NCBI GenBank assembly: GCA_016929895.1
Contig: JAFGHW010000017.1
Span: forward strand, 1 to 58,824
Reading direction: 5' to 3'
DNA from: Candidatus Woesearchaeota archaeon
GTDB lineage: Archaea; Nanobdellota; Nanobdellia; Woesearchaeales; ARS49
DNA: 58,824 nucleotides
Position 1 is the stretch's first letter; the number at the start of each line of letters is the position of its first letter. The notes beneath the pieces are model-generated. The model saw only the letters and a program-made list of their open reading frames with translations, did not search any database and was not told where the DNA came from. Shown one piece after another: positions 1-58,824 of the stretch. Made by a program: the position numbers and the translations under genes.

Positions 1-63
1 GACTCAACAGAAGCAGAAGTCAGCGGCGCAAGCCTAACAGACGTAACTGTTAAAGCAATATAA
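1..63 (+). CDS. 3' end of a gene running in from the left edge (…DSTEAEVSGASLTDVTVKAI*), possibly an S-layer protein
   Basis: Frame 1 is open to TAA at 61-63, uses A-ending codons like the other + genes, and is followed by a strong T tract. The S-layer guess is only from resemblance of the C-terminus. Confidence 0.5.
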   Translation, partial: DSTEAEVSGASLTDVTVKAI

Positions 64-104
64 AAAGCTTTAACTTTTTTTTAATTTCTTTTTCTTTCTT
101 TTTT
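50..104 (+). terminator. Probable terminator: short inverted repeat plus oligo-T tract
   Basis: GTTAAAGC…GCTTTAAC spans the stop codon and is followed by about 30 nt of T-rich sequence. Confidence 0.55.
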
Positions 105-198
105 AACATATAACAGTTCTTTTTAGAAACATTTAAATATGATAATATTAGAATACATATTTAAATATAAAATATTAAAAAAATTGAGGTGATATTAG

Positions 199-867
199 AT
201 GACAATTCTGACTGAAATAGGGGTCAACATAATAGACCCGTTATTAAGAATCTGGGATGGAATAATATCAACAGTTCCAGGAATAGTGGCTGCAATAGTA
301 ATTCTAGTAGTAGGATATCTTATAGCATGGGTGATAGGTTATATTGTAGAAAAAACATTAACAAAAATACAACTGGACAAATGGATACTGGAAAAAACAC
401 ATATGCAAAAAATAATAGGTGCATTTAGACTAACGCATTTTCTTGCAGTAATAACCAAATGGTATGTTTTTATCCTGTTCTTGCCACCAGCAGCAACCTT
501 AATACAATTGCCGCCCTTATCATCATTCTTATTATCAGTTGCCTTATGGATACCTAATGTAATCCTGGCAGTAATAATAGGAATAGTAGGAATAATGGCC
601 GCGCACTACACAGAATGGAAAATACTTGAAACAAAAGCAAAAACAGCAAATATAATTGCGTATTTAGCTAAAGTAGTAATAGTAATATTTACATTGCTAA
701 TTGTTTTAGACCAAATCGGAGTAAAAATAGCAATAGCACAAACAAGTTTCTTGATAATACTATCAGGAGTCATGCTGGCAATTGCATTGATGCTAGGAAT
801 AGGATTTGGCTCTGCATTTAGGGAAGAAGCAAAGAAAATAATCAAAGACGTTAAAAAGAAAATTTAA
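199..867 (+). CDS. CmpX/MscS-related membrane protein (conserved TM-helix repeats)
   Basis: Repeated P-x-I-V/I-x-A-x-x-I motifs (PGIVAAIVI, PNVILAVII), L-D-Q-I-G-V and A-L-x-L-G-I-G-F-G. RBS GAGGTGA upstream. Confidence 0.75.
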   Translation: MTILTEIGVNIIDPLLRIWDGIISTVPGIVAAIVILVVGYLIAWVIGYIVEKTLTKIQLDKWILEKTHMQKIIGAFRLTHFLAVITKWYVFILFLPPAATLIQLPPLSSFLLSVALWIPNVILAVIIGIVGIMAAHYTEWKILETKAKTANIIAYLAKVVIVIFTLLIVLDQIGVKIAIAQTSFLIILSGVMLAIALMLGIGFGSAFREEAKKIIKDVKKKI

Positions 868-872
868 TTTTT

Positions 873-1556
873 TTATTCTTTTTTTATTATATGTTTGCAT
901 TGCAGAGATAAATCTGCCCAAATATTTTCTCCTGATTCTCTGGCATCGCTGCAGAATGCAAAATCGTCATAAGTAGAGCAATCATTTGGAACCCTGAATT
1001 TAATTTTTTCCAAAACCGATTTATGAATCAAAACACAGCCTAGACCGCACATTTTAATTTTTTTAAGAACAGGCTGATTTGAATTTTTCGCAGCAGTACA
1101 TTCAGAATTCATAAAACGCATTTTATCCGGCTCTCCAGGAACATCAGCCCAAATAAGAGGCCTAAGCTTAGGAATTCCATGAAATGTATATATTGTGTAG
1201 TATACTCCGGAAATAACTTTTTTATTATGGCGCAATAATTTTTCAATAACATTTTCCGGGGGGATAACATCTTGCTCTAAACTAAGCAAATAATCATAAT
1301 TGCCTTTTAAAAATCTTTCCCTGATTATATTCCTGCTTTGAACAATGCTGTCATGAGGGCGAGCTCGCGGCAAATCTTTGATTACATTTATCCCTGCTTC
1401 TTGAATTTTTTTAAAATACTGTTCTGAAGGTGAATTGTCAACTAAAAGTATGTCAAATTCAGGATAAGTAAGTTCTTTAAGCGCCTTGATATATGCATCA
1501 AAACAATAATTTTTCCCGTCATATGTCGGGCAACCAACAAGGATTTTAGGATTCAT
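873..1556 (-). CDS. Glycosyltransferase, GT-A fold (family 2-like)
   Basis: ILVGCPTY, LVDNS, LEQDVI (DxD-like), GLGCVLI, DDFAFC and a C-terminal His. Confidence 0.85.
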   Translation of the reverse strand: MNPKILVGCPTYDGKNYCFDAYIKALKELTYPEFDILLVDNSPSEQYFKKIQEAGINVIKDLPRARPHDSIVQSRNIIRERFLKGNYDYLLSLEQDVIPPENVIEKLLRHNKKVISGVYYTIYTFHGIPKLRPLIWADVPGEPDKMRFMNSECTAAKNSNQPVLKKIKMCGLGCVLIHKSVLEKIKFRVPNDCSTYDDFAFCSDARESGENIWADLSLQCKHIIKKE

Positions 1557-1687
1557 AACTTTTTGAATACTGCTAATAATATAAATGTTTTGGACTATAG
1601 AAAAACTTAAAAACTAATGCAATAAATACATCAAATATAGGCAGTCAAACAATGTTTGAGCGCTTTTTAAATCGAGGTTTGAATAAA

Positions 1688-1912
1688 ATGGCAAAAATAG
1701 TACATGAACAATGGAAATGTATTGGTTGCGGAGCATGCACTGGAGTATGTGCAAAATACTGGGAAATGGGTGATGAAAACAAAGCGCAACTAAAAGGAGC
1801 TTCATACAAGGATACAGATGAAGGCAAATTAGGCGAATTAGCTGTTGAAAAAGCTGAATGCAATGAGGATGCAGCATCAGCTTGTCCTGTGCAGTGCATA
1901 CATGTGAAATAA
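1688..1912 (+). CDS. Monocluster [4Fe-4S]/[3Fe-4S] ferredoxin
   Basis: CIGCGAC…ACPVQCI motif. GAGGT RBS precedes the ATG at 1688, preferred over the ORF-track start at 1652. Confidence 0.9.
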   Translation: MAKIVHEQWKCIGCGACTGVCAKYWEMGDENKAQLKGASYKDTDEGKLGELAVEKAECNEDAASACPVQCIHVK

Positions 1913-2134
1913 TGATTTAATGGAAAAATTTCTTTTTTCAAAGAGGCGAAGAAAATCGCTTGTTCAACTTGCCGGATGTTGAGTTAAAAAGAAAAAGCGC
2001 TAGATAAGTTAATTTAACACTTTAAAAGACTATTGGCGAAATTTATTTGTTTTCTATATTGAAAATAATGCTTTTTTTGGTAACCTTTATATAAATTCTA
2101 TCTATTCATTCAAATATAGAGGTTAGAAAAGCAA

Positions 2135-4150
2135 ATGCCCAAAATAACAAAAATACGCAAAAGAGACGGTACAATTGAAATATTAAACACTGAAAAAATA
2201 AAAAAAATACTCGAAAGAATAATACCTGAATCAAAAAAGGGCAAAATAAAAAGAATAATCCAGGAAATCACAGAAACATTAGACAAATATTATTCAGAAG
2301 AGCTCTTGCCCTCAACACAAGATATAGAAGACCTTGTTCTTGACTTTCTTAAAAAAGAAAAAATACCATTAAAAAAATACTTAGAAGAAAAAACAAAACA
2401 AAAATATGGTTTTAAAGTAATACATGGAGTAAGAGATGACATTGGGTTATCTGCAAACGCAATCAAATTACTTGCGCGCAGGTATTTACTTAGAAATGAA
2501 CAAGGCAGAATTATAGAAACACCATCAAGAATGTTCAGAAGAATAGCAAAGGCAATATCTCTAGCCGAACGAAATTACAAAAAAGATATCCGCAAAGCAG
2601 AAGAACAATTTTATAATGTAATGTCAAAATTAGAATTTCTTCCAAACAGTCCAACATTAATGAACGCAGGAACAGAAATAGGACAGTTATCTGCATGTTT
2701 TGTTCTCCCAATAGAAGATTCATTAGACAGCATATTTGATACAATAAAATTAATGGCCAAAATACAACAAACAGGCGGAGGAACAGGATTTAATTTTAGC
2801 AAAATACGGCCGTTAGGGGATTTGATAACCACAACAAAGGGAATGGCATCAGGACCGCTGTCATTTATGCAAATATTCGACAAAGTAACTAACATCATAA
2901 AAAGAGGAGGAAAAAGGAGAGGGGCAAATATGGCAATACTTCGCTCAGACCATCCAGATATTGTTTCTTTTATCAAATCAAAAAAACAAGAAGAAAATCT
3001 TCTGAATTTCAACATATCAGTGGGAGTAACAGACGAATTCATGGATGCCGCAATCCAAAATGCTCCATACTGGTTGGTAAACCCAAGAACAGGAAAAAAA
3101 GTAAAAAAAGTAAGTGCAAAAATACTTTTAGAAATGATTTCTGAAACCGCCTGGAGAATAGGCGACCCAGGAATAGTATTTCTAGATGAAATCAACAAGC
3201 ACAATACATTGCCTAGCTTAGAAAAAATAGAAAGCACAAATCCATGCGGAGAACAACCATTACTTCCATATGAAAGCTGTAATTTAGGCTCAATAAACCT
3301 CATAAAAATGATTGAACAAGGAAGACTTAACTGGGACAAACTTAAAAAAACAGTGCAAATAGCAGTACATTTCTTAGACAATGTGATTGATGTAAACAAG
3401 TATCCATTGCGTGAAATAGAAGAAAAAACAAAACAAAACCGAAAAATAGGCCTTGGAATAATGGGATTTGCAGATGCCATTGCATTATTAGGAATTCCTT
3501 ATGATTCTGAAAAATCAATACAATTCGCAGAAAAATTAATGAAATTCATTACAGAAACCGCAAGGAAAAAATCAGAAGGGCTGGGAAAAGAAAGAGGAAA
3601 TTTCCCAAATTTTGAAAAAAGTATTTTCAACAAAAAATACAAAAACATGAGAAACGCAACATTAACAACAATTGCGCCAACAGGCAGTATTAGTATAATC
3701 GCAGGATGCTCTTCAGGAATAGAGCCCTTATTTGCGATAGCATATGTCCGTGAAATACTAGACAGCACAAAAATGGTAGAAATGAGCAAAACATTTGAGG
3801 ATATCGCAAAAAAGAAAGGCTTTTACAGCAAAAAACTGATGCTGCAAATAGCAAAAGAAGGAACGGTTTCTAAAAACAAAAAAATACCTTCAGATGTAAG
3901 AAAATTATTTACAACATCATTAGAAATAAAACCAGAATGGCACGTAAAGATTCAGTCGGCATTTCAAAAATACGTAGATAACGCAGTCAGCAAAACAGTC
4001 AATCTTCCAAATAATGCGGCATCAAAAGATATAGAAAAGATTTATAAATTAGCATACAAATTAAAGTGCAAAGGCATAACAGTTTACAGATACGGAAGCA
4101 AAGAAAAACAAATTTTATACCTCGGAAGCTGTCCTGCCAATGTTTGTTAA
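2135..4150 (+). CDS. nrdJ: Class II (adenosylcobalamin-dependent) ribonucleotide reductase with N-terminal ATP cone
   Basis: KIRKRDG ATP cone, FLPNSPTLMNAG, SACFV, TNPCGEQPL, CNLGSINL, TIAPTG, SKTVN, KGITVYR and C-terminal CxxxxC. No beta-subunit gene nearby; a cobalamin adenosyltransferase lies downstream. Confidence 0.92.
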   Translation: MPKITKIRKRDGTIEILNTEKIKKILERIIPESKKGKIKRIIQEITETLDKYYSEELLPSTQDIEDLVLDFLKKEKIPLKKYLEEKTKQKYGFKVIHGVRDDIGLSANAIKLLARRYLLRNEQGRIIETPSRMFRRIAKAISLAERNYKKDIRKAEEQFYNVMSKLEFLPNSPTLMNAGTEIGQLSACFVLPIEDSLDSIFDTIKLMAKIQQTGGGTGFNFSKIRPLGDLITTTKGMASGPLSFMQIFDKVTNIIKRGGKRRGANMAILRSDHPDIVSFIKSKKQEENLLNFNISVGVTDEFMDAAIQNAPYWLVNPRTGKKVKKVSAKILLEMISETAWRIGDPGIVFLDEINKHNTLPSLEKIESTNPCGEQPLLPYESCNLGSINLIKMIEQGRLNWDKLKKTVQIAVHFLDNVIDVNKYPLREIEEKTKQNRKIGLGIMGFADAIALLGIPYDSEKSIQFAEKLMKFITETARKKSEGLGKERGNFPNFEKSIFNKKYKNMRNATLTTIAPTGSISIIAGCSSGIEPLFAIAYVREILDSTKMVEMSKTFEDIAKKKGFYSKKLMLQIAKEGTVSKNKKIPSDVRKLFTTSLEIKPEWHVKIQSAFQKYVDNAVSKTVNLPNNAASKDIEKIYKLAYKLKCKGITVYRYGSKEKQILYLGSCPANVC

Positions 4151-4165
4151 CAAAGAGGTGATTAA

Positions 4166-4396
4166 ATGGGCAAAGTTAAAAAAAGAGCAAGAAAGATTTC
4201 TAGAAAGAAAATAAAGGCGCGCAAATTAAAAAGAAAAAAAGCTCCCAGCAAGCCGCGCACTTCAAAAGTAGTCATGAAAAAATGCATTAAATGCAAAGCT
4301 CCGCTTTCTGGATTTATGCATAAGTATATAGGAAGGCCGATATTTGGAATAAAACCATCCACAAAAAAGAAAGGATACTGCAATAAATGCGAATGA
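4166..4396 (+). CDS. Small basic protein with CxxC…CxxC zinc finger
   Basis: RBS GAGGTGA; K/R-rich N-terminus; CIKC…CNKC; stop overlaps the next start (ATGA). Confidence 0.7.
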   Translation: MGKVKKRARKISRKKIKARKLKRKKAPSKPRTSKVVMKKCIKCKAPLSGFMHKYIGRPIFGIKPSTKKKGYCNKCE

Positions 4397-4908
4397 AAGC
4401 CAAAGTATATCTCTGGACCGGCAATGGCTGGGGAAAAACAACTTCAGCATTAGGGGCTGCCTTAAGAGCTATTGGACACGGTTATAGAGTTTCAGTAATA
4501 CAGTTCATGAAAGGATGGAAAGAAAAAGTAGGCGAATATAAGATTCGCTCTAAACTAGGAAAGAATTTTTCAATACAGCAATTTGGAACAAAAAAATGGG
4601 TTTCCTTAAAAAAGCCAAGTTCAAAAGACATTGAGTTGGCGAAAAAAGGATTACACGCGGCGTATTTTGAAGCAAAGAAAAAACCATTTTTATTAATACT
4701 TGATGAAATAAACCTAGCAATAAGAATAGGTCTTCTAAAAGAAAAAGAAGTTCTTGATTTCTTAGACATTGTTGACTCGCGAACAACAGTCTATTTAACA
4801 GGACGCAATGCAACAAAAGGACTGCTCAAAAGGGCAGATTTTATCAATGAAATAGCGATGAAAAAAGGGCCAAAGAAATTAAAAGGCGAAAAAGGCATTG
4901 ATTACTGA
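4393..4908 (+). CDS. cobO: Cob(I)alamin adenosyltransferase, CobO/BtuR family
   Basis: TGNGWGKTTSALG P-loop, RAIGHG, IQFMKG, ILDEIN, LTGR and a C-terminal GIDY. Confidence 0.92.
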   Translation: MKAKVYLWTGNGWGKTTSALGAALRAIGHGYRVSVIQFMKGWKEKVGEYKIRSKLGKNFSIQQFGTKKWVSLKKPSSKDIELAKKGLHAAYFEAKKKPFLLILDEINLAIRIGLLKEKEVLDFLDIVDSRTTVYLTGRNATKGLLKRADFINEIAMKKGPKKLKGEKGIDY

Positions 4909-5043
4909 TTATTCCTCTTCTTCTGTTTTTCTTGGAGGTTCTTCTTCGTGATGAGTATGAGGCTTTTTTTTCTTTTTTTCCTCGATGTCTTCTAGCAATT
5001 CATTAATTTCTTCCTTGTCTTTATCTTTATCATTTTCTTCCAT
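4909..5043 (-). CDS. Putative 44-aa charged micro-protein (MEENDKDKDKEEINELLEDIEEKKKKKPHTHHEEEPPRKTEEEE)
   Basis: Hand translation. A TATA-like TTTTATATA lies ~25 nt upstream of the ATG, as for leaderless genes, and the stop abuts the cobO stop. Confidence 0.5.
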   Translation of the reverse strand: MEENDKDKDKEEINELLEDIEEKKKKKPHTHHEEEPPRKTEEEE

Positions 5044-5084
5044 GAAACAGAACTATAGACACAAAGTATATAAAACTTATGATA

Positions 5085-5178
5085 ACTTGACTTTTGCGTT
5101 TGTCTATAACAATAGGCAAAAGTTTCGTAACCTGAACTTTTGCTTGACATATCCAAAGTAGAAATGCAAAAGTTCGGG
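5085..5178. repeat. Two tandem inverted repeats sharing the core ACTTTTGC…GCAAAAGT
   Basis: Arms 5090-5097/5116-5123 and 5131-5143/5166-5178 (13 bp with one mismatch or G-U). Confidence 0.75.
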
Positions 5179-5182
5179 ATAA

Positions 5183-5196
5183 GAAAGATTTATAAA
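5183..5196 (+). promoter_or_regulatory. BRE + TATA promoter of the 640-aa gene
   Basis: GAAAGATTTATAAA about 24 nt upstream of the GTG start. Confidence 0.65.
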
Positions 5197-5219
5197 TTAC
5201 ATCCTGTTAATTATACGCT

Positions 5220-7142
5220 GTGGGAAGAAGAAAAACAACTGGTTTGGGGGAAAAAACCGAATTATTAGTTCAGAAAACAGACAGGCGGACTGCTGCAGGA
5301 AGAACAGCTGCAAAAGCAATATTTCAATATTATGAGAATTCTGACGGAAAAACAATATCTTTATTGTATGGCATTATCGCAAGATGTTCTTTAAGGAATA
5401 TTACTGAATTGAATGAGATAGAAGATGTTTTTTATGTTTCTAAACAAAAAGAGGAAAAAGAGAAACAAAAAGAAATTTGTGTTTGCGGAACACGTATACA
5501 AAATGTGTATTTATTGCAACTTAAAAACGGAAAAATTTCTCTAGACGAAATATTAGAATCATTAGAAACTAATCAAATCTTGCAACTGTCAAAAGATTTA
5601 ATTCCAATTGGAAAAAACTGCTATGAAAAACTGCCGGAAATCTTATCAGAACTAGGATTAAAAAAAGCTGCAGAAAGAATTTCGTCCATGTCAAGAAAGA
5701 AAACAATAAAAAAAGCAAAAAAAGACATGGAAGCAATAGTGAATGAATTGACACAAAACATCTCCTTTGAGCTAAGACAACAATTACGAAAAGCAGGAAT
5801 ACAACCAGAACAATTAGCAAGAACATCATTATTAATAAAACATTATGAACAATTTCTAAAAGGAGATGAAAGCGGAACACTCTTTGATTTAGACCCAGGT
5901 TCAAACAGAAGCATGTTTAACTGGTTTGAAGAAAATGCAAAAGATTCTATAAATAAAGAAATAAGAAATATATTACGCAAATGCAAATATGCTGCACATC
6001 GATTAAACCAAAATGATTTGGCTCAAATTATGCTTTATATAATGGAATACAAACAAATAAATACAAACGTCATGCTCGCAGAATTTAACAAAGACATGCT
6101 GTATATTTCTTCCCTTCCTTTTAGACATCCTTGGGTTACGAAGAAAAGAATACGCATCGACAAAAGATTTTCACAGCCCAATACAATTTATAGAAACCGC
6201 CGCAGTATACGCGGCAGAACAATTCGTAAACTCCTGGAACAAGAAAGAATAACTGCAATGCAGGCAATGGGGATACATAACAAATTTCCTTTTCTAGAGC
6301 AACTTAGAATATCTATAAACACAGAAATAGAACAAAAATATGGTTCTGAAAAAGAAATCAGTTCATTGATACAAAGTACAAAAGATTATTACAAGCAAAT
6401 AAAAGAAAAACGAAAACAAGAAGTCTTTTCTGGAAAGATTTTATTTGGCGGCGAGTATGGAATCTTAAAAGAATTCTTTAAGCGAGCATCAGTAGGGCGA
6501 ACTCATTCTGAACAAGAAAATTATTTAAGAAACTTTTGCATAGAAGACTTCCAAGAAACCTTTCCTTTAATAATTTTGATAGGGCGAAAAATAAAATATG
6601 CGCGAAAATTAAAAAAAGAAAATTCAAGAATTCAAGAACACAATATATTAAGAACACAGTATATTCTGAAAGAAGAGATTGATGAAAATTTTGAAAAACT
6701 AACAGGAATATCTGAAAAAGACATAAGAGAAAGACTGAGATTAAAAGATGGCGATTCTTTATTTGAAAACCTGCTGGATTTTTTTGAAAAAGTGCCTTAT
6801 TCTCATTCACAGTTTACTAACTTTTGGAGCAAAAATATTTTAAGAATACAAACAGGTTTAAGCGAAGGCATAGTGGAAAAAAAATATTTTGCAATGGAAA
6901 AAAATAAAAATAACTTTAGTATATGGTACGAGAGGCTAATGAATGCAGAGATGCATAAAATTTCAGATGAATCAATTCAGCAAGTAGAGGCATTGAGAAA
7001 ACTTCAACAGGAATCAGGAACTGGCTTTTATTATTTAAGAAAAAGGATTTTCTTGTCAACCTTGGAAAGAGAAGGATACGGCTCAAACCATTCAGAACTA
7101 ACTATTAAATGTTTATACAAGGAATATATAGAAAGAAATTAA
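5220..7142 (+). CDS. Hypothetical 640-aa protein with a CxCG…IGxxC putative Zn-binding motif
   Basis: Long ORF with its own promoter; CVCGTRIQNVYLL…IPIGKNC. Confidence 0.7.
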   Translation: MGRRKTTGLGEKTELLVQKTDRRTAAGRTAAKAIFQYYENSDGKTISLLYGIIARCSLRNITELNEIEDVFYVSKQKEEKEKQKEICVCGTRIQNVYLLQLKNGKISLDEILESLETNQILQLSKDLIPIGKNCYEKLPEILSELGLKKAAERISSMSRKKTIKKAKKDMEAIVNELTQNISFELRQQLRKAGIQPEQLARTSLLIKHYEQFLKGDESGTLFDLDPGSNRSMFNWFEENAKDSINKEIRNILRKCKYAAHRLNQNDLAQIMLYIMEYKQINTNVMLAEFNKDMLYISSLPFRHPWVTKKRIRIDKRFSQPNTIYRNRRSIRGRTIRKLLEQERITAMQAMGIHNKFPFLEQLRISINTEIEQKYGSEKEISSLIQSTKDYYKQIKEKRKQEVFSGKILFGGEYGILKEFFKRASVGRTHSEQENYLRNFCIEDFQETFPLIILIGRKIKYARKLKKENSRIQEHNILRTQYILKEEIDENFEKLTGISEKDIRERLRLKDGDSLFENLLDFFEKVPYSHSQFTNFWSKNILRIQTGLSEGIVEKKYFAMEKNKNNFSIWYERLMNAEMHKISDESIQQVEALRKLQQESGTGFYYLRKRIFLSTLEREGYGSNHSELTIKCLYKEYIERN

Positions 7143-7155
7143 ATCAAAAATGTTA

Positions 7156-8073
7156 TTACCTTATTTTAACCTTAACTCCGAGCTGTTTAATCATAGACTT
7201 GCATCTATTTCTTAGAGTTGTTTCAGTAATGCCAGAAATCTCAGCAATTTTCTTTTGAGTTCTCTTTTCACCCAATGTAAGGCCTGCAATGTACAAAGTA
7301 GATGCAGCAACACTAACAGGGCTCAATCCAGACATTAAACCTTTCTTTTTAATGGCTTCAATAAACTTAATTGCCTTTGTCTGAACTTTAGCAGACAGTT
7401 TTAAATCGCTTGCAAATCTTCCGACAAAATCAATAGGGTCTGTTGGCACTATCTTAATATTTAATTCTCTAAGCATCATCTTATAAGTTTTAGCCAGAAT
7501 CTTGATTTCAATATTAGAAGCTTCTGCAAACTCTTTCAAAGACCTAGCAATACCGTGAATCTTGCAAGCAATATAAATCGCTCCAACAACCAGGTTTTCA
7601 ATAGACCTCTTCAGAGTTAAACCCTGCTCTGCAGCCTGCCTGTAAATTCCAGCAGCTTCTTTTTCAACTCTTGCAGGAATATTCAATTGTCCTGCAACAA
7701 CCTTTAAATTTGTTAAAGCAGTATTAAGATTTTGCTGTAAAGAGCTAGAAGTCCAAGCATTCTTTTTCTTAATTCTATGAATTAATTTCTTTGTTTTGGT
7801 GTTAAGCTTAGAAAGGTCCTGCCTATTACCAATAGCAGTACCTAAATTATCAGCAATTCTAGGGTCAAAAGGAGCTCCAGTTCTAGAATTCTTTTCCATA
7901 TCTTCGAATTCAAAAGAACGGTGTTCATCAGTAAAATCAACTACAGATTCATCTAGAACAAAGTTGCACTTTTTGCAAATAACTTCTCCTCTGTCCTTTA
8001 CGTGAAAAAAGTCATGGCCTCCACAGTCTGGACAGGTTTCTTTAGCTATCATTTTTCTCCCACCATTTACCAT
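7156..8073 (-). CDS. tfb: Transcription initiation factor IIB (TFB), divergent paralogue; start may be 8052
   Basis: CPDC…CKKC Zn ribbon, RTGAP, two cyclin repeats (IYIACKIHGIARSLKE; RTQKKIAEISGITETTLRNR). Confidence 0.92.
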   Translation of the reverse strand: MVNGGRKMIAKETCPDCGGHDFFHVKDRGEVICKKCNFVLDESVVDFTDEHRSFEFEDMEKNSRTGAPFDPRIADNLGTAIGNRQDLSKLNTKTKKLIHRIKKKNAWTSSSLQQNLNTALTNLKVVAGQLNIPARVEKEAAGIYRQAAEQGLTLKRSIENLVVGAIYIACKIHGIARSLKEFAEASNIEIKILAKTYKMMLRELNIKIVPTDPIDFVGRFASDLKLSAKVQTKAIKFIEAIKKKGLMSGLSPVSVAASTLYIAGLTLGEKRTQKKIAEISGITETTLRNRCKSMIKQLGVKVKIR

Positions 8074-8122
8074 TAAATTAACTAATACTCACTCACCAAT
8101 ATGACATAGTATGTGACAAGTA

Positions 8123-8139
8123 GTATATAAATCTTTCGG
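8123..8139 (-). promoter_or_regulatory. BRE + TATA promoter of tfb
   Basis: Minus strand reads CCGAAAGATTTATATAC. Confidence 0.65.
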
Positions 8140-8146
8140 TTTTTAA

Positions 8147-9202
8147 CTACTGGAAAGGGGTTATTTTTAAAGCATATTTACTGATTTGTGAAGCAGTATT
8201 TATGAAACCAGTTGATATTTCTACTGCTTTAAGAATCTTATCCATTCCACTATCATTTGTAAGCATCTTATTTTTGCCGTTCTCATCTCTCTTGGGGTGC
8301 ATTATGCTGTAATATTGCCCAATTTCAGCAGGATTTTTTTCAAAATATTTTTTAAATTCGCTTGAAAATTCATCAATTACCTTTTCGCAATATTTTCTGA
8401 AAAAACCATTTTTTTGCCATTCTTTTTCAAACCTTTGTTTGCCTATTTGTTCTTCTAACTTTTGAATAATGTCCTTGTTGCGATACTTAAATGATTTTTC
8501 TATTGCATTAAGAGCTAGTTCCCTAACATCTTCTCTTATTTGGATTACTTCCTTTTTATATTCGTCAGACACTCCTTCAAAATTTTCAAGCTTTTCTTCT
8601 CTTTTTTCACATAATGCAAGATAAGCAATAAGTGTAGTATGCGAAAATTGTTCTAATATGTCAATTCTTTCTTTTTTAGAAAGCAAATTGTCATCAATTG
8701 TTCTTAAAATATTTTCGCTAATATTCTGGTCAATAGAAACGCCGTCTTTATATGCATTTGCTAAGTCATTAATTGCGGCGATGTGCTCATTAACTTCTCT
8801 TTGATAATCTTTTTCTTTATCTTTTTTATAAGGCCGACACCAGTCTGTTTTAGAGCCTAATTTCTTTATTCTATCTTTTTGCATGTCTTCTATTTCGTGA
8901 GCATTTATTTTTCTTGCTACACTTGTATCTCCTTTGTCGAAGATATTCAAAGCAGTTTTTGTGTCTTTTTCTAGGGCTTTTTGTGTTTCAGTATCTGCTA
9001 TTGAATCTATCCATGTCGGAGTTGTCCTTTGTTTTTGCGCGGGTTTTTGCAGCAAAAGATAATTTTCAATAATGGCAGTGTTGGCACTATTTTCGTGTTC
9101 TGTGGGGCTTTTTTCTTGTTCATTTGCCTTTAATTTCTCCAGAACCCTATCAAACATACTTGTGCGTTTCTTTTTGTCTCTTCTTGAGCCATTCATATTC
9201 AT
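8147..9202 (-). CDS. Hypothetical helical protein (351 aa)
   Basis: Long ORF with a TATA (TTTATAAATA) just upstream; no recognisable family motif. Confidence 0.7.
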   Translation of the reverse strand: MNMNGSRRDKKKRTSMFDRVLEKLKANEQEKSPTEHENSANTAIIENYLLLQKPAQKQRTTPTWIDSIADTETQKALEKDTKTALNIFDKGDTSVARKINAHEIEDMQKDRIKKLGSKTDWCRPYKKDKEKDYQREVNEHIAAINDLANAYKDGVSIDQNISENILRTIDDNLLSKKERIDILEQFSHTTLIAYLALCEKREEKLENFEGVSDEYKKEVIQIREDVRELALNAIEKSFKYRNKDIIQKLEEQIGKQRFEKEWQKNGFFRKYCEKVIDEFSSEFKKYFEKNPAEIGQYYSIMHPKRDENGKNKMLTNDSGMDKILKAVEISTGFINTASQISKYALKITPFQ

Positions 9203-9254
9203 TTTTAAGGTTGTTTTTATTTATAAATATTCTTTATGTATGCTTGTAAAATAA

Positions 9255-9345
9255 ACACTTTTCAGCCTTATTTGGTTAATCAAAGCTTTATCCCGGCTTA
9301 TTTTACTTTACGGCGAACCAATGCGGATTAAATCGCCTATTATGA
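9255..9345 (-). ncRNA. Candidate structured small RNA or leader
   Basis: Own BRE/TATA at 9364-9379, GGCGA/TCGCC stem, two possible loop pairings, no minus-strand ORF. Confidence 0.35.
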
Positions 9346-9405
9346 TATTAAAGCAGAAAGAGACTTATAAAGATTGCGGTTATTTGTAACTATTCAGTAG
9401 TTATT

Positions 9406-12400
9406 CTACTTCTTTTTTTCAACAATATCTGAATAGATTTTCTTTAAACTATCAAAAACATCTGGCTGTTTTGGCTGTTTAGAAAGCCTTCTAAGCTTTT
9501 TAAATACTCTTGGCTCGGTTTTTTTCTTGCGTTTTGTTAATTTTTTTCTTTTCTTTAGTATCCTAACTTCAGGAAGCTTTGACTTAATCTTGCCTTTTTC
9601 TGCTTTTTTGAGAGCTAAACTAAGTTTAGGAACAAAAGATGTCTTTGCAGGAGTTTTTTTAGAACTAATAATATTTTTAATAATATTCTCTCTCTTGAAG
9701 TCTTTAAATGCCTTAAACAAATTCGGCTTGAAAACAGTTTTTTTAATAGGAACCCTAATTTGTCTTTTTTCAGGAATTGTTTTGATTACTATTCTCGCTT
9801 TGCTTACATGTGATCTTTTCTCAAAGATAAAAAATAGCACGATAATGATAATAATTGTAGTAATTCCAATAAGCGGCCAGAACAAAGATTTTTCTGAAAA
9901 ACCAGATAACATGCCTTTTATTGCAGCACCTGATTGCTGTTCATAAGAAGAACCGGAATCAATCGCAGATGTTCTGCCAGTATTTCCATCTGTTGCGGGC
10001 TGTTCATGTGCATAGCCTGAAATAGTTGTTGTTGCGGGAATATTTTCATCAAGCAAATTAATCTTTAAAATTACATATCCTAGACTCACTGAAGCAGGAG
10101 TTATGATTAAGTCATTATAACCATTATTATCGATATCAACAATTAATTCCTCATTTAAATAAACAAAATAATCCCTTAGAACAGAAGCAATAGTAATATG
10201 AACCATTTTATTTGAATACAAAATATCTGAAATAGTAATTGTATGAATAAAATTCTTGTAACTAAATTCAAGAACATCTGATTTTAACAAACGATTACTA
10301 ACGAACTCTTTATTCGTTAATAATTCATTAGTAATGTCAAAGGTATTATAATTTGTAACGCCGCCAACAAAAGAACTGCCGCCGCCTCCGCCGCCTCCAG
10401 GCGTTGTTGATGGACTGCTTTGTTCATCTCCAAATAAACCAAAATGACTAAATATGGAAATATTGGAATACACTACTTTATTTGTGGTATCAAGAGAACT
10501 ACTTAAAGCAGACCAAACTGATCCATCATACCGATAAATACCAACAGTTGATTCATCAATACTTGAAATATCTGAATCAGAATAACTTATGTTAATTTCA
10601 ATCCAGTCACCATTAGTTTTGGTGATATTCAAATATTTGGCTAAAGAATCTTTGCCCGAAGGGTCTGCTGCTGGATTTTCAACACCCTTAATCTCAGTAG
10701 TAGTTCCATTATACCTGGGAACACTAAAAGTAACGCTGCCAGGATAAATAGTGTTATTCATTATAGTATTATTCTCGCTGGATGAAAACCGAATATCCCA
10801 CGTAGCTATATTTGAAAGGTTGTTATCTGCGAGCCTATTAGTATGAGAATTAGTTATGGCGATTCCTCTCCAATTATTGCCCCAAATAGAATTATTAATA
10901 ATAATATTCCGATTTGAAGCAGATGCCAAATTAAATCCATTAGTATTATTATTTACAACATTCTCTGAAAAAATATTATCACAAGAATTTGCAGTATAAA
11001 CTCCACTTCCTGTAGTATAACTAAGAGTGTTTCTAGTAACACTATTATTATGCGCATCAGGATTAAAATACAAACTATTAGAGTTATTAATAACAGAATT
11101 ATTAGTTATAGTATTGTTAATGCTGCTATTCAAGTAAATGGCGTAACTAAAATTATAAATTTTACAATTCTTAATCGTAACATTCTTGATATTATTCAAT
11201 CTGAATCCATAACCATCCGCGCTTCTATTGCCAAGCAAAGTAAATCCAGCGCAATCAAACGTAATATTGCTTGCATTAATCATAAAACAACTAGTATTCA
11301 CACTAATATTAGCTAATAAAGTTGCATCATAATTTATATAACTGCAATTAGCACTTCCCAAAGGACCAAAAATACTAAAACTAGATAGATTAGCAGAAAC
11401 AACGTTATTTGTTTCGTCTCTAGTTGTTGCAAGAGGAGTCCATGCTGAGCCAGTATAATGAAACATAGTCAAAGACGATTCAGAAATGCCTGATACATCT
11501 GAATCTGCATAACTAATATTCATAACAACCCAATCTGTTCCAGAAATATTCAAATATTTAGAGATATTTCTATACGGATTTGTGTCGTAGGTATAATCAG
11601 TTCCGCTGATATTTAAATTCCCGGAATATTTTGAAAATGAAAATGTAGTTGGATAAGAGCCAACAGTATTGTTTAAAAATGTATTATTTTCTGCCCCATC
11701 AACTATAATGTCGAAAATATCATTTGAAAGATTATTATTTGTAAACGTATTATCATGCGGACCAAAATAAATATTCATTCCGTATACATTATCTTTTAAA
11801 GTATTATTTGAAACATAAGTATTTTCTACTGCAAGCTGAAAAAATAATCCATATTCGTTATCTTGAAAACTATTACTGGTTAGATTATTAGATTTTCCAA
11901 TGGCGCAACTTATTCCATATGAATTGTTATTTGCGATATTATCTTTAGCTAATATATTATTAACACCTGATAATGCTATTCCAACCATACTATTATTATT
12001 CGCTGTATTTCCAGTAATATTAACATCATATGAAGAACTGACATAAATCCCATATTCTTGGTATAATACTGTATTATTCACAACTGTGCTATTGTGAGAA
12101 AAACTCAAAACATAAATCCCGTACATGTTCCCTGTTACTGAACGTGAATTGTTTTTGATGGTATTATTAATAATATTTGTATTAATCGACGTTTGAACAA
12201 CAATAGCAGTATCTGAATTATCATCAAAATTATTATTAGCAATACCATTATATCCGCAGGATGACAAATACATACCATAAACAGTCTTAGCATCATCTCC
12301 ATTAAGACTTATATTGTTATTAAAGATTTTATTATGACCGCAAGAAGCCATCCTAATTCCATTATCGCTATGTTCATCACCATTGTACATGATACTATTA

Positions 12401-12825
12401 TTTTCTATAATGCTATTATTAATGCCTGCAAAATAAATACCATAACTTGGGCTTGAATTAATGCTATTATTAATAATGAAAATCTCTTTGCCTCCAAGAG
12501 ATGCATCAATATTTGGAGCAAATAAATCTATTTTACAATTTTTAATGGTTATATTAGATAAAGAATAATTAATAAAAATTCCCGGATTCATGCTTGCACC
12601 GGTTAAGGAATGACCCTCGCAATTTAAAGAAACATTACTAACTGTAATATTGATACAAAAATCTCCAGAACTAGTAATATCCTGAGTAAGATTATACTCT
12701 CCCTGAGTGCTAATATTAAATTTGCAATCACTGATAGAAATAATAGCATTCACTGAAAAAGCAAGAATCAAAAGAGATATAACAAAAACTAACAATAACA
12801 AAATACCCCTCTTTTTAATACTCAT
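9406..12825 (-). CDS. Large secreted, membrane-anchored right-handed beta-helix (NosD/CASH-like) surface glycoprotein
   Basis: Signal peptide; many N-x-x-x-N-N-x-x-G-I-x-L repeats; two duplicated modules; poly-Gly linker; C-terminal TM helix and Lys-rich tail; many N-x-S/T sequons. Confidence 0.85.
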   Translation of the reverse strand: MSIKKRGILLLLVFVISLLILAFSVNAIISISDCKFNISTQGEYNLTQDITSSGDFCINITVSNVSLNCEGHSLTGASMNPGIFINYSLSNITIKNCKIDLFAPNIDASLGGKEIFIINNSINSSPSYGIYFAGINNSIIENNSIMYNGDEHSDNGIRMASCGHNKIFNNNISLNGDDAKTVYGMYLSSCGYNGIANNNFDDNSDTAIVVQTSINTNIINNTIKNNSRSVTGNMYGIYVLSFSHNSTVVNNTVLYQEYGIYVSSSYDVNITGNTANNNSMVGIALSGVNNILAKDNIANNNSYGISCAIGKSNNLTSNSFQDNEYGLFFQLAVENTYVSNNTLKDNVYGMNIYFGPHDNTFTNNNLSNDIFDIIVDGAENNTFLNNTVGSYPTTFSFSKYSGNLNISGTDYTYDTNPYRNISKYLNISGTDWVVMNISYADSDVSGISESSLTMFHYTGSAWTPLATTRDETNNVVSANLSSFSIFGPLGSANCSYINYDATLLANISVNTSCFMINASNITFDCAGFTLLGNRSADGYGFRLNNIKNVTIKNCKIYNFSYAIYLNSSINNTITNNSVINNSNSLYFNPDAHNNSVTRNTLSYTTGSGVYTANSCDNIFSENVVNNNTNGFNLASASNRNIIINNSIWGNNWRGIAITNSHTNRLADNNLSNIATWDIRFSSSENNTIMNNTIYPGSVTFSVPRYNGTTTEIKGVENPAADPSGKDSLAKYLNITKTNGDWIEINISYSDSDISSIDESTVGIYRYDGSVWSALSSSLDTTNKVVYSNISIFSHFGLFGDEQSSPSTTPGGGGGGGSSFVGGVTNYNTFDITNELLTNKEFVSNRLLKSDVLEFSYKNFIHTITISDILYSNKMVHITIASVLRDYFVYLNEELIVDIDNNGYNDLIITPASVSLGYVILKINLLDENIPATTTISGYAHEQPATDGNTGRTSAIDSGSSYEQQSGAAIKGMLSGFSEKSLFWPLIGITTIIIIIVLFFIFEKRSHVSKARIVIKTIPEKRQIRVPIKKTVFKPNLFKAFKDFKRENIIKNIISSKKTPAKTSFVPKLSLALKKAEKGKIKSKLPEVRILKKRKKLTKRKKKTEPRVFKKLRRLSKQPKQPDVFDSLKKIYSDIVEKKK

Positions 12826-12871
12826 TATATATAGTTTTTACAAGAAAATGTATATAAATGTTTCGCAAGAA

Positions 12872-13474
12872 TCATCGAGCAGCATCTGCCTGCCTTTCAA
12901 CTTCATTCTTCTTAGAAATAGCCAAACTTTTAGGATCTAATCTATACGCCGCGATTATTTCATTAGCAAGAGCCATCTGAACAGAAGTTTTCTTATTAAA
13001 ACACTTATCATAAGTTCCCTGAACAAAATACCTCAATGCAATATCAACTCTTCTCTGAGGCGCGCATTCAACAGCCTTTGGATATCTTGCGCCCCCGTAT
13101 TCAATAGTGACAATCTCTTCTCTGGGAGCAGAATTTTCAATAGCCTTGGCCAAAACCTTAATAGGATTTTCCTTAATCTTTTGTTCGACTATTCTAAAAG
13201 CGTTCTCAACAATCTTATAAACAGTAACTGCCTTGCCTGCGCAAGGACCAGAAGTTCTAAAATGTTTTTTACCCTTATGACCTGGCACAGCCAGCTTATT
13301 CATCAATCTTTCAACAATAAAAACCCTGCTTTTATGAAATCTCTTGCCAGCATACTTAGCTCCGGTCTTAGGAACCAAACGCGCCTGCAGGTTAATATAA
13401 TTCTGCAAACCAAGATCTTCAATCTTAATACCTTCTGAACTCCACTTATTAAAAGCCAATACCTCAGTACTCAT
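12872..13474 (-). CDS. rps7: 30S ribosomal protein uS7 (archaeal)
   Basis: [38 protein letters not shown]-terminal ERQADAAR. Confidence 0.97.
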
Positions 13475-13908
13475 TTTCTTGCTTTCTCCAGTTTACCGCT
13501 TAATAAATCCCTTAAACTCTGGCCATTAACCTTTAAAACCTGCCACCTAACACCAGGAATATCCCCCTTTGACCTTCCTTTTTTGCCGCCAATACATTCG
13601 ATAATAACTTCATCGTGCTCGTCAACCATTTTCTGAGCACCGTCCCTTGGCAAAAAAGCAGTAACCTGCCTTCCATTTTTAATTAATTGAACACGAACAC
13701 ATTTTCTCATAGCAGAATTAGGCTGTTTGGCTTCTAATTGCACTTTTTCAAGAACAATCCCCTTTGCCTGAGAAGCCCCTTCCAAAGGATCTGCTTTCTT
13801 TTTAAGATTGAAAAGACGCCTATTAAACTTAACCTGCAAAAGCTTGCTCATATGCCTTTTTCTTTTAAGCTTTCTTCCAGTGTTCAATCCGCGAGATTTA
13901 TTAGCCAT
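13471..13908 (-). CDS. rps12: 30S ribosomal protein uS12 (archaeal)
   Basis: [33 protein letters not shown]. The ATG at 13908 overlaps the nusA stop. Confidence 0.97.
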
Positions 13909-14335
13909 TCTTTTTGCCAACTCTTAATTCCTTAATAGGAAAATATCGTTTAATAACAGATTCATTAAATCTAAGATTACAGGCGTTTTTACCAATTAAA
14001 ATACTCCTTGTCTTTGAATCAACAGGAATTATAGTAAAAATCCCGTCTTCTTCAATGATATCTGCGACCTTTAAGGGATATGCCAGGTTCTTTATAAAGC
14101 TTACGAGTTCAGAAGCAAACTCAACAATCTTAATCTTTTTCTTAAATATTCTTTCTAATTTTTTAACATTAACGCCTTTAGCACCAACTGCCCTGCCGAT
14201 TTCACCCGGATTAACAATGAACAATAACACTTCATCACCAACTACAAGATCCTTAAGCCGGGATTTAGTAATCATTTCAAAAGAAGACATTATTTTCATT
14301 GAAGTGGAATCATAAATAATCTTAGACATCATCAT
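13901..14335 (-). CDS. nusA: Archaeal NusA (KH-domain transcription factor)
   Basis: [14 protein letters not shown] and [11 protein letters not shown] motifs; canonical position between L30e and S12. Confidence 0.93.
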
Positions 14336-14619
14336 TTACCTTTCAAAACCCCTAAAACAGAAATAGAAAAAGGCTTTTTGCAAACAACTCCTAATTCGTC
14401 AGAAGGCAATCGGAGTTTCTTGACTTCAACATCTGCCAGCATAGCATACTTATCTATGTTTTTTATCTTTTTATCATCACAGTTGGCTGACAAAAAAACC
14501 ACAGACAATTTGCCTGTTCTAAGTGATTTGACTGTTCTTTCAAAACCAATGATAATCTTTTTCGCAGCCAATAATTTTCTTATCTTTACTGTTGTTTCTG
14601 AAATCTTTTTTTTAGCCAT
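14332..14619 (-). CDS. rpl30e: 50S ribosomal protein eL30
   Basis: IIGFERTVKSL and ELGVVCKKPFSISVL; operon position. Confidence 0.93.
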   Translation of the reverse strand: MAKKKISETTVKIRKLLAAKKIIIGFERTVKSLRTGKLSVVFLSANCDDKKIKNIDKYAMLADVEVKKLRLPSDELGVVCKKPFSISVLGVLKGK

Positions 14620-14620
14620 A

Positions 14621-15751
14621 CTACTTAATCACCTTTGTCAATAAGCCAGGCAAACCAGTTCCAACAGGGACCGGCTGGTTAAGCATAACATTCTCAACAA
14701 CAGAATTAAGAAAGTCAATCTCTCCAACAAGAGATGCATTGATAATATGCTTGATAGGAGTTTCAAAACTTGCCCTGGCAAGAACAGAAGATTTTTCACT
14801 AACAACACCATAACGAGTAATGCCCTTGATTTCACCAGAAGAACACATAGTATCTGCAACAAGCATAATGTGGCGTATATCAACATTTAATGCCTGCGCT
14901 TCAATAACCTTAAAAACCTCATCAATAATTGCCTGTCTTGCTGCTTCAATACCCAAAACTTTTTGAATCTCATAAATATCATTACAAGTAGTTCGTGTTT
15001 CATCAACAAAATCAAGATCTAAAATTTTCTTCAAATTACTTCCAGCAGTGATAATAATAAACTCATCACGCCTTTTAACAGGCAAAATCTGAGAAACACC
15101 CTTAATACCACAAACATAAACACTTCTTAATTTCTCTTTAGCCTTGTATAAGTCATTCAATCCCTTTTCATCACGGCCGCGAAGCTTAACAACAAGACCG
15201 CCCTCTTCATTCTCCTTAGAAGAAACTTCTTTTCCAAGAGCCTTGTCAATAGCTTTAATCAAAAGCGCGGGCTTGACACCTATAACCGCCATTTTTTCCA
15301 AGTTAAGCTTAAGCTCAATCTTGAGATCAACAATATTAATAACATACTCTTTAATAAATTCTCCGAGAACAGATTCTTTAATACGCATAGCAATGTTATG
15401 AATATCCTTGCCTTTGTTAAAAGGAGATTTTAAGAAAATCTCCATCATAGGAGTTGCAATATTCTTACGGCCGTCAAGAATTTCAATAATCCTGGGAAGG
15501 CCCATTGTGACATTCATTTCAGCAACGCCAGCAAAATGAAAAGTATTCAAAGTCATCTGAGTGCCGGGTTCGCCGATGGATTCTGCACTAACCAAGCCGA
15601 CTGCTTCGCCAGCATCAATCTTAGCATCGCAATATTCCTTATAAACACGCGCTGCAACTTTTTTAATTTTTGACGCAGGACATTTTTCTTCAATCTCATT
15701 TAAAATACTTTCAGGAAGGGTATCTGCATATTTTTTTAGTTCTTCATGCAT
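14621..15751 (-). CDS. rpoA2: DNA-directed RNA polymerase subunit A''
   Basis: [35 protein letters not shown]; GAGGT RBS before the ATG at 15751. Confidence 0.97.
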
Positions 15752-15767
15752 TTTAAACCTCAATTAA

Positions 15768-18533
15768 TTAACTTTCATCAATAATTTTTTGAACATCAAT
15801 CTTTCCAGACTCTGAACGAGCAACATCAATACCATCTTCGCCATACTTGAACTGAATTATTCTTCCATTGGCATCACGAACAGACTCGTCATATTCTGTT
15901 CTTAAATCCTGCATTGCATTAGCCAGTCTTCTATAAAGATAACCTGACTTAGGAGTTCTTAAAGCAGTATCCATCAAACTATCTCTTCCTAAAATCGCAT
16001 GAAAGAAAAACTCACCTGGCTTAAGACCGTGCTTAAATCCATTGCGTACAAAACCATGAGCAGCAGGACTCAAATCTCCTGGCTTAAAACAAGACAGAGT
16101 TCTTCCTTTATACCCTTTTTCAATACGCTTTCCTCTTAAAACCTGCTGGCCTGCACAAGCACTAATCTGAGAAACATTAAGATAAGAACCAACAGCTCCA
16201 GATTCAGCCATAATAATAGAATGCGCATTCTTATTAGCAAAATCCTTAACAACAACACCGCATTTGGTTCTAGAACGATTAAGAATCTCAAGAATCTTAA
16301 GCTCAAGAGTTTCTTTTAATGTTTTACCAGGATATGACTGGAGTTCACCCGCATTAAACTTCTTAATAACATTGCTAACCTCTTCTTCAGCAGAATTCAG
16401 AATGTCCTGAATCTTATCATTGGCCTCTGCAGGCAAATCAGTATCTGAAATCAATGCAGACAATCCATTCCTTAATAAGGCTTCAATGCCCAAGCATAAA
16501 ATCTTGTGAAGAATCTCAACAGTTTTTGAAGCCCCATATTTTTTATGCAACGACCTTAACAGCAACCCTGCGCCTTCTCCGCCAAGAGATACCTTATCCA
16601 TAACTCCTTCAATTAATCTTCCATTTTCAATAACAACAGGCTCTCCTGACTTGGATTTTCCCTTAAAATTAAAGTCCTCTGGAAGAACTGAACTAAAAAT
16701 TTCTCTTCCATTCAGTACTTTTTTATTAGGCAGTCTTGAAAAATCAATAACTCCAGCAGAACAAAGAAAATCAATTGCCTTTTCTCTTGTCATTTCGAGA
16801 AATTTAGTTAAAATATAATTTCCAGAGATACCGTCATGAAGGCAGCCAATAACTGAAAGCCCGTATCTAGGAGAAACAATCTGTGTTTGAACCTCCATCA
16901 AAATTTCAGCCTCTGCTCTTGCTTCTTCTGTTTGCGGAATGTGCAAATTCATTTCATCACCATCAAAGTCTGCGTTATACGGTGCGCAAACAACAGGATT
17001 TAATCTTAATGTCCTGTAAGGCAAAACTTTAACTCTGTGGCACATCATGCTCATTCTATGCAGAGACGGCTGACGATTAAAAATAGCAATATCGCCATCC
17101 ATTAAATGCCTCTCAATTTTATAACCTGGCTGCAATTCTTCTAAAGCCGCCTCTTTTGTTTCATCAGTAATTTTCTTCTTTTTGCCGTCAGGCCGGATAA
17201 TATAATTAGAGCCTGGATAAACAGCAGGCCCTTTTTCAACAAATTTTTTCAGATATGCCGCGTTCCATTCATTAACAGTTTCAGGAACAGTCAATTTCAT
17301 AGCAACGGTTAAAGGAACACCAACCTCGTTGATTTTAAGCATAGGATCAGGGCTAATAACAGTTCTAGCACAGAAATTAGTACGTTTTCCTGCCAAATTA
17401 TGCCTTATTCTTCCTTCTTTAGACTTAATCCTGTCAGTAATAGTTTTCAATGGCTGGCCAGAACGGTGCCTGGCAGGAGGCAATTGAGCAATGTTATTAT
17501 CAAAAAAAGTAGTAACGTGATACTGAAGCAGGTCCCATAAATCTTCAATAATAATTTCAGGAGCGCCAGCATTAATATTTTCAAAAAGCCTCTGATTAAT
17601 CCTGACAATATCCCCTAATTTATGAGTCAAATCATCCTCGCTTCGCTCGCCTGATTCCAAAGTTATTGACGGCCTGACAGTAACAGGAGGAATCGGCAAA
17701 ATAGTCAAAACCATCCATTCTGGACGAGACGCTTTAGGGTTAATGCCAAAAACAAGGCAATCATTATCGGGAATTTTTTCCAGTCTTGCCCTCACATCAA
17801 TAGGGCTTAATCTTTTTTCATTTTCCATAAAAGTAGAAGGCTTTTCAAGACTTATTTTTTGTTGCTTGGCCTTGCAATGCGGGCACTTATTAATAGTTTT
17901 TAAATCAGAAATAACCTTTTTAACCATTGACCGCCTTGCCTCGATGCCTTCTTCTTGTTCAACAACATCCAATTGCCTGCAAATAGTTTTAATCTTATCT
18001 TCAGGAATCAAAATACGGCTGCACTCCCTGCAAGTAGACCTTAATAAATCATGAATAACATTAATAAATTTAATATGAACAACAGACCTTGCAAGTTCAA
18101 TATACCCAAAATGACCAATACATTCCTTTAATTTAGAACCACATGTCTTGCACCGTAAACCTGGATCAATAACTCCTAACCTAACATCCATTAAACCGCC
18201 GTCAACAGGATAACCTTCTTTATCGTAGAGTTCAGGAGTAACAATTTTGGCTGAAGCCATTTTTTTAATCATCTTAGGAGAAAGCATTCCAAAAACAATA
18301 CTAGAGACCTGCTTGAAAACAAAATGCTGCATAGCTTCAACTCTTTCGCGAGTCATTTCTTCTTTTTTTTCCTCTGCTTCACTGGGCTCTTCCTTAGAAG
18401 TTTCTATTTCTTCCAAAGGCTGTTCAGCATCATGAACTTCTTTGCTTTCTTCCTCAGGCACTTCTTTGATAGTCTCTTCCTTTTTCTCAAGTTCCTTTGT
18501 TTGGTTTTCTTCTGTTTTTTTCTTTTTAGCCAT
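15768..18533 (-). CDS. rpoA1: DNA-directed RNA polymerase subunit A'
   Basis: Catalytic YNADFDGDEMN, NRQPSLHR, Zn-binding CxxC motifs; acidic N-terminal extension. Confidence 0.98.
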   Translation of the reverse strand: MAKKKKTEENQTKELEKKEETIKEVPEEESKEVHDAEQPLEEIETSKEEPSEAEEKKEEMTRERVEAMQHFVFKQVSSIVFGMLSPKMIKKMASAKIVTPELYDKEGYPVDGGLMDVRLGVIDPGLRCKTCGSKLKECIGHFGYIELARSVVHIKFINVIHDLLRSTCRECSRILIPEDKIKTICRQLDVVEQEEGIEARRSMVKKVISDLKTINKCPHCKAKQQKISLEKPSTFMENEKRLSPIDVRARLEKIPDNDCLVFGINPKASRPEWMVLTILPIPPVTVRPSITLESGERSEDDLTHKLGDIVRINQRLFENINAGAPEIIIEDLWDLLQYHVTTFFDNNIAQLPPARHRSGQPLKTITDRIKSKEGRIRHNLAGKRTNFCARTVISPDPMLKINEVGVPLTVAMKLTVPETVNEWNAAYLKKFVEKGPAVYPGSNYIIRPDGKKKKITDETKEAALEELQPGYKIERHLMDGDIAIFNRQPSLHRMSMMCHRVKVLPYRTLRLNPVVCAPYNADFDGDEMNLHIPQTEEARAEAEILMEVQTQIVSPRYGLSVIGCLHDGISGNYILTKFLEMTREKAIDFLCSAGVIDFSRLPNKKVLNGREIFSSVLPEDFNFKGKSKSGEPVVIENGRLIEGVMDKVSLGGEGAGLLLRSLHKKYGASKTVEILHKILCLGIEALLRNGLSALISDTDLPAEANDKIQDILNSAEEEVSNVIKKFNAGELQSYPGKTLKETLELKILEILNRSRTKCGVVVKDFANKNAHSIIMAESGAVGSYLNVSQISACAGQQVLRGKRIEKGYKGRTLSCFKPGDLSPAAHGFVRNGFKHGLKPGEFFFHAILGRDSLMDTALRTPKSGYLYRRLANAMQDLRTEYDESVRDANGRIIQFKYGEDGIDVARSESGKIDVQKIIDES

Positions 18534-18534
18534 T

Positions 18535-20337
18535 TTAATATTTGCTCATTAAATTTAATTTAGGATAAATACACAAGGATTTGAACTCGTCCAGTATTAA
18601 TTTAAATGCATAACTAATCTCAACATCATTAACCTCGACATTATCCCCGCAAACAGGACAATATCTTTTATCCTTATAAGAGTCATAAATCGCAATAATG
18701 CCGCAAGATTCACAAACAGGAACAATGGTTTTATCAGAGTCAAAACGTTCTTTTAACAACAAAGATGCGCCGTGAGCAACAAAAGTATCTTTCTCCATTT
18801 CTCCTAATCTTAATCCACCCTCTTTAGCCCGGCCTTCTGTAGGCTGTCGTGTCAACAATTGAATCGGGCCTCTTGCTCGGGCGTGCAATTTATTTGCAAC
18901 CATGTGCCTTAATTTTTGGTAATACATATTGCCAACAAAAATCCTGGCAGTAAACTGCTCTCCAGTCATGCCGTTATAAACAGTTTCAGCACCAGTATCC
19001 ATAAACCCCAAGGAAACAAGTTCTTTTCTTATATCTTCTTCGTTTTCAGAATCAAAAGTAGTGCCGTCAACATATCTTCCAGAAAGCGCCCCTGTTTTAC
19101 CGGCAATAAGTTCAATAAGATGAGAAACAGTCATACGGCTTGGAATACCATGAGGAGTAAACAATAAATCAGGCTTAATACCTGATGCAGTAAAAGGCAT
19201 GTCACTTTCAGGCACAATCAATCCAACAATACCTTTTTGGCCATGTCGTGAAACAAATTTGTCGCCAATCTCAGCAATCCTTTGGTCCCTAATCCTGACC
19301 TGAACCAATTTATTACCTTCTTCATTTTCAGTTATAAGAACCATGTCAACAATTCCCTGCTCTCCATGCCTAAGAGAAATAGAAGATTCTCTGCGAATAT
19401 TTGAAGCCAAAGAATATTCATCCAAAGAACTCAAAAATCTTGGAGGAGAAGTTTTACCAATAACAACATCTTCCTCGCTAACAACTGCTTCAGGGTAAAT
19501 AATTCCATCTTCTTCAAGCATACGATAATCCTTTTCACTCTTATAACCCTTAACTTCTTTATCTGGGCAGCAGACTTCATCCATAAGGCCGCCAGAATAC
19601 CTTAACTCTTCAGCAATAGCTGGACGATAATAACTGCTTCTAGCAAAACCCCTGTCAATAGAACCCTTGTTAAGAATAACTGCGTCCTCCATGTTGTAAC
19701 CTTTATAGGACATGACCGCAACAACAATATTCTGACCAGAAGGATGAGTTTCGTAATGAGACAAATCATGAATAATTGACTTAACAATTGGAATTTGGGG
19801 ATAATGCAAAAGATTAACATCCATATCAACTCTTACAGGAAAATTTGCAGTATACAGACCAATAGAATGCTTTTGATTCTTGCTGCCAATACTTAATCTA
19901 GCTGCCTGGGTATATTCTCCAAAAGGAACAAGCGTAGTAACATAACCAAGCATAACCAAAGGAGAAATCTCCAAATGAGTATGCTCAGGACTTAATTCCT
20001 CCTCATGAAAGGCAATCAAAGCATTTTCTTCTTCAGCAGCATCCAAATACTCGATAACCCCCTGGTCAACCAAATCAGACCAAGAAAGCTCTCCTTTTTC
20101 CAATTGCTTAATATGCTTATCACTCAAAGAAGGAATACCATCCTTGACGACAATCAAAGGACGCCTGGTTCTTCCTTTTAATATTTCTATAAAAATTTGG
20201 TCAAGGTCGCCCTCATAATGAAGATTAAGATTAGTCGGGATAACCCCGCTTCTTCTATCAGTTCTGACTCTGGTCAGAAACTCGTCCTTATTTTCAACAT
20301 TTCCAATAAAATTTCCATTCAAAAAAACTTCTGTCAT
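18535..20337 (-). CDS. rpoB1: DNA-directed RNA polymerase subunit B' (C-terminal half)
   Basis: GYNMEDA, GDKFVSRHGQKG, RQPTEGRAKEGGLRLGEME, Zn ribbon. Confidence 0.98.
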   Translation of the reverse strand: MTEVFLNGNFIGNVENKDEFLTRVRTDRRSGVIPTNLNLHYEGDLDQIFIEILKGRTRRPLIVVKDGIPSLSDKHIKQLEKGELSWSDLVDQGVIEYLDAAEEENALIAFHEEELSPEHTHLEISPLVMLGYVTTLVPFGEYTQAARLSIGSKNQKHSIGLYTANFPVRVDMDVNLLHYPQIPIVKSIIHDLSHYETHPSGQNIVVAVMSYKGYNMEDAVILNKGSIDRGFARSSYYRPAIAEELRYSGGLMDEVCCPDKEVKGYKSEKDYRMLEEDGIIYPEAVVSEEDVVIGKTSPPRFLSSLDEYSLASNIRRESSISLRHGEQGIVDMVLITENEEGNKLVQVRIRDQRIAEIGDKFVSRHGQKGIVGLIVPESDMPFTASGIKPDLLFTPHGIPSRMTVSHLIELIAGKTGALSGRYVDGTTFDSENEEDIRKELVSLGFMDTGAETVYNGMTGEQFTARIFVGNMYYQKLRHMVANKLHARARGPIQLLTRQPTEGRAKEGGLRLGEMEKDTFVAHGASLLLKERFDSDKTIVPVCESCGIIAIYDSYKDKRYCPVCGDNVEVNDVEISYAFKLILDEFKSLCIYPKLNLMSKY

Positions 20338-21821
20338 TTGCTAGTTTGCAGTCCTGCATTTTTTAATAATTTCAGGACCTCCTCCGCAGGCATATCCTTT
20401 GAAACATTTGCCAACAAAGCAAAATTCTTTTTCAAACCAATATTAGTTCCCTCAGGAGTCTCGCTAGGACATAATCTTCCCAAGTGCGTTGCATGCAGTT
20501 CTCTTGCAGCAAAATTTTCCTGAGACGCTGACAAAGGACTTGCAACTCTCTGCAAATGCGACAAAGTCAGCAAATGATTTATTCTCTGAATCCTCTGAGA
20601 AATACCTTTTCTTCCGCCGGCCCAGTTACCAGTAGCCATGGAAGAATAAATCCTTGAAGTTAAAAGTTTGTCCCTGATAATTACCTTAATGCTGGGAAAT
20701 TTTCCTCTTTTAACCAATCTCTGGAAATTATACAATATGTCCCCAATCAAAATTTTTAAGTTCATCCTAAACAAATCTGCAAGCAAATCACCAGACATTT
20801 TGACCCGCTTGTTCATGTAATGGTCTTTGTCGTCCTCAGGAATCTCTTCAGTAGAAACAGCAATAAACTTGCGCAGCATTTTGCAAAGATTCTGTGCTTT
20901 AGTTAATCTTTCTTCTTTAGTGATACCAACATTAGGAAGCAAATATTTATCAATAATTTCCTGGATACGCTCAAGACGAACTTCCTTAGCCTGAGTAATA
21001 CCTACTTTTTTAGCGATATAATCCATAGCGTCTTCTTCGTTTTTGATATTAACAAATTCAAATAAATTAATCAAAACCTCATCAAATTGCTTTTTAATAG
21101 AAATATGCTTCATTATATCTTCATCTTTGGTCAGCCCCAATGCTTTAATAACCGCAATCAAAGGAATCCTTCTAACCCGGGTAAATGTAAGATAATAAAT
21201 ACCATCTTTTAATCTCTCAACAGTGTGCGGGATTTTGTACTGTCCTCGTTCAGAAAATAACTTGCCAACATAATCGCTGACACCAATCTTTTGCTTTTCA
21301 ACAATAAACCTGTTAGATGCAAGATCCTCAATATTAACAAGAACCCTCTCAGTTCCGTTAATAATAAAATAACCGCCTGGACAATCAGGATCTTCTCCGG
21401 CTTCTATTAATTCATTGCGATTCATTTTTGTAAGATGGCAACGATTACTCTTAAGCATAATCGGAAGATTACCTATTTGAGTAGTTAATGTTTCCCTCTG
21501 AACATCATTAATATGCGAGGAAACCTCTAAAAAAATAGGCGCAGCATAACTCAATTTTCTAAGTCTTGCCTCAACAGGCATAATGGGTCTTCGACTTCCG
21601 TCTGCCTCGGTAATCTCTGGCATTTTAACTTCAATCTTATCCAGCCTAATCTTAAATGACTCAACATTAGGAGGGATGATAGTCGGCTCGATATTCTTAT
21701 TTTCGTTAATAATCTTTTGCAGTTCAGTATTAACAAAATAATTAAAACTCTCAATATCTGACTTAACAAGAGAATTCTCTTCAAAATATTTTTTGATTAA
21801 GATCTTAGCGTATTTAGGCAT
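20334..21821 (-). CDS. rpoB2: DNA-directed RNA polymerase subunit B'' (N-terminal half)
   Basis: GGYFIINGTERV, DKDHYMNKR, CPSETPEGTNIGL. Confidence 0.97.
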   Translation of the reverse strand: MPKYAKILIKKYFEENSLVKSDIESFNYFVNTELQKIINENKNIEPTIIPPNVESFKIRLDKIEVKMPEITEADGSRRPIMPVEARLRKLSYAAPIFLEVSSHINDVQRETLTTQIGNLPIMLKSNRCHLTKMNRNELIEAGEDPDCPGGYFIINGTERVLVNIEDLASNRFIVEKQKIGVSDYVGKLFSERGQYKIPHTVERLKDGIYYLTFTRVRRIPLIAVIKALGLTKDEDIMKHISIKKQFDEVLINLFEFVNIKNEEDAMDYIAKKVGITQAKEVRLERIQEIIDKYLLPNVGITKEERLTKAQNLCKMLRKFIAVSTEEIPEDDKDHYMNKRVKMSGDLLADLFRMNLKILIGDILYNFQRLVKRGKFPSIKVIIRDKLLTSRIYSSMATGNWAGGRKGISQRIQRINHLLTLSHLQRVASPLSASQENFAARELHATHLGRLCPSETPEGTNIGLKKNFALLANVSKDMPAEEVLKLLKNAGLQTSK

Positions 21822-21822
21822 T

Positions 21823-22065
21823 TTAACTACTTATAATCCTCCTGTAAAATACAGTCTTGCCGGCAGTTTTGCTGTCGCGAATAATCTTTATAACATCGCC
21901 ATCCTTAACTTTTAAATCAGCCAATGAAGGGTCGGTTTTAAGCATTCTTGGAAGCTCTTTGCCAGAAAGTTTAAGAGTATCAGTAACCTTTTTTTTCTCA
22001 GAATCACTTACTAAAACATGCTTAGGAACTAATAAGTGTTTTGTTATATCTATTTTTTTAGCCAT
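21823..22065 (-). CDS. rpoH: DNA-directed RNA polymerase subunit H (Rpo5)
   Basis: HLLVPKH, LPRMLKTDP, GDVIKIIRDSKTAG…YR. Confidence 0.96.
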   Translation of the reverse strand: MAKKIDITKHLLVPKHVLVSDSEKKKVTDTLKLSGKELPRMLKTDPSLADLKVKDGDVIKIIRDSKTAGKTVFYRRIISS

Positions 22066-22087
22066 TTTTGTTCCTTTGTGGACATCA

Positions 22088-22176
22088 CGGGCCGGACGAG
22101 ATTCGAACTCGCGACCACTTGATGTCTCTTTTAGTAATTAAAAGTCAAGTGCTCTACCAGGCTGAGCTACCGGCCC
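22088..22176 (-). tRNA. tRNA-Lys (UUU) with a 15-nt intron at position 37/38 (intron 22124-22138)
   Basis: GGGCCGG acceptor stem, D arm AGCTCAGCCTGGTAGAGC, anticodon stem CTTGA/TCAAG, T loop GTTCGAAT. The intron forms a bulge-helix-bulge (CUUU/AGAG helix, UA|A and AC|A bulges). CCA is not encoded. Confidence 0.95.
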
Positions 22177-22290
22177 AATATTATAGTTTACACTATTGCT
22201 CGATATCAAATGTGAATGAAAGCAAATCATCTCCTCACGCAATTTGTTTTCCCCTCAACTAATACTGGTGATTAAGTACAGGACTAAAAA

Positions 22291-22310
22291 GTAGTTTAAA
22301 AAGCTTTCGG
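22291..22310 (-). promoter_or_regulatory. BRE + TATA probably driving tRNA-Lys and the rpo operon
   Basis: Minus strand reads CCGAAAGCTTTTTAAAC. Confidence 0.55.
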
Positions 22311-22364
22311 TATTTGCCCCTAAAAAACATAAAGAATATAAATTAAACAGGATTAGCCAAAAAT

Positions 22365-23657
22365 ATGAAAATTGCAGTAATAGGTATGGGATATGTTGGC
22401 GGAACAACTGCAGCTTGTTTTGCAGAGCTAGGGCATGAAGTTTGGGGCATTGACCATGATGCAAAAAAAATACAATTATACAAAACAGGAAAAGCACCAT
22501 TCTATGAAAAAGGACTGGACAGATTAATCAAGCATAATTCTTCAGAAGGAAGACTGAATTTTACAACAAACATTTCAGAAGGAATCAAAGAAGCAAAAGT
22601 AATAATAATTGCTGTAGGAACTCCGCCAAAAGAAGATGGAAGCCCTGATTTAAGCGCCATGGAGAAAGTAGCACAAGAAATAGGAGAATCACTTGACCAT
22701 TACGCAGTCATCGTAGAAAAAAGCACAGTACCAATAAGAACCGGAGAATGGATGAATAAAATACTAGGAAAACATCTTTCAAAAGAACGATTTGATATCG
22801 CAGCATGCCCAGAATTTTTGCAGGAATCAACAGCTGTTTCTGATTTTATGAAACCAGACAGAATAGTGATAGGCGCAGACAGTGAAAAAGCCTCGCCAAT
22901 ATTATTTGAATTATACAAACCAATAGTTGCCCCGAAAATTCACACGTCGATAAAAGCAGCTGAGATGATAAAGCACGCAGTTAATGCAGCATTATACACC
23001 AAGATAGCATTTGCTTTTTCTGTATCTCAATTATGCGATGCAGAAGGAAATGTAGACTGCATAGAAGTACTTCGCGGAGTGGGGCTTGACAAAAGAGTTG
23101 GCGAAGCATTTTTACAGCCAGGTCCAGGAGTTGGAGGATTCTGTTTTCCAAAGGATTTAGATGCATTAATAGCAATACAAAAACAATTTAGGGTATACCC
23201 GGGATTATTCGAAGCAGTAAGAGAAATAAATAAACTGCAAAAGAATCATGTAGTTAATAAGGTAATAAAGTCATTTGACGGCGATATTAGCAATCAAATC
23301 ATAGGGGTGCTAGGACTTGCATTCAAAGCAGGAACAAATGACATGAGACTTGCAGCTTCTATAGACATAATAAAAGAATTACAAAAAAAAGGCGCAACAA
23401 TAGTTGCCTATGACCCGAAAGCAATGGATGAAGCAAAACAAATCTTTACAAATATCGAATACGCGAATAGCTCTGAAGAAGTGGCGGAGAAAAGCAATGC
23501 ACTGCTAATATTAACTGAATGGCCTGAGTTTCAGGAATTAGACATGAAAAAAATACGCGAAAAATTAAAAATAGTCATAGACACAAGAAACCTATTTGAA
23601 CCAAAAAGAATGAAACAATTAGGATATATTTATTATTGTATGGGGAGGCCGATTTAA
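22365..23657 (+). CDS. ugd: UDP-glucose/GDP-mannose dehydrogenase family protein
   Basis: GMGYVG, IAVGTP, EKSTVP, PEFLQE, GGFCFPKD, GLAFK. Confidence 0.93.
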   Translation: MKIAVIGMGYVGGTTAACFAELGHEVWGIDHDAKKIQLYKTGKAPFYEKGLDRLIKHNSSEGRLNFTTNISEGIKEAKVIIIAVGTPPKEDGSPDLSAMEKVAQEIGESLDHYAVIVEKSTVPIRTGEWMNKILGKHLSKERFDIAACPEFLQESTAVSDFMKPDRIVIGADSEKASPILFELYKPIVAPKIHTSIKAAEMIKHAVNAALYTKIAFAFSVSQLCDAEGNVDCIEVLRGVGLDKRVGEAFLQPGPGVGGFCFPKDLDALIAIQKQFRVYPGLFEAVREINKLQKNHVVNKVIKSFDGDISNQIIGVLGLAFKAGTNDMRLAASIDIIKELQKKGATIVAYDPKAMDEAKQIFTNIEYANSSEEVAEKSNALLILTEWPEFQELDMKKIREKLKIVIDTRNLFEPKRMKQLGYIYYCMGRPI

Positions 23658-24586
23658 AGAACCTTTATCTCCTTAAAACCCACAGATTTATACCATTCTA
23701 TTGATTTTTTAATTCCATCTTCTATTTTAGTGTTAGGATCAAATCCTAAGAATGTTTTCATTTTTGTTAAATCCGCACAATATTTTTTAACCTCGCCTAT
23801 TTTGCTCTGCTTAATATTAATTTTTGAATTTGAATTCATATTTTTCTTAATCAATTCAGCAATTTTTAAAATACTGCATATCTCCCCCCCAGAAATATTA
23901 AAAGTATTATTTTTAGCTCTATCAAAGTTATTAACACAACTTATTACTCCCTTAATAGAATCATCAATATAAGTAAAATCCAAAGATTTTTCTTCACCGT
24001 AAACTTCTAAATCCTGGTTATCTTTTGCTCTTCTGATAAAATTAGGGACCACTCTGTGACTTCCATCATACATCCCGTACACATTAGAAAATCTTATGAT
24101 TATATGATCAATACCATAACATTTAGTATATGCGTGAACCAAAGCTTCTGAGCCGATTTTTGATGAAGTATACGGGCTTTCACAATTTTTGATTCTAACA
24201 TCTTCTTCATTTATTATTTCTTTGTCAATATTTCCATATGTTTCTCTGCTTGATGCAAAAATTAATTTTTTAATATTATTTTTCCTGGCAAATTCCAAAA
24301 TATTAAAAGTCATATTATGATTATCATGAGCCAAAACAGGATTAACAACAGACAGATAAACATATGGGTTTGCGGCCAAGTGAATTATCAAATCAAAATC
24401 CTTATCCAATTTCTCTAAATTATTTTCATCTCTTAAATCGATTGTTTTAGTCAGTTTATCCACTTGTTTATTCCAAAGATTTTTTCTTATATCCAATCCA
24501 ACAACATCGTGATTGTTCTTAACCAGAAATTCCATTAATCTAGTGCCAATAGTGCCATTAGAGCCGGTAACTAGGATTTTCATCAT
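23654..24586 (-). CDS. NAD-dependent sugar epimerase/dehydratase (extended SDR)
   Basis: TGSNGTIG, IHLAA, ASSRETYG, YTSSK (YxxxK), RFSNVYG, DFTYIDD. Confidence 0.9.
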   Translation of the reverse strand: MMKILVTGSNGTIGTRLMEFLVKNNHDVVGLDIRKNLWNKQVDKLTKTIDLRDENNLEKLDKDFDLIIHLAANPYVYLSVVNPVLAHDNHNMTFNILEFARKNNIKKLIFASSRETYGNIDKEIINEEDVRIKNCESPYTSSKIGSEALVHAYTKCYGIDHIIIRFSNVYGMYDGSHRVVPNFIRRAKDNQDLEVYGEEKSLDFTYIDDSIKGVISCVNNFDRAKNNTFNISGGEICSILKIAELIKKNMNSNSKINIKQSKIGEVKKYCADLTKMKTFLGFDPNTKIEDGIKKSIEWYKSVGFKEIKVL

Positions 24587-24666
24587 GATTAAATAGTATG
24601 GTTTAGTTTAATAAATTTATGATTTTTGAAGTAAAACTTAAATATGCGAAGTTCCAGGATTATATA

Positions 24667-25446
24667 ATGCAAATAGAACTGGACACAAGCAAAACAATTG
24701 AGCAAAATGCAGCCTGTTATTTTGAAAAAGCAAAAAAAGCCAAACGAAAAATAGAGGGCGTAAAGAAAGCGCTGATAATGTTTGAAAAAGAAAAAAAAGA
24801 ACTGCTTTCTAAAAAAGAACAAGCACTAAAGGAATACGAACAAAAAGAAGAAGAACGCAAAAAAGAAAAACGGACAAAAAAATGGTATGAGAAATTCAGA
24901 TGGTTCATAAGCTCAGAAGGATTTCTGTGTATTGGAGGAAGAGATGCAACTACTAATGAAATAATAGTTAAAAAACATATGCTAAAAGAAGACATAGTGT
25001 TTCATACAGAAGCTCCAGGAAGCCCGTTTTTTGTTATAAAAACATCTGGAAAAGAAGTAGGGGAAATAACATTAAAAGAAACAGCCATTGCAACAGCGGT
25101 ATATTCTAAAGCATGGAAAATGGGATTAGGGAGCACAAGAGTTTACTGGATAAAACCAGAACAAGTTCGAAAAGAACTAGGACTTCCAAAAGGAAGCTTT
25201 ATGATACACGGCAAAAGAAATTATTCAGAACCAGTACTTGAAATTGCAGTAGGGATTAATGAAACAGGAATAGCAATGGGCGGACCAATAACAGCAATAA
25301 AGAAAAACTGCGCAAATTACATAGTCTTAGTACAGGGGAAAGAGAAAAAAAGCGATATTGCTAAGAAGATTAGGAAAGAAATCGGCGGAGAAATAGATGA
25401 TATTTTTTCTTGCTTGCCGGCTGGAGAGTTTGAGATACAGAAGTGA
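24667..25446 (+). CDS. NFACT-R (DUF814) RNA-binding protein, corresponding to the C-terminal part of Rqc2/NEMF
   Basis: NAACYFEKAKKAK, WYEKFRWFISSEG, GGRDATTNE, FHTEAPGSP, GSFMIHGKRNY. Confidence 0.88.
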   Translation: MQIELDTSKTIEQNAACYFEKAKKAKRKIEGVKKALIMFEKEKKELLSKKEQALKEYEQKEEERKKEKRTKKWYEKFRWFISSEGFLCIGGRDATTNEIIVKKHMLKEDIVFHTEAPGSPFFVIKTSGKEVGEITLKETAIATAVYSKAWKMGLGSTRVYWIKPEQVRKELGLPKGSFMIHGKRNYSEPVLEIAVGINETGIAMGGPITAIKKNCANYIVLVQGKEKKSDIAKKIRKEIGGEIDDIFSCLPAGEFEIQK

Positions 25447-25508
25447 CTATATTATATAACAAAATTTAAATACACTTGCTTCTTAAAATACTTAAAAAGA
25501 GGGAAAAT

Positions 25509-27197
25509 ATGAACAGCCTTGTTTCAGAGATAGGTTTAATACTAATTTTAGCCACATTCTTAGCATTTATAGCCAGAAGATTAAAACAACCAATGATTCT
25601 GGGGTATATAATCGCAGGAATGATAATAGGACCGCTAGGGCTAAAACTAGTAATAGACATGGACACAATAACCACCCTTTCTGAGCTAGGAATTGCATTC
25701 CTACTATTCATAGTCGGCTTAGAAATAGATGTTCGCAAATTACGTAATTTAGGATTAATTGCCTTAGTAGCAGGAATAGGACAAGTCGTGTTCACCTTTA
25801 TCATAACATACTTTGTTGTAAACCTGCTTGGATTTTCTCAGATACACACATTATACATTGCAATCGCTCTAACACTAAGCAGCACAATAATCATAGTAAA
25901 ATTATTATCTGACAAAAACGAAATGAATGCATTACACGGCCGCATTGCATTAGGAATTTTACTAGTTCAGGACTTTGTTGCGGTAATTGCTCTTGCTGCG
26001 CTTGCCAAAAGTTCAATAACCTGGACAACAGTAGGAGTAAATGTAGCTCTGGGAATAGCATTTTTTGCAATAGCTATAATAATAGGGATGTTCATATTAA
26101 AATACGTTTTTAACCCAATTGCTTCTTCGCCAGAACTATTATTCCTGGGAGCAGTATCAACCTGTTTCCTTTTTGCAATGATATCTGAGAAGATAGGATT
26201 ATCAATTGCAATAGGCGGATTTTTAGCAGGAATATGCCTGGCGCCACTGCCATATAATTTAGAAATCGTAAGCAGAATAAAATCTTTGCGCGATTTTTTT
26301 GCAACAATATTCTTTGTAACACTAGGAATGCAGATAGTAATTCCCTATGGAGTAAACATCTGGTTTCCAGTATTCTTGTTTTCCATTTTTGTTATAATCG
26401 GCAACCCATTAATCGTGCTAATATTGATGTCAGTAATGGGATTCAAAGCAAGGCCATCTTTTTTAACAGGAATTTCAATAGCGCAAATAAGCGAATTCAG
26501 CCTGATACTAATGGCATTAGGCGTAAGCACAGGGATGATTCCGCAGGTTATAATGTCGATAATAGCATTAGTCGCAGTAATAACGTTCACAGTATCTTCA
26601 TACATGATAACCTATGATGAACAGCTCTACAGGTTATTCCAAAAGATAATAAAACCATTTGAAAAACTGGCAATACGAAAACTTCATTTTGAGCACATGC
26701 CAGGAGAAATAAAATACCACATAATATTATGCGGGTGCAACAGAGTGGGAAGAGGAGTAATAGAAAGCGCTCAAAAACTAAAGAAAAATGTCCTTGTAAT
26801 TGATTTTAATCCAGAAGTAGTCCATAAGCTGGCCAAAGAAAAACTGCATGCGCTCTACGGGGATGTTGGTGATGTAGAAATAGTAGAACGAATAATAAAA
26901 CACAAACCAGAACTAATAATATCCACAGTGCCTGATGCAGCAGATAATTATTTATTATTACAACAAGTAAAGAAAAAACACAAAAAAGTAAAAATGATAT
27001 TAACAGCGAACAATATCCACGAGGCACTGGATTTATACGAAGAAGGAGCAGACTATGTTTTACTGCCGCACCAACTAGGCAGGGACCATATAGCGCTAAT
27101 CTTAAGAGAAAAAACCAAGAACATAACCAAATTAGACCAAGAAAGGGCAAGACATATCGAAAGAATTAAAAAGAGAAAAATAGAAGGTATGAATTAA
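25509..27197 (+). CDS. CPA2/KefC-type cation:proton antiporter with C-terminal RCK (TrkA-N) domain
   Basis: ELGIAFLLFIVGLE, LSSTIIIVK, LLVQD, FFVTLG, QISEFS; GCNRVG and YGD in the RCK domain. Confidence 0.92.
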   Translation: MNSLVSEIGLILILATFLAFIARRLKQPMILGYIIAGMIIGPLGLKLVIDMDTITTLSELGIAFLLFIVGLEIDVRKLRNLGLIALVAGIGQVVFTFIITYFVVNLLGFSQIHTLYIAIALTLSSTIIIVKLLSDKNEMNALHGRIALGILLVQDFVAVIALAALAKSSITWTTVGVNVALGIAFFAIAIIIGMFILKYVFNPIASSPELLFLGAVSTCFLFAMISEKIGLSIAIGGFLAGICLAPLPYNLEIVSRIKSLRDFFATIFFVTLGMQIVIPYGVNIWFPVFLFSIFVIIGNPLIVLILMSVMGFKARPSFLTGISIAQISEFSLILMALGVSTGMIPQVIMSIIALVAVITFTVSSYMITYDEQLYRLFQKIIKPFEKLAIRKLHFEHMPGEIKYHIILCGCNRVGRGVIESAQKLKKNVLVIDFNPEVVHKLAKEKLHALYGDVGDVEIVERIIKHKPELIISTVPDAADNYLLLQQVKKKHKKVKMILTANNIHEALDLYEEGADYVLLPHQLGRDHIALILREKTKNITKLDQERARHIERIKKRKIEGMN

Positions 27198-27198
27198 G

Positions 27199-28752
27199 AT
27201 GAGCATAGACGGAAGCAAACGGCTGATAATGGCAGGATTTGCCACAAAACATTTTAAAAAAGACTATCCTAACTGGAGCTCTTTTTCTGAAGAAAAGAAA
27301 AAAGAAATACTTGACTCAATAGAATCAAAAGGAGGAGAAGAAAAACTAGCCAAATACGCAGACCATGATGAGCTGGTAATGGGCAAAGACCAAATAATGC
27401 TGGTAGACTATCCAAAACCAATAAACAAATACAGAATAGTATATGAAAGCCCTCATTCTTCAATAGAACCATACTATTACTTTGTATACCACAATCTTCA
27501 TTATTCTTTTGGCTTTCCAATAATAGACAAAATAACAGACATTTTCACAGCATCAGAACACAGCTCATTTTACGGAGCAGCAGCACAACGATTAGGACTA
27601 GCACAAGACAAAGTATCACAATACATGGCAGCAATAGGGCAATTCATACGAAAGGATTTGTTCCAATTAATCAGGGATTTAAGATGGCTGGATGAAAGAC
27701 TAGACTTTCATGAAAAAGCAAGAGAATACACAAAACAAGGAAAACTAAAAGATGACTCAGCAGAAATAACACTAAAAGGAATATGGACAGACATGGTAGA
27801 CGGAGTAGTGCAAGGACAAAGAGTATCAGCAAACGTATTTCAAATGGCGCAACAACTGCAATTCACATCACTCCCTGACTTTTTCTTTTCAATGCACCCG
27901 CAAAAAAGAGAAGAAATAAACAAAATGGTAGATGCATTAGACACAACACTCAATTTAAAAAGCGTTTTAAAAAGAAAACTAAGCGATTTCTTAAACTGGA
28001 AAGACGCAAACTACAAAGAACTAAAAGTACGAAAAAACTTTGAATTAAAGTATTTGCGGCAGCATTACAACATAATAAACATGTACCTTCAATGGATAAA
28101 ACCATACATGAAGCACATGGCAAACCTTCGCGGAGACATAGAAAAAACAGACGCGGCAGAATTAATCTCAGCATTTGAAGGTTCAATGGTTGAAATAGAA
28201 ATACTAGGGCAAAGATTAGAAGAAGGAAACAAAAAAGTATACACGTGCATACTGGAAACACTGGACTACAGAACAAGACCGTCTTTAAGCTATCAACAAG
28301 AAGCAGGATTTCACCGCGGGCCAATACACATGGGAGAAATGAAACTAACATACAGGGCATATGCATGGACAAGAAAACAAATAGAAGCATTTAAAAAAAT
28401 GAAGCAAAAAGAAGACATGGAAATGTTTGAACAAATAAGCTCAGGAGTAAAAGCAACAATGGACGCAATACGCGAAGACCTGGACAAATACTTAAAACAA
28501 GCAGAAGGAGCACAAGAAAAAGAAACAAGACCAAAACAAAAACCAGAAGCATTATTATCGCCATTTGCATCAGTAGGAAAAGGATTTGCAGATTTTGTAG
28601 GAATGTTTGTGCCTGTTCCAGGCAGTCCAACTGCCAAAGCTGAAAAAGAAAAAATAAAAAAAGAAGCCTCTAAAGCAGCAAAAGCAGTGCAAACAACACT
28701 ATGGCTAAACTATAAAGCATTTAAAAAAGCCCACAGAATGCTAACCTGGTGA
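27199..28752 (+). CDS. Hypothetical 517-aa protein
   Basis: Long ORF with host-like codon usage, starting 1 nt after the antiporter stop. Confidence 0.8.
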   Translation: MSIDGSKRLIMAGFATKHFKKDYPNWSSFSEEKKKEILDSIESKGGEEKLAKYADHDELVMGKDQIMLVDYPKPINKYRIVYESPHSSIEPYYYFVYHNLHYSFGFPIIDKITDIFTASEHSSFYGAAAQRLGLAQDKVSQYMAAIGQFIRKDLFQLIRDLRWLDERLDFHEKAREYTKQGKLKDDSAEITLKGIWTDMVDGVVQGQRVSANVFQMAQQLQFTSLPDFFFSMHPQKREEINKMVDALDTTLNLKSVLKRKLSDFLNWKDANYKELKVRKNFELKYLRQHYNIINMYLQWIKPYMKHMANLRGDIEKTDAAELISAFEGSMVEIEILGQRLEEGNKKVYTCILETLDYRTRPSLSYQQEAGFHRGPIHMGEMKLTYRAYAWTRKQIEAFKKMKQKEDMEMFEQISSGVKATMDAIREDLDKYLKQAEGAQEKETRPKQKPEALLSPFASVGKGFADFVGMFVPVPGSPTAKAEKEKIKKEASKAAKAVQTTLWLNYKAFKKAHRMLTW

Positions 28753-28866
28753 TTTCTGGCCAATAGCGCGCTTTGTTAAGAAATAAAAATACAACTTTCA
28801 AACCGCGATACACATAAATCGAATACATATTCGATAACTTCGCTAGGCGCTATTGGCCTGGTGATT
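28745..28866. mobile_element. MITE-like palindromic element
   Basis: Perfect 12-bp inverted repeat GGCCAATAGCGC (28758-28769 / 28847-28858), flanking direct repeat CCTGGTGATT (28745-28754 / 28857-28866), internal palindrome ATCGAATA-CA-TATTCGAT. Confidence 0.45.
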
Positions 28867-28903
28867 AACAAAATTTATAAATAAACTATGTTCTTTTTGT
28901 TTA

Positions 28904-29782
28904 ATGCCAAAAGTAAGCATAATCGGGGCGGGAAATGTTGGGGCAACAGCTGCTCTTTACTTCTTAAAAAAACAAATAGCAAAACAAATCATTTTATTAG
29001 ACATAAACCATTCATTAGCAAAAGGAAAAGCAGAAGACCTGAATGATTTTCGCGATATTTCTGATGCAAAGATAAAAGGAACAAATGATTATTCTGAGAT
29101 CAGAAATTCAGATGTGATTATTATAACCGCGGGCAAACCACGGGAGAAAAACAGCGAAACAACAAGAGAAGAATTATTTGCTGTAAACTCTAAAACCATA
29201 AAAGAAATAGCCTTGCAAATCAAAAAATACTCTCCTAACTCAATTGTATTAACAGTAACAAATCCAGTAGACAAAATGAATGGAATAATTTATTCTATCC
29301 TAGGAAATAGAAAAAAAGCAATAGGTGTTGGCAGTTTATTAGATACTTTCAGATTAAAAAATCAGATTTGCGAGCAAACAAATGCATACCATATAGATAC
29401 TATGGTTATTGGGCCGCATAATGACAAAATGATTCCCTTGTTCAGCAGGACTAAAATACATGATAAGCCAATAACAGAATATTGCTCTGCAAAAGAATTA
29501 GAAGAAATAGCGCAAAAAACAAGGCAAAGAGGAAAAGAAATAGTAGACCTAATGGGAAGCGGGTATTATGCAATTGCAAAAGCAATACAAGTCATGACAA
29601 ATGCTATTATCAACAATACTAATGAAGAAATTCCAGCAAGTGTGAATTTAGAAGGCGAGTATGGTATTAATGGAATTAGTTTGGGGGTCCCAATTCGATT
29701 AGGCAAAAACGGAGCAGAAGTAGTTGAAAAAGAATTTGAAGAGAAAAGCCAATTATTAGAAGCTGCTGAAAGAATGAAGTGA
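28904..29782 (+). CDS. mdh: LDH-like malate dehydrogenase
   Basis: IIGAGNVG, TAGKPR (Arg at the MDH specificity position), VTNPVD, LDTFR, GPHND. Confidence 0.88.
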   Translation: MPKVSIIGAGNVGATAALYFLKKQIAKQIILLDINHSLAKGKAEDLNDFRDISDAKIKGTNDYSEIRNSDVIIITAGKPREKNSETTREELFAVNSKTIKEIALQIKKYSPNSIVLTVTNPVDKMNGIIYSILGNRKKAIGVGSLLDTFRLKNQICEQTNAYHIDTMVIGPHNDKMIPLFSRTKIHDKPITEYCSAKELEEIAQKTRQRGKEIVDLMGSGYYAIAKAIQVMTNAIINNTNEEIPASVNLEGEYGINGISLGVPIRLGKNGAEVVEKEFEEKSQLLEAAERMK

Positions 29783-29899
29783 TTATTTAAAAGGCAAATC
29801 CTTTTCTTCCAAAGAATCAAATTCTTTATCATCGGAATAAGAGTCTTTTTTAGCTTCATCAATTTCTTTATCCTTGTTTTTAATGAAGCGAGTTCTCAT
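29783..29899 (-). CDS. Putative 38-aa acidic micro-protein (MRTRFIKNKDKEIDEAKKDSYSDDKEFDSLEEKDLPFK)
   Basis: Hand translation; GAAATGTTTATATA promoter about 26 nt upstream; stop abuts the mdh stop. Confidence 0.45.
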   Translation of the reverse strand: MRTRFIKNKDKEIDEAKKDSYSDDKEFDSLEEKDLPFK

Positions 29900-29944
29900 C
29901 AAAGTATAATTAGGAGAGTTTATGTATATAAACATTTCTAAAAA

Positions 29945-30739
29945 TTATCCACCAGCACTTGTATAACTCTTAATTGCCCAGTTCCACAGAAATATAGAGA
30001 AAATCACAAAACCAATCACAGGAAGAAATACTGAAAGCAATAACTTAGGTGAAACGCCTCTGAGCAAAACAATTGAAGGATAAAAAGAACTAACACCAAT
30101 AGGCAACAAAAAAGTAAAAAAGAACTGAATACCAAAAGTATAAACACTTAAAGGATACCTAACAAAATCAGAAATTTTAAAATACAAATGCATCAAAGCA
30201 TCTGATTTAACAACCAAAAAAGCCAAAGAACTAATCAAAATCGCAATGCCTATCTGCATTGCAAAACCTGCGATAATCATAGCCAAATAAAACAAGAAAT
30301 TAAAGGACAAAAAGCTTATCCCTATTGTTGCCATGGAATAAACAATAGTGATAATACCAACTGCAATTTCAGCCAAGCCCTCCATGTAAAAAGATTCTGC
30401 CAAAAGATACAACAAAACATTAAACGGCTTAATCAAATATTTATCAAATTCTCCTTCTCTTATATTATTAATAACTTCATAAGGCATAACAATAGTAAAA
30501 GTATGACCCAAACCAAAAACAATCATCAGAGTTCCCTGAAACAACAAAAGTTCATGCATGGTCCAGCCAGGAATACCTAATGTAGCACTATAAATCAAAA
30601 CAGTCAGCACAGGACTAACTAAATCGGCCAGAGAAACAGCAAAACACTTAAGATAAAAATTCATCTTATAAGCCATATCTCCTGCCAATGCCATGCCAAT
30701 GGTTCTTTTCTCAATCCTGAAAAACTTAAGCAAACTCAT
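29945..30739 (-). CDS. ABC-2 family exporter permease (COG3694-like)
   Basis: IPGWTMHE, IREGEFDKYLIKP, RYPLSVY, YTSAGG. Confidence 0.88.
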   Translation of the reverse strand: MSLLKFFRIEKRTIGMALAGDMAYKMNFYLKCFAVSLADLVSPVLTVLIYSATLGIPGWTMHELLLFQGTLMIVFGLGHTFTIVMPYEVINNIREGEFDKYLIKPFNVLLYLLAESFYMEGLAEIAVGIITIVYSMATIGISFLSFNFLFYLAMIIAGFAMQIGIAILISSLAFLVVKSDALMHLYFKISDFVRYPLSVYTFGIQFFFTFLLPIGVSSFYPSIVLLRGVSPKLLLSVFLPVIGFVIFSIFLWNWAIKSYTSAGG

Positions 30740-31542
30740 ACTCCTGCACCTGCAAACTGCCTAAATGCCCTTTTATAGATATAAATACTAAGCAAGTACA
30801 AACCAATAATCCACGCTACTTGAATACCAACTTTAATCAAAACTCCAATATTACTGTAAGCAGCCAAGTAAATATTAATAGGGACATATCTCAAGTATTC
30901 AAAAGGCAAATAATGCAAAACTGTCTGAACAGATTCTGGGAAAAAAGCCAGAGGAATCATTCCGCCGCTAAGGAACAATAATAAAGTTCTTCTTACTTTT
31001 CTAATGCCGTCAATCTTTTTCAGCCAAAAAGAGCTTAATCCCACATTAAAAGTCAAAAGAAAAGTTAGGAAAAAAGCCAAAATCACAGAAACAAGAAACA
31101 TTATGATATTGAATAATGGAGCTACTTCTAATCCAAAGAAAACAAATCCAATTATAAAAACAGGAATTATTTCTAAAATCAACCCCAAAGAATTCATGCC
31201 AATCTCAAAAGCCAAATGCTGCCATAAAAACTTCATAGGGTAAACAAACATTGTGATAACATGACCTCTGCGAACATCCTGAGAAATCCATTTGTCAGTA
31301 TCGCACCACACAAAAAACCCAACAATCATGCTTAAAACATAATAATTAACCATTGCTGGAAAAGTAAAGCCTCTAATAATCTCTTGTCCGGTGTAGTCAT
31401 AAATGGAAAGCCAAAGATAGTAAAAAATAATCAAGGATATCGGAGTTGTCAGCATAGCTATAATAAAATTAAACCTATACTTAAGCCCGACTTTCCAACC
31501 AGCTTTAGCCTGCGCAAAATAATGCCTAAAACTGCTTATCAT
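30736..31542 (-). CDS. ABC-2 family exporter permease (COG4587-like)
   Basis: YRFNF, DVRRG, LSGGMIPLAFFP, LPF…PINIY. Confidence 0.88.
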   Translation of the reverse strand: MISSFRHYFAQAKAGWKVGLKYRFNFIIAMLTTPISLIIFYYLWLSIYDYTGQEIIRGFTFPAMVNYYVLSMIVGFFVWCDTDKWISQDVRRGHVITMFVYPMKFLWQHLAFEIGMNSLGLILEIIPVFIIGFVFFGLEVAPLFNIIMFLVSVILAFFLTFLLTFNVGLSSFWLKKIDGIRKVRRTLLLFLSGGMIPLAFFPESVQTVLHYLPFEYLRYVPINIYLAAYSNIGVLIKVGIQVAWIIGLYLLSIYIYKRAFRQFAGAGV

Positions 31543-32525
31543 TTCCTTTTCTCCCTGTAAATTTTCTGGATTATTTCTTCAATAGGCGGGTCCTGAACAA
31601 TGATATCTGCAACATCAAAGTTAGTGATTAAATAGTTTATTGCATTTTTTATTGTTTGTTTCTTTGTGTCTAATTCTATCTTAAGCTCGTATTCATCTTC
31701 TTTGATTATCTTACAGCCTGATAATTTAAACTTCTTTTTCAAATCATTAAACTTAACATCCAAATGCTTGTGTGTCAGATATTCTTTCTTGATTTTTTCA
31801 ATCGGGCCGTCGTAGACAATTACTCCGTAATTTATGATAATTATTCGTTTGCATAATTTCTCAATATCGCCCATGTCGTGAGTGGTAACAATAAATGTTG
31901 TTTTAAACTTTTTATTAATATCAACAATAAAATCCCTAAACCTATCCTTGGCAATAACATCCAAGCCAATAGAAGGCTCATCCAAAAAGACCAACTTAGG
32001 ATTATGCAACAAAGCTGCAATCAGTTTGCACTTCATACGCTCTCCTAAAGATAAATCCCGAGTAGGAGTATGAACTACTTCTTCAACATCTAATAATTTA
32101 ATCATGTGATTCAAACGCTTTTTGAACTCATATTCAGGGATATCGTAAACATCCTTATTAAGCCAATAAGTATCCAAAGGAGGCAAGTCCCAATGCAATT
32201 GAGGCTTTTGCCCGAAAACAACACCGATATTTTTAACATATTTAACCCGGTCTTTCCAGGGAATAAATCCTAAACTATTAACACTGCCAGAAGTAGGATG
32301 CAAAACGCCAGATAAAGCCTTAATAGTAGTAGATTTTCCAGCACCGTTAGGGCCTATAAAACCAACTATTTCTCCTTCCTTAATACTAAAATTGACTCCC
32401 TGCAAAGCATGCTTGAGAACAATCTCTCGTTTAAATAGGGATTTAACTGCGTTAAAGAACCCTGCTTTTCTCCTATGAGTTTTGTAAGTTTTTTTCAGGT
32501 CGTTTACACAAATAACGGTTTCCAT
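31539..32525 (-). CDS. ABC transporter ATP-binding protein (COG4586-like)
   Basis: GPNGAGKS, VFGQK, LSLGERMK, FLDEPSIGLD, TTHDM. Confidence 0.93.
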   Translation of the reverse strand: METVICVNDLKKTYKTHRRKAGFFNAVKSLFKREIVLKHALQGVNFSIKEGEIVGFIGPNGAGKSTTIKALSGVLHPTSGSVNSLGFIPWKDRVKYVKNIGVVFGQKPQLHWDLPPLDTYWLNKDVYDIPEYEFKKRLNHMIKLLDVEEVVHTPTRDLSLGERMKCKLIAALLHNPKLVFLDEPSIGLDVIAKDRFRDFIVDINKKFKTTFIVTTHDMGDIEKLCKRIIIINYGVIVYDGPIEKIKKEYLTHKHLDVKFNDLKKKFKLSGCKIIKEDEYELKIELDTKKQTIKNAINYLITNFDVADIIVQDPPIEEIIQKIYREKRK

Positions 32526-32922
32526 ATTGTTCGCCTCTTCTTAGTTTTTAATAAATTTTGTAATGCTTGAAACATAGTAATTTTAGGTTTGACTGGGGAG
32601 TCGACAAAAAAAGAATTTAAACTAAGGAAATCAATGTGTTATATTAATTTAATTTCCATAGTTATCACGAACAGCAAGGAAGATGTTTATGTATTTAAAA
32701 TTTTGGGTTTGAGAAGCTAGAATGAAATAATCTGAATAAATCCTTATTTGTCAAGTAATCATCTTCTAAAATATTCCTGAAAAAGATAAAAAATGGAATA
32801 TCCTTTCAGAAATCTGGGGAGATTTGGAAAAAAAACCCATTGTATTCATATAGATGAAATTCTGGTGTTATCCAGAATAAGGATAAGATATTTATATTCA
32901 AATGGTAATATATTCCAATAAA

Positions 32923-33369
32923 ATGAAAATAACTGAAAAAGATATGAAAATACTTGCCAAATTGGGAGAGAATTCCAAGAATACAGTAGTTCAAATATCT
33001 GCGCAAACAGGAGTTCCAGTAACAACAGTACATAATAGAATCAAGCGAATGGAGAGAGCGGGAGTTATTAAGAAATACACTCTGGAATTAAATCATTCTA
33101 TTTTAGGCAATGCATTAACAGCCTATTTAATGATACACACAACAACAATGCTGGCAAATGGATTAAAAGTAAGCCAGGAACAAATAGCCAAAGAAATCAA
33201 AGAAATAAACAATATAGAAAAAGTAGAATTATTAGCAGGCCATGGAGACATCCTTGTGAAAGTAAGAGTAAAAGACACTACTGAATTGAATGAAACAGTA
33301 ATGCAAAAAATAAGAAAAATAGACGGTGTTGATAAAACACAGACTATGGTTGTTTTGAACGAGTTCTAA
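32923..33369 (+). CDS. Lrp/AsnC family transcriptional regulator
   Basis: wHTH (TTVHNRIKRMERAGVIKKY) and RAM domain (GHGDILVKV, IDGVDKTQT). Start 32902 is also possible. Confidence 0.92.
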   Translation: MKITEKDMKILAKLGENSKNTVVQISAQTGVPVTTVHNRIKRMERAGVIKKYTLELNHSILGNALTAYLMIHTTTMLANGLKVSQEQIAKEIKEINNIEKVELLAGHGDILVKVRVKDTTELNETVMQKIRKIDGVDKTQTMVVLNEF

Positions 33370-35762
33370 TCAAACGTAGGACCCCAGTCAATTTTACCAG
33401 ATTCTTTTTTTCTAATCTTTCTTATTCCGTAGACAGAACCAATCACCAGACCAACTGTTGTTAATAGTATAATCAACCATTTAGCACTTGTATTGCCAAA
33501 GATTCCAGTAACACTGCCGGTTATAGCAGGAACTCTTGGCTCTTGTTCAGGAATCTCTTCTTCAATTTCTTCACCAGTCTCTTCAATTAATTCTGAATTA
33601 GAAGAGTCAGGTTTTGGAATACTATCTGTATCTGAAGATGATTCATCAGTTCCTCCTGAAGGAGGATTATAGTTTGCTGAAAGATCACCATAACCACTAC
33701 TGCCGCCATAGTTTTGCTGAGCAGGGCTTGCAACACTAAAAGAAACTGTTTTTTTGTAAACCAAACTATTAACAGTATAACCAACAGTAACTTCATAATC
33801 ACCGTCATTCGCAGGCGCTGTGAACGAATAACTAAATTCAGAATTATCATCCAAGCTTGCATCAGTAGAACCATCAGGATATGACACTGTAACAATTCCT
33901 GTGACTCCTGAAGAATCATCCCTTAATACAGAACCAGTAACAATAATCTCTTCACCAGGAGAAACACTGTAACCAGACAACTGGACATTAATATCATATG
34001 ATTCAACAACGGCAAATTCATCAAAAGCACTATTTTCCTGGTTATTGCTATCAGTTGCGTAAACAGTAACAATATAATCACCAAGAACCATTCCAGAATC
34101 CAAATTAAAAACTCCAGAATAAACATCACCATTAGCACTTAATATCTTTTCAGTACCTTCAAAGACAGCCTTAACTTCACTAATACTGCTGATATCAGTA
34201 ACAGTTGCCTGAACATTTAAATCAGAACCCCGGGCAACATAGGTAATATCCTCAATAACAATATCAGGACCTGTTAAATCCTCTGCAACAGCAGACATCT
34301 GCTCTGACTGAACAGAATTACCAATATCATCAACACAAAGCATATACCAGGTAAATCCGCCCAAAGGCAAAGCAACCTGAATAGTTGATTCTTCGCCAGA
34401 AGTTAAATCCTGAGAAACAGGACTTGAAACACTAGTACTCAAAGCACACTCAATCTCAGTATCAAAATTATCAGTCACTTTAACAACAAAATTACCATGA
34501 TAATCAAAAGATTCATTGTTCAATGGACTAATTACCTCGATTACAGGCGCTTCTCTGTCAACAAAAAACTCAAAGTTTTCAACAGCAGTATTTCCTGCCT
34601 TGTCAGTTGCAGTAACAGTCAATGTATTCCATGCATCAGGCCAATTACTTGAATCCAAATCAGCACTGTAATCAACAGAATCAATCTCAAAATTATCCTC
34701 AACAGTTAAATCAATTACTGCATCTTTAATCGCAGAACCATTAACAGGACTGTTTAAAACAATTGTTGGAGCAGTAATGTCATAAATAAATGAATCCTGG
34801 TCTTCACCTTCTAAACCAACAGCATCAGAACAAATAACCTTCCAATCATGCATTTCTTCGCTAACATTAACTTCCAGAGAGAAAGCATTAGTTCCTTCAA
34901 AAGCCTCAACTTCCTGAACAAAAACATTATCAATTTCCATCTGGCACTCAAATTGAGCAGCCTTATTGTCAGAAACATCAAACCTGAACATATTTGTAGC
35001 ATAACTATTATCCACAGGAGATAACAAATTTACAGTTGGAGGAGTTTCATCAAAACCAAAAGAACCAGTAATTACAGACGAATCTCCGGCATTATTAGTA
35101 ATCGTAACAGTAAAACAGGCAGTATCATCCTCTCCATAGGCTGAAAAATCAGCATTCCCACTGCAAAAGCCATTATTACAGCTTAACATAACATTAGAAC
35201 TATTTGAATAACAATCACTAAAAACATAGCTAACTGATTTAATACCTGTTTCAGGGTCAGAAGCATTAATCCTAATTTCCTGGTCTGGCTTGTATGCCCT
35301 GACATAACCATTATCAGCAGGAAAAACATCATTTAAAACAGGGGCAGACGAATCATTAAGAACAGTAACATTAATTTTAAAATCTTCAAAAACCAAATTA
35401 GCATATCTTAATTCGCCGCTTAATTCATATGTACTATCCTGGTCAACCAAAGGAGCATTAGCAGTAAAAACAAACAATGCACTATCAACATTGGTTTCAA
35501 TAGTTCCATCAGACCAAGTGACTCGCGAGGAAGAAAAATCACTAGTCCAACCAATAAATTGAAGAACATCCTGTATTTCTAAATCAGGGGAGTTAAGAAC
35601 AACTCTATTAATAACTTCACTGCCTAAATAATTATTAATCTTAACATTAAAATCAGCATCAACACTTTCATAAGTTTCTGCAGGAGATAAAGTCACTTGA
35701 GCTCCTAAAGCAAATGGTATTGCTAGAACAAAAATTGCTATGTATATAAAGACGTTTTTCAT
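33366..35762 (-). CDS. Acidic multi-Ig-like-domain surface protein with signal peptide and C-terminal TM anchor
   Basis: Repeated D-x-T/S-x-P-x-I/V and D-x-A-G-N motifs; low-complexity linker; TM helix near the C-terminus. Confidence 0.82.
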   Translation of the reverse strand: MKNVFIYIAIFVLAIPFALGAQVTLSPAETYESVDADFNVKINNYLGSEVINRVVLNSPDLEIQDVLQFIGWTSDFSSSRVTWSDGTIETNVDSALFVFTANAPLVDQDSTYELSGELRYANLVFEDFKINVTVLNDSSAPVLNDVFPADNGYVRAYKPDQEIRINASDPETGIKSVSYVFSDCYSNSSNVMLSCNNGFCSGNADFSAYGEDDTACFTVTITNNAGDSSVITGSFGFDETPPTVNLLSPVDNSYATNMFRFDVSDNKAAQFECQMEIDNVFVQEVEAFEGTNAFSLEVNVSEEMHDWKVICSDAVGLEGEDQDSFIYDITAPTIVLNSPVNGSAIKDAVIDLTVEDNFEIDSVDYSADLDSSNWPDAWNTLTVTATDKAGNTAVENFEFFVDREAPVIEVISPLNNESFDYHGNFVVKVTDNFDTEIECALSTSVSSPVSQDLTSGEESTIQVALPLGGFTWYMLCVDDIGNSVQSEQMSAVAEDLTGPDIVIEDITYVARGSDLNVQATVTDISSISEVKAVFEGTEKILSANGDVYSGVFNLDSGMVLGDYIVTVYATDSNNQENSAFDEFAVVESYDINVQLSGYSVSPGEEIIVTGSVLRDDSSGVTGIVTVSYPDGSTDASLDDNSEFSYSFTAPANDGDYEVTVGYTVNSLVYKKTVSFSVASPAQQNYGGSSGYGDLSANYNPPSGGTDESSSDTDSIPKPDSSNSELIEETGEEIEEEIPEQEPRVPAITGSVTGIFGNTSAKWLIILLTTVGLVIGSVYGIRKIRKKESGKIDWGPTFD

Positions 35763-35911
35763 CCTCTTTTTCCCTCGCAACAAGTATTTTTAACTATATA
35801 TAATGAATTACTATATAAATATATTGATTAGTATACTGGTTTCATGCATTTATTTTTGAGTAGTGATAAAAGATTTTAAACTCAAACAAGGATATACGTA
35901 ATGGGGGTAGT

Positions 35912-36379
35912 ATGAGAATTGAATTAGTATATGTTGGGATACTAATATTTATTTTGGGGTTTACAGTTAGTTCTCTGTTTGATTCAACAGAGCCTAGATT
36001 TGCCTCTGGAGGAACAGTAGATAGAGATAATCCTGCAGACCACATATCAGGCGATGAAATACATCTATACGCAGACAAACTGGTAATAGAGCAAAAAGGA
36101 TTACGATATGCCTCTGTTGAAGACACCAAATCAATGGAACCAATTTTAAGTTCAAATTCCCATGTAATAGAAACACAAGCAGACATAAATAAATTACAAA
36201 AAGGAGACATAATTTCATTTTCAAAAGAAGGGCAAGTAATAGTTCATTCGATTTTTGAAACAGGAACAGATTCAGAAGGATGGTATGCCTTAACAAAAGG
36301 ATATAATAATGATTTTATTGATAACTGGAAAGTTCGAGTTTCTGACTTAAAAGGAGTAGTTGTTGGGATTTTAAATTAG
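35912..36379 (+). CDS. S26 (Sec11-type) signal peptidase-like protein
   Basis: N-terminal TM helix, SMEP, GDIISF, IVH, TKGYNN…D. Confidence 0.75.
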   Translation: MRIELVYVGILIFILGFTVSSLFDSTEPRFASGGTVDRDNPADHISGDEIHLYADKLVIEQKGLRYASVEDTKSMEPILSSNSHVIETQADINKLQKGDIISFSKEGQVIVHSIFETGTDSEGWYALTKGYNNDFIDNWKVRVSDLKGVVVGILN

Positions 36380-36417
36380 GGGAATCATTAAATACTATCA
36401 TTATTTCTATATTTACT

Positions 36418-36960
36418 ATGAACGGCATAGACTTCGATAAAATAAGGCAGTTACCGCCAGAAGAAAAGATTAAAGTACTGCAAAGAATAGAAAACGAACT
36501 AAAAGAATTGATAAACCAAAGAAAAAAAGAAATAGAAAAAAGAAACACAGAAATAGAACAAGCAGAATCATTATTACAAGAAGCTGAAAAAGAATCCAGA
36601 ATTCTAGAAGAAATCAAAACACCAGAAATAAAAACAATAGATGTAAGCCAATTATTCCGTCCAGAAGAAAAAGGACTTGAAGGAATCGCAGCAACATTGC
36701 CATCAGAAGCTGAAAAAGCATCACAAATAGAAGAACTAAGCAGAAAACCAATGCAAGAACTATACAATACAGTTGTTGGAATAAAAACCGAAGTAGAAAA
36801 AACAGGAATAGAAACACTATATCAGCAGCAACAAATAGAACAAATCAATGAAGCAATGTATGAAAAACGAAAAGCAATGGAAAGCAGACAATACAATCCA
36901 ACACAAAAAGCAAGACATTTAATGACTGCTGCAGAGCAAATGATACAAAGTTATTTTTAA
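36418..36960 (+). CDS. Hypothetical coiled-coil protein (180 aa)
   Basis: E/K/Q-rich heptad ORF with host-like codon usage. Confidence 0.75.
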   Translation: MNGIDFDKIRQLPPEEKIKVLQRIENELKELINQRKKEIEKRNTEIEQAESLLQEAEKESRILEEIKTPEIKTIDVSQLFRPEEKGLEGIAATLPSEAEKASQIEELSRKPMQELYNTVVGIKTEVEKTGIETLYQQQQIEQINEAMYEKRKAMESRQYNPTQKARHLMTAAEQMIQSYF

Positions 36961-36982
36961 AAACAACGAAATAATTAAACAA

Positions 36983-37036
36983 TGAAAAATTGAAAATTTT
37001 TCAAGTTTAAAAGTTTCTTACGAAACTTTTAAATAC
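36983..37036. promoter_or_regulatory. Two perfect inverted repeats; the second overlaps the BRE/TATA of the TIM-barrel gene
   Basis: TGAAAAATT-GAA-AATTTTTCA (36983-37003) and TTTAAAAGTTTC-TTAC-GAAACTTTTAAA (37006-37033). Confidence 0.65.
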
Positions 37037-37062
37037 TCAATATACAAAAAGGTATACTGAAT

Positions 37063-38814
37063 ATGGTAGAATTTCAAACAGACTATTACACGCCAATGGA
37101 CAGGGAATACGAAGTAGGCATAGCCTCAGGAGTAGGAAAGCAAACAAAAATAGAAGAACCAATAGTCTCAATAGGAGAACTAGGACAAACAGTCCCAGAA
37201 ATAGATCCTGCAGGAAAATTCAAAAACATGGTGCAGGGAGTGCAAGCAGCAATGAGAGCAGGCTCAAAAAACATACAATTAGTAATGTCAACACCAGTAA
37301 CCAGCCCAATGGGAGGAAGGCCAAAAGCATATGGTCAAGAAGTAAGACAAGCAATGAAAGATGCATTCTTAGCAAATGACGCACGATTAATAGGAATAGA
37401 ACTACCAAGCTCAATGAACAATTTATCAGGCTTTGACCAGCAGCAAGGAGTATTCAGCGAAACAACAAGACAAAAACACATGGACGAAGTAAAAGAAGCA
37501 ATAAGATTTGCATCAGACGTGGGCCAAGGAGGAGGAATAGACGTAGTAAGCTGGGAATTCCAAAGACCAATAAGCAATATCGCGCCAGAATCAGAAGGAT
37601 TCCAGCCAGAAGAAGAAGAGGTTTTGCAAGTAGTAGACAGCAAAACAGGAAGAATAAATGCATTTAGAAAAAAAGAAGTAAGAATACACCTGCCATTTGA
37701 ACCAGGAACAGAAACACCTATAACAAAAGAAACAGAAAGAGGACTTCCAAAATTAGAACCATGGGAATGGGAAGACTTTGTTAATTTAGCCAAACAAAAA
37801 GGAACCAAACCTGAAAAAGAATTCATAGAAATGCAATTAAACGCTCAAATAGACACTTCTGAAGGATGGGCGGGACATTACGTTGCTGTTGCGGCACATG
37901 CCAAAAAAAGAGTTGACGAAGCTAAAGAAGCAGGAGAACCGCAAGAAGTGATAGATAAATTAGAAAGAGAATACAATTATGACAAACAATTAGCACAAGG
38001 ACAAGCACAACAAGCAGAAGAACTAAGAGAAAGAAAAAACCGAATGATGCCTGTATCAGAATATGCAAAACAAAAAGCAATAGAATCATATGCAGATTTA
38101 GGAATAGATGCAATGGATGAAACAAATAACAATCCAAAAGTAAGACATCCAATACATGTAGGTCCTGAAATAGGATGGCCGCATGCATATGGAGGACATC
38201 CAAAAGAATTTGTAGAACTAATACAAGAATCCAGGAAAAGAATGGTTGAAAAATTAGTTCATGATCCTAATAGAAAAATGTCTCTATCACAAGCTAAAAA
38301 AGAAGCACATGAACATATACAAGGAATGTTTGACACAGGACACCTAGGAATGTGGCTGGAACACTTTAAACCAAGAACAAGATACCAAGAAAGACTAAAA
38401 GAATTCAACAAATGGTTTATGAAACAAGTCGACATGATTGCAGACGCAGATGTTGTTGGAGGAATACAAGCAGTAGACTCTGCAGGAGCAGCACACGGGC
38501 ATTTGCCAGCAGGACAAGGAATATTTCCAGTAGTAGAAGCTGTTAAGACATTAAAACAAAAAGGATTCAAAGGATACATAGTATCAGAAGGACATGAAGA
38601 AGAACGATTTGGAGAAGGAAGAATATTATTAAAAACATGGCAGGCATTTAATGCACCAATAGAATCAAAATATGGTCCAGGAGTTCCTGCAAGACAATTC
38701 AATGACATTCACCAAGGATATTTTGGAAGAACAAAAGCACCAACACAAATGTTTGGTTCTTACACGCCGCCATTTGGAGAGTATAAACCTTGGTCTGAGA
38801 TTCCTTTTGAATGA
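37063..38814 (+). CDS. Xylose-isomerase/endonuclease IV-like TIM-barrel protein with a large helical insertion
   Basis: GPE, FDTGH, xxVD, HLPAGQG and VSEG match the metal-site pattern of the AP-endonuclease-2 superfamily. Confidence 0.7.
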   Translation: MVEFQTDYYTPMDREYEVGIASGVGKQTKIEEPIVSIGELGQTVPEIDPAGKFKNMVQGVQAAMRAGSKNIQLVMSTPVTSPMGGRPKAYGQEVRQAMKDAFLANDARLIGIELPSSMNNLSGFDQQQGVFSETTRQKHMDEVKEAIRFASDVGQGGGIDVVSWEFQRPISNIAPESEGFQPEEEEVLQVVDSKTGRINAFRKKEVRIHLPFEPGTETPITKETERGLPKLEPWEWEDFVNLAKQKGTKPEKEFIEMQLNAQIDTSEGWAGHYVAVAAHAKKRVDEAKEAGEPQEVIDKLEREYNYDKQLAQGQAQQAEELRERKNRMMPVSEYAKQKAIESYADLGIDAMDETNNNPKVRHPIHVGPEIGWPHAYGGHPKEFVELIQESRKRMVEKLVHDPNRKMSLSQAKKEAHEHIQGMFDTGHLGMWLEHFKPRTRYQERLKEFNKWFMKQVDMIADADVVGGIQAVDSAGAAHGHLPAGQGIFPVVEAVKTLKQKGFKGYIVSEGHEEERFGEGRILLKTWQAFNAPIESKYGPGVPARQFNDIHQGYFGRTKAPTQMFGSYTPPFGEYKPWSEIPFE

Positions 38815-40005
38815 TTAAGACTTAAGAATTCTATTAACTTTATCAATTGCAGATTGAATACTCTTTTTGTCCTCTTTTAGTTCGTTCATATATGTTTCTG
38901 AAATGGCTTTAAACAGAACACTGAATTCAATTGCAGACAAAGGATTTTTTTTCTCTGCAAAAAACATTGCAGCATTATACGCAATATCCTGTGCTTTTTC
39001 AAGATGCTCTTGTCTTACCTCAGGTCTAAAGGTTTCATTACGGTAAATACCCAAATGAACATTCATTACTGCGGCAGGAACATGTTTGCTTAAACTTATA
39101 ATCAAAGGATGTCCGCCATTTTGCATAATCCAGCACATTGCCTGTTCTGAAATTCTTTCTACTTTAGCAAGATCTTCAAGTTCATACTCTCTGGGAAAAC
39201 TTACAAAAGGGTTGAGTTCGTCTAGCAATTCCTTAACTCTGCCGATCTTAAGCTCTGCTTCTAGTTCTGAAGGATTAATATTTGAATCCATTGAAATAAT
39301 TGCACTTGCAAAATCTTTCATATTTCCACCGTTAGAAAAATATCCTTGTTTTAAAGCATAAATTTGTCTGGCTTTTTTATTTGAGTCTAAATTTTCTTTA
39401 GCTTTTTGTCTCAGATTATCAAAATATCTTTTATCTTCAGGAGAAAGGTCTTTGGTTATGATTGTTTTTTCTTTTTTTCCAAACAATCTGCCGATAAAAC
39501 CGGGCTTGATAGTATCTTTTGTTGTATGAAGCTTGTCAAAATCAACTAAAACTTGCTGATATAATTCTGCAATACTGTTAACTTTATCATATTCGCCAAC
39601 TCCTGCAGATAATTCTGCTTTTTGCTTTAGTTTTTTGCAAAATTCATTTATTTCGCAATTAGAAATGTGTTCAGGATTAACTCTAAGCGACTCTTCTAAA
39701 GTTAAAGCATTATTCTCATGATTAAGTTTAGGTTCGCCTTCAGAAAGAATTATATGTTCAAAAATTGGAAACTTGTTAATAAGCTTGTTACGGATTTCTT
39801 GAGGACTTTTATTTTCATATGATTGACCATTATTTCCATTAAGCAATTTGCTCATGTGTATTAAAAATTCATCTCTGCCCAGTTCTGAATGACGCTCTTC
39901 TTCAGGATGCATACTTACAAAAGTCTTGTATCTATCAAGACATTCGGCACTATTAGAATCATACTTGAGCATTAGATATTCGAGTTTTCTTGTATCAATC
40001 GCCAT
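38815..40005 (-). CDS. Hypothetical helical protein (~396 aa)
   Basis: Long ORF. The ATG at 40005 is preferred because the upstream GTG lies inside a hairpin. Contains KPGFIGRLFGKK. Confidence 0.72.
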   Translation of the reverse strand: MAIDTRKLEYLMLKYDSNSAECLDRYKTFVSMHPEEERHSELGRDEFLIHMSKLLNGNNGQSYENKSPQEIRNKLINKFPIFEHIILSEGEPKLNHENNALTLEESLRVNPEHISNCEINEFCKKLKQKAELSAGVGEYDKVNSIAELYQQVLVDFDKLHTTKDTIKPGFIGRLFGKKEKTIITKDLSPEDKRYFDNLRQKAKENLDSNKKARQIYALKQGYFSNGGNMKDFASAIISMDSNINPSELEAELKIGRVKELLDELNPFVSFPREYELEDLAKVERISEQAMCWIMQNGGHPLIISLSKHVPAAVMNVHLGIYRNETFRPEVRQEHLEKAQDIAYNAAMFFAEKKNPLSAIEFSVLFKAISETYMNELKEDKKSIQSAIDKVNRILKS

Positions 40006-40020
40006 TTTAGTGTACAGTAA

Positions 40021-40091
40021 GTAATAAGTCGTGCGGGCAATAGAAATCGGGTGTGGGGGGATTGCTATGCCCACTTACGACATATTATTAC
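40021..40091 (-). promoter_or_regulatory. Long imperfect stem-loop filling the predicted 5' leader
   Basis: GTAATAA/TTATTAC, GTCGT/ACGAC, GGGCA/TGCCC, TAG/CTA and AATC/GATT pairings around a C-rich loop; BRE/TATA CGAAAGCTTTAAATA at 40126-40112. Confidence 0.65.
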
Positions 40092-40169
40092 CATCTGGTA
40101 GTAATTAAGAGTATTTAAAGCTTTCGATTTTTTAGTTACTGGATGGTGGTTATTTATTGCAGAATCAGA

Positions 40170-40742
40170 CTATTTCTCAGAAAAAACCATATACGCGCTT
40201 GCGTCATACATGAACTTCCATAAACCGGGGTTTAATGCCTTGAACATTAAATTGCTCTGCTTTTCTTCAAAAGTTTCTTCTGTTCCAGGCATGAACAAAC
40301 CAAACTCATTCCTCATTTTAGCATTATAATTAGTTTTAATTGCAGTGTTAAATTCTTTGGTCTGCTGAGAAACAATAACCTCTCTAAAATCATCTGATTT
40401 ATAGCTGATATCATAATAAGTGCTTAATTCAGTCGGAGAATCATCTCTCTGCCAATATTTTAAAACATTTGAATACGAAGTATGGAAATCTTCGTGGCGT
40501 GCTTGATAAGCATCTGAAAAATCCTGTCCTGTTTCTGTTATTTTTTTAGAAGAGCTGTCTTTTATAACTTCATCAATAGCATCCTTAATCTCTTTTTTAA
40601 TCTCCTCTGTTTCATCAGGCTCTGTTAAAGTAGCTATATTTATTTCTTCAATATCCTCTGGCTCAGTAGAATTATCAAATTCGTCTGGCTCTGTTATGTT
40701 AATCTCTTCTGACATCGTAACACAATGGTTTTTTTTCACCAC
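40170..40742 (-). CDS. Hypothetical acidic protein; start may be 40715
   Basis: ORF with TEPD/TEPE repeats at the N-terminus. Confidence 0.65.
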   Translation of the reverse strand: MVKKNHCVTMSEEINITEPDEFDNSTEPEDIEEINIATLTEPDETEEIKKEIKDAIDEVIKDSSSKKITETGQDFSDAYQARHEDFHTSYSNVLKYWQRDDSPTELSTYYDISYKSDDFREVIVSQQTKEFNTAIKTNYNAKMRNEFGLFMPGTEETFEEKQSNLMFKALNPGLWKFMYDASAYMVFSEK

Positions 40743-40855
40743 TTTTTAAACTTTACTAATTGCAAAACCAGTTTTTTTAAAGTATATTTATTCATAGTGA
40801 CTATTAGACAATAGTGATAAAGTTATTTAAAAACAGTCAGCCAATTGTTGGAGTA

Positions 40856-41668
40856 ATGGAATTTCAAACTACAGAGAAGAGTCATCCAAACATAAGAAGC
40901 TACAGCACAGACGATTTCAAGCTGGCAAAAGAATTTGCAGAAAAAATACACAAAGAATTAGAAGGCGGGTTTTTAAAAGCAGCGATATTATTCGGAAGCA
41001 CTGCCAGAAAAGAAAAAACATATCATGAGCCAGACATAGACATTCTGCTTATAATAAATGATTTAACAATGATTCTGAGCCCTGAAGTAGTAGAGGCGTA
41101 TCGGGTAATAACACGAAATGTCGCTTCAAAAGTATCTAAACGACTGCATATTACAACATTTAAACTGACAAGTTTTTGGGATTATTTACGAAACGGAGAC
41201 CCTGTATCTGTAAACATATTGAGAGATGGTGTGCCTTTGTATGACTGTGGTTTTTTTGAACCTGCGCAAGCTTTACTATTCCAGGGAAGAATCAGGCCAA
41301 CAAAAGAAAGCGTGTGGACATATTTCACACGCGCGCCAAACACAATAAAAAGTTCAGAATGGCACTTGCTGCAGGCATCAATAGACTTATACTGGGCAGT
41401 AATCGACGCGGCACACGCAGCACTAATGCATTACGGAGAAGTTCCTCCTTCACCGTCGCATGTGTCGGATTTGATTTATGAAAAACTAGTCAAGAAAAAA
41501 ATATGCTCGCGAAAAGAAGCAGAAACAATGAGGTTTTTTTACGAACTAAGCAAGAAGATTACACATCGGCAGAAAAATACAGTAACAGGAAAAGAATATG
41601 ATGCTTATTTAGCCCAAGCCAAGCAATTTGTAGATGTAATGAAAAGGATAATTTCGGGGAGAAAGTAA
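40856..41668 (+). CDS. Minimal nucleotidyltransferase (MNT) fused to a HEPN-like domain
   Basis: ILFGSTAR…DIDIL (Pol-beta-type GS…DxD); C-terminal helical YWAVIDAAHAALMHYGEVPPSPSHV and KKITH. Confidence 0.8.
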   Translation: MEFQTTEKSHPNIRSYSTDDFKLAKEFAEKIHKELEGGFLKAAILFGSTARKEKTYHEPDIDILLIINDLTMILSPEVVEAYRVITRNVASKVSKRLHITTFKLTSFWDYLRNGDPVSVNILRDGVPLYDCGFFEPAQALLFQGRIRPTKESVWTYFTRAPNTIKSSEWHLLQASIDLYWAVIDAAHAALMHYGEVPPSPSHVSDLIYEKLVKKKICSRKEAETMRFFYELSKKITHRQKNTVTGKEYDAYLAQAKQFVDVMKRIISGRK

Positions 41669-41701
41669 AACTTTATATTCTAAGTTCTAATTATTTCTAA
41701 T

Positions 41702-42262
41702 ATGACTTTTGAATTAGACAAAAAAAACATTTTAGGAAAAGTAGACAAATCACAAAAAGGAAAAATAGACACAGGAATAAAAGAAATATGCGATTTGATA
41801 AATAATAATAAAAACTATTATACAACTTCATCTTGTTCTGGTAGAATTGTTTTATTAGAAGCAGATTCAAATAAGAAAAACAAAGCAAAATGGTTGTTTG
41901 TTTCACACGAATCAACTGATTTTGAATCGATTTCCAAAAAATTAGATTCAAAATCAGAAGTATGGCTTCGCCAGGAAGGAGCAATATTACACATTTGCTG
42001 CAAGGATTTAGAAAGTGCAGAGAAATTAATCAATTTAGTTAAATCAATTGGATTTAAAAGAGCAGGAATGATTTCTATAAATAAACGATTTGTTGTTGAA
42101 ATAATAAGCTCAGAACATTTATGCGCTCCTGTGATAAAAAAAGGAAAAAAAATTGTTACAGATGAATATTTTTCTGTTTTGATTTCAGAAGCGAATAAGA
42201 AGATAAGGAAGAATAAGGAGAAACTGGAGCATTTAAAGACAAACTTAGAAACCTTTAAATAA
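41702..42262 (+). CDS. taw3: tRNA wyosine-derivative methyltransferase Taw3/TYW3
   Basis: DKSQKGKID, YYTTSSCSGRI, WLFVSH, ILHI, GFKRAG. Confidence 0.9.
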   Translation: MTFELDKKNILGKVDKSQKGKIDTGIKEICDLINNNKNYYTTSSCSGRIVLLEADSNKKNKAKWLFVSHESTDFESISKKLDSKSEVWLRQEGAILHICCKDLESAEKLINLVKSIGFKRAGMISINKRFVVEIISSEHLCAPVIKKGKKIVTDEYFSVLISEANKKIRKNKEKLEHLKTNLETFK

Positions 42263-42283
42263 TCCTCTCCAATTAACTTATTA

Positions 42284-42409
42284 ATGAGAGTGAAGATGTT
42301 TAAAGAAGTAAAGGATTCTTGCTTTGGAAAAAAATACCAAACAAGCGAGCAATGCGAGCATTGCTGGATAACAAATGCATGCCTGATATGTTTTCGAAAC
42401 AAAAAATAA
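42284..42409 (+). CDS. Small Cys-rich protein (37-41 aa; CFG-x8-CxxC-x5-CxxC)
   Basis: Hand translation MRVKMFKEVKDSCFGKKYQTSEQCEHCWITNACLICFRNKK; promoter GAAACCTTTAAATA at ~42248-42261. Confidence 0.6.
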   Translation: MRVKMFKEVKDSCFGKKYQTSEQCEHCWITNACLICFRNKK

Positions 42410-42413
42410 AAAT

Positions 42414-43532
42414 TTATTCTGCGGTAATTGTTATTAAACTTTGATAACTGCCTAATTCGGTTTCTTCAGGTATTTCTATTTTGAAATGCAAACCAGAAGA
42501 TTTTCCTGCAGGAATCTCAAATTGCTCTGAAAACCCGACAAAATCATCATTGTTAAGGCTGAATTGGAACAGAGATTTGTCTAATTCATCTGTAATTAAA
42601 TCTAATGAAAAAACCAAATCTGTATTTCCATTGTTTATTATTCTTGCCTTATTTGAAGCAATACTAGAACTTCCTGGAACAACATTAAAACTAATTTTAT
42701 CTGAAATAACTTTAAACGATTTTAATTCTTTAATTTCAAATCCTAACTTGCTGTTATCTGAAAACAAAATCGAATAATTGCCTGGAGATTTATAATATGG
42801 GACAGAGAAAACTGCTTCAAAACTATTATTATCAACTTTTTCCATAACCTTAGTTGTATCAAAGAGAGTAGCAGTCATTAATTCACCTGCACGAACATGA
42901 ATAGTTGTATTTGTACCTGCACTTGGCGTAATACTGCCGCTCTCTAAGATATAAGCAGAACTTTGCGAAGAATCTGTGACATTAACCTCTATACTAATCA
43001 CATTATCACCGAAAAAATCCGGCTCTGCAATTATAAAATCATTAGAATTATCTTTTGTTGAATCTATTCTTAATAATGCCTTACTTTGCGGCGCATCATT
43101 ACAAGGAGTTCCTGCAAATAAATTATTGTCAATATTATCTGGATTTCCCCAGCCAACTGCGTCCACTATTTCTCCTGAAGAGTTAATCAGAGCAATACCT
43201 GAATCCTCATTATTCAAAGTAATAGGGGTCATAAAATCAGCAGACCTCCAGTTAAGATTATCTTTTCTCTCGTCCCACATATTGTCTGCCAAAAGAAAAT
43301 AGCCATTAGCAGGAATAGTGGAGTTGGCTGGAAAAATCGCGTCCTTCATAGAAGACTCTGTGGCGACAATCCAGCCAGAGATGTCTATATCAAAGGGGTG
43401 CGGGTTATAGAACTCAATAGACTCTCCGCCACTCTCACTATTTGCCGGGTCGTAGAAAATCTGATAAATTTCAACAGCTGAGACAAGATTAGGAAGGAGC
43501 AGGACCAAAAGGATTAATAATATTTTTTTCAT
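42414..43532 (-). CDS. Secreted lamin-tail-domain (LTD) protein
   Basis: Signal peptide; IYQIFYDP…ESIEFYNP…DISGW…IPANGYFLL…LNN…IVDAVGWG. Confidence 0.85.
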   Translation of the reverse strand: MKKILLILLVLLLPNLVSAVEIYQIFYDPANSESGGESIEFYNPHPFDIDISGWIVATESSMKDAIFPANSTIPANGYFLLADNMWDERKDNLNWRSADFMTPITLNNEDSGIALINSSGEIVDAVGWGNPDNIDNNLFAGTPCNDAPQSKALLRIDSTKDNSNDFIIAEPDFFGDNVISIEVNVTDSSQSSAYILESGSITPSAGTNTTIHVRAGELMTATLFDTTKVMEKVDNNSFEAVFSVPYYKSPGNYSILFSDNSKLGFEIKELKSFKVISDKISFNVVPGSSSIASNKARIINNGNTDLVFSLDLITDELDKSLFQFSLNNDDFVGFSEQFEIPAGKSSGLHFKIEIPEETELGSYQSLITITAE

Positions 43533-43672
43533 TTGGATTCACCTCAAAAATTAAAGAAGGTAAACTGATTAAAAAGCATATCTGAAGAAAAATCGGAAAA
43601 CGGATGGTGGAATCGGATAAAGTTATGAAGATTTTGAATAAAAATCACAAATCAAAAGAAAAAATAAAATAA

Positions 43673-43690
43673 ATCCGAATTATTCGGAAT
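43673..43690 (-). terminator. Hairpin plus T tract after the S-layer-like gene
   Basis: TCCGAAT-A-ATTCGGA immediately after the stop, followed by TTTATTTTATTTTTTCTTTT on the minus strand. Confidence 0.5.
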
Positions 43691-45078
43691 TATTCCTCGT
43701 CCAGAGGTCTTCTGAACAATACAATCAGCAGTACAATAACGATTACTGCCAATAGAACACTAATTCCTGCTAAAAGCCAGATATAAGCAGGGCTGTCCTT
43801 GAATGAAGAAGCACTTGAGCTTCTTACCCTGGCAGTAGTTGTTGCTCCAGTTGTTACAGGGACATCTGTAGTTGTGACAGTTGTTGTGTCTGTAGTTGTA
43901 TCAACAGCAGTTGTAGTGTCTTCTGCCACTTCACATTTCTCAACAACAAAATCAAACCTTTTAGTGTTACTCAAAGCAGTTGTATCAAACAAAGTGTTTA
44001 ACTCAACTGTGTAAACTCTGGATTCAGTTCCTTTGGGTATAGTAAATGTAAAGGAAATGCTTTCATCATCATCTTCATCAAGCTCGATATTTGACTTTTT
44101 TTCTTCTAAACCCAATTCTTCAATAGTTGCTCTAGCAACAACTTCTTCTTCATCTCGTTTGCCAAGATTAACCAGCCTGGCATCCAAGCTAATTCTTCTG
44201 TCCTGGCAATTATCAAACTGAACAGGACTTAATGAAGCAGACTTTATCTGGATATCATGCTTAAGTCTTTCAACTTCAAACTTGACTTCCCACATTTCAC
44301 CATGGTAAGCTCCATTTTCATCAACGCCATATACACGGATTTCAATAGGGTATTTTCCTTCCTCTGTATCTTCTTCAATCTCAAAATCAAAAGTCATCTC
44401 ATCCTTGTCATCTGCATCAAGACTTGTATCATCGTCTTCATCCAAGTCTAAATCACTATCCATGCTCTCGACCTCAACATATACTGGGTCAAATTCAACA
44501 TCGCCAATCCTTAAATCATCTCTGTCATTATCATTGAATAAATTTTCAAACTCAACTGTGATAGAACATGCCATATCAGGAGACAATTCCTCAAATTCTT
44601 CTTTGTCATCCAGTCTTTCTGATTTGTCGCCGCAAACAGCATTAATCTTTTTAATTTTTAACTGATTGACTGCCTGCATGTTTAAATCAGCAGTAGATTC
44701 AATAGAACCAGATACTGCTTTAACAGTTCCTGCCTTAAAGGGGGTTTGTTTTAAAAAATCAGAATCACCTGATTGCTTAACAACAGCATCAAATGAAACA
44801 GGAATATCGCCTGTAACAGTAACAGTCTGAACTGCTCCTGAAGCTAAGTCAAAAGTAGCAGGATCAAACCTCACATTATACCTGGAATCACCTGCAAAAG
44901 ACATCACAACATTAGATAATGCAGTTCCTCCATCATTAGTAACAGTAACTGTTGTTGAAACATTACTAACACGGTCCTGATCTGAATTGCCTATGGTCCC
45001 TACGCTTACTTGCAGAGCGCTAACTCCTGCAGCAAATAAAACAGCAAAAACCAATAGCATTATTATGGTTTTTTTCAT
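43690..45078 (-). CDS. Acidic S-layer-like/CARDB surface protein with Thr-rich linker and C-terminal TM anchor
   Basis: Signal peptide, VTNDG and VNLG CARDB-type strands, poly-Thr stalk, TM helix ending in RR. Confidence 0.8.
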   Translation of the reverse strand: MKKTIIMLLVFAVLFAAGVSALQVSVGTIGNSDQDRVSNVSTTVTVTNDGGTALSNVVMSFAGDSRYNVRFDPATFDLASGAVQTVTVTGDIPVSFDAVVKQSGDSDFLKQTPFKAGTVKAVSGSIESTADLNMQAVNQLKIKKINAVCGDKSERLDDKEEFEELSPDMACSITVEFENLFNDNDRDDLRIGDVEFDPVYVEVESMDSDLDLDEDDDTSLDADDKDEMTFDFEIEEDTEEGKYPIEIRVYGVDENGAYHGEMWEVKFEVERLKHDIQIKSASLSPVQFDNCQDRRISLDARLVNLGKRDEEEVVARATIEELGLEEKKSNIELDEDDDESISFTFTIPKGTESRVYTVELNTLFDTTALSNTKRFDFVVEKCEVAEDTTTAVDTTTDTTTVTTTDVPVTTGATTTARVRSSSASSFKDSPAYIWLLAGISVLLAVIVIVLLIVLFRRPLDEE

Positions 45079-45196
45079 ATTGAATCTCCCCCAATATCAT
45101 GTGTTATTAGTCTAGAGTAGTTACGTTATATATAAAGTTTTTGGTTTTATCTAGGTTGGAAACTATATTTTAGAAAATATAAGAAGAAAGAAAAAT

Positions 45197-45493
45197 TTAC
45201 TCTTTTTTGCCTGCCAATAAGATAACTGCTACTAATGCGATTGCTGCAACAACCATTACAATGCCTGTAGACAATGGGGGCATGGACAAAACCGAGCTGC
45301 CAACGCCGGCTGCAACACCGCCAGTCATTGTTCTATACCCATAGTAAATCAGTAAAATAGCTAAAACAATAACTATCAAGGCAGCAATAATTGCAAAATT
45401 ATTCTTTTTAACAGGTCCTGTGCTTTTTGCAGGGGTTAATCTAATAGTCGCGGGCTTAAATTTCTTAACCTTTTTACGCTTTTTCTTGGCCAT
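45197..45493 (-). CDS. Small two-TM membrane protein with a basic N-terminus
   Basis: GGTGA RBS before MAKKKRKK; two hydrophobic segments. Confidence 0.65.
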   Translation of the reverse strand: MAKKKRKKVKKFKPATIRLTPAKSTGPVKKNNFAIIAALIVIVLAILLIYYGYRTMTGGVAAGVGSSVLSMPPLSTGIVMVVAAIALVAVILLAGKKE

Positions 45494-45535
45494 AGTATCA
45501 CCTTTAATATACCCAGAATTCCGCATATATAAATT

Positions 45536-45898
45536 TTACTTTTTTTCCTGCACTTCTTCAGCTATTTCTGTAATATCTTCAACTTCTTCAATATCTTCCT
45601 TTAATTCATCGCTTTTCTTTTTAATCTTCTTAAAATGCTCTTTGTCCTGATGACTCTCTTTCTCGTCTTCAATAAGTTCTTTTTTAATCTCTTCAAGCTC
45701 GTTTTTAAGCTCTTCAATCTTTTCATCTTCTTTGAATTCGTTTTTCATCATTTCACCTATTGATTTATTATCTTCGCTACCAGAAGTTTCAATAATTTCT
45801 TTAGCCCGTGCAGTAGCCTCTTCAATAGACCCAGCCATATGCAAGTCCTTTAACTGCTGAGCAAGTTTTCTTATTTTTTCCTCTTTTGACTCCTTCAT
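45536..45898 (-). CDS. Hypothetical coiled-coil protein (120 aa)
   Basis: E/K-rich ORF. Confidence 0.7.
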   Translation of the reverse strand: MKESKEEKIRKLAQQLKDLHMAGSIEEATARAKEIIETSGSEDNKSIGEMMKNEFKEDEKIEELKNELEEIKKELIEDEKESHQDKEHFKKIKKKSDELKEDIEEVEDITEIAEEVQEKK

Positions 45899-45924
45899 AA
45901 AAATAAGTTAAGCCAGCAAATATA

Positions 45925-46716
45925 TTAATCTTTTGAATGCTTTCTCTTGAGCTTGCTGAAATGCAAAAGAGATACAAATGTTATGGACAGAATTAACCAC
46001 GCAACTAATGGAACCAAGTATATGTTTAAATTCCAAAATGAAAACAAAGAAACCATCCATTTTGCGTATATTGCTGAAGACACTACTTCAACTAAAATAA
46101 TCAGAGTAGAGGTATAATAAGCAGACTTAACACATGTTTTCCAAGGCTGGCTAAACCTTGTCAAATCAGCCATTAAAAAAACAATAGTCCCGATTAACAC
46201 AGCAAACAAGAAATACTTTAACCAAAAACTTCCAAATGTAAAAAAAACCAAAGAAGGCAGAATAAAAATAAAAAAATAAATTATCAGCCTGCTAACAACA
46301 GGCTTATCCATCTGCTTAATCTGATTCAAAGGAATCTCTTTTCTGCCTGCAAAAAATTTGTAAAACAAAGAGTCCCTAGTTATAGTAATCCTTTCTTTAT
46401 TGGGAATAACCTCGCTGCCAGTAGCATCTATAACAATTAAAGGCTCTTTTGCAGGGATTCTGATAGATTCTGACTGCGAAACAATTCCTGTAACAGAAAA
46501 AGAATCAAATTTGGATAACTGGTCCTGAATCTCTGATTTAAGAGTAACAAGTTTAGGAACCAGCAAAATTGCCATTATTATATATGCAATAGCCAATATT
46601 TTGGTGAAATATTTTACACTGTCCCAAAAAGGAGCATTGATTAATTTGTTAAATTCCCTGGGGTCAAATGCATGAAAGACTTGTTTACTGAACTTTTCAA
46701 AACGCATGCTTGTCAT
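45925..46716 (-). CDS. Membrane protein, DUF1189-like
   Basis: One N-terminal TM helix, a soluble loop domain and about four C-terminal TM helices. Confidence 0.65.
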   Translation of the reverse strand: MTSMRFEKFSKQVFHAFDPREFNKLINAPFWDSVKYFTKILAIAYIIMAILLVPKLVTLKSEIQDQLSKFDSFSVTGIVSQSESIRIPAKEPLIVIDATGSEVIPNKERITITRDSLFYKFFAGRKEIPLNQIKQMDKPVVSRLIIYFFIFILPSLVFFTFGSFWLKYFLFAVLIGTIVFLMADLTRFSQPWKTCVKSAYYTSTLIILVEVVSSAIYAKWMVSLFSFWNLNIYLVPLVAWLILSITFVSLLHFSKLKRKHSKD

Positions 46717-46782
46717 CTATACTAACTAGTATATAAATATTACTCGCGAAACTTTTTAAAGAATCTCTAATTTCAAGGCAAG

Positions 46783-47298
46783 ATGATTGGTGAAATAATC
46801 CGAGATTTGTATAACCGTTCTGGAGAAGATTTTGATAAAAGATATCATAACAGAACCTCTTTTAATTTTGATGGATATTCCTTAAATAAAATAAATTTAG
46901 AAAAAATTGATGAATCAAATAAAAAACCCCGGGTGTTGAATATTAAAAATAAAAATAATCATCACTTAGAATTTGATGTGACTGCTGATGGCAAAGAAAG
47001 CCTCCTTGAAATATATCTTTATCAGGATGAAGTGCGCGATATTACGCGAACCTTAGTTGAAACACAAAAAACATCTCGCGGCGATAAATATAAATCTTTT
47101 ATTCGCAGAGTAATAAAAAGATTAAGCAAAGCAAATTTTTCCAGAGGGTATGAAGGTTCAGTAATTATACCCATCTCTAAAAAAGATAGCGCGCATGTTG
47201 CAAGAGTAATTCATAAATTATACGAAACTAATAATATAGATATATTAAATCAGCATCCGAGTTCATCGCGCAGTCAATGGAAAAGCAAGTGGACATAA
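46783..47298 (+). CDS. Hypothetical protein (171 aa)
   Basis: ORF with its own BRE/TATA (CGAAACTTTTTAAA); 3' end overlaps the convergent methyltransferase. Confidence 0.6.
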   Translation: MIGEIIRDLYNRSGEDFDKRYHNRTSFNFDGYSLNKINLEKIDESNKKPRVLNIKNKNNHHLEFDVTADGKESLLEIYLYQDEVRDITRTLVETQKTSRGDKYKSFIRRVIKRLSKANFSRGYEGSVIIPISKKDSAHVARVIHKLYETNNIDILNQHPSSSRSQWKSKWT

Positions 47299-47701
47299 TC
47301 TCCTTAATCAATTCAAGCTTATTTGACTTCTTAAGAACACTGAATGCAAATTTATGCTTTCCAACTCTTTTGATTTCTTTCAAACCCTTTTCAATATCCT
47401 TGAAATTATGAATAGATGTGACTGCGATTACGATGTCGAAAGAATTATCAAGGAAAGGCAAGGATTCTGCGCATGCCTTTACTGTCTTGAAAGGACACTG
47501 CTTTAACAATTCTTCAGACGGGTCAATGCCAGTAATATCACAATCAAAAACCTTGGCTGACAAACCTGTTCCGCAACCAACATCCAATAATTTATCTGTT
47601 TTTTTAACTTTTAATTTTTCTGCGATAATCCTGAGTTTTTTTAACTGCTCATCTCCATGAAGCTCGTTATATCCCTTAGCTATTTCATCATAATATCCCA
47701 T
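47228..47701 (-). CDS. Class I SAM-dependent methyltransferase
   Basis: LLDVGCGTG, GIDPS, AESLPF…SFDIV. True start is probably MGYYDE at 47701. Confidence 0.88.
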   Translation of the reverse strand: MGYYDEIAKGYNELHGDEQLKKLRIIAEKLKVKKTDKLLDVGCGTGLSAKVFDCDITGIDPSEELLKQCPFKTVKACAESLPFLDNSFDIVIAVTSIHNFKDIEKGLKEIKRVGKHKFAFSVLKKSNKLELIKEIMSTCFSIDCAMNSDADLIYLYY

Positions 47702-47729
47702 AAACTTTATTAAGCAATAAAAGTTTATA

Positions 47730-48515
47730 ATGCTTATGGAAGCCACTGAGAAACTATACGAATTATTCCGAAAAAACAACATCAAACTGGTTGAAAGCGG
47801 AGACCATGCAATACTATCAGTCTTGAGATATGCAAAAGCAATAGGCAAAGAAAAAGTACTAATACAAGACCAAGGAGGATGGCTGACATACAAAGACTAT
47901 CCCAAAAAAGCAGAATTAGAACTAATTGAATTAAAAACAGACTATGGCTTAATTGATTTAGACGATTTGCGAATTAAAGCAGACGGCAAATCAGTTTTAT
48001 TAGTCAATTCCCTTAACGGATATTTCTCAGAACAACCAATGGAAGAGATTAAGAAAGTTTGTTCAGACAAAAACTGTCTTTTGATTAATGATGCATCAGG
48101 CTCAGTAGGAACAGAGCCGGCATCAATTGGAGACATAATCATTTGCAGTTTTGGAAAAGACAAACCAATTAATCTGCACTACGGAGGAAGTATAGCGTAT
48201 GATGAAGGGGATTTTGCAGGAGAATTCAACCTCAAAAAATTAGACTTGTTAAACGAAGAACTAGACAAGCTTTTTTTCAGGCTCCAAAAATGGAATGAAA
48301 TCAACAGAAAAATAAAACAAGAGCTAAAAGATTTTGATATAATCCACAGAAATAAAAAAGGAATAAACATTATTGTGCAATTTGAAAACGATTCTGAGAA
48401 GCAAAAAATAATTGATTATTGTTGTAATAATAAATACGAATATACATTATGCCCGCGCTATATCAGAGTCAAAGAAAAAGCTGTTTCTATAGAAGTTAAA
48501 AAAGTCAAGATTTAA
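47730..48515 (+). CDS. Short PLP-dependent DegT/DnrJ-like aminotransferase-fold protein
   Basis: ESGDHAI, INDASGSVG, GDIIICSFGKDKP…GG (PLP lysine motif). Confidence 0.72.
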   Translation: MLMEATEKLYELFRKNNIKLVESGDHAILSVLRYAKAIGKEKVLIQDQGGWLTYKDYPKKAELELIELKTDYGLIDLDDLRIKADGKSVLLVNSLNGYFSEQPMEEIKKVCSDKNCLLINDASGSVGTEPASIGDIIICSFGKDKPINLHYGGSIAYDEGDFAGEFNLKKLDLLNEELDKLFFRLQKWNEINRKIKQELKDFDIIHRNKKGINIIVQFENDSEKQKIIDYCCNNKYEYTLCPRYIRVKEKAVSIEVKKVKI

Positions 48516-48541
48516 AAAGTATCCTGCTCTTATGAATTTGT

Positions 48542-49126
48542 ATGGGCAAAATAAAGAGAAAAACAAGCCATACTTTTAGAAGAAAAAAAATTCCTCAGTC
48601 TCATCATAGGCTGGACCATGCAAAGATGTCAAAACAAGAAGTAATATTCCTTGTTTGCAGAGTGGCATTGGACTATTCAACCCTGCAAGGCGAAGCTGCA
48701 ATAAGAGCAAGCGAACATTTACCAGTTTATCATATCTGGGAAAAAATATTTTATCATTCAAGACCAGTAGAAGACATGGGAATAGTATATGACCAAAAGA
48801 TTCAAAGACGATTTATATTCCCTGCGCATGCGAAAGATGGACAGATTATTATTGAAAAAGAGCCAACAATTTCGGTATTGATAGACGGCAATGAAATAAA
48901 AGAAACAGTAGAGTTCAATCCTAAAGAAAAAAATGCGTTAGAAATAATGGTTAATGAGGTTTCCAGACGCTTATTAACTTCTAATACAAATTTTGTTGAA
49001 AGAGAACTAACAAACAGAGCCAAAACCATGCTAAAACAAAACTTCAGCCAGGAATTAATATACGAATTAAACAAGAAATATTTATACCTGGAAAAACTAA
49101 GTATAAGACTTCCAATATTTGTTTAA
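48542..49126 (+). CDS. Hypothetical protein (194 aa)
   Basis: ORF preceded by a TATA-like TTTAAAAA; no recognisable motif. Confidence 0.65.
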   Translation: MGKIKRKTSHTFRRKKIPQSHHRLDHAKMSKQEVIFLVCRVALDYSTLQGEAAIRASEHLPVYHIWEKIFYHSRPVEDMGIVYDQKIQRRFIFPAHAKDGQIIIEKEPTISVLIDGNEIKETVEFNPKEKNALEIMVNEVSRRLLTSNTNFVERELTNRAKTMLKQNFSQELIYELNKKYLYLEKLSIRLPIFV

Positions 49127-49187
49127 TAAAAACAACCAAAACCCTTAAATATCCAGAAGAAAAATTTTCTCATGAGGTGACTTTAAT

Positions 49188-49604
49188 ATGAAATTATGTT
49201 TTCCAAACTCAATGGATGAATGCGTATATTTTACCAGAAGAAAATTAGGGGAAAAAGGCACTGCAGTTGCCTGGGTTTTCAAAGAAAAATGCCCAAAATG
49301 CAAAAAAGCATTAATGGGAAAACCCAAAGACGAAAAAACAGGCAAAATCAAAATAAGAGCAAGCGAATATGTCTGCTCTTCCTGCGGATACACAATGGAA
49401 AAAGGCGCATATGAAGACACCTTAACAGCAAACATACAATATACCTGTCCATATTGCGGTTATTCTGGCGAGCATCAAATGAGCTTTAAACGAAAAAAAG
49501 TACAAATGCTTGATGAAGAAGGAAAGAAAAAATCAGTAGATGCACTAAAATTCCAGTGCGCCAAATGCAAGAAAGACATTCTCATAACAAAAAAGATGAA
49601 GTAA
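49188..49604 (+). CDS. Multi-Zn-ribbon protein (four CxxC)
   Basis: CPKC, CSSC, CPYC, CAKC; RBS GAGGTGA. Confidence 0.8.
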   Translation: MKLCFPNSMDECVYFTRRKLGEKGTAVAWVFKEKCPKCKKALMGKPKDEKTGKIKIRASEYVCSSCGYTMEKGAYEDTLTANIQYTCPYCGYSGEHQMSFKRKKVQMLDEEGKKKSVDALKFQCAKCKKDILITKKMK

Positions 49605-49605
49605 A

Positions 49606-50058
49606 TTAATTTTTAGTAATTGCATCAATAATATTATTCAAATATTTTTCAAAACTTTCAGAAGTTCTATCAGAGACAGATTTGAAAAGACCCATTTTAA
49701 TCATTCTTTCCCATGTTAACTTTTCTAAAGGATGCTGTTTATCATCTGCATGCGGAGAAACAATATGAATGTATTTATCTTTTGCATTAGGCCATTCAGA
49801 ATACCGTTGAGCAAGATCAATGCCGCTTATAGTTTCATCGCTTATACGGACAGATTCATAACTTTCTTCTGATTCAAGAGAATAACCAAAAATAAAAACT
49901 TTTGCTTCGAATTCTCTTAACTTGACTCTTTCTCTTAAATCAGTAACAACCTCAACAGTATAACCTAAATCTCTAAGCATATCCACATAGGGCTTATCAT
50001 TAAAAGCATTATCCAAAACAAAAACATCAGTTGTTCTGCAATCATTCTCCCCAGCCAT
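49606..50058 (-). CDS. Degenerate receiver (CheY-like) domain protein
   Basis: VFVLDN…LRDLGYTVEV…KVFIFG…ISGIDLAQ…IHIVS follows the REC strand/helix pattern. Confidence 0.55.
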   Translation of the reverse strand: MAGENDCRTTDVFVLDNAFNDKPYVDMLRDLGYTVEVVTDLRERVKLREFEAKVFIFGYSLESEESYESVRISDETISGIDLAQRYSEWPNAKDKYIHIVSPHADDKQHPLEKLTWERMIKMGLFKSVSDRTSESFEKYLNNIIDAITKN

Positions 50059-50150
50059 GGATTTAGAAAAAAATTAATAGTTTATAAAATTTATGACACA
50101 TACATCTTGTTACAGCAAGATTTAAATACGTTTATTCTTTAATTATCTAA

Positions 50151-52121
50151 ATGGCAAAAAAGAAATTTTACATAACAACAGCAATAGATTATCCTAATTC
50201 ATTTCCCCATGTAGGTCATGCATATGAAAAAATAATTGCAGATGTTTTAGCTAGATGGCACAGGCTAAAAGGAGAAGATGTATTCTTTTTAACAGGAACA
50301 GACGAGCACGGCCAAAAAATATACAAAACAGCAAAAGAACAAGGAAAAGAACCAAAACAGTTCGTAGACGAGATGGTTCCTTATTTTAAGAAGCTGTGCA
50401 AAAAATTAAACATTTCCAATTCAAGATTTATCAGAACAACAGAAGAACAGCATAAAAAAATATGCCGGGACATCTTTAAAAAACTGGAAAACAATGGAGA
50501 TATCTACAAAGGAGCGTATGAGGGGCTTTACTGTTCAGGATGCGAAGCATATTACACTGAAAAAGATTTAATCGACGGACTGTGCCCTGTTCATAAGAAA
50601 AAACCAGAACCAGTAAAAGAGGAAACATATTTTTTCAGAATGTCCAAATACCAGGACCGCCTGATAAAACACATAAACCAATATCCTAACTTTATACAAC
50701 CAACCTCCAAAAGAAACGAGATACTAAACAGGCTGAAAGAGCCATTAAAAGACCTAAGTGTTTCAAGAACAACATTTGACTGGGGAGTTTCAGTGCCCGG
50801 AGACAAAGAACACGTATTATATGTCTGGCTTGATGCGTTATTAAATTATATCACAGGACTTGATTATCCTGGAGAAAACTTCAAAAAATACTGGCCAGCA
50901 GACGCCCATATAATAGGAAAAGACATAACATGGTTTCATACAGTGATATGGCCATGCGAATTAATGTCAGCAGGAATAGAACTGCCAAAAACAGTTCATG
51001 TTCATGGCTTTGTAAACTTAGGAGGAGAAAAATTATCCAAATCCCGCGGAATAGTAGTAGACCCAATCAAATTAGTAGATGAATACGGAGTAGATGCAGT
51101 AAGATACTTTTTCATCAAAGAAATACCTGCAGGAGAAGACGGAAATTTCTCATACGAAGCACTAACAGAAAGAACAAATTCAGACCTAGCAGACGATTTA
51201 GGAAATTTATTGCAGAGAACAAGCGTGTTGATTCACAAAAACTTTGGCGGAAAAATACCCCTGCCTGTAAGATTTGAGCGCGAAGAAGAAGAACTAATCC
51301 AGGAATCAGACATTTTTGAGCAAACAGATGAATTAATGAAAACATTTCAATGGAACAAAGCAATATCCAGAATATGGTCGTTTATACGAATGTGCAATAA
51401 ATACATAAATGAAACAGAACCCTGGAAAAGAAAAAACGAGCCAGACAGGCTGGCAACAATATTATACACCTTGGCAGAAAGCCTGAGAATAATATCGATT
51501 TACATATCCCCGTTTGTCCCGGAGACTGCAGAAAAAATATCGCATCAATTAGGAAGAAAACCAGGAACATTTGCAGATATCAAATTCAAGAAAACAACCA
51601 AAGGAGTGCTGGAAAAACCAGAAATATTATTTAAAAAAACCGAAGCAAAACAAGAAGATATTTTTGCCAAGCTAAGCCTGAGAGTTGCCAGGATTTTAGA
51701 AGCAAAAGAACACCCATCAGCAGACAAGCTGCTAATCTTACAAATAGACTTAGGAACTGAAAAAAGACAATTAGTGGCGGGACTAAAACCGCATTTTAGT
51801 ATTGATGAACTAATCGGAAAACACATAGTTGTCTTAACAAACCTTAAACCAGCAAAAATCAAAGGGACAGAAAGCAATGGAATGCTTCTCGCAGCAGAGC
51901 ATAAAAACAAAGTAGTATTATTAGAAGCTCCGCGCTCAGAACCAGGAGAGCAGGTATTTGTTGAAGGAATTACACCCTGCAGAGAACAAATCTCTATCAA
52001 GGATTTTGAGAAAATAAATATCACAACAAAACAAGGAAGAGCAATCTATAACAAACAATTCTTAAAAACAAAAAAAGAGGAAATAGAGGCAAACATAGAC
52101 GATGGAGCAAAAGTATGCTAG
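50151..52121 (+). CDS. metG: Methionine-tRNA ligase with C-terminal tRNA-binding (OB) domain
   Basis: HVGH, TGTDEHG, YVWLDAL, GKDI, KLSKS, HPSADKL, NLKPA…SNGMLL. Confidence 0.97.
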   Translation: MAKKKFYITTAIDYPNSFPHVGHAYEKIIADVLARWHRLKGEDVFFLTGTDEHGQKIYKTAKEQGKEPKQFVDEMVPYFKKLCKKLNISNSRFIRTTEEQHKKICRDIFKKLENNGDIYKGAYEGLYCSGCEAYYTEKDLIDGLCPVHKKKPEPVKEETYFFRMSKYQDRLIKHINQYPNFIQPTSKRNEILNRLKEPLKDLSVSRTTFDWGVSVPGDKEHVLYVWLDALLNYITGLDYPGENFKKYWPADAHIIGKDITWFHTVIWPCELMSAGIELPKTVHVHGFVNLGGEKLSKSRGIVVDPIKLVDEYGVDAVRYFFIKEIPAGEDGNFSYEALTERTNSDLADDLGNLLQRTSVLIHKNFGGKIPLPVRFEREEEELIQESDIFEQTDELMKTFQWNKAISRIWSFIRMCNKYINETEPWKRKNEPDRLATILYTLAESLRIISIYISPFVPETAEKISHQLGRKPGTFADIKFKKTTKGVLEKPEILFKKTEAKQEDIFAKLSLRVARILEAKEHPSADKLLILQIDLGTEKRQLVAGLKPHFSIDELIGKHIVVLTNLKPAKIKGTESNGMLLAAEHKNKVVLLEAPRSEPGEQVFVEGITPCREQISIKDFEKINITTKQGRAIYNKQFLKTKKEEIEANIDDGAKVC

Positions 52122-52686
52122 AATTCTGGGAATAATCCTAGTTCCAGTTGTGATTTACTTACTTAGTTTTGGAATAGTAGTTTTTTATTATCCAACATAT
52201 GAAAAATTAATCAATAAATACAGTTCTGATAAAACAACAGCTTCTCTGCAAACCAAAAACATAATTTCATATTTTCAGGGCAAAGAAGAATTAAGAGGAT
52301 TTACTTTTTACGAAGCAAAACATTTGAAAGATGTAAGATTTGTAATCTGGCTGTTGATTATTATTTTAATTTTCAGTATTATTGGCTTGTTTTTGATTAA
52401 AGATGCCAAAGCAGTTGTTTACGGAGGAATACTGAGCTTGTTTTTGCCATTGATTCTGTATTTACTGCCTTTTTCCTTGGTTTTTGACTTGTTTCATAGA
52501 ATTGCATTTCCCCAAGGGAACTGGATATTTGATTCAAGCTCAATACTGATACAGATGTATCCTTTGGAGTTTTTTTGCGCTTTTTTCAAAAACATATTAA
52601 TACGAGGATTTATCTTAGGATTAGTGATAACAATACTTTTTTCAATAGATTATTTAAAGAACAAAATATATGTTCTACTACAATAA
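52102..52686 (+). CDS. DUF1461/TIGR01906 membrane protein (Lit, lipoprotein intramolecular transacylase-like)
   Basis: E-x-x-H-L-x-D-V-R and F-x-x-F-H-x-x-x-F-P-x-G-N-W-x-F…L-I-x-M-Y-P-x-x-F-F motifs; four TM helices. Confidence 0.75.
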   Translation: MEQKYARILGIILVPVVIYLLSFGIVVFYYPTYEKLINKYSSDKTTASLQTKNIISYFQGKEELRGFTFYEAKHLKDVRFVIWLLIIILIFSIIGLFLIKDAKAVVYGGILSLFLPLILYLLPFSLVFDLFHRIAFPQGNWIFDSSSILIQMYPLEFFCAFFKNILIRGFILGLVITILFSIDYLKNKIYVLLQ

Positions 52687-52742
52687 AATTAATAAATAGG
52701 TTTGCTATTTTTGAATAACAACAACCTAAAGAGGGGGATATT

Positions 52743-53990
52743 ATGGATACGAGAGTCAGGAAAATCATATTGGCAAGTTTTACAATTCTTGTAATTCTAA
52801 TGCTAACAGGATGCGCTTTAAAGGACTTTAAAATCAAAAGAAAGGCGCAAATAACAGACACAGAAATAGACGAAATAGACAAAGCACTGCAGGAAATAGA
52901 AAAAGTATCAGAGTTAATAGAGCAGGAAAACCCTGACGTTCCGATAGAAGAAATGAAAGACCAAACCCCTGAAGAAGATGACAGCGGACTTCCGGCAAAA
53001 ACTGTCAAAGAAGGGGACCTGGTGGAATTCCCAAACCTAAAAGCAACAGACCCTGACGGAGATTTAATCGAATACACATTCACAGCGCCTCTAAACAGAA
53101 GAGGAAAATGGCAGACAAAAGAAGGAGATGCAGGAAGATACAAGGTAACAATCACAGCATCAGACGGTATCAATAAAGTAAGCCAAGATGTTGTCATAAT
53201 CGTAAAAGCACTAAACAGGCCGCCAGTGCTTTCAATAAAAGAAAAAACAATAGTAGTATCTGAAGGAGAAAAAATAACACTAAGCGCAACAGCAACAGAC
53301 CCTGACGGGGACGAAGTAAAAATAAGCTATACAGGATGGATGACAGGACCTGTAAAAACAACTGATTACCGCGACGCAGGAGAACACACAGTAATAGTAA
53401 CTGCATCAGACGGAAAAGAAAAAACCCAGGAAGAAATCAAAGTAGTTGTAGAGAATGTCAACAGAGGACCAAGAATAGAAGCAATAACCGACATTGTAAT
53501 AACAGAAGGAGACAAAATAACGATAGAACCAAAAGCAACAGACCCTGACGGAGATGAAATAAACTTTGTTTATTCCAGACCAGTAGACCCAACAGGAGTC
53601 TGGAGAACAGCAGAAGGAGACTCAGGAAAATACAGAATAACAGTAACAGCAACAGACGGAGAACTTGAAGACCAAACAAGCTTCTACATAGTAGTAGAAT
53701 CATTAAACAAGCCGCCAATAATAACAGTTCCCACTGAAATGATAACAGTAGACGAAGGAGAACTAGTAAGCATAAATGCAGAAATAACAGACCCTGAAAA
53801 TGACGAAATGACAATAACCTACACAGGATGGATGACAACAGACACGTACATGACTGACTATGAAGACCAAGGAACACACCAAGTAACAATCAAAGCAACA
53901 GACGGCGTAAACACAGCAGAAAAAGAAATTACAATCATAGTAAATGACGTAAACCGTGCTCCTGTATTTGAAACAGGAGCTTTTGATTAA
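52743..53990 (+). CDS. Lipoprotein with four tandem Ig/PKD/cadherin-like repeats
   Basis: Basic N-region, hydrophobic H-region, lipobox LTG-C24; repeated ATDPDGD…ASDG…N-R-x-P. Confidence 0.82.
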   Translation: MDTRVRKIILASFTILVILMLTGCALKDFKIKRKAQITDTEIDEIDKALQEIEKVSELIEQENPDVPIEEMKDQTPEEDDSGLPAKTVKEGDLVEFPNLKATDPDGDLIEYTFTAPLNRRGKWQTKEGDAGRYKVTITASDGINKVSQDVVIIVKALNRPPVLSIKEKTIVVSEGEKITLSATATDPDGDEVKISYTGWMTGPVKTTDYRDAGEHTVIVTASDGKEKTQEEIKVVVENVNRGPRIEAITDIVITEGDKITIEPKATDPDGDEINFVYSRPVDPTGVWRTAEGDSGKYRITVTATDGELEDQTSFYIVVESLNKPPIITVPTEMITVDEGELVSINAEITDPENDEMTITYTGWMTTDTYMTDYEDQGTHQVTIKATDGVNTAEKEITIIVNDVNRAPVFETGAFD

Positions 53991-54009
53991 AATTATTTTT
54001 TTTATATTT

Positions 54010-56067
54010 ATGCTCTTAAAATCTTTAAAACTGGAAAACATAAGAAGTTATATTTCGCAGGAAATAAAATTTCCAACAGGAATAGTTCTATTATCAGGGG
54101 ATATTGGCTCTGGAAAATCAACCATATTATTATCAATAGAATTTGCCTTATTCGGGATACTGCCCGGTGAATTAACTGGAAGTTCTTTATTACGAAACGG
54201 CGAAAGCAAAGGAAGTGTTGAGCTTAATTTTGAAATAAACAATCAAAATGTTATAATTTATCGTACTTTAAAACGAAGCAAGACCTCTGTAGGGCAAGGG
54301 AATGGGTATATTGTTAAGAATAATGTTAAAATAGAACTAACCCCTGTTGAGCTTAAAACCCAGATTTTTTTATTATTAGGATACCCCAAAGAAATGCTTG
54401 CAAAAAGCAGGAATATCTACCGCTTTACAGTTTATACACCTCAAGAAGACATGAAAAGAATACTGCAGGAACGAAAAGAAGACCGGCTGGACATATTACG
54501 CAAGGTATTTGACATAGACAAATATAAAAGAGTCCAGGACAATACGGTTTCTTACATAAGAACAATCAAGGAAGAACAAAAAGAAAAAGCAGGAATGACA
54601 GCAGACTTGGAAGAAAAGAAAAAAAACCGCAGATACCGCCAAAGAGACTTTAATCTCGCTGAAAAAAAGATACAAGACATAAAACCACTGGTCAATGCCG
54701 CCAAAATAAAAGTAGAACACAAGAAAAAAATAATAGAAGAAACAGAAGAAAGACAAAAAAAACTGCAGGAGCTAAAAAAATCATTGGCTGTAAAAGAAAC
54801 AGAAATACAAAACAAAACCGAGCAGCACAATTTTAACTTGAAACAAACAAAAGAGCTTGAAAAAGAAATAAAAAAATTACAAAAAGAACTGGACGGGGAG
54901 GAAATAAAAGAAACGTCTTCGGAAGAGATACAGGAAATAAACAAGAAAATAATTTCACTGGAAAAAGAAATCCGCGCTTTAAACGAGAAAAAAACAATAC
55001 ACGAAACAGACAAAAAAAGAAGCCAGGAACTAAAACAAAAAATAAATGAATTAGACAACTGCCCGACATGCCTTCAAATTGTTGATGAAACCCATAAATC
55101 CAATATTTCTTCAAAAGAAAATGAAAAAATACAAACATCAACATTGCACATAAACAAGTATTTTCAGGAGGCTGTTGAAAAAGAAAAAGAACTGGAAACA
55201 AACAAAACAAAAGCGGAAAACCTGCGGGACCAAGAGAAAAAGATGGCAGAGCTAAGAATCAAAAAAACCAATCTTGAAGACAAGGAAAAAAAATACGAGA
55301 AGTCAATAGAACTGCAGGAGAAATTATTAAAGACCATAGAAGAAGCAAAAACAAAAAAACAAGAAATATCTCAGGAAACCAAAAAATATCTCGGGACTGA
55401 AAAAGAAATAGAAGCCGACAAAAAAGAACTTGCATTTTTACAAGACGAAGAAAAAAACCAGGAGATAGAATACAACAGGGCTGTTGAGAAAAAAGAAAAC
55501 ATGAAATCAATTATAGAAGAGCTTGACAAAGAAATAGATAAAAAAGAAAAAATCAAAAACCAATTACTAAAACTGCAGGATTTGAAAACATGGCTGACAG
55601 ATTATTTTTTAAAACTAACAGAAGCCATAGAAAAACAGGTAATGACGCGCGTGTATTACGAATTCAATGAATTACTGCAGGCATGGTTTAGTGCCTTGGT
55701 AGAAGACGAAGCAATACAAATACGGCTGGATGACACATTCACGCCGCTGATAGTCCAGAATGGATATGATATTGACATAGATAATTTAAGCGGAGGAGAA
55801 AAAACAGCATGTGCATTGGCTTATCGGCTAGCACTTAATAAAGTAATAAATGACCTAATCACAGACATTAATACCAAAGAATTACTCATATTAGACGAGC
55901 CGACAGACGGCTTTAGCTCAGAACAACTAGACCAGATGAGAACTGTTCTGGAACAACTAGGAATGAAGCAAATCATAATAGTAAGCCATGAAAACAAAGT
56001 AGAAACATTTGTGGATGAGGTCATTAAAGTTAATAAAAGCGAGCATGTAAGCCAATTAGCATCATGA
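54010..56067 (+). CDS. Rad50/SbcC-like SMC-family ATPase
   Basis: Walker A GDIGSGKS, Q-loop YTPQE, long coiled coil with CPTC zinc hook, LSGGE, LILDEPT, IVSH. Confidence 0.92.
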   Translation: MLLKSLKLENIRSYISQEIKFPTGIVLLSGDIGSGKSTILLSIEFALFGILPGELTGSSLLRNGESKGSVELNFEINNQNVIIYRTLKRSKTSVGQGNGYIVKNNVKIELTPVELKTQIFLLLGYPKEMLAKSRNIYRFTVYTPQEDMKRILQERKEDRLDILRKVFDIDKYKRVQDNTVSYIRTIKEEQKEKAGMTADLEEKKKNRRYRQRDFNLAEKKIQDIKPLVNAAKIKVEHKKKIIEETEERQKKLQELKKSLAVKETEIQNKTEQHNFNLKQTKELEKEIKKLQKELDGEEIKETSSEEIQEINKKIISLEKEIRALNEKKTIHETDKKRSQELKQKINELDNCPTCLQIVDETHKSNISSKENEKIQTSTLHINKYFQEAVEKEKELETNKTKAENLRDQEKKMAELRIKKTNLEDKEKKYEKSIELQEKLLKTIEEAKTKKQEISQETKKYLGTEKEIEADKKELAFLQDEEKNQEIEYNRAVEKKENMKSIIEELDKEIDKKEKIKNQLLKLQDLKTWLTDYFLKLTEAIEKQVMTRVYYEFNELLQAWFSALVEDEAIQIRLDDTFTPLIVQNGYDIDIDNLSGGEKTACALAYRLALNKVINDLITDINTKELLILDEPTDGFSSEQLDQMRTVLEQLGMKQIIIVSHENKVETFVDEVIKVNKSEHVSQLAS

Positions 56068-56907
56068 ATACTTTTTACAGAAATCAACAAAACGATAAGT
56101 TTCAGGATAATGTCCAAGATAAATATGTGCATTCTTCGGGCCGTGCCTGTTTTTTTCAGCGGTCACAGAGATAACATCAATAACCTGGCCCGGCTTTTTA
56201 ATTTTCTTATAAAACCGAAAAATAGTGTCGGCATATTTTTTAAATCCGAGCGGAACAAAAAATAGAGTTTTTCCCGGCTCTTCTCTTATTACCTCATCAC
56301 AATCAGTAACAGCGATAACTGCAGAATGATTTTTCCGCGCCATCTGGCCAAGATTATACGCCTTGGTCTCAAAAACATTTGCCTTGTCAATAACAATCAA
56401 CTCCTTTTTTCTGATATCAGGAGCGATTGTTTCAAAAGACAATTCATCACAATGGCAAAGCCTAAGAGTTCTTATCTTTAGACCATGCTTTTCATAATAA
56501 TTAATAAAATCAAGCGTCCTTTCAGTTCCTGTAGAAAAATAACTTTCCTTGTGTTTATTCAGCGCAACACGGCAAGCAATACACAAAGCAAGCTCGCTTT
56601 GGCCTTGATTTTGGGATTTTGCAAAAAAATTCCCTGCAAAAACAAACAACCCGGGATTAAACCCATCACCTGTAAGATAATCCAAATCAATCAAACCAGT
56701 CCTAAGACCAGGCCTGGCTTTTGACTCCATTCTTGCATTTATCCTATCAAGGCAGTCTGGAATGATTTCCTCAATGCTTTTAATTCCAAAAGAAAAACCA
56801 TGCTCATCTAACTTATTAGCAATTTCTCTAAGCTCTCCTGAATAAGCTGCATTCTTTATTTCTTTTATACTGTTAATAATATCTAGTTTTTTTAAATTAC
56901 TTGCCAT
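56062..56907 (-). CDS. DnaB-like helicase C-terminal domain homologue, apparently catalytically inactive
   Basis: GLRTGLIDLDYLTG, ALCIACRVA, ADTIFRFY and EKNRHGP…YRF resemble DnaB; Walker A reads GQS instead of GKT. Confidence 0.7.
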   Translation of the reverse strand: MASNLKKLDIINSIKEIKNAAYSGELREIANKLDEHGFSFGIKSIEEIIPDCLDRINARMESKARPGLRTGLIDLDYLTGDGFNPGLFVFAGNFFAKSQNQGQSELALCIACRVALNKHKESYFSTGTERTLDFINYYEKHGLKIRTLRLCHCDELSFETIAPDIRKKELIVIDKANVFETKAYNLGQMARKNHSAVIAVTDCDEVIREEPGKTLFFVPLGFKKYADTIFRFYKKIKKPGQVIDVISVTAEKNRHGPKNAHIYLGHYPETYRFVDFCKKYS

Positions 56908-57007
56908 ATTTTAAAGTAAAATAAATCCCTTTATATTGTTTCACCTTTCTTAGTAGAAAAGTATATAAATAAGCAATCCAAACATTCTATAATATAGGGG
57001 TTAATAA

Positions 57008-58423
57008 ATGAAAAAAATAGGTTTGTTGCTCTTGATAGTATTACTTATAGCCACAGCAGCATATGCACAAGACTTCTCAGCAACCATATTATCGCACACA
57101 GAAAAAATCAAGCAAAACGAAACAGCAACATACCAATTAATCATATCACACCCATTTGGCTTGCCGCAAACATTTGAAATCTACACAACAGACGTGCTAT
57201 GGGATGTGCGAACAAAAGACACGCTAAATGTAAACCCAGGAACAGACTTTCAAACAGAACTACAATTACGGCCCCTGAATTTAAACCCTGGAGTATACAG
57301 CATACCATTACACATTAAATTATCAGGAACAGACCAGGTAATCAAAGAAAACATACAATTAGAAGTAGTATCACAATACCCGCCAACAGCAACCTACCTG
57401 CCAGCAGTCCGCGGAACAGTAACAATGGCAAGAAAAGCAGACCCAAAAGACCCGATAAGAGTATATGTCCGGCTGGAAAACCAAAACAAAAAATTACTAA
57501 AAAACGTCCAAGTAAAACTAAGAAGCGCGGTCATAAACAAAGACTATGACGCAGAATTAAAACCATTAGAAACAAAAAAACTAACCTTTGAAGCACTAAT
57601 AGACCCTTATACTGCCCCTCAAAAAGACATAATGAAAGTAACAGTAGTGGTTCAAGAAAACGGAGAAGTGTACCAATTTGACCTTGAACCAGTAGAATAC
57701 ACGGTTTTAGAATACCGGGATTTAGTAGTAGTGCAGGATGAAACAATCAAAGAAACCTTTAAAATCCTAAAAACAATAATCCTGACAAACGAAGGAAATG
57801 TGCGTTTAATTGAAAAATATTCTATACCAACAAATTTTCTAGAAAGCCTTTTTATGACAACAACACCCTCTTCTACAAGAATAGGGCACCAAAGAATATG
57901 GGAATTAGACATTGAAAAAGGGCAAACACAAAGAATAGACATAATAATCAATTACAGACCATTAGTATTCTTATTATCTGCTTTAATTATTTTAATAATC
58001 TCTTACTTTATTTTTAGAAGCCCAATAACAATGAGAAAACAAGCAGCAGTAGTAGGAACAAGAGAAGGAGGAATATCAGAACTAAAAATATTACTTGTTA
58101 TTAAGAACAGAACCAAAAACAGATTAAAACATTTGCGAATAATAGACTTAGTGCCAAGAATAGCATCCTTAAAACAAGACTCAGACATAGGAACAGTAAA
58201 CCCAGACAAAATAATACACAATGACACACAAGGAACAATCCTAAAATGGCACATAGACCAGATTGATTCTGGCGAAGAAAGACTGATTTCTTACAAAATC
58301 CGTTCAAAACTAAGTATTCTTGGCGGTGTTACATTGCCAGTGGCTGTGGCTAAGTTTAATACTGAGAAAGGTAAAGTTCGACATTCTAATTCTAACAAAG
58401 CACGCATAGGATTTTTAGGGTAG
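57008..58423 (+). CDS. Secreted/membrane protein with Ig-like domains, one internal TM helix and a C-terminal DUF11-like domain
   Basis: Signal peptide (AYA-Q), TM helix YRPLVFLL…, I-I-D-x-V-P…L-K-W-x-I…G-E-E-R-x-I-S-Y. Confidence 0.7.
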   Translation: MKKIGLLLLIVLLIATAAYAQDFSATILSHTEKIKQNETATYQLIISHPFGLPQTFEIYTTDVLWDVRTKDTLNVNPGTDFQTELQLRPLNLNPGVYSIPLHIKLSGTDQVIKENIQLEVVSQYPPTATYLPAVRGTVTMARKADPKDPIRVYVRLENQNKKLLKNVQVKLRSAVINKDYDAELKPLETKKLTFEALIDPYTAPQKDIMKVTVVVQENGEVYQFDLEPVEYTVLEYRDLVVVQDETIKETFKILKTIILTNEGNVRLIEKYSIPTNFLESLFMTTTPSSTRIGHQRIWELDIEKGQTQRIDIIINYRPLVFLLSALIILIISYFIFRSPITMRKQAAVVGTREGGISELKILLVIKNRTKNRLKHLRIIDLVPRIASLKQDSDIGTVNPDKIIHNDTQGTILKWHIDQIDSGEERLISYKIRSKLSILGGVTLPVAVAKFNTEKGKVRHSNSNKARIGFLG

Positions 58424-58428
58424 AAAAC

Positions 58429-58824
58429 TTATTTCACAATTTCATTCTGCAGTCTCAAGGCCAAATAATAATTTAATAATTTTTTAGACATATCTATTTG
58501 CTGATTCACTGCATGAAAAAATTGCTTTCCTTTGTCATCTTTGCTGTAATACTCTTTGAACGAATTTTCAATATACCGCGCAAAAGCAAAAGGAGAGGGT
58601 GTTTGGCAAATATCTTCAAGAAAAGAAACAAACTTTTTAACATGGCGGGTTGGAGTAATTTTTTCAAAACTAGGAGGCCTATAACCCCTGGATTTTAATG
58701 TTTCCACTTTATCAGGCTCTGCAAAACAAACCAAAGTCGAATCTTCAGCAAATAAAGTCAAAGCTTCGTTAGTTATAATTCTAATAATATCTTTTTGTTC
58801 TGCTTCTTCTTTTGTACAAACAAA
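58429..58824 (-). CDS. Hypothetical protein, 5'-truncated at the window edge
   Basis: The frame stays open from 58761 to the end of the window (…FVCTKEEAEQKDIIRIITNEAL-TLFAED). Confidence 0.6.
   Translation of the reverse strand, partial: FVCTKEEAEQKDIIRIITNEALTLFAEDSTLVCFAEPDKVETLKSRGYRPPSFEKITPTRHVKKFVSFLEDICQTPSPFAFARYIENSFKEYYSKDDKGKQFFHAVNQQIDMSKKLLNYYLALRLQNEIVK

Follow-up and report, generated by a model that had tools for sequence, protein, structure and literature searches.

A predicted Lit-type transacylase and a probable bacterial-type Lgt–LspA–Lit lipoprotein pathway in Woesearchaeota

The lipoprotein intramolecular transacylase Lit of Bacillus cereus (PDB 7B0O, 7B0P, 7B0Q and 7B0R) requires, according to PMC8275575, an ester-linked sn-2 chain and a diacylglyceryl group of (R) configuration. 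In archaea, the same kind of lipobox cysteine is lipidated by AliA/AliB (arCOG02177/02178; PMC12462473, PMC13631571), a distinct family using archaeol. Three specialist papers of 2025-26 (PMC12462473, PMC13251419, PMC13631571) state that Lgt or LspA is absent from archaea, or that archaea lack homologues of the bacterial lipoprotein enzymes altogether. On the basis of other genes, Woesearchaeota have been proposed to use bacterial lipids (PMC11868695, PMC10936187), while PMC8204110 does not settle whether they have bacterial hosts.

Module 15 in Table S3 of PMC8204110 holds the same genes as those treated here, with frequencies of 0.71 for DUF1461, 0.83 for LGT and 0.83 for Peptidase_A8 among 196 Woesearchaeota. 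In the accessible portion of its main text, the words "lipoprotein" and "Lgt" are absent, DUF1461 is not tied to Lit, and neither a pathway nor a type of lipid is deduced from these genes. A literature search, which left most subscription papers and preprint supplements outside, found no paper describing an Lgt–LspA–Lit pathway in archaea; by term look-ups, "lipoprotein" is absent from PMC11606122, PMC7414124 and PMC8407392, and "archae" from PMC8689077. An earlier, sequence-only reading of this DNA had put the system forward as its best candidate for an undescribed one. This holds for running text, but the enzymes belong to known families whose frequencies were tabulated, uninterpreted, in the 2021 supplementary table.

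The window, i.e., the whole stretch of 58,824 nucleotides that was analysed, carries the features collected in Table 1. The 3' end of metG overlaps lit by 20 bp, and a gap of 56 bp separates lit from the gene of a lipobox protein with Ig/PKD repeats on the same strand. Thus, the arrangement reported in the sequence-only reading was found in full, including the motifs HLKDVR, which contains His74, and FHRIAFPQGNWIF, which contains His132. The metG gene adjoins lit in 14 of 30 loci, every one of them within the window's family. A scan of the window for promoters and terminators, for which only bacterial-type models were used, gave signals near shuffle levels.

Table 1. Features of the lit locus (positions in the window)
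Feature	Position	Strand	Evidence
metG (methionine-tRNA ligase), neighbour outside the mechanism	50151..52121	+	NCBIfam over cut-off
lit, Lit-family membrane protein, 194 aa	52102..52686	+	PF07314, fold model, hydropathy
His74, equivalent of catalytic His85 of B. cereus Lit	52321..52323	+	profile alignment
His132 to Phe136, equivalents of catalytic His153 and essential Phe157	52495..52509	+	alignment; roles from PMC8275575
Predicted surface lipoprotein, 415 aa	52743..53990	+	PKD, Big_9 and Cadherin_4 over cut-off; repeat motifs
Lipobox L-T-G before Cys24, predicted Lgt attachment and LspA cleavage site	52803..52814	+	sequence; conservation

The lit product matched PF07314 (Lit, formerly DUF1461) with an E value of 7.8e-16 and 59.1 bits against a cut-off of 24, over model positions 2-176 of 176. 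It scored 45.8 bits with TIGR01906, below the cut-off of 74.8, and 24.9 with NF051877, far below 400, and therefore falls outside both equivalogs; the proposed check against the family models was thus borne out for Pfam but not for TIGR01906. A Lit relative in genome G204 passed TIGR01906 at 90.8 but did not pass NF051877. The hydropathy profile showed four hydrophobic helices and a cap, and the AF2 model (pLDDT 95.5) has the predicted four-helix membrane fold with a cap, as in 7B0O. The six best Foldseek matches of this model were all B. cereus Lit, with TM values of 0.68-0.81, and the VIA comparison with B. cereus Lit gave a Z of 19.8 and an rmsd of 2.3 Å over 188 residues, the runner-up reaching a Z of 7.2.

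In a single-sequence alignment to 7B0O, His74 was placed off register. The profile alignment corrected this and set HLkDVk over RIHFVDVK, at the position altered in the H85A and H85R chains. His74 was invariant in two sets of Lit homologues (36/36 and 150/150), as were His132 and Phe136 in 150 of 150. The pocket positions Val89, Phe149 and Trp162 correspond to Val78 (148/150), Phe128 (149/150) and Trp141 (125/150), and the Asn159 position varies among the 150 homologues (Q 63, N 31, P 17). The fold is thus common to both proteins, and equivalents are kept for His85, Asp88, Val89, Lys/Arg90, Phe145, Phe149, Phe152, His153, Phe157, Trp162 and Phe164 of B. cereus Lit. The archaeal protein differs in its length (194 versus 218 aa, with a shorter cap), in its identity of only about 20%, and in the changes of Phe86 to Leu/Met and of Asn159 to Gln, and its activity is predicted from the family. 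The assignment of a Lit fold with aligned, intact catalytic residues, as well as the suggested modelling against the Lit structure, therefore agreed with the earlier claim, and we consider the protein a predicted lipoprotein intramolecular transacylase.

The genome to which the window belongs (G000) also encodes a full-length Lgt (PF01790, E 3.4e-73; TIGR00544, 210.8 versus a cut-off of 118.9); a scan of genome contigs with Lgt returned one locus only. The residues reported as essential in PMC13251419 (Y26, H103, R143, N146, G154 and R239) were all present in an alignment to 5AZB, and the five Lgt motifs were found in 103-120 of 120 homologues; NCBI already names these proteins Lgt. According to PMC13251419, monoderm Lgt fails to complement E. 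coli depletion strains. Its LspA (PF01252, E 1.4e-35; TIGR00077, 117.5 versus 73.95) has both catalytic aspartates (Asp114 and Asp128) and agrees with all 14 positions given as conserved in PMC6952399, as read off the 6RYO alignment. Lgt and LspA are intact and of bacterial type. In G000, no match was found for Lnt (TIGR00546) or for DUF63 (PF01889), which we take to be AliA (arCOG02177), an equation supported by the control genomes; a four-sequence AliA profile of our own gave the same result. As G000 is 92% complete, absences in it are not proven.

The set is similar to the Firmicute pathway as described in PMC8275575: the same three enzyme families are present, together with canonical lipoboxes and without Lnt. 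The lit–lgt coupling of the lgt2–lit2 unit recurs in the relatives G204 and G282, where lit overlaps lgt. Unlike the Firmicute pathway, the one proposed here is found in an archaeal lineage, is chromosomal and lineage-wide, and its donor lipid is not made by the genome; in addition, no copper-resistance genes, as in the coupled lgt2–lit2 setting, were noticed among the window's neighbours.

Genes for ether- or ester-glycerolipid synthesis were not found in G000, at its 92% completeness, which sets this Lit apart from that of B. cereus. Several candidates were rejected: a UbiA match for DGGGP synthase was below cut-off and closest to decaprenyl-phosphate phosphoribosyltransferase, an Fe-ADH match for G1P dehydrogenase adjoined phosphonopyruvate decarboxylase and scored 35.7 versus 413, and a GpsA match covered a partial Rossmann region only (model positions 1-79). 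A PLD match in G000 was below cut-off, and there was none for patatin. Full-length GGGP synthase was found in none of the 61 genomes of the order, which gave four weak partial matches. PlsC-like acyltransferases occur in 38 of these 61 genomes, and gpsA accompanies two acyltransferases in three genomes (G045, G051 and G059). The proposed search for lipidation and lipid-synthesis genes thus yielded bacterial Lgt and LspA, and neither AliA nor lipid synthesis.

We consider it probable that the lineage has a full Lgt–LspA–Lit route giving lyso-form lipoproteins from imported ester phospholipids, so that surface proteins would be anchored by fatty-acid lipids of the bacterial kind. By analogy with the bacterial enzymes, Lgt would move diacylglyceryl from phosphatidylglycerol to the lipobox cysteine, LspA would then cleave before the lipidated cysteine, and Lit would transfer the ester-linked sn-2 chain to the amine thus exposed, with His132 probably acting as the base and His74 stabilising the oxyanion. 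As the requirements of B. cereus Lit concern the sn-2 ester and the (R)-isomer, the membrane may be expected to contain bacterial-type ester phospholipids, which the cell would import. Since no second lipid donor is required, Lit would be well suited to a cell of this kind. A bacterial host is plausible and would be the simplest source of the lipids, its chances being about even; a bacterial partner does not follow, as the cell might scavenge ester lipids, and some relatives might produce them on their own. Of the two options offered by the sequence-only reading, the one with bacterial-type ester lipids from outside therefore fits best, given the presence of Lgt and LspA and the failure to find AliA or lipid synthesis, but the bacterial partner that it hinted at stays at plausible. 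Lit is the telling member of the route because the chemistry known for it depends on an ester of bacterial handedness at the sn-2 position. Therefore, the lipid type of these uncultured archaea can be tested by the published assay on the heterologous protein, and the chemistry of Lit bears indirectly on whether their hosts are bacteria.

The other option, that of a distinct archaeal pathway with different chemistry, loses weight for this lineage. A rival reading, which we regard as unlikely, is that Lgt and LspA use ether (archaeol-type) phospholipids from an archaeal host and that Lit was repurposed, e.g., for the intermolecular transfer of acyl or acetyl groups to the N-terminal amine. Such a role is favoured by the general consideration that the chemistry of Lgt and LspA itself leaves the chain linkage unbroken. 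The changes at the Asn159 and Phe86 positions point the same way, as do the archaeal-type CarS-like family found in 0.42 of Woesearchaeota and, in the accessible part of the literature, the archaeal hosts named for cultured DPANN. The option is kept alive by 37 Aenigmarchaeota (Lit 0.19, Lgt 0.054, LspA 0, DUF63 0.89; PMC8204110, Table S3): some of these have Lit but neither Lgt nor LspA, which shows that Lit can be retained where the bacterial route is missing, and most of the group bear DUF63/AliA. Against repurposing, the entire His-His-Phe-Trp pocket is retained, many genomes of the order carry acyl-lipid genes, and in G016 lit heads a run of acpS, acyl-CoA-ligase-acyltransferase and MFS genes. 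Moreover, in supplement 7 of PMC12462473, the archaeal-hosted N. equitans has AliA, and seven of seven Woesearchaeota rows have none.

The distribution of the genes favours the Lgt–LspA–Lit route. Lit was found in 45, Lgt in 55 and LspA in 57 of the 61 order genomes; the 301 genomes of the phylum include 265 with Lgt, 223 with Lit and 8 with AliA. Lgt was present in 214 of the 223 Lit genomes, the other nine being draft assemblies, and outside the order Lit occurred in 40 of 58 Lgt-positive versus 0 of 25 Lgt-negative genomes; as the genomes are related, there were fewer separate events than these co-occurrence counts suggest. All eight AliA genomes were without Lgt, Lit and LspA, so that AliA and Lgt were together in 0 of 301 genomes, which speaks against repurposing, and look like alternative routes within one phylum. 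Lit was not found in 36 AliA loci (170 kb, many of them short), in a search whose positive control worked. Across the greater part of a large DPANN lineage, the genomes contradict the stated absence of Lgt and LspA from archaea, and an Lgt–LspA–Lit route there fills a gap in the distribution of AliA.

Returning to the imported-lipid route, a wider form of it can be put forward tentatively, at somewhat less than an even chance. Woesearchaeales and their sister orders would then be archaea whose membranes or anchors consist of bacterial-type ester lipids supplied by bacterial hosts, and Lgt–LspA–Lit versus AliA would read out the domain of the host within DPANN. Some members, which have gpsA, two acyltransferases, a CarS-like protein and a CDP-alcohol transferase but lack GGGP synthase, may make their own ester phospholipids and so cross the lipid divide. 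The membrane and the host of the lineage become testable in this way through Lit, Lgt and LspA.

The product of the gene downstream of lit begins with a basic N-region and a hydrophobic helix that lead to LTG and Cys24, the sole cysteine of the protein; the signal peptide is followed by an acidic linker and about four Ig/PKD-like repeats. The strict lipobox pattern was kept in 103 of 120 homologues, and 16 of the remaining 17 have an N-terminal G-C. Past position 50, cysteines account for 22 of 45,738 residues of the homologues. In the genome scan with our own pattern, cysteine gave 19 matches per 1% residue frequency, versus at most 3.5 for the 14 control residues. The lipobox noted earlier in the gene 3' of lit is thus there, and it is beyond chance. 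Homologues of the protein (E ≤ 1e-30) occur in 52 of the 61 order genomes, and those that are named come from Woesearchaeota or Nanoarchaeia.

This neighbourhood might be a dedicated enzyme–substrate cassette, in which Lit acts mainly on the Ig/PKD protein, but we hold this to be quite improbable. In favour of it, lit lies directly 5' of the lipoprotein gene in 23 of 40 genomes with both, among them members of two further families in which lit has a neighbour other than metG, and lipobox candidates make up only about 3% of the genome's ORFs (26/889). However, 21 of the 23 cases come from the window's family (21/29 inside versus 2/11 outside), so the linkage suggested by the sequence-only reading stands mostly for one family and concerns one of 26 candidates. 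Elsewhere, lit adjoins lgt or triosephosphate-isomerase-like genes, the lipoprotein is retained in Lit-less genomes (e.g., G018, G057 and G058), and this lit is the only copy in its genome. We conclude that the adjacency is mostly family-level inherited synteny and no dedicated cassette, and that Lit likely has many substrates, of which the Ig/PKD protein is one.

A non-catalytic or outward-facing role of Lit, e.g., on the lipoproteins of a partner cell at a contact site, is less probable still. It would fit the patchy loss of Lit, for which 35 of 218 order genomes and whole families (e.g., f27, 0/6) gave no match, so that Lit is dispensable, and it would fit the fast divergence of the protein (23-41% identity to relatives from other genera). 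Such a role is opposed by the invariance of both histidines and the phenylalanine, by the presence of Lgt and LspA in the same cell and the coupling of lit to lgt in several genomes, and by the action of the enzyme at the surface of the bilayer that holds it (PMC8275575).

The tree of 26 archaeal Lit proteins, built with no bacterial outgroup, had long branches and support for 4 of 23 inner branches, and is uninformative on origin. The organism names looked up for 4 of 20 representatives of the 150 Lit homologues were all Nanoarchaeota or Nanoarchaeia. The contig that carries lit is archaeal and of Woesearchaeota type, as it encodes RNA polymerase A' and B, uS7 and uS12 above archaeal cut-offs, together with TFB. 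A contig from a public run covers positions 50165-56200 with zero differences; the run is possibly the source sample, and the match excludes a mis-join alone. Two RNA runs of the same study yielded no match, which speaks neither for nor against expression. G000 is in 56 contigs with lgt and lspA on contigs other than that of lit, but bacterial contamination of the metagenome bin, of negligible probability, is ruled out by the archaeal genes beside lit, by three single-contig genomes (G052, G082 and G220) that each have lit, lgt and lspA, and by the 16 named proteins among the 120 nearest Lgt relatives, all 16 of which are from DPANN.

The window encodes a real, intact member of the Lit family, and this archaeal lineage has the full gene set, lit included, for a predicted lipoprotein route of bacterial type. 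The gene order described in the sequence-only reading, with lit overlapping metG and followed by a lipobox gene, was recovered when the ORF coordinates were checked. The assignment of the product to the DUF1461/TIGR01906 family held for the Pfam profile PF07314 (59.1 bits, cut-off 24) but not for TIGR01906, the protein scoring under the NCBIfam cut-offs for both TIGR01906 and NF051877. Archaeal RNA polymerase subunits, uS7, uS12, and TFB are encoded on the same contig, and the close homologues with organism names come from Ca. Woesearchaeota. The top model for the metG product was PRK12267 (770 bits, above its cut-off; PRK00133 was below), which we take to be the Firmicute-like MetRS type, and metG is possibly another bacterial-type gene. 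The SMC/Rad50-like ATPase gene immediately after the lipoprotein gene scored under all cut-offs, its nearest models being Rad50 and an archaea-specific SMC-related protein.

Features of the window, of its genome (G000), and of other genomes of the lineage
Feature	Location	Remark
metG	window 50151-52121 (+)
lit, 194 aa	window 52102-52686 (+)	overlaps metG by 20 bp
Ig/PKD-repeat lipobox ORF, 415 aa	window 52743-53990 (+)	LTG-C; starts 56 bp after lit
SMC/Rad50-like ATPase	window 53956-56067
281-aa ORF	window 56062-56907	weakly matches a DnaB-like C-terminal helicase model (E 0.03)
lgt with 255-aa membrane protein gene before it and lipobox gene after it	L115:6877-8743 (G000, contig C23)
Four tandem ORFs directly 3' of lspA	L116:5395-7178 (G000, contig C13)	130-135 aa, paralogue-like
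ORF reading like bacterial-type DnaG primase	L116:1300-2982 (G000, contig C13)	by eye
Phosphonopyruvate decarboxylase and adjoining Fe-ADH	L108:7-2288 (G000)	decarboxylase above cut-off
ORF reading like cytidylyltransferase-PEP mutase fusion	L101:2486-3661 (G000, other contig)	by eye
gpsA/acyltransferase run	L109:6798-12224 (G045)
gpsA/acyltransferase run	L110:6110-8389 (G051)
gpsA/acyltransferase run	L111:2999-8389 (G059)
Membrane protein gene before lgt, 247 aa	L109:527-1270 (G045)
lit and same-strand genes	L112:2990-7650 (G016)
lspA and Ig/PKD lipoprotein gene	G058:C2:2431-5519	same strand, ~1.5 kb apart

The structure of the lit product was predicted from a 36-sequence alignment, one row of which is from the unpublished genome G012, with a pLDDT of 95.5. 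Foldseek returned six matches at E ≤ 0.001, all of them B. cereus Lit (PDB 7B0O, 7B0P, 7B0Q, and 7B0R), and a wide structure search likewise placed B. cereus Lit first (Z 19.8, rmsd 2.3 Å, 188 residues; runner-up Z 7.2), as the proposed Lit fold predicts. According to the available text of PMC8275575, B. cereus Lit requires His85, His153, and Phe157, while Val89, Phe149, and Trp162 are highly conserved. Profile alignment set His74, His132, and Phe136 of the archaeal protein on the three required residues; the two histidine motifs are in register. The three residues were invariant in the best 150 of 7,297 profile-search matches, which were picked by profile similarity and speak for near relatives only. 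Compared with B. cereus Lit, the window protein has a shorter cap, and the archaeal proteins have Leu/Met at the Phe86 position and a variable residue at that of Asn159.

The genome containing the window (873 kb, 92% complete) also encodes the bacterial enzymes named in the sequence-only reading: Lgt (full length, contig C23) and LspA (contig C13) both score above the NCBIfam cut-offs. Alignment to 5AZB showed that the six essential Lgt residues listed in the part of PMC13251419 available are kept, as are the catalytic dyad and conserved set of LspA (PMC6952399, part available) in the alignment to 6RYO. A pattern scan picked out 26 lipobox ORFs among 889, with Cys far exceeding the control residues. 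Lnt and DUF63, which we take to be AliA, gave no match in this 92% complete genome. An overlapping gene for a 255-aa membrane protein, without Pfam or NCBIfam match, precedes lgt, and an unmatched gene before lgt in G045 looks similar; this protein is a candidate further component. The tandem ORFs behind lspA each have one N-terminal hydrophobic helix, and the first lacks a Pfam match.

A survey of 61 genomes from the order Woesearchaeales, G000 among them, gave 45 with Lit, 55 with Lgt, and 57 with LspA. In 301 genomes sampled from the phylum Nanobdellota, each at least 90% complete and including kin, hence not independent of one another (p-values were given no weight for this reason), the counts were 265 for Lgt, 223 for Lit, and 8 for DUF63. 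The order accounted for 207 (Lgt) and 183 (Lit) of 218 genomes, the other orders for 58 and 40 of 83, all Lit genomes there being Lgt-positive. Over the whole sample, Lgt was present in 214 of the 223 Lit genomes. Some of the genomes counted are unpublished (G003, G012, G027, and G275), never more than 3/61 or 2/301 in any one tally. Three single-contig genomes (G052, G082, and G220) each have Lit, Lgt, and LspA. None of these three enzymes was found in the eight DUF63 genomes, which come from eight families; the DUF63 profile matched in the Haloferax, Methanocaldococcus, and Methanosarcina control genomes. In the 60 of 67 DPANN rows available from supplement 7 of PMC12462473, AliA is marked present (1) for Nanoarchaeum equitans, Nanobsidianus, and Aenigmarchaeota and absent (0) for 7/7 Woesearchaeota and 24/25 Pacearchaeota. 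As Pacearchaeota are mostly without Lgt too (present in 0.078 of 90; PMC8204110 Table S3, seen in part), absence of AliA does not imply Lgt.

The lit/Lgt/LspA set in an archaeal lineage contradicts current statements, in the parts available, that archaeal Lgt or Lsp homologues have not been identified so far (PMC12462473) and that archaea lack Lgt, per a RefSeq search (PMC13251419). As to the earlier claim of an undescribed system, no text describing an Lgt–LspA–Lit pathway in archaea was found in a search that stopped short of subscription papers and preprint supplements, but the genes had already been tabulated: the accessible Table S3 of PMC8204110 gives DUF1461 0.71, LGT 0.83, and Peptidase_A8 0.83 for 196 Woesearchaeota. 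In the accessible main text of that paper, the terms lipoprotein and Lgt are absent, and the section on bacterial systems is silent on the three families. The supplement of PMC8421398, as far as available, includes lgt and DUF1461, and NCBI annotation already calls archaeal proteins Lgt. That Woesearchaeota modify lipids of bacterial type was suggested before (PMC11868695, PMC10936187; available parts), with such lipids coming from a bacterial host in the former.

By homology, Lgt would attach diacylglyceryl to Cys24 of the lipobox protein, LspA would cut at Gly23-Cys24, and Lit would move the sn-2 chain onto the freed amine. Judged from sequence, it is fairly probable that this route operates in the window's archaeon by the mechanism of the bacterial homologues. 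The main rival is that the lipids are ether-linked and Lit is repurposed. Its best support comes from Aenigmarchaeota, whose fractions in PMC8204110 Table S3 (part available) are 0.19 for Lit, 0.054 for Lgt, 0 for LspA, and 0.89 for DUF63. A look at 36 AliA loci, many of them short, turned up no lit beside AliA. What B. cereus Lit transfers is an sn-2 ester chain, and the (S) isomer is not converted (PMC8275575, available text). The Lgt–LspA–Lit route opens the membrane and host question of the lineage to testing, its chemistry so far being predicted from homology.

The possible lack of lipid synthesis raised in the sequence-only reading was borne out among the families searched: GGGP synthase, CarS, CdsA, PlsC, and CDP-alcohol transferase were not found in G000 (92% complete). 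Its UbiA, Fe-ADH, and GpsA matches were other enzymes or partial matches. This cell, in whose genome gpsA, PlsC-like, CarS-like, and CDP-alcohol transferase genes were not found, would need to import finished lipid. Intramolecular transfer by Lit requires no second donor and yields no lyso-lipid by-product (PMC8275575, available discussion), which would suit a cell unable to make lipids. Full-length GGGP synthase was not found in any of the 61 genomes, in agreement with the available part of PMC8421398, whereas PlsC-like acyltransferases occurred in 38/61, CDP-alcohol transferases in 32/61, and strong GpsA matches (E ≤ 1e-17) in 9/41. In G045, G051, and G059, a gpsA above cut-off lies in a run with two PlsC-like acyltransferases, and a CarS-like gene is close to a CDP-alcohol transferase. 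In G045 and G059 the run also holds genes for acyl-CoA dehydrogenase and ETF; in G051 it adjoins a desaturase-like gene. Such a gene set could serve ester-phospholipid synthesis from acyl-CoA in archaea. In G016, the genes after lit on its strand code for an AcpS-like protein, an 804-aa fusion of acyl-CoA ligase and acyltransferase, and an MFS transporter; the arrangement is reminiscent of the Aas-LplT lysolipid recycling pair. The phosphonopyruvate decarboxylase of G000, its adjoining Fe-ADH, and the ORF resembling a cytidylyltransferase-PEP mutase fusion are taken as phosphonate biosynthesis genes.

The proposed linkage of lit with a lipobox gene, lit lying directly upstream, was seen in 23 of the 40 genomes having both lit and the Ig/PKD lipoprotein gene (20/37 minus unpublished genomes), but it is mostly inherited order, with 21/29 in the window's family and 2/11 outside. 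Of 30 loci, 14 have metG beside lit, all of them from that family. In G204 and G282, from other lineages, lit and lgt overlap. In 11 genomes from 5 families, picked by eye among the matches listed and not a rate, lit and lgt are some 3 kb apart or less. These counts and overlaps tie lit to the pathway generally, the tie to the Ig/PKD substrate being mostly inherited gene order. In G058, a genome with no detected Lit, lspA itself lies near an Ig/PKD lipoprotein gene.
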